Position numbers and translations under genes: made by a program. A model generated the notes under the pieces. It saw only the letters and a program-made list of their open reading frames with translations, ran no database searches and had not been told where the DNA came from. A DNA stretch of 20,000 nt, from IMG/VR virus record IMGVR_UViG_3300027736_000038, positions 57,363 through 77,362 of that record; one strand, 5' to 3'. Shown one piece after another: positions 1 through 20,000 of the stretch (within the stretch, counting starts at the first letter, position 1; the number at the start of each line of letters is the position of its first letter). This DNA comes from an uncultured virus (IMG/VR IMGVR_UViG_3300027736_000038). Its lineage: Duplodnaviria; Heunggongvirae; Uroviricota; Caudoviricetes.

Positions 1-179
1 AATAGTTTTCGCTCTAATATTTGCGCCTGTTCTTCAGGGTAATGCTTATTAATCAACTCAAGTAAATTAATAGCACTGGTTATGATATTATGAGCCCTAC
101 TTTCAATAATGTGACTTGTATCGCGGTTATTGCCGAGTGCTTCTAATTCCTGCAAGAGGGAGCGGGTTTGTTTTTGCAT
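1..179 (-). CDS. Hypothetical protein, 3'-truncated by the window edge (MQKQTRSLLQELEALGNNRDTSHIIESRAHNIITSAINLLELINKHYPEEQAQILERKL...)
   Basis: Manual translation from the ATG at 179 is open to the window edge. A CATAAATA late-promoter-like motif lies at 196-203. Not in the ORF track. Confidence 0.75.
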   Translation of the reverse strand, partial: MQKQTRSLLQELEALGNNRDTSHIIESRAHNIITSAINLLELINKHYPEEQAQILERKL

Positions 180-195
180 ATAATTATCCTACTAG

Positions 196-203
196 TATTT
201 ATG
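196..203 (-). promoter_or_regulatory. Putative T4-type late promoter (CATAAATA)
   Basis: Resembles the T4 late consensus TATAAATA; intergenic, 16 nt upstream of the ATG at 179. Confidence 0.5.
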
Positions 204-217
204 CGTGTATGGTATAA

Positions 218-1660
218 TTATTTCTTTAAGGAATTCAACAATGTCTTAAATTTTGATCCCTGTATTTCAGCATGAACTGTTCTAGTCAACGGTTCTAATG
301 TTATTTCTTCAGTACTTTGATCAACAGTATAATCTGTAACTGTAGCTTGTGGTTTTAATGTACTCATTATGTCATTTGCGCTTGGCTTTGGTGTGTAACT
401 CTGTTCACCATCGACCCCGGGGTCACTGATACGCATAGTCTCAACATCATATTCTAAATCAATCTTCATTCCTACGCCAGTTGAACTACGACTTTTCATA
501 CATTGAATCTGATACTTGCCACGCTCACGCATACTGCGACTTGTGAAGATACCAAACACGTTATCTGCTGTGTTAATCTTACTGATACCGCCTGCAATAT
601 GACTATGGTCAAATTCTTGTTCGTCAACAGCACTACGATTTAACTGACTTGCGGTAACTAACAAGACACCAAGTTCCTTTGCTAAATTACGCAATTCTTC
701 TGCTACATACTTATCTTTAATAAACTGATCAGTGGGGCTAACATTAATAGACACTGGCATAACCAAATCTAAGTAATCAATCATAACAAAGTCAATTTTA
801 ATACCAGTTTGAATTTGCACCTCTTTTAAATAAGCACGAATATCATTTACATTGCTTTGTGCCGGTAATGCTTTAACCCGATACTTTCCAGACTTCTTAC
901 CTGCTATCTTAACTCTAAGTTCTGTTGTATCAATATCTTTACGAATTGCTTTTGTACCCATCATGGTTAACATTGCATCTGTACGCAACGATGTTAATTC
1001 TTCACTCAATTCCAGGGTAATATATGCACCACTCAATCCCATTTGTAACCAGCTTAATGCAATGTTCATCATCACAAGTGATTTACCTGAACCTGAACCA
1101 CCTGCAAAGATATTCAATTCACCTCTACTCATGCCACCATACAAAATACGATCCATTTGTGGCCAGCCTGTTGATACTTGTCCACCACTATTAAAATATT
1201 TGTTGATACGACCTTTAGGATCAGCAAAGTAATCTGTACCCATGTCTCTTTGTAAACTAATTTGTACCGCATCTTTGATTAGTTTTTCAACTGGTTCAAA
1301 ATCACCCTTCTCAAGTAAGTCTGCTGCCTTAAGAATAGCACGTTCTAATTCTTGTCTTTTGGTAAATGATTCAAATTCGTCAAAGAACCATTCATAATGA
1401 CCTTCATTCAATTCTGGGATAGGGTCAATATCTATTCCGGTTGTTGCTTTAATTTGTGTAGAGTCCGGTAATACTCTATATTTGTCGGTATGTGTTTTAA
1501 ATAATTCAGCCACTGGTTTTAGCGAACGATCAAAATTCTCGCTATTCATAATATTCATAACACGGGTATACAATTCCGCGTTTGTAATCATCATCCTCAG
1601 AAACAGCTTCTGAACATCAGATGTGTATTCTAATTGTTTTTTAGATTCCTGCTTTGCCAA
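218..1660 (-). CDS. dnaB: Replicative DNA helicase, DnaB/T4 gp41-like (SF4)
   Basis: Walker A GGSGSGKS, ITLELSEE, Walker B IDYLDL, TASQLNR and KSR motifs; TTG start overlapping the primase end. Confidence 0.93.
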   Translation of the reverse strand: MAKQESKKQLEYTSDVQKLFLRMMITNAELYTRVMNIMNSENFDRSLKPVAELFKTHTDKYRVLPDSTQIKATTGIDIDPIPELNEGHYEWFFDEFESFTKRQELERAILKAADLLEKGDFEPVEKLIKDAVQISLQRDMGTDYFADPKGRINKYFNSGGQVSTGWPQMDRILYGGMSRGELNIFAGGSGSGKSLVMMNIALSWLQMGLSGAYITLELSEELTSLRTDAMLTMMGTKAIRKDIDTTELRVKIAGKKSGKYRVKALPAQSNVNDIRAYLKEVQIQTGIKIDFVMIDYLDLVMPVSINVSPTDQFIKDKYVAEELRNLAKELGVLLVTASQLNRSAVDEQEFDHSHIAGGISKINTADNVFGIFTSRSMRERGKYQIQCMKSRSSTGVGMKIDLEYDVETMRISDPGVDGEQSYTPKPSANDIMSTLKPQATVTDYTVDQSTEEITLEPLTRTVHAEIQGSKFKTLLNSLKK

Positions 1661-2615
1661 TTTTTTTCCTTTGCATTTCTATTTTGATTTTACTATTTGT
1701 TGCACATTGTAGTATACTTAATAGGGTAGGTAATTTACCATATTTAACTACTGCATCATTTACATCTTTTACATCACTATCCCAATTTGGTAAACTAACA
1801 CTATAACCCAATTCCAATGCTTTATCACACAATTCTAATCCCGTCTTATCTCTATCTGGGACTAGTATAATTTGTTTGTTCAATGTGCTTAATAGTAATG
1901 CTTGTTCAGGATTGATATCATTATGCATTATTGCCACACCGTCAATACTCAATGCATCAAATATTCCTTCAGTTACAATACAAACGCTCCAGTCTGGTTT
2001 TTGCATATCAATATTAAATACATAACCGTGTTGTTGTTCATTGATATACTTAGGTATTTTATCATCTAAAAATCTACTTGTATGACCTACTATAGTATTA
2101 TTATAGGTGTAAGGGATGATTACTCTATTACCCATCCTGCCTTTTGCATTTGGAGTGATTAAAAAAGGATAAGCATTAATATCTATCTTTCTCAATTGCA
2201 GATAGTCTACATATACTTTGTGCAATGGATTATTAATATCCACAATATCGCCGGCGGGCAATTGGTGTTCGTTAAAGGTAATCTTTATGCGTTGTTTTAC
2301 TGGACGAGTGAAATCTATCAAATCTTTATTCTGTAGACTTTGTAAATTCCACCTTTGAATTTGAATATCATCTATACCGCACCATTTTAATAATGTTCTA
2401 GTTTTTATTAAAATAGGTTGCCCTAAAGTGAAGCCTGTTTTGAATCCACAATTAAAACAAGCATATACCCAATTTCCCCCATCGAACATGATGCCACCGC
2501 GCAATCTTTGATCTGGTCGATGATTAAAGTGGTGACAACAAACCGCGTTAAAGATAGTCCAACCAGTACTAGTTTTTCTTTTTTTGCCGGGTATTATTGA
2601 CAGGATATCAAACAT
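1641..2615 (-). CDS. DNA primase, T4 gp61/DnaG-like (Zn-binding + TOPRIM)
   Basis: N-terminal CCHH...CFNCG Zn-binding motif; TOPRIM motifs TEGIFDA, PDRDKTG, KDVND; adjacent to the helicase. Confidence 0.88.
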   Translation of the reverse strand: MFDILSIIPGKKRKTSTGWTIFNAVCCHHFNHRPDQRLRGGIMFDGGNWVYACFNCGFKTGFTLGQPILIKTRTLLKWCGIDDIQIQRWNLQSLQNKDLIDFTRPVKQRIKITFNEHQLPAGDIVDINNPLHKVYVDYLQLRKIDINAYPFLITPNAKGRMGNRVIIPYTYNNTIVGHTSRFLDDKIPKYINEQQHGYVFNIDMQKPDWSVCIVTEGIFDALSIDGVAIMHNDINPEQALLLSTLNKQIILVPDRDKTGLELCDKALELGYSVSLPNWDSDVKDVNDAVVKYGKLPTLLSILQCATNSKIKIEMQRKKIGKAGI

Positions 2616-2621
2616 CTATTG

Positions 2622-2650
2622 ATTGTAACACAATCATAATGTTAAAGCAA
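2622..2650 (-). promoter_or_regulatory. Sigma70-like promoter for primase (TTGCTT-17-TACAAT, extended -10 TG), predicted leaderless
   Basis: -35 at 2645-2650 and -10 at 2622-2627; only 6 nt separate the -10 from the ATG at 2615; no SD. Confidence 0.55.
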
Positions 2651-2651
2651 A

Positions 2652-3416
2652 TTATCTGGTCAATATATTTGTTACTGCGCCCGCATTGCTAGTGAATTGC
2701 ATACGAACATAAGGATGAAATCCTTCAATTACATATCCAACCGTTTGTGTAACATTAGAGACTTCCTCAGTAGTTACAATATCATACCAATCATTATCCA
2801 CAATACTGCTACCTTGAATAGTTGTGTTTCCATAGAATTCAATGTACTCAGTTTGGATAGTTAGTATTGGATTGTTATTAGTACTCAGTACACTAGTAGT
2901 GTAAGTGATGCTACTTCCATTACTGTTAGGACTATTAGGAAAGGCTTGCCCAGTTGGGATTGTGATATTGTATGATGGGACAAAGTTAGGTAATACACTA
3001 TTAACAATATTCATCTCGCCACGGGCGCCGGCGTTTTGATCCACAAACACAGGGAAGTCAAACTCATTAACTGGTATTTCTAAGGTATAATAGCATTTTT
3101 GAGCCTGTATATTCTCAAGGTCCGCAGCATTTAAATATAACGCACAAATACCGGTGGCAGCAAACTGCAAGGTCAATGCTTTCTGTATTAAGATTTCATT
3201 ACCTGTGTAGTTTAATATACGGCAAGTGATACTTTTTCCAGTAACATCTACGGGTTTTTGCTCTTGATTCAGGAATTGAAACTGGATTTGATTATCCACT
3301 CCCTTATGTAGGGTTAATGGTTTGGCATAGACTGGCATATATTTCCTCGGTGAATAGCCTGACAATAACACAACAATGTTGCGCTGAACGTAATAAAATA
3401 CTGATGTTGAATACAC
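2652..3416 (-). CDS. Hypothetical beta-rich protein, possibly virion structural (BppU-N/Ig-like N-terminal half)
   Basis: 254-aa ORF with GTG start and AGGAG RBS at 3426-3430; pattern LTLHKGVDNQIQFQFLNQEQKPVDVTG...Y-x-L-E; upstream ACTAAATA motif. Confidence 0.5.
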   Translation of the reverse strand: MYSTSVFYYVQRNIVVLLSGYSPRKYMPVYAKPLTLHKGVDNQIQFQFLNQEQKPVDVTGKSITCRILNYTGNEILIQKALTLQFAATGICALYLNAADLENIQAQKCYYTLEIPVNEFDFPVFVDQNAGARGEMNIVNSVLPNFVPSYNITIPTGQAFPNSPNSNGSSITYTTSVLSTNNNPILTIQTEYIEFYGNTTIQGSSIVDNDWYDIVTTEEVSNVTQTVGYVIEGFHPYVRMQFTSNAGAVTNILTR

Positions 3417-3436
3417 AAATGTAGGCTCCTATAACG

Positions 3437-3486
3437 TATTTAGTCTATATATTTTAATTTAATTAACTTTGGTTACCCGATAAATA
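3437..3486. promoter_or_regulatory. Divergent pair of late-promoter-like motifs (ACTAAATA on minus at 3437-3444; GATAAATA on plus at 3479-3486)
   Basis: A TAAATA core lies 17-20 nt upstream of each divergent start codon in an AT-rich intergenic region. Confidence 0.5.
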
Positions 3487-3503
3487 AACTGTTAACTAAA
3501 ATA

Positions 3504-3884
3504 ATGATCCAAAACGAATTCTTTAAACGATTGACAGAAAATCACCCGTTCATTACAGTATGTTCATATGCCAACCAAGATTATGTAGGTATTGTTCAAA
3601 ACCGTGATGACATGGTCACCACTATATATGATTACGGTGCTATAACCGATAACACAATCAAAGAAAAGTTCTTAGAATTAGGAGAAGTTTGGTGGTGGGA
3701 AAGTAATCGTCTTGTCCCTATCAATCTGTTTTTAAAGGATGATTGGCTACCCTTTAAACCCTACTTAAGGACCTTTACTAACAAAAGTCTAGTAGTGGTT
3801 CACGGTCCAACGTGCAGTATGAATGAATTAAGTAAACGCCGTAGTAAACGCCGTAGCATCACCCTCGTTAAGAGAATGCCCTAA
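3504..3884 (+). CDS. Hypothetical phage protein with WWWES motif and basic C-terminus; the only convincing plus-strand gene
   Basis: 126-aa ORF occupying a gap with no minus-strand gene; upstream TAAATA motif; protein-like composition. Confidence 0.8.
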   Translation: MIQNEFFKRLTENHPFITVCSYANQDYVGIVQNRDDMVTTIYDYGAITDNTIKEKFLELGEVWWWESNRLVPINLFLKDDWLPFKPYLRTFTNKSLVVVHGPTCSMNELSKRRSKRRSITLVKRMP

Positions 3885-4439
3885 CAAATTCATGTGAACA
3901 ACTACTAGTTGTGCGTAGGCTACACTATGACTACGTTTGAATACATACCCATCAGTTCCCTTATCCCATACAGTTTTACTAATCTCACTCCAAGATTTCC
4001 CAATCAAATGCTTTTTACCAGGACGAATAACTGCTAAAAACATAGATAATCTTGGGATACTATCTATAGGTTCTGGCATCTTCTCTAAATTGTAGTACTG
4101 ATTATTCAAGTGAATAAGTTTTTCAACAAAAGATTTATCCTTCAGTTTACTCCAATCAGGCTCAACCATCAATTCATTAAGATGTTGTTCATCTCTGACA
4201 TTCTCATAAACATGAACATTCAACAAATCTAGTTTGAAGTAACCACGCTTCTCGGCTTCTGTATAGTCAATACTTGCGATATCATGTATTGGATCATAGG
4301 GAATAGGTGTAACATATACACCAGTAGCATGTTTACGAATAGGATTGACATTACGCATTGCTGCGCTTGTATGTTTAATCAGTTCAAGCAATTTATCTCT
4401 TGAACCAAAGTCAATGTCAATATCACTATCTATTCTCAT
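3828..4439 (-). CDS. dnaE: Miniature family C DNA polymerase (DnaE alpha-subunit palm/fingers fragment)
   Basis: Ordered DnaE motifs DIDIDF, KHATGVYV, GYFKLDLL, AVIRPG and YVFKRSHSVAYA in only 203 aa. Confidence 0.8.
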   Translation of the reverse strand: MRIDSDIDIDFGSRDKLLELIKHTSAAMRNVNPIRKHATGVYVTPIPYDPIHDIASIDYTEAEKRGYFKLDLLNVHVYENVRDEQHLNELMVEPDWSKLKDKSFVEKLIHLNNQYYNLEKMPEPIDSIPRLSMFLAVIRPGKKHLIGKSWSEISKTVWDKGTDGYVFKRSHSVAYAQLVVVHMNLLGHSLNEGDATAFTTAFT

Positions 4440-4753
4440 CCTCTGAACCCCGGTAGATTATCCCAGTCACCGTTCCAATCGGGGGGTAACCACGGGTTAG
4501 TGAAATCACGTTCGGAAGGCCCTTCTACTTTTAAATCAAACGCCTTTGCAAACTTTTTTGCGTCTTTTTTAAATTTAAAACTAAACTCTATTACCTCTTT
4601 ATTATCTACTAAATCAGTACAATCTTCAGCATCAATGACAGTTATGTTGTTATCAACTAACCAAGTCATCAACTTAAAATCATCTTCATTCTGCATATAG
4701 TCATCATATTCTTTTTCCGTTTCAAATTTATATGCTACAATATATACCATCAT
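4436..4753 (-). CDS. Hypothetical acidic protein; possible distant member of the F-x-L-R-W array family
   Basis: ATGA overlaps at both ends; WLVDN...FSFKFKKDAKKF resembles the array motif. Confidence 0.7.
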   Translation of the reverse strand: MMVYIVAYKFETEKEYDDYMQNEDDFKLMTWLVDNNITVIDAEDCTDLVDNKEVIEFSFKFKKDAKKFAKAFDLKVEGPSERDFTNPWLPPDWNGDWDNLPGFRG

Positions 4754-5310
4754 GGTGCCATTACTCCTGCTTTAATTAGTTTAGTATACGCTTTTTGTAC
4801 AACAATTGCTTGTCTTTCGGCATCTTCTACTGCTTTGTGACTAGTAGAATGTCCGCCATCACTTAGTTTGACTCCTGCAACTTCATACAACGTTCTAGTA
4901 TCTCGTACGGTATAGAATGGCCACGGTATTCGCACTCCAAGTTGCCTCCATGCGGTCTCGCAAGCAACGATATCAAATGCAGCCCCATTAGACCACACAG
5001 CACGGCGATTCCAACAAAACTTATAAAGGGTTTCCATACATTCACTAAATGAAACACGTCCTTCATCTCCCATCGCTTCTTCAAGTGCGGCAGGGCTTTG
5101 TTTTGCCCACCATTCAATTGTACTGTCATCAATTATCCTATCATATTTTTCTGTCTGTTCTTCAATCGTAGGACGCAATTCTAATCGTTCTACTACACCA
5201 TTACCCTTAGGATCAAACCGCACAGCTCCTATAGTTAATATAACACAATATGGACTTGTGTCAAGTGTCTCCAAATCAATCATTATATCATTTGCCATTA
5301 CATCTGCCAC
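4750..5310 (-). CDS. DEDDh 3'-5' exonuclease (DnaQ-like / Rv2179c-like)
   Basis: ExoI IDLET, ExoII WSNGAAFD, RDTRT, ExoIII HKAVEDA. Confidence 0.88.
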   Translation of the reverse strand: MADVMANDIMIDLETLDTSPYCVILTIGAVRFDPKGNGVVERLELRPTIEEQTEKYDRIIDDSTIEWWAKQSPAALEEAMGDEGRVSFSECMETLYKFCWNRRAVWSNGAAFDIVACETAWRQLGVRIPWPFYTVRDTRTLYEVAGVKLSDGGHSTSHKAVEDAERQAIVVQKAYTKLIKAGVMAP

Positions 5311-5570
5311 ATTTCATACATTGTTATAAATCTATCATCCCACAACTCTATTGTAACACATCCTCCAGCTAAAGAGAAGTCCCAACCTTGGTGTCTTTCA
5401 CCAAAATTTCTTCTCATCCATTTTACAATGATAGATGGATCCTCTTTATGATATCTACAATCTCTTTGATAGACTGTTTTGTGTCCTGCTTTATATTTGT
5501 TATCCTTACATAAAGAGCCTGAGGCATTGGGATATGCTGGATGGAAACATTCTGTGTATTTTATTGCCAT
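5298..5570 (-). CDS. Small hypothetical protein, divergent array member
   Basis: KWMRRNFG...WDF...DDRFITMYEMW pattern; tightly packed with neighbours. Confidence 0.75.
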   Translation of the reverse strand: MAIKYTECFHPAYPNASGSLCKDNKYKAGHKTVYQRDCRYHKEDPSIIVKWMRRNFGERHQGWDFSLAGGCVTIELWDDRFITMYEMWQM

Positions 5571-5571
5571 A

Positions 5572-5841
5572 TCATCCCCATTTTAATAAAAATATTAAAT
5601 AGAGTTTTTCATCTACTATCTGATAACCATCTGTTATATTGCCATTGGTAATATTCATTCTTACACCGTACTTCTTTTGTAGATAATCTTCAAAATCATA
5701 TGCGTCAAAATCAGTTTTGTTTTCCATGTACTCTACACGAACTTTTTTCAATGCTTCCCAATACTTCCAACGATTCTTTCGTTGATGTAATGCCGGATCA
5801 TCGTCATCATAATCTTGAAATGATTTTGATATATTGGTCAT
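5572..5841 (-). CDS. Small hypothetical protein, F-x-L-[RK]-W array member
   Basis: Ends DEKLYLIFLLKWG; start taken at the ATGA overlap. Confidence 0.8.
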   Translation of the reverse strand: MTNISKSFQDYDDDDPALHQRKNRWKYWEALKKVRVEYMENKTDFDAYDFEDYLQKKYGVRMNITNGNITDGYQIVDEKLYLIFLLKWG

Positions 5842-6041
5842 ACCCATCTCAATGCAAAGTAAGTACTGTATTCTTCTTTGTAGAAATTAAACACTGCTCG
5901 GCGATCTCTTGTATCATATGTGGAAGAACGATGATATGCCCAATCAAAATCTACTCCATCAGTCCAGCCGTGTGCTTGCATTTGATGTAATATTTCTATT
6001 ACTTCATTCGCACTTTTGCCGTAGATGGTTACAGATTTCAT
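5838..6041 (-). CDS. Small hypothetical protein, F-x-L-R-W array member
   Basis: Ends FNFYKEEYSTYFALRWV; ATGA overlaps. Confidence 0.8.
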   Translation of the reverse strand: MKSVTIYGKSANEVIEILHQMQAHGWTDGVDFDWAYHRSSTYDTRDRRAVFNFYKEEYSTYFALRWV

Positions 6042-6283
6042 TCCCAGCGCAATAAAAACAATGTTAAATCTTCGTCACGGGTAAGCATTATCTCACATTG
6101 CTTAATATTATCTACCCAACGATTACTTCCAGTTTCATCATCATACCCTGAATTGCCGTAATTCTTTTTACACCATTTCTTGATTTCTTTAGGGTCAACA
6201 TCATCTTGGTTCTTCCAAGAGATAGTATGTATATTAACTTTGCTACCAAAATAGCGTTCTGTTTTGTGTGTAAATTTACTCAT
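6038..6283 (-). CDS. Small hypothetical protein, F-x-L-R-W array member
   Basis: KWCKKNYG...RDEDLTLFLLRWE; start taken at the ATGA overlap. Confidence 0.8.
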   Translation of the reverse strand: MSKFTHKTERYFGSKVNIHTISWKNQDDVDPKEIKKWCKKNYGNSGYDDETGSNRWVDNIKQCEIMLTRDEDLTLFLLRWE

Positions 6284-6540
6284 GACCACCTCAATATGAA
6301 AAATGTAGCATCACTACCTTCTTTGAAAGCAATTCTGCCGTCCCAACAATGATATTCATGATATTCAATTTTATTTTCTTCTAACCAATCTGTTACACTA
6401 TTACGCACACTAGGAATGTACCATGGATGCGGTATGTTAACAACAGTCCAACCCATAGCATTATACAATACTTCTGTATCAATGCTGTCAGCCATATCTT
6501 TAGCAAGTTTGTCAATGTATTCGTGTTCTATATCTATCAT
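6280..6540 (-). CDS. Small hypothetical protein, F-x-L-R-W array member
   Basis: DWLEEN...IAFKEGSDATFFILRWS; start taken at the ATGA overlap. Confidence 0.8.
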   Translation of the reverse strand: MIDIEHEYIDKLAKDMADSIDTEVLYNAMGWTVVNIPHPWYIPSVRNSVTDWLEENKIEYHEYHCWDGRIAFKEGSDATFFILRWS

Positions 6541-6779
6541 GACCATCTCAATATAAAATGTGTAGCATCTTTTGCGTCTACGAAATAGAATGTACTACCA
6601 GCCCACTCATTTTTTTGCAAACAACAATCACGCCTAGTATGTTCACTAACCCACCTAACCATTTCCGCAACTTGATCACACCAATCAGTCCAATTCATTC
6701 CTGGGCGTACTGTAAGATGTACCTTGTGATAATTCTTATCAATATCACGTTTTTCTTTTCTACGCTGTTTGCTGTTCAT
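6537..6779 (-). CDS. Small hypothetical protein, F-x-L-R-W array member
   Basis: RWVSEH...FYFVDAKDATHFILRWS; start taken at the ATGA overlap. Confidence 0.8.
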   Translation of the reverse strand: MNSKQRRKEKRDIDKNYHKVHLTVRPGMNWTDWCDQVAEMVRWVSEHTRRDCCLQKNEWAGSTFYFVDAKDATHFILRWS

Positions 6780-7078
6780 GACCATCTCAATATGAAAAAG
6801 GTTCTATCTGCTTCATCACGGAACCAATACTTACGATTGCTGCCTACCCAACGTGCGTTTTCTTTATGCCAATTATTATCACCCATTATGTTTAGCAGCC
6901 ATTTGTCCATGTCATACCACTCTTTCTCCTCGTAGTTGTGTGGACGAACCCAGTAGGGCCATTTAGGTTGATTGTCAGCATAACCAGTTTCAAGGCGTTT
7001 CACGTTGATTTCATCTATCCATTGATTTGCTAAATCAGATACCCATCTATTGTTAGCCATGGCACGTTTCTTTATCAT
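6776..7078 (-). CDS. Small hypothetical protein, F-x-L-R-W array member
   Basis: KWLLNIMG...YWFRDEADRTFFILRWS. Confidence 0.8.
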   Translation of the reverse strand: MIKKRAMANNRWVSDLANQWIDEINVKRLETGYADNQPKWPYWVRPHNYEEKEWYDMDKWLLNIMGDNNWHKENARWVGSNRKYWFRDEADRTFFILRWS

Positions 7079-7323
7079 TCAACCCAGTCTTTTTCCAAAA
7101 GTTTTAAATGTTTCTTATTTACAAAATGTATATCACAATAAGGGTCTCCATGGTTGCCTTGTACTAATATCATATACCAACCTTGTCCTTCCCAGGCAAC
7201 AATAGGCTTAGCGGCAACTAATTTGCCTATATTTTTTTGTAGCCAAATTAACAGGGCGGCATAGTCTGCGCCCCATAATCTGGCCACATATTTATAAGTT
7301 ACTTGTTTTGTTTTTGTTACCAT
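7075..7323 (-). CDS. Small hypothetical protein, divergent array member
   Basis: IWLQKNIG...IHFVNKKHLKLLEKDW; overlaps both neighbours. Confidence 0.75.
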   Translation of the reverse strand: MVTKTKQVTYKYVARLWGADYAALLIWLQKNIGKLVAAKPIVAWEGQGWYMILVQGNHGDPYCDIHFVNKKHLKLLEKDWVE

Positions 7324-7532
7324 CTTAAACTACAAAAAATGTAGTCTCGTTCATATCTAAATTTTATTCTTACTTCAAATTCATCCCAGGTGCACAATGT
7401 GTGCCTTTCATAATTTTCAATTTTATTACATACCCAATCTATTATTTCAATACGATGCAGTTGCCGGCGGTTTTCATCTAGTTTAATAACACGTTCATGC
7501 CAACCCGGTCGTATATCTTCCCATCTTCTCAT
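7317..7532 (-). CDS. Small hypothetical protein, array member
   Basis: DWVCNKI...IKFRYERDYIFCSLRW; start taken at the ATGA overlap. Confidence 0.8.
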   Translation of the reverse strand: MRRWEDIRPGWHERVIKLDENRRQLHRIEIIDWVCNKIENYERHTLCTWDEFEVRIKFRYERDYIFCSLRW

Positions 7533-7765
7533 AACCATCTTAAACTAAAATGTATCGCATCACGCTCATCTTTAAATACAAAATCCATATAATCTTCTGT
7601 CATGTGTGTGTAAAACTTCCCACCCGGCAAATCAAATTGTTCCATTGCCCAAATACAAGTTTCATCCCAATCACTAATTGTATCACCTTTCATCCAAGGG
7701 ATACGAACCCTAGTACCCTGCTTCACCGAGGGTGTCTTTAATTCGTTTCGTAAGTTCTGCATCAC
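7529..7765 (-). CDS. Small hypothetical protein, F-x-L-R-W array member (start uncertain; GTG at 7726 plausible)
   Basis: IWAMEQF...FVFKDERDAIHFSLRWL. Confidence 0.75.
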   Translation of the reverse strand: MMQNLRNELKTPSVKQGTRVRIPWMKGDTISDWDETCIWAMEQFDLPGGKFYTHMTEDYMDFVFKDERDAIHFSLRWL

Positions 7766-8411
7766 GTTTAAACCTTATTGCCCACTGTTCTGGATTTATA
7801 TAATCAATGATCATTTTAACATGGCCTTCATTTAATCCATCTAAGAAATGGACCCCGCTGTCGCTTTGATACAACAACCATGGACTAATCTTACCCGTTG
7901 TTATCGCATAACAAATCTTATTTGCATTGCCATATCTCAATAAGTCATGTGGCTGTATGTTAGCGTCACTTGCCATTTCTATACATTTTTCAATGCTACG
8001 ATGTATAGCATCAAATGGATCTTCATGTCTCAAAAACTCAATTAGATATTTAGTGTATGTACTATCACTACACCAATTGTCAATCTTAACTTGATTCTTT
8101 AATAACCAATCAGTAAATCTTGGAATATTTATCGCATTGATGTTGACACAATAATTACCAAACTTAACAAACGCAATGTAATATGGATTCTTAATAAAAT
8201 CTTCTTGCTTAAGATTCTTTCGTTTTGATGTATTCTTTTTATAAAACTCCAACCAACATTGAAACCCAATACGATTGCCGTGATTGTCTTTATCTAACCA
8301 TCTACGCTTCTGCTCACATACATGACTAAGCGTGGTTGATTCACGCAAGAACTCCCTCTTACAAAATTCACAGCCATACTTTGCTGCCTTAATTGCCGAG
8401 GTCTCTTTCAT
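7710..8411 (-). CDS. Hypothetical protein with N-terminal C2H2/C2HC-type zinc finger
   Basis: YGCEFCKREFLRESTTLSHVC (C-x2-C-x12-H-x-C); the ATG at 8411 is preferred over 8444 because it reduces the overlap. Confidence 0.7.
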   Translation of the reverse strand: MKETSAIKAAKYGCEFCKREFLRESTTLSHVCEQKRRWLDKDNHGNRIGFQCWLEFYKKNTSKRKNLKQEDFIKNPYYIAFVKFGNYCVNINAINIPRFTDWLLKNQVKIDNWCSDSTYTKYLIEFLRHEDPFDAIHRSIEKCIEMASDANIQPHDLLRYGNANKICYAITTGKISPWLLYQSDSGVHFLDGLNEGHVKMIIDYINPEQWAIRFKRDAELTKRIKDTLGEAGY

Positions 8412-8982
8412 ATTGCTTAAGTTGTTCTTCAGTAATAGTTTCATTTAATGTCTCAATGTCTGTTAGTTTCATATTAGGAAACAATTCTGCTAATTTAAGT
8501 TTGCGTTTTTGATTAACTACAAACGCTTCACTTACTGCGTCAATATCATCACTATCTGCTCTAGGATATATCTTCTTGTAATACTCTTTAATATCTTTTA
8601 GTTTAGCTGCTGCTTGTAATTTACTTACCTTAGGGCTGATGTTAGGTATCCACTGATGGAATTGTTTACCTGAGCCCGGGCTACTAGCACACATCATCAA
8701 CCATTGTAGTTTAGGATGCTTTTGAATATTCTCATTGAACAGATACTTGTTCGCATACTCTGCTGTACTCATTACATAATAACGACTTAATCCCTCACTA
8801 CCTTTAATAGCACTTAGCCATTGTATCATTGTAAACGGGACAAACTTTTTTTGTTGTTCGGGTGATAGTCTATCAAAGAAATCATAATCTTTCTTATCTA
8901 ATGCGGCAAGGACCTCAAACAAGTCTAAATCTTGTTTGTCAAATTTTTCATCAACGGGTACTGCTACTTTTCTTGTTGCCAT
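8389..8982 (-). CDS. Probable clamp-loader small subunit (T4 gp62-like)
   Basis: Size and pattern FVPFTMIQWLS...N...HPKLQW...KQFHQWI...IKEYY resemble the gp62 family; replication context. Confidence 0.5.
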   Translation of the reverse strand: MATRKVAVPVDEKFDKQDLDLFEVLAALDKKDYDFFDRLSPEQQKKFVPFTMIQWLSAIKGSEGLSRYYVMSTAEYANKYLFNENIQKHPKLQWLMMCASSPGSGKQFHQWIPNISPKVSKLQAAAKLKDIKEYYKKIYPRADSDDIDAVSEAFVVNQKRKLKLAELFPNMKLTDIETLNETITEEQLKQYERDLGN

Positions 8983-9482
8983 TAGAATGCCTGACTATAA
9001 TCTATTATCTCACAGTTACGACTAATTTCTTTTACAAAATATACACATTCGGGTTTAGGCCCATCATTCAACGGTACACACAGAAACTGCCCGTTCTTTA
9101 ATCGGGGAGCATACCATGTTACATCGTGGTATATATCTACAATCTCAATAGGTAGAAAGGTAGGACTAAAACTAGTTAACGGATTAAACTCAAACGCATT
9201 AAATCCTCTATCATTGATACTTGTTAGTGGCAATGTTTCTAAATCGCCATGCTCTTTTTCACCAATCAATATTTGCCAATCCACTGGCATTTTAATTGTG
9301 TGTTTACCAATCTTCAATACAAGTGCCGGGGCATTAAAACTTTCTAAAAAGATTAATGGTATATAATGATAATCTACATTGCTTGGATTACTGTTGTCCA
9401 ATATTGCAAATCGTAAATCATCTATCTCCTCTGGCAATGTCTCTAAGTTATAGTATTCGTTATCTAGGGTCAAAATTCTCAT
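8982..9482 (-). CDS. Hypothetical beta-rich protein, possible degenerate Hint-fold
   Basis: 166-aa ORF with its own promoter; spacing of hydrophobic strands resembles Hint/intein blocks, but the catalytic residues are absent. Confidence 0.7.
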   Translation of the reverse strand: MRILTLDNEYYNLETLPEEIDDLRFAILDNSNPSNVDYHYIPLIFLESFNAPALVLKIGKHTIKMPVDWQILIGEKEHGDLETLPLTSINDRGFNAFEFNPLTSFSPTFLPIEIVDIYHDVTWYAPRLKNGQFLCVPLNDGPKPECVYFVKEISRNCEIIDYSQAF

Positions 9483-9488
9483 AGTGTT

Positions 9489-9517
9489 ATTGTATCATTT
9501 ATATGTAAGTTTTTCAA
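9489..9517 (-). promoter_or_regulatory. Sigma70-like promoter (TTGAAA-17-TACAAT, extended -10 TG), predicted leaderless
   Basis: -35 at 9512-9517, -10 at 9489-9494, 6 nt to the ATG at 9482; the UvsW TGA stop supplies the TG. Confidence 0.55.
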
Positions 9518-10982
9518 CATCAAATGGATAGTTTGCTTCTTTATAAAATGCTTTTCTTTGTGTAAGATGCCGTTTTGCAAACTTACAATTACTTGTGATA
9601 TCCCAAATCTGAACAAAGTTCTTATCTTCAGCTTTACGAATACCACGACCGATACTTTGTATTACCCGAACAAAACTCTTACCCGGTTCAATAAGAACAA
9701 GATTAAAGATTCGGGGAATGTTAATACCAACTGCTGCTACACCATATGTAGCGATAATGATTTTGTTAGTTGCTGTAGCAACCTCATCATATTGTTCTTT
9801 GCGTTCATCCATACCGGTATTACCTGATACAAATACAACATCATATTCTGTTTTAAAATTACGTAGTAGTTCGGCTAACCTATTATGTAGTTCTTTACCT
9901 GCTGCTACTCTATCAACTAATATCAATGTGTTGCCACTATTCTTAATCACATCGACCAATTGAGTAATTTTATTTAATCGTTTATCATCTTCAAGTAAAT
10001 GTTTTAGTTCAGATTGGTAATTACTAAACTCAACACCATCTTGTAGTTGTACAATGTTTACATGACATTGTGCCAATACCCCTCTATCTTGTAATTCGCT
10101 AGCAGATAATTTGTTGATAACATTGCCAAGACTAATAAAGATGGCTTGACTTGCGAATTTTTCTTTAGGTATAGTTCCAGTCAATCCCCAACGAATTGGG
10201 ATGTTACTCATTACGCCAGTAAGCAATTCTTTTAGTGCGTCGGCTTTGGCCATGTGAACCTCATCTACCATGACACAAACTACACCTTCTAAGAAGTCAC
10301 CAATCTCAACTTCTGCTTCACCTGCTTTTGTTTTCTTAAGCATATTGTTAAGGCTTTGCCATGTACAGATTGTATGCGTCTTATTGTATTCTTTTCTATC
10401 ACCAAAGTACACACCAACATCTAATCCTAGATTAATGTAATCTGCTTCGGTTTGTGTTACAAGACTTTTGTTTGGGACGATAACAATACTGCGTCCGTAA
10501 CTTTCAATAGACCAACTCAATGCTGCTGTGATTAATGTCTTACCTGCTCCCGTAGCAATTTCTTGTAGTGATTGTGGATTCTTTAAAAACTCATTAATGA
10601 TTGATATTTGATAGTCACGCAATACAACTGGTTGTCCTGCAATTGGATGACCTTCGGGCCAATTCTTGTGTTTGAACGTATCCTCGGACACTTCAACAAA
10701 ATTGAATGTTGTACTATATGTACGAAGGTCCTCTAGTTCAATATCATAGTCTCGGCTGTCTATGAAGGGTAGTATTTCGGGTAGTAGATTGACATAACTA
10801 CTGCCACCGAGACTAAAGAAACTAACCTTACCATTCCATCTACCTAGACGGACCGCGGGAAGATACCTTGCACCGGGCACTTCGTACTCAAACATTTTTA
10901 CTAGGGATTTACGTTCAGTCAATTCTAGACCTTCAATCTTTACATTGACTTCATCCCTGACGATTATTTTACATTGTTTCAT
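9495..10982 (-). CDS. uvsW: UvsW-like SF2 DNA helicase
   Basis: LRDYQ Q-motif, ATGAGKT, DEVH, GLTGT, GINIP, QSIGRGIR; N-terminal WNGK segment typical of UvsW. Confidence 0.9.
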   Translation of the reverse strand: MKQCKIIVRDEVNVKIEGLELTERKSLVKMFEYEVPGARYLPAVRLGRWNGKVSFFSLGGSSYVNLLPEILPFIDSRDYDIELEDLRTYSTTFNFVEVSEDTFKHKNWPEGHPIAGQPVVLRDYQISIINEFLKNPQSLQEIATGAGKTLITAALSWSIESYGRSIVIVPNKSLVTQTEADYINLGLDVGVYFGDRKEYNKTHTICTWQSLNNMLKKTKAGEAEVEIGDFLEGVVCVMVDEVHMAKADALKELLTGVMSNIPIRWGLTGTIPKEKFASQAIFISLGNVINKLSASELQDRGVLAQCHVNIVQLQDGVEFSNYQSELKHLLEDDKRLNKITQLVDVIKNSGNTLILVDRVAAGKELHNRLAELLRNFKTEYDVVFVSGNTGMDERKEQYDEVATATNKIIIATYGVAAVGINIPRIFNLVLIEPGKSFVRVIQSIGRGIRKAEDKNFVQIWDITSNCKFAKRHLTQRKAFYKEANYPFDVEKLTYK

Positions 10983-10993
10983 AATTAGTACTT

Positions 10994-11023
10994 AGTATAA
11001 CATAAACTAATTAGCAATTGCAA
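10994..11023 (-). promoter_or_regulatory. Promoter for uvsW (TTGCAA-18-TATACT, extended -10 TG)
   Basis: -10 at 10994-10999, 11 nt upstream of the ATG; lies just downstream of a terminator. Confidence 0.5.
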
Positions 11024-11033
11024 ACATAAAGGC

Positions 11034-11059
11034 AAAAAAAGGGGAACAATTGTTCCCCT
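11034..11059 (-). terminator. Rho-independent terminator closing the cassette island
   Basis: Perfect palindrome AGGGGAACAATTGTTCCCCT followed by a T-run on the minus strand, just after the AAA ATPase stop. Confidence 0.85.
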
Positions 11060-11077
11060 ATAAAACTTATATTTTAA

Positions 11078-12112
11078 TTAAGCATTCTTCATGCAAGTAG
11101 TACGTGCAAGATTTTTCCAGTTTGCTGGGCTGATCTTAACTAGATCGGCAATTTTCAAACACATACGCAAACTCATTTCACGCAGTTTGCCGTGATTTTC
11201 CCACATGAAATCTAGAATTTCAGTAGATTGGGTTTCTTCAAAGTTGTAATCAACAAACAACCCACCATCAGCATCACGATGGACCTGCTTGATACGCAAC
11301 ATTTTGTCACGCTCACTATTAATAGTGAGGTCCAGAAAGTGACAACGACTTTGTAGTGCTTCCAAGTGATCTTGCAATTTCTTGCTTTTCACGTTTTCAA
11401 ACTTCAAGTTAGTGATAAAGATAGCACTACCATTAAAGTTGAATTGATTCGGGATACCTTCTTCACGTAGCAAACGACTGTCACTATTCCAGCAAATCTT
11501 GCGAGTCTTGCCACTATCCAATGCTGCTTTCAGAATGTTCAAAGCCAATTCATCAGCAAACACACTGTCGCAGTCATCAAAAATCAACACATTTTTTGTG
11601 TCAGAATATTTGTACAACTGTGTGTACAAACCTAGTGCAGTCATAGCACCTTTAACAACATTGAAACGAACACGCTTGCCGGCAATCTTGTCAAACATGC
11701 TTGACTTTTCCATTTGCTTTTCAACGCCATGTGACTTACCAACTCCGGGAGGACCTGACACAATCATAGCACGAATGTCACCGCTGATACAAGCACTTGC
11801 CATTTCATCAAGAATGCCGAAACGTAGTGCAATGCGGTCCATTGCCTCTACTTCAGTTTCTTTGGACACTTCTGCCTTGACTTTAAACTCTACTGTATTA
11901 TCTGCCACTGTCTCTCCATTCAAAAATTCAATATCCTCAATGCTTTCTACATTGACACGGACCTGAGGTCCACCCATTGCAAACTGTCCGTCATTTTTAA
12001 CAGTAACAAATCCACCCTTCTTACCAACTTGATAACCCTTAACTAGTGTAAACACTTCATTAGCAACAGGGTTATTACGATAAGAACCAGAGAAAATGCG
12101 AATTGTTGACAT
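11078..12112 (-). CDS. AAA+ family P-loop ATPase
   Basis: Walker A GPPGVGKS, Walker B LIFDDCD, sensor FITN, Arg finger ALQSR. Confidence 0.85.
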   Translation of the reverse strand: MSTIRIFSGSYRNNPVANEVFTLVKGYQVGKKGGFVTVKNDGQFAMGGPQVRVNVESIEDIEFLNGETVADNTVEFKVKAEVSKETEVEAMDRIALRFGILDEMASACISGDIRAMIVSGPPGVGKSHGVEKQMEKSSMFDKIAGKRVRFNVVKGAMTALGLYTQLYKYSDTKNVLIFDDCDSVFADELALNILKAALDSGKTRKICWNSDSRLLREEGIPNQFNFNGSAIFITNLKFENVKSKKLQDHLEALQSRCHFLDLTINSERDKMLRIKQVHRDADGGLFVDYNFEETQSTEILDFMWENHGKLREMSLRMCLKIADLVKISPANWKNLARTTCMKNA

Positions 12113-12146
12113 AGATAAATTCCTTTAGTTAACTGATTAAGACTAT

Positions 12147-12175
12147 ATTATATACTAAAACCCATTTATTGTCAA
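12147..12175 (-). promoter_or_regulatory. Repeated early promoter copy 7 (TTGACA-17-TATAAT)
   Basis: TTGACA ATAAATGGGTTTTAGTA TATAAT; AAAGGA RBS before the ATG at 12112. Confidence 0.9.
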
Positions 12176-12354
12176 TAGTCGGTGAACCCTAGATTGTACA
12201 TAGCACTACGAAATGGTTCCGGGCTCTTAGGATCGGCCCACATATAAACATCGTTCCGAACTTCTTCGGAAGTTTTGAATTCAAACAATTTGTAAATCTC
12301 ATAGTTTGTGGACACTTCACATTGCTGGATGAATTGTGCAAGAGTAGTAATCAT
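12172..12354 (-). CDS. Small early hypothetical protein
   Basis: Own promoter and AAAGGA RBS; TGA stop lies inside the next TTGACA. Confidence 0.8.
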   Translation of the reverse strand: MITTLAQFIQQCEVSTNYEIYKLFEFKTSEEVRNDVYMWADPKSPEPFRSAMYNLGFTDY

Positions 12355-12387
12355 TTTTGATTCCTTTAATTAAGTGAATAAGCCGTT

Positions 12388-12416
12388 ATGATACACGAAA
12401 ATCCATTTAATGTCAA
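12388..12416 (-). promoter_or_regulatory. Repeated early promoter copy 6 (TTGACA-17-TATCAT)
   Basis: TTGACA TTAAATGGATTTTCGTG TATCAT. Confidence 0.85.
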
Positions 12417-12417
12417 A

Positions 12418-12585
12418 TTATTTTTTAACCGGAACGCCAGTCATTTGTACGCAGGCGGCTTTCATATTTTGCTGCTTAAATTCCTGTGCTACTTTAGCAC
12501 AAGTTTCCTGTTGTTCAAACTGGCCCACATACATGACACTGGTAGATGACAATCCTGCACCGATTAGAACGATAGTCCAAAACAT
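12418..12585 (-). CDS. 55-aa protein with hydrophobic N-terminus and two Cys (MFWTIVLIGAGLSSTSVMYVGQFEQQETCAKVAQEFKQQNMKAACVQMTGVPVKK)
   Basis: Manual translation; starts 1 nt after the upstream stop and ends 1 nt before the next -35 box; not in the ORF track. Confidence 0.75.
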   Translation of the reverse strand: MFWTIVLIGAGLSSTSVMYVGQFEQQETCAKVAQEFKQQNMKAACVQMTGVPVKK

Positions 12586-12586
12586 A

Positions 12587-12805
12587 TTATGCCTTCAAAA
12601 TGTTAACAATACGCTGATGGATGATATCCATTTCATCCCGCTCAACATAAAAGTCCGTAGTCGGGTCATAGTACATGCCTTCTTTAGTATCGTAATACAG
12701 GACACGTCCGGAGAAGTTGAAAGGACCTTCTAGCCCCTTACGCGGACCGTACTTGGTACGCATTTCATCCATCTGATGTTTGTCTGCGATAACTTTGTAG
12801 CCCAT
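12587..12805 (-). CDS. Small early hypothetical protein (MGYKVIADK...; 72 aa)
   Basis: ATG at 12805 with AGGAG RBS, downstream of promoter copy 5; YYDTKEGMYYDPTTD motif. Confidence 0.8.
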   Translation of the reverse strand: MGYKVIADKHQMDEMRTKYGPRKGLEGPFNFSGRVLYYDTKEGMYYDPTTDFYVERDEMDIIHQRIVNILKA

Positions 12806-12838
12806 ATAAAACTCCTGTTGTTGACTGAATAAGACTCT

Positions 12839-12867
12839 ATTATATACCCAAAACCATTTAATGTCAA
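12839..12867 (-). promoter_or_regulatory. Repeated early promoter copy 5 (TTGACA-17-TATAAT)
   Basis: TTGACA TTAAATGGTTTTGGGTA TATAAT. Confidence 0.9.
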
Positions 12868-13130
12868 GCCCTATATGTAGCGTATCCGCGGATTTTGCTC
12901 TGCTTATTAGCGTGGCTTTCGTTGAATTTGATCTCATATCCACGGTCACGCAAAGCGACCACTAGTACTGACAAATCACAATCTTCTTCCAAAAAAGCAT
13001 TGGTACCATTTTGGTAGCTGTATGTAGAGATTTTATCTGCGATACCAAGACTGACCAACTTTGCTTTGGGGAAGCGGGCCCATGCATGACCCGGGTCACC
13101 GAACACTTTGATAGAGATTTTTTTAGCCAT
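12864..13130 (-). CDS. Small early hypothetical protein with DPGH-x-W and LEEDCD motifs
   Basis: Own promoter and RBS; TGA stop lies inside the next TTGACA. Confidence 0.8.
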   Translation of the reverse strand: MAKKISIKVFGDPGHAWARFPKAKLVSLGIADKISTYSYQNGTNAFLEEDCDLSVLVVALRDRGYEIKFNESHANKQSKIRGYATYRA

Positions 13131-13164
13131 TTTCTAAGTCCTTTAATTAACTGTCTAAGATTGT

Positions 13165-13193
13165 ATTATATACCCAAAGCCAATTATTGTCAA
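13165..13193 (-). promoter_or_regulatory. Repeated early promoter copy 4 (TTGACA-17-TATAAT), embedded in an inverted repeat
   Basis: TTGACA ATAATTGGCTTTGGGTA TATAAT; 10-bp inverted repeat at 13170-13179/13194-13203. Confidence 0.9.
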
Positions 13194-13212
13194 CTTTGGG
13201 TATGTTGTATTT

Positions 13213-13467
13213 TTACAACACTTGGGCAACTGAAAAGTTGTTCAATTTTGTAATGTTTTCAATATGAGAATCAATTACAGATTGCTCAGTAGAGAGCGGC
13301 AATTCTCTAAAGTATAATGTTTTGCCTAGCATTACTTTATCTTTTGCGTTTCGCTTAGTGTGATCACTAGCAGCAATTAGCAAACAAATTTCTTCATTGC
13401 TATAGGGCTTCTTTTTGACAGACACTTTGAAATACAGTACAGACAATGCAACAGAATTGAATTTCAT
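13213..13467 (-). CDS. Small early hypothetical protein (84 aa)
   Basis: ATG at 13467 follows a GAAAGGTG RBS; own promoter. Confidence 0.75.
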   Translation of the reverse strand: MKFNSVALSVLYFKVSVKKKPYSNEEICLLIAASDHTKRNAKDKVMLGKTLYFRELPLSTEQSVIDSHIENITKLNNFSVAQVL

Positions 13468-13494
13468 AAACACCTTTCAACTGAATAAGTGTTC

Positions 13495-13523
13495 ATTTTA
13501 TACCCAAATCCATTTAATGTCAA
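13495..13523 (-). promoter_or_regulatory. Repeated early promoter copy 3 (TTGACA-17-TAAAAT)
   Basis: TTGACA TTAAATGGATTTGGGTA TAAAAT. Confidence 0.85.
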
Positions 13524-13532
13524 GTTTTGAGA

Positions 13533-13907
13533 TTACGCAACCTTACGAAAATAATGATAGGGCAGGCCCAGATCATAACACAAATATTCCCAGTCACCGT
13601 TAGCATTGCTAGCATCCATGATCCAGCGCAATGCTGTTTCCCGATCACGGGCACCCATGCAAATAGTGTTGGTTACATGCTGTTCAAACCTATCGATAGC
13701 CTCAGTTTCGGCCGCTTTACGTGCAATGTCCTCTTGCTTGATGATTTCACCGAGCAACTGGAACTCAGCATCAAAGTCCGCAAGGGTCCACGTAGAGGTG
13801 TCAACACCGCGGGGACGAACACCGTAAGCGTCCTTGTACATATCCCAATATTGACATTGGGCCTGCTCCAAGTCAGACATTTGTTCCCAAGTAGTGAATT
13901 CAGACAT
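13533..13907 (-). CDS. Early hypothetical protein with D-x-YKDAYG-x-RPR motif
   Basis: 124-aa ORF with GGAG RBS and its own promoter. Confidence 0.85.
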   Translation of the reverse strand: MSEFTTWEQMSDLEQAQCQYWDMYKDAYGVRPRGVDTSTWTLADFDAEFQLLGEIIKQEDIARKAAETEAIDRFEQHVTNTICMGARDRETALRWIMDASNANGDWEYLCYDLGLPYHYFRKVA

Positions 13908-13939
13908 ATTTGCTCCGTTGATTAACTGTTTAAGTCTCT

Positions 13940-13968
13940 ATTATATACCCAAAACCATTTAATGTCAA
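13940..13968 (-). promoter_or_regulatory. Repeated early promoter copy 2 (TTGACA-17-TATAAT)
   Basis: TTGACA TTAAATGGTTTTGGGTA TATAAT. Confidence 0.9.
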
Positions 13969-14237
13969 TCTCTTTTCATTACATATTCAAACAAAATCCA
14001 CTTAGCACGATTCAGACATTGACGGGCATCTTCAGCCCGCATATAGTCAACATCACCGTACTCGGTATTGACCATTTCTTGGGCGTCACTCATGAGGCTA
14101 GCAATCATCATAGCAGGACCGGACAGTTTGAAAGTGATGCTAGATTCCACAGACTCACGCATACCTGCTACGGTCACGCCATACATACGAACTTCACGCT
14201 TTTCTTTGTCTGTCAAACGGTCGTAAACTTGTGTCAT
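13965..14237 (-). CDS. Small early hypothetical protein (90 aa)
   Basis: AAAGGAG RBS and own promoter; TGA stop lies inside the next TTGACA. Confidence 0.85.
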   Translation of the reverse strand: MTQVYDRLTDKEKREVRMYGVTVAGMRESVESSITFKLSGPAMMIASLMSDAQEMVNTEYGDVDYMRAEDARQCLNRAKWILFEYVMKRD

Positions 14238-14267
14238 AACTAGCTCCTTTAATCAATCTAAGCCTCT

Positions 14268-14296
14268 ATTATAGACCCAAAACCATTTAATGTCAA
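14268..14296 (-). promoter_or_regulatory. Repeated early promoter copy 1 (TTGACA-17-TATAAT)
   Basis: TTGACA TTAAATGGTTTTGGGTC TATAAT. Confidence 0.9.
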
Positions 14297-14322
14297 CCAA
14301 AATTTTATCTATGGCCATAAGC

Positions 14323-14347
14323 AAAAACCCCCGATTCCGGGGGTTTT
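14323..14347 (-). terminator. Rho-independent terminator upstream of the cassette island
   Basis: AAAACCCCCG-GAAT-CGGGGGTTTTT immediately after the stop at 14349. Confidence 0.85.
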
Positions 14348-14348
14348 A

Positions 14349-15227
14349 TTATGCTAATTTCCACTTAATCAATTTATAATGGGAAATACTATCCCTATTG
14401 CTAAATCTAATTACAGTATCAAGTGTTATTTCGTGAAACTTGCCCCTATCATAAAAGTAATCCCACAAGTGCATCAATTCATTATTTGAATCAATTTCAA
14501 TTTTGTAAGGTTTATTTTCTTCGTCCTTCAACCAATACTCTACAAATCTTCTACTTTTGCGTTTTACTGTAAATTTCTTTACTGGATTAAGTGTTTTTAT
14601 TGTAGATGACGCAATTTGTGATCCTTCAAATCTAGTATCTAATTCTAAAAACATTTCATCTAGCCCAACATCATACTCATAGAATTCAGGTAAACGATAC
14701 ACCAATGGCATCATTTCTTCTTTAACTACTTTACAATCACCATGGATGAATGTGTTCAAATCTTTTCTATAACTAGTTAGTTGTTGACCTTTTAAGGTAA
14801 ACATCATAAGTTTCTTACTGTAATAGTCACGGATAACATTAGCCTTATCTCTATCTTCCTGAATTATTTCTTTGAATAAAACTTCATCAGTAAGTTTAGT
14901 TGGTCTGTTACTAGGATTTATTATGTTACTAATACCATGACTTATTAATGGACGCAACCTATGCCAAGTAACACTCAATGCTAAAATATCCTCAGTGGTT
15001 TCAAACACCTCATATTTCTTAACATTTTTATTACCAAATATATCCCAATCATTACTTGTACCATTCAATCCACTAAGTGTAAGTGAAGTTAATGGTTGAA
15101 TGTTACCCATTGTGATTGTATGGTGATTACCGTTAGCACCGGCAATAACACCAGATGATTTAAGGTTTCTTGCTGCGATTTGATTTAATATATTTGAATT
15201 AGCCAATTGTAATATCTTCCATTCCAC
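14349..15227 (-). CDS. Hypothetical protein (292 aa; start may be TTG at 15206)
   Basis: Long ORF between uvsY and the terminator; no recognisable motif. Confidence 0.75.
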   Translation of the reverse strand: MEWKILQLANSNILNQIAARNLKSSGVIAGANGNHHTITMGNIQPLTSLTLSGLNGTSNDWDIFGNKNVKKYEVFETTEDILALSVTWHRLRPLISHGISNIINPSNRPTKLTDEVLFKEIIQEDRDKANVIRDYYSKKLMMFTLKGQQLTSYRKDLNTFIHGDCKVVKEEMMPLVYRLPEFYEYDVGLDEMFLELDTRFEGSQIASSTIKTLNPVKKFTVKRKSRRFVEYWLKDEENKPYKIEIDSNNELMHLWDYFYDRGKFHEITLDTVIRFSNRDSISHYKLIKWKLA

Positions 15228-15660
15228 TTGTGCGTAACCGCACGATATGACCCATCTGCCACTGTTTGGCCTCTAAGCCCTTCATTATACCAAGCCAACG
15301 ATTTCTAAGATAAGCGACTTCATTAATCAATACTTCCATATCAATTACTTCATCTTCGCCTTCAGCATACTTTTCAGCATCACGGCTTGTCAATGCTCTA
15401 TTATACGCTTCTAAATATTTTTGAAAATGAGTTCGGCGAATCTTCTTTAATCTAATATTGAGCAAGTTAAGTACCGCTTCTACTTCTTGTAATTGATTGA
15501 ATCTATGTTCGGTGACACCAGGAATAGCAGCAATGTTCTTTTCAACATTGCCGTATACCTTTACTTCACGTTTTGCTTGTTCTAACTCAGATTCAAAGTG
15601 CTGAATGAAATCAGGGATTACACCTAAATTCACTGATACTCTTGTATACCAATTTGACAT
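15199..15660 (-). CDS. uvsY: UvsY-like recombination mediator
   Basis: Helical 153-aa protein with DAEKY-x-EGE-x-EV and KGLEAKQWQMGHIVRLR matching the UvsY pattern; near uvsX. Confidence 0.75.
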   Translation of the reverse strand: MSNWYTRVSVNLGVIPDFIQHFESELEQAKREVKVYGNVEKNIAAIPGVTEHRFNQLQEVEAVLNLLNIRLKKIRRTHFQKYLEAYNRALTSRDAEKYAEGEDEVIDMEVLINEVAYLRNRWLGIMKGLEAKQWQMGHIVRLRTSGMEDITIG

Positions 15661-15906
15661 TTAATCCCATTCGTCTAAATCTTCTTCTTCAAATTCTTCG
15701 TAATCATCTTCTTGGAAATGTTCTTCAGCGTAACCTTTTAATGCTTTAGTAATATCTTTGTCCTTGAAGGCATCTTTGATATCATCTATCTCATAATTAT
15801 TATCAATTAAAAAATTGACAAGTGTATCTGCCGCATCATCACGTTCACTTAAATCAATATGCTCACGTAATGCATCCCAAACTTCTGATATAACGTCTAA
15901 ACTCAT
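15661..15906 (-). CDS. Small, highly acidic hypothetical protein
   Basis: 81 aa with a D/E-rich tail; ATGA overlap with uvsX. Confidence 0.8.
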   Translation of the reverse strand: MSLDVISEVWDALREHIDLSERDDAADTLVNFLIDNNYEIDDIKDAFKDKDITKALKGYAEEHFQEDDYEEFEEEDLDEWD

Positions 15907-16970
15907 TCTGTAACTTCCTCCGTAGATGTTACATTACTTATCACACTTTTAGTTTTTCCAGTATATTCAAGCATCACCTTGTCAAGTATTCCGTCTTTGT
16001 TGGCTTCCCAACCCTTACGAAACGCTTTAAGAATTTCACCATCTTCAGTTACATAAACTAAACTGTTGCCTTCTTTTTTCAATGCATTAGACTTCTCAAG
16101 CATATCAGTTAAGCCACTATAAGGACTCATGCCTGTTTCATACGGAATCTTAACTTGAATACTTTCAAAAGGTTTCGCATAGCGAGTTTTCATAATCTTA
16201 CAAGCAGCACGAATACCATTTACTTCACTAACCTTGTTACCATCTTCATCCTCTTTGAGTTTGAGTTTCTTCATAGCAACTACGATTGAACTTGCGTAAA
16301 CAAATCCCTGACCACCACTGATTTTATCATCTGGGTCAAACATATCTTGACTTGCGTATGTGTGATTAGTAGCAACCAATCCTACATTGTGACTACCAAA
16401 CATATTAACACAATTACGAACAAGTGCTGTTAGTGCTTTAGGCTTACGACCCATATCACCTTTCATATCACCTGCTTCAAACTGATTAACGTCAGTTGGA
16501 GTCAATAGCATACCAAGACTGTCAATGACAAACAATACTTTTGGTTTATCATCTTCTGCCATTAGTTTGTATGACTTCATAAATTCTGATATAGTCTTAC
16601 CCACATCATCAATCATAGCCATGTTTAGTTTAAGCAATTTAGTTTCGCTTGTATCTACACCCAATGCGTGTAGCCATTTTTCATCTAAGGCGTTTTCGCT
16701 ATCAATTAAGACAACGTAGATTCCTTGTTGTTGTGCGTGTCTGACGAGGTTTCCTGAGCAGATGAATGATTTTCCTGATCCAGACTCTCCGGCAAAGACA
16801 GTAACTTTACCAAGAGGAACGCCTTTATTAAAATCCCCGCTAATGAGATAATTAAGTCCATAATTTCCTGTACTGATCCAATCTGTTGGATCGTTATATC
16901 CTATGCTAAGTCCTTCAATTGACTTAGTAATTTCTTTTCTAAATTTCGATACGTCAAATGGTTTTGCCAT
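15903..16970 (-). CDS. uvsX: UvsX/RecA-like recombinase
   Basis: GESGSGKS, IDSENA, VIDSLGML, TNHTY, SGGQG, KTRYAKPF motifs. Confidence 0.93.
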   Translation of the reverse strand: MAKPFDVSKFRKEITKSIEGLSIGYNDPTDWISTGNYGLNYLISGDFNKGVPLGKVTVFAGESGSGKSFICSGNLVRHAQQQGIYVVLIDSENALDEKWLHALGVDTSETKLLKLNMAMIDDVGKTISEFMKSYKLMAEDDKPKVLFVIDSLGMLLTPTDVNQFEAGDMKGDMGRKPKALTALVRNCVNMFGSHNVGLVATNHTYASQDMFDPDDKISGGQGFVYASSIVVAMKKLKLKEDEDGNKVSEVNGIRAACKIMKTRYAKPFESIQVKIPYETGMSPYSGLTDMLEKSNALKKEGNSLVYVTEDGEILKAFRKGWEANKDGILDKVMLEYTGKTKSVISNVTSTEEVTE

Positions 16971-16990
16971 TGATAATCTCTCTTTCTTTG

Positions 16991-17230
16991 TTATCGGTTA
17001 TTTGTACCATTAAGATACATTCTATCAGAATATGATATTTTATCAAGTATATCGGGACATTTTTCTGCAATTGAATCAATTTCCCAATCTTGCGGATAGT
17101 GACGTAGTGCGGCTCTTGCGCGGTCTCTGATTAAACTAGGTACACGTGGTGTACGTCCAGGATCACACAACTCCTCTAATAATTTTTTGCCTTGCTTTAA
17201 GGCACGATATCTTTCGTCTGGTAATGTCAT
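16991..17230 (-). CDS. Small hypothetical protein resembling the BPSL0761 family
   Basis: MTLPDERYRA...VP-x-x-IR-x-x-AR-x-x-LRHYP; AGGAG RBS. Confidence 0.65.
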   Translation of the reverse strand: MTLPDERYRALKQGKKLLEELCDPGRTPRVPSLIRDRARAALRHYPQDWEIDSIAEKCPDILDKISYSDRMYLNGTNNR

Positions 17231-17244
17231 AGTGTTCTCCTAAG

Positions 17245-17264
17245 ATAGGGGCCGTAGCCCCTAT
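17245..17264 (-). promoter_or_regulatory. UNCG-tetraloop RNA hairpin downstream of the SSB gene
   Basis: ATAGGGGC-TACG-GCCCCTAT; no U-tract follows. Confidence 0.7.
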
Positions 17265-17269
17265 TTAGA

Positions 17270-18274
17270 TTAAGACTTGTTTTGTCTAGCACGAATCATT
17301 GCTAGAATGTCTTGTGCTTTATCACTTGACGGAGCCGCTGTAGGAACTACAACTGGACTAGTGAAAGATGCTTCTGCTGCCGCAACATCATCTTCCCAAG
17401 CGGGTAGACCTGCGGGTGCTGCTGGTGCAGTGCGAGTTGGCAAGGGCGCTGCTTCAGTTTGTGAACCAGCTGGAGCATCTAAGCCCCATGGACGATAGTA
17501 TTGTCCCCAACGTTCGTTGTCGTATGGTTGACCATCTACTGATGCTTCAAACATTTCTTTCAAAATACGCAATTCAGCTTCACCTGGCTTCTTCGGTAAA
17601 AATGTACTAAGGTCAAACAATCCATGTGCCTCGATTGCTGTTTGTTCAACCTCAGTCAATGCTGTTTCTCTACGTGCCCAGTTACTTGTACTGTAATCAG
17701 CATAGCCACCTTTGCTAGACTTCTTAATATTGAAGTCAAGACCACGTGTATAATCTGTAGGCAATTCCATGATTTCAGGATCAAGTAATCCACTCTTAAC
17801 GATTGGGATAATTTGTGGGCTGATAACGAATCTACGAATTGGATTCGCAGGAGTCTTGTCATCACCAAGTGGGTTCTGACGTACAAAGCCTTGAAAGATG
17901 TAACTACGCTTCTTCCAATATTTGTTTGCCATTTCTTTCAATGTCTCATCTTTGTACCAAGGGCGAACCTCAGCCAAAATAGGACAAGTTGAACCATCGT
18001 TATACATTTCAACGCAAGGTACTTGAACAACAACCTGTTTCATTTCAGGATGTCCTTTAACTCCATTGAATGGAAGTTTAATGATTTGTTTTTCTACCCA
18101 GAAGAATTCGTTCTTTGTGTCGCCATCGGGCAAGAAACGAATTGCGGCTGTTGTGCCTTCGTCCATATTCCAGTGGGGGTAGATAGAATTATCTGATTGA
18201 GTGTTAGAACTCTTTGTTGTTGACTTATTGTCTTGCGCTGCGATACGTGCGCGGATTTCTGCTAATGATGCCAT
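17270..18274 (-). CDS. Single-stranded DNA-binding protein, T4 gp32-like
   Basis: AAIRFLP, VPC...CPI, YWKKRSYI, GLDFNIKK...GGYADYSTSNW; low-complexity Ala/Pro linker and C-terminal tail. Confidence 0.88.
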   Translation of the reverse strand: MASLAEIRARIAAQDNKSTTKSSNTQSDNSIYPHWNMDEGTTAAIRFLPDGDTKNEFFWVEKQIIKLPFNGVKGHPEMKQVVVQVPCVEMYNDGSTCPILAEVRPWYKDETLKEMANKYWKKRSYIFQGFVRQNPLGDDKTPANPIRRFVISPQIIPIVKSGLLDPEIMELPTDYTRGLDFNIKKSSKGGYADYSTSNWARRETALTEVEQTAIEAHGLFDLSTFLPKKPGEAELRILKEMFEASVDGQPYDNERWGQYYRPWGLDAPAGSQTEAAPLPTRTAPAAPAGLPAWEDDVAAAEASFTSPVVVPTAAPSSDKAQDILAMIRARQNKS

Positions 18275-18353
18275 AATAATATTTCCTTATAAATTTGAGA
18301 TGGTCTCGTTTTTAATTCGCTACTTCACTATGAAGTAACTAACACGATGAGTA

Positions 18354-18392
18354 AGTATAGCACTACTTTCTCAACCTGTCAATGTATTTATG
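18354..18392 (-). promoter_or_regulatory. SSB promoters: TTGACA-17-TATACT (extended -10) with an upstream CATAAATA late-like motif
   Basis: -35 at 18377-18382, -10 at 18354-18359, CATAAATA at 18385-18392. Confidence 0.7.
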
Positions 18393-18402
18393 CCAGATGT
18401 GG

Positions 18403-18429
18403 TAAACCTCACCTTTTAAGTGAGGTTTA
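18403..18429 (-). terminator. Hairpin after the large ORF (possible terminator)
   Basis: TAAACCTCAC/GTGAGGTTTA 10-bp stem with a 7-nt loop; weak U-tract. Confidence 0.55.
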
Positions 18430-18439
18430 TTTACCCTTT

Positions 18440-19999
18440 TTATTTTCTAATGATTCTTAGAATAGCGTCTAGGTCCTCTTGACCTTCACGCATTTGTTGT
18501 CCGATATCATTGTCCATACCTTGTTTAACTTGATGGCCGCCGGCAAACATTGCTAATGCACCCAATACAACTAACATTGATACTAGTACCAAAGCATTTT
18601 TACCATTAGGGTCATTCATCATCTGTGTTAAATCTGGTTTACCCATAGCAATATATGCTCTCATCATAATGTCGGCAGCACCTGCTAATAGACCGCCGCC
18701 TGCACTAGCAGCCACAGCGCCGCCGATTTTTTGACCCCAACCTTCAGCTACAGCTTGTTGTCCGCCAACTGCTTGTTGAATGTTTGCAACTAAATCTTTA
18801 CCATTTGCACTATGTTGTAATGCTTGAGTCAATTCTGCTTTCTTGGATTGTGCCATTTGAATATATTTTTGTATTCCTGGCATTGCTTTAATTTTAGCAA
18901 TCATACTGTTCAATGAATCCATGAGACTTTCATTTAATTGGATGCTTTCTTTCACATTTTTCTTGCTAATGATTCTTAGAATAGCATCAAAATCTTCTTG
19001 CCCTTCTTTTACATTACCCTTTTCTTTTTGTCTCTGTTCTAATTCTTTGCCGTATGTGTCTACTTTCTTACGGAATTCCTTTTCCTGTTCTGGAGTAGTT
19101 TCACCCTTATGAGTTGATTTACGGGCATCATATTCACCAGTGTCTACTTCATGTAATGTATTGCCAAGATCGGTATCTTTCATACTTGGTTCATGTTTTG
19201 GTTTCTCTAATCTCTTTAACATCTTTGATATCTTGTCATGGATGTTATCAATCTTATCATTTTCAAAATCATGTTCAAATTCGTTAGCACCAGGATTGCG
19301 GCCGCGCATGGCATGTTGAGTATGTTCACCTTCTTCAAGTTCATCATCAAGCGCAGCCGAATAAGCCATATGCACAAAATCTTCAGTGTCTGGATGATTA
19401 CCACCTATGATCCAATCCATGCCACCACTGTTAGATTGAGGATATATAGTAGCAATTAATCCATTACCAAATTCTAAAACCCATGTATCATCTTCTCCGG
19501 GTGGTCCAAATGCAAATTCTAAATCTTCCTTAGATGTTCTTAATGAACCCTTGCCCGTTGTTTTATGTGCCTTACTAGGATCATCACTGATGTTCATCAC
19601 TTCAGTTGGATCAAATTTATCTAAATAACGTTTATCGTTTTTGGATCTACCAAACATACCCTCATCTTCTTCAGTTGTAACTGCTTGGCTAGCTTGGTTG
19701 ATAAAGTTTTCATTAGCACCGACTAGTTTACCAATGTTATTGTTTTTAACTTTCTCTGTTGGGCCTAATTGACCTACACGCTTTTGATTAGCATCAAGAC
19801 CTTCTTCCGCCACACCTTGCTCTTCAGGTAATTGCCCCTTAGGACCTGCCATTGGTTTTGTTTTTAGTCTTTGCTTTGTATCTTGTTGATGTTGTGTTTT
19901 ATAATGTGGTGATTCTACTTGGTCAAGGTCCATAAATCTGTCAAAATCATCAGCGGCACGATTTATTCCACGAGTTACTCCGCGGTTAGATAAGTTAGA
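18440..19999 (-). CDS. Large modular protein, 5'-truncated by the window edge; probable internal head protein
   Basis: The frame stays open upstream of 19933 to the edge (SNLSNRGVTRGINRAADDFDRF-M); repeated [VLM]-x-E motifs; duplicated C-terminal peptide. Confidence 0.7.
   Translation of the reverse strand, partial: SNLSNRGVTRGINRAADDFDRFMDLDQVESPHYKTQHQQDTKQRLKTKPMAGPKGQLPEEQGVAEEGLDANQKRVGQLGPTEKVKNNNIGKLVGANENFINQASQAVTTEEDEGMFGRSKNDKRYLDKFDPTEVMNISDDPSKAHKTTGKGSLRTSKEDLEFAFGPPGEDDTWVLEFGNGLIATIYPQSNSGGMDWIIGGNHPDTEDFVHMAYSAALDDELEEGEHTQHAMRGRNPGANEFEHDFENDKIDNIHDKISKMLKRLEKPKHEPSMKDTDLGNTLHEVDTGEYDARKSTHKGETTPEQEKEFRKKVDTYGKELEQRQKEKGNVKEGQEDFDAILRIISKKNVKESIQLNESLMDSLNSMIAKIKAMPGIQKYIQMAQSKKAELTQALQHSANGKDLVANIQQAVGGQQAVAEGWGQKIGGAVAASAGGGLLAGAADIMMRAYIAMGKPDLTQMMNDPNGKNALVLVSMLVVLGALAMFAGGHQVKQGMDNDIGQQMREGQEDLDAILRIIRK
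18447..19006. repeat. 41-bp direct repeat pair (18447-18487, 18966-19006) encoding EGQEDxDAILRII
   Basis: 35/41 identical by manual alignment, including a 20-bp exact match CTAATGATTCTTAGAATAGC. Confidence 0.85.
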
Positions 20000-20000
20000 A

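Follow-up and report, generated by a model that had tools for sequence, protein, structure and literature searches.

Can a protein of 203 residues that carries motifs of the DnaE catalytic core act as a DNA polymerase, or is it one part of a larger enzyme? The question is raised by an open reading frame (ORF) of an uncultured virus of the Caudoviricetes, found in the stretch of DNA analyzed here: 20,000 nucleotides of IMG/VR record IMGVR_UViG_3300027736_000038 (positions 57,363 to 77,362), hereafter the window. A preliminary description, made from the sequence alone, had titled it a miniature DnaE-type polymerase with the thumb domain cleanly deleted, while also allowing that it might be half of a split enzyme. 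The results support identification of the ORF as the C-terminal (Mg2+-binding and template-binding) unit of a split minimal DNA polymerase III alpha. This unit is called the C-half below, and its proposed partner the N-half.

Homology and fold of the C-half

The ORF is real and runs on the minus strand. The five motifs first reported for it, DIDIDF, KHATGVYV, FKLDLL, IRPG and FKRSH, are all present and follow the order of their DnaE counterparts; the first two catalytic aspartates of E. coli DnaE, D401 and D403, have their equivalents in D6 and D8. Coordinates of these motifs and of the neighboring genes are collected in Table 1.

Table 1. Features of the window around the C-half gene, in window positions.
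Feature	Position	Strand	Remarks
DnaB-like helicase	218-1660	minus	conserved block downstream of the C-unit
Primase	1641-2615	minus	conserved block downstream of the C-unit
Convergent 126-aa gene, PHROG 11637 (E 6.7e-31)	3504..3884	plus	overlaps 3' end of the C-half gene
C-half ORF, 203 aa	3828..4439	minus	ATG at 4439, stop at 3828-3830; PHROG 11778; model aligned to E. coli DnaE and PolC
Non-conserved C-terminal tail, residues 188-203	3831..3878	minus	overlaps the convergent gene; pLDDT 51-67
Conserved core, residues 1-187	3879..4439	minus	relatives' stops, dN/dS, pLDDT 86-98 over these blocks
FKRSH, residues 167-171	3927..3941	minus	E. coli FNKSH 756-760 (fingers); DnaE motif at 755
IRPG, residues 138-141	4017..4028	minus	E. 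coli FRPG 638-641 (fingers); profile alignment and hhalign
FKLDLL, residues 68-73	4221..4238	minus	K69/D71 equal E. coli K553/D555, third catalytic aspartate
KHATGVYV, residues 36-43	4311..4334	minus	E. coli KHAGGVV at 510, after the thumb in DnaE
DIDIDF, residues 6-11 (D6, D8, D10)	4407..4424	minus	E. coli DnaE motif at 401
Stand-alone Rv2179c-like 3'-5' exonuclease, PF16473 (E 6.6e-33)	4750..5310	minus	two genes upstream of the C-half

The C-half matches PHROG 11778, a family annotated as DNA polymerase, with an E-value of 5.8e-56, its residues 5-187 lying on profile positions 7-192 of 197. When a profile of 79 homologs was searched against PDB, all nine matches were Pol III alpha chains (best E 7.5e-6); in this profile FKLDLL aligns with the KFDFLGL motif of Pol III alpha structures and, as a second stretch, residues 151-180 with chain positions 739-769. 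Alignment of the C-half to E. coli DnaE by hhalign gave a probability of 65.6% (E 5.8e-5). Sequence links to DnaE outside the family profile are weak. A Pfam search of the C-half found no family at E <= 10, and single-sequence phmmer against PDB found no polymerase and returned only chance proteasome matches (E 0.39-0.5). The Pfam finger model scores under its cut-off, with three sub-threshold matches, two on C-units and one on another ORF of phage GAP32. No phage record was matched by megablast of window positions 3000-6000.

The AlphaFold model of the C-half has a pLDDT of 93.5, and in structure alignments of its residues 1-203 the top 14 rows are all family C polymerases. Among them are PolC 3f2b, with 198 residues aligned (Z 9.8, rmsd 3.6), and E. 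coli DnaE 2hnh, with 192 aligned over chain 397-790 (Z 7.8, rmsd 3.7). No unrelated row exceeds Z 3.3. Foldseek also places family C polymerases at ranks 1-14, with marginal E-values (best 3.7e-3, none <= 1e-3). The likeness of the C-half to DnaE is far beyond chance. Comparison with DnaE structures had been proposed as a check on the earlier reading of a streamlined family C (Pol-beta-fold) nucleotidyltransferase, and the match found lends that reading support.

Spacing between the motifs differs from that of E. coli DnaE in two places. From D8 to D71 there are 63 residues, against 152 from D403 to D555, which agrees with the 63 and about 150 given in the preliminary description. The interval from DxD to KHxxG is 30 residues rather than 109, a shortening of about 79 residues, or roughly one thumb, and to this extent the thumb deletion claimed at the outset holds. 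What that claim overlooked is a second shortening, of about 90 residues in the fingers, where RPG and KSH are 29 residues apart in the C-half and 119 in DnaE.

Residues D6, D8, K69, D71, R139 and P140 are invariant in 79 C-half sequences and kept in 65 of 65 IMG/VR loci, and D10, H37, G40, K168 and H171 are kept in at least 90% of the 79. Over codons 1-187 of 46 distinct sequences the median dN/dS is 0.081 (range 0.036-0.149), all comparisons being made against the window sequence and so not independent. The set uses 65 of 80 loci, none of these 65 being bad; an earlier pass had dropped 18 of 44 loci for stops in the variable tail. Non-conserved aspartates, or a copy degraded from full-length DnaE, had been named as findings that would count against an enzyme. 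Instead, dN/dS across homologs is low and the catalytic residues, D6, D8 and D71 among them, do not vary. Close relatives have their stop at codon 188, 192 or 199, and on this ground the tail, residues 188-203, was rejected as a candidate clamp-binding peptide.

A partner ORF bearing the GRGS motif

The C-half has no GS motif, which counts against its description as a polymerase on its own. The other option raised at the start, a split enzyme whose GRGS-bearing partner is encoded elsewhere, turned out to be right, and the proposed search for a separate ORF with a GxGRGS motif located one of 171 aa. A PF07733 profile search of the 77-kb contig finds exactly one other ORF, ending GRGS...DEFLK. 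This N-half (G000:C1:12510-13025, minus strand) lies 49 kb from the C-half gene on the same contig, adjoins the clamp loader, and ends ...VWGVGRGSSVASYVLYLIGIHRINSLYYQLSVDEFLK. It matches PF07733 (E 1.5e-8) and PHROG 11127 (E 2.9e-40). Across 45 N-half sequences there is no variation at the GxGRGSS motif residues G137, G139, R140, G141, S142 and S143. N-half residues 73-171 align with E. coli DnaE 278-393 (Z 9.0, rmsd 2.4, 94 aligned); family C polymerases fill the top seven of the rows listed in this structure search, followed by a row at Z 3.3. Residues 1-71 (pLDDT 58-86) matched no solved fold in the structure search, which barely probed this part.

On E. coli DnaE the two matches abut, with the N-half at 278-393 and the C-half at 397-790. 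GRGS and EFL are 28 residues apart in both the N-half and E. coli DnaE; the N-half thus ends 28 residues past GRGS, as far as E. coli runs to ERFLN, and the C-half starts 5 residues before DxD, where its homologs begin 1-17 residues before it. Cyanobacterial split-intein DnaE (DnaE-n and DnaE-c) is likewise a family C polymerase made from two distant genes. The phage pair differs in being a minimal enzyme, in the site of its break, which immediately precedes the DxD strand, and in having no intein at the junction, so that trans-splicing is not to be expected. There being no intein, the N-half and C-half must therefore associate non-covalently.

Like DnaE and PolC (PDB 2hnh, 3e0d, 3f2b), the pair has a Pol-beta-like palm with GS motif, DxD and third Asp, and has the RPG and KSH finger motifs in the same order. 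Unlike DnaE (1160 aa in E. coli), it has its catalytic core on two chains of 374 aa in total (171 + 203), the PHP domain and thumb are absent, and the fingers, shorter by about 90 residues between RPG and KSH, are mostly missing. The C-half ends at the equivalent of E. coli DnaE residue ~790, without clamp-binding region, HhH motifs or OB domain. A search for the PHP domain (PF02811) at E <= 1 was negative in the contig and three complete relatives (0 of 4), while 14 of 14 control genomes were positive. The preliminary list of missing parts is borne out by these results: PHP is found in none of the four records, GRGS sits on the partner chain, and nothing extends past E. coli ~790.

The two halves occur together. 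Among 50,697 phage records the C-half is found in 96 (by tblastn, all jumbo-phage records, 95 of them with at least 80% coverage) and the N-half in 95; in the one remaining record, with a C-half, no N-half was detected at E <= 1e-3. Genus tallies of C-half and N-half records agree except for one Klebsiella record. All three large IMG/VR relatives have one copy of each half, 49-95 kb apart.

Models of the N-half and C-half as a complex scored 0.90, 0.90 and 0.89, and the best control 0.01; of solved complexes 116 of 157 attained this mark, and of mismatched pairs 2 of 215. At least 97% of contacts are shared between the runs, and the partner has a pLDDT of 87. In the model, N-half residues 132-145 (the GRGS loop) contact C-half residues 3-12 (the DxD strand). 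Such a score may stem from the resemblance of two chains to one solved chain, DnaE; it speaks of likeness and not of binding.

Natural fused forms place both halves on one chain. They are represented by three cluster representatives of 375-376 aa in which about 12 residues bridge the halves. In a C-half tree built by a quick method with midpoint rooting, and with "split" rows assigned by length alone, they group in a single clade (SH-aLRT 100) that sits among the stand-alone C-halves. A scan of viral contigs for DNA encoding fused forms gave 18 pattern matches, 0 of them confirmed. An assembly or gene-calling artefact is unlikely because the three clusters come from different sources.

The split minimal Pol III family is widespread. 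The C-half family comprises 373 clusters at 50% identity, with 147 of the best 150 under 220 aa, and has 460 IMG/VR relatives; the N-half has at least 8,000 clusters at 90% identity. The window's copy is a further member of a family in print since 2021, so that the finding is not new. Iyer, Anantharaman, Krishnan, Burroughs and Aravind (2021, Viruses 13:63, PMC7824862) describe for the group 2.2 (T4-like) jumbo phages a "minimal, split Pol III alpha" and reach the same split-enzyme reading. As described there, an NTP-binding unit (N-terminal) and a Mg2+-/template-binding unit (C-terminal) are encoded by distant genes, the other DnaE domains are absent, and a family B polymerase, UvsW, SSB and clamp loader are found alongside. 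In architecture there is no difference between that system and the present one, which comes from an uncultured phage; identity to the copies of PA5oct, Atu_ph07, Phosso and GAP32-type phages is 37-47%. The fused forms of 375-376 aa, which are rare, go unmentioned in the part of Iyer et al. 2021 (PMC7824862) at hand. Our literature searches found no bench test and no biochemical or genetic data on the split minimal Pol III alpha.

Gene neighborhood and replication setting

The contig carries UvsW, UvsX, UvsY, SSB, primase, helicase and clamp loader. In 42 of 42 informative IMG/VR loci the helicase and primase block keeps the same order, as it does in Phosso, GAP32 and PAC2. The same 42 of 42 loci have the convergent gene downstream of the C-half; an opposite-strand small gene also occupies that position in Phosso, GAP32 and PAC2, and all relatives looked at have one.

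On the other side of the C-half, 57 of 57 close IMG/VR loci have the Rv2179c-like exonuclease at most 1.5 kb upstream. None of the three cultured relatives (Phosso, GAP32, PAC2) has an exonuclease annotated next to the C-unit on its upstream side; in GAP32 there is one about 4.4 kb upstream, before UvsW. As an obligate partner of the C-half the exonuclease was rejected, its proximity being clade-specific. The clade of the window has a hyperplastic block of small genes, together with the Rv2179c-like exonuclease, between a zinc-finger gene and the C-unit. The zinc-finger neighbor (244 aa, 7710-8444), considered as a candidate third subunit, has Atlas matches to virus-specific hypothetical clusters only.

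A family B polymerase is present in all three complete cultured relatives and in all three large IMG/VR relatives, so the check for such a replicase, suggested in the preliminary description, finds one in the lineage. One of the IMG/VR relatives, G001, encodes a family B polymerase of 903 aa, and both of its halves are 100% identical to those of the window. The 77-kb contig itself, about 22% of a genome, contains none; from G001 we infer one for the window's phage.

Eleven sequencing runs had a word share <= 0.24. Among the four aligned, all of them as contigs, the single run on record as RNA (X5) gives nothing on the C-half: its coverage is limited to a portion of the exonuclease gene and 36 bases at 3675-3710. 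The remaining three runs are probably DNA.

Proposed enzyme and alternative readings

We consider it very probable that the two chains make a single enzyme with a composite active site. The palm's first part, which includes the nucleotide-binding GxGRGSS loop, would come from the N-half (E. coli DnaE 278-393). The C-half would supply the remaining palm, with D6, D8 and D71, and cut-down fingers with RPG and K-x-S-H (E. coli 397-790). The break between the chains would fall in the loop leading from the helix after the GS motif to the DxD strand, and the active site would be built jointly by both. The explanation taken as a whole, a split miniature enzyme of family C, is likely.

Whether this enzyme is a templated DNA polymerase in an accessory role is evenly balanced. 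The heterodimer would then be an active, distributive, DNA-templated dNTP polymerase, working beside the family B replicase on short patches, for example to extend primers, fill gaps or carry out repair. A more specific proposal is speculative and has a low probability: in the replisome of T4-like jumbo phages the enzyme would be devoted to primer extension or gap filling and would then hand over to the family B replicase, and in this uncultured clade the upstream exonuclease would proofread for it in trans. Its role would parallel the one of Pol alpha, or the one that Bacillus DnaE has beside PolC.

The alternative that survives best, itself improbable, keeps the two chains and changes the reaction: a Pol-beta-fold nucleotidyltransferase that is not a templated polymerase and carries out untemplated addition, tails or marks DNA or RNA ends, or makes a nucleotide product. 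DnaE holds duplex DNA with its thumb, clamp-binding region, HhH motifs and OB domain, and all of these are absent here. A full family B replicase is already there, and the Pol-beta-like superfamily is generally known to include many non-polymerase transferases. However, conservation extends beyond the catalytic core to RPG and K-x-S-H, which are specific to the fingers of family C, and the structural matches are to replicative family C polymerases only, the next standing at Z 3.3. The conserved surroundings, primase and helicase beside the C-unit and clamp loader near the N-unit, are also those of replication.

That the C-half alone is a self-sufficient miniature polymerase might be argued from its three catalytic aspartates and its confident solo fold, but this is very hard to credit: the nucleotide-binding GS motif and the palm's first half lie on a partner that co-occurs with it, and fused forms exist. 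Least credible of all is a decaying remnant of full-length DnaE, or halves joined by a split intein as in known DnaE genes: the gene is only a fraction of DnaE length, yet the low dN/dS, the invariant active-site residues, the many clusters of equally short relatives and the lack of PHP or other DnaE domains elsewhere in relatives argue against decay, and an N-half ending ...EFLK with a C-half starting 5 residues before DxD leaves intein halves no room.

For the split miniature family C enzyme, the window's copy is in itself an ordinary result, one more member of a published family. If active, the enzyme would be the smallest family C core by far, with about 370 residues divided between two chains where E. 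coli DnaE has about 1,160, and its catalytic palm would be assembled from two proteins without splicing. Under the speculative primer-extension or gap-filling proposal, the rare fused forms would count as the smallest known family C polymerases on a single chain. The family bears on the minimal portion of DnaE needed for catalysis, on the second, bacterial-type polymerase that T4-like giant phages carry beside their family B replicase, and on the origin of family C polymerases.

Motifs and fold of the C-unit

The preliminary description had read DnaE-type motifs in the 203-aa ORF studied here (the C-unit), and translation bears this out: all five run in DnaE order (see table), judged against E. 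coli K-12 DnaE, whose gene was retrieved and translated as the reference for motif positions. Its spacing argument was also correct, with 63 residues between the second and third catalytic aspartates (D8 to D71) compared to 152 in E. coli DnaE (D403 to D555). The DxD to KHxxG interval is 30 residues in the C-unit and 109 in E. coli DnaE; a second shortening, absent from that description, lies between RPG and KSH, with 29 residues rather than 119. E. coli DnaE has a thumb, in the 109-residue interval, and longer fingers, whereas the C-unit lacks the thumb and has shortened fingers.

Features of the proposed split polymerase and its surroundings (positions in the window unless stated)
Feature	Position	Strand	E. 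coli K-12 DnaE counterpart	Evidence
C-unit ORF, 203 aa	3828-4439	-		translation
DIDIDF	C-unit residues 6-11		401	
KHATGVYV	C-unit residues 36-43		510	
FKLDLL	C-unit residues 68-73		553	
IRPG	C-unit residues 138-141		638	
FKRSH	C-unit residues 167-171		755	
N-unit ORF, 171 aa	G000:C1:12510-13025 (whole record)	-		PF07733 E 1.5e-8; PHROG 11127 E 2.9e-40
105-aa ORF	4436-4753	-		
Stand-alone Rv2179c-like 3'-5' exonuclease	4750-5310	-		PF16473 E 6.6e-33; PHROG 255
Nine short tandem ORFs	5572-7765	-		
244-aa protein	7710-8444	-		PHROG 11058 E 3.1e-57
497-aa ORF	18440-19933	-		holin-like Pfam hint, E 0.0052

A Pfam search with the C-unit matched no family, and single-sequence phmmer against PDB found no polymerase. 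PHROG 11778 ("DNA polymerase") matches it at E 5.8e-56. An exhaustive homologue search gave 373 clusters at E <= 1e-3, from which 79 full-length homologues were chosen to build a profile. Against PDB, this profile matched Pol III alpha chains and nothing else (9 of 9, best E 7.5e-6), aligning C-unit residues 54-140 with chain residues 538-641 and 151-180 with 739-769; hhalign against E. coli DnaE was weaker (probability 65.6%, E 5.8e-5). AlphaFold gives a confident model (pLDDT 93.5, pTM 0.87). Foldseek placed family C polymerases at ranks 1-14 with marginal E-values, the best being 3.7e-3. VIA-align was clearer, returning PolC 3f2b (Z 9.8, rmsd 3.6, 198 aligned), Taq DnaE 3e0d (Z 9.7, rmsd 3.8, 199 aligned) and E. 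coli 2hnh (chain 397-790; Z 7.8, rmsd 3.7, 192 aligned), with the best unrelated row at Z 3.3.

The N-unit and the surroundings of both genes

The window forms the final 20 kb of a virus record of 77,362 bp, for which CheckV estimates completeness of about 22%. A GRGS-bearing partner encoded elsewhere, one option in the preliminary description, was found in that record: a PF07733 search returned one other ORF, the N-unit, whose C-terminal end reads ...VWGVGRGSSVASYVLYLIGIHRINSLYYQLSVDEFLK. GRGS and EFL are 28 residues apart in the N-unit and likewise in E. coli DnaE; this equal spacing puts the end of the N-unit at the counterpart of E. coli N393 and the start of the C-unit at about 396. Residues 73-171 of the N-unit model (pLDDT 83.2) align to E. 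coli DnaE 278-393 (Z 9.0, rmsd 2.4, 94 aligned), and the top seven rows of the structural search are all family C polymerases, followed by a row at Z 3.3; nothing matched residues 1-71. With the C-unit model on 397-790, the two proteins abut on the DnaE structure (393/397).

The order UvsW, three family-specific genes, C-unit, convergent small gene, structural gene, primase and helicase is common to the cultured jumbo phages Phosso, GAP32 and PAC2 and the window, and all 42 informative IMG/VR loci have the genes downstream of the C-unit. After the N-unit come a small ORF, a GroES-like gene and an RFC-like clamp loader in all four genomes looked at; such core-genome synteny does not prove that the genes are functionally linked.

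The uncultured clade carries a variable small-gene block and the Rv2179c-like exonuclease between its zinc-finger gene and C-unit; the exonuclease lies within 1.5 kb upstream of the C-unit in 57/57 close IMG/VR loci and adjoins it in 0/3 cultured relatives. The C-unit start ATG overlaps the stop of the 105-aa ORF as ATGA. That ORF, present in only 6 of the 57 loci and bypassed in one sequencing-run contig that links 4435 straight to 4750, looks like a recent insertion. Nine overlapping ORFs of 67-100 aa, matching nothing in Pfam or PHROG, lie in the variable gap, which measures 3.3-6.4 kb among close relatives; eight have a W-containing motif at their end (F.LRWS, LLRWE, SLRWL, LLKWG or similar) and several begin MVM. 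The 244-aa protein is the positional counterpart of a PAC2 ORF annotated as C2H2-type zinc-finger, directly upstream of the C-unit; an Atlas look-up gave virus-specific hypothetical clusters only, and it is a conserved neighbour. Elsewhere in the window, the 497-aa ORF has a weak holin-like hint at its hydrophobic C-terminus, no match in a PHROG search, and a motif of about 14 residues that occurs twice (EGQEDFDAILRIISKK / EGQEDLDAILRIIRK).

Two chains as a probable single enzyme

By tblastn of phage records, the C-unit occurs in 96 and the N-unit in 95, with genus tallies identical save one Klebsiella record; every one is a jumbo myovirus. The distance between the two genes is 34 kb in GAP32, 44 kb in PA5oct, 182 kb in Atu_ph07 and 49 kb in this record. 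Each of three large IMG/VR relatives has a single copy of each half, and in one, G001, both are 100% identical to those of this record.

Both units are found on a single chain in three metagenomic cluster representatives (P0171, P0273 and P0274; 375-376 aa, with 78-81% identity to P0171), where about 12 residues span the break. A quick tree of 93 C-unit sequences groups them as a single clade (SH-aLRT 100) within a 12-row clade of stand-alone C-units (SH-aLRT 96), which, under midpoint rooting of unrooted evidence, suggests secondary fusion. Their DNA context was looked for and not recovered.

A model of the complex, with both alignments supplied, scored 0.90, 0.90 and 0.89 (best control 0.01), passing a mark that 116 of 157 solved complexes attained, as did 2 of 215 mismatched pairs. 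At least 97% of contacts recur across the runs, with N-unit pLDDT 87, and N-unit 132-145 (GRGS loop) lies against C-unit 3-12 (DxD strand). The two chains together resemble one solved chain, so the high score may stem from DnaE likeness; what the model demonstrates is that likeness, not binding.

The computations establish homology, collinearity, co-occurrence, fusion and selection, and the partner, co-occurrence, natural fusions and constraint favour the split enzyme among the options originally put forward. The chains would associate non-covalently to form a single active site, the N-unit contributing the GS loop and first palm helices and the C-unit the aspartate triad together with the RPG and KSH residues of the fingers. 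The main rival, a two-chain enzyme acting as a non-templated or non-DNA transferase, appears improbable.

Constraint is a further sign that the halves form one enzyme: D6, D8, K69, D71, R139 and P140 show no variation across 79 C-unit sequences and 65/65 IMG/VR loci, GxGRGSS is invariant across 45 N-units, and Nei-Gojobori dN/dS for C-unit codons 1-187 has a median of 0.081 (range 0.036-0.149; 46 distinct sequences from the 65 loci, each compared with the window). Gene decay is close to excluded as the origin of the C-unit. Split-intein systems have intein halves at the break, for which neither junction here leaves room, and joining by intein splicing is nearly excluded, as is stand-alone activity of the C-unit.

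Proposed place beside the family B polymerase

A family B replicase, which the preliminary description had proposed to look for, is present in 3/3 complete cultured relatives and 3/3 large IMG/VR relatives, G001 among them; none was found in the 77-kb record, itself a genome fragment. The PHP domain is absent from all four records searched, and a finger Pfam model gave sub-threshold matches only, two of three on C-units themselves. The split Pol III alpha is not the main replicase of these phages.

Iyer et al. 2021 (PMC7824862) place a split minimal Pol III alpha in group 2.2 jumbo phages, alongside a family B polymerase, and suggest that it cooperates in one-strand synthesis or repair. Our literature search turned up neither a further paper on the family nor any experiment on it; a genome paper (PMC11895373) has "DNA polymerase III DnaE" merely among listed annotations. 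The family is thus known, having been described computationally, and this copy is a further member. Working on a primed template, the heterodimer would incorporate dNTPs distributively, since it lacks the thumb, clamp-binding region, HhH motifs and OB domain; its proposed role, alongside the family B replicase, is short-patch synthesis.
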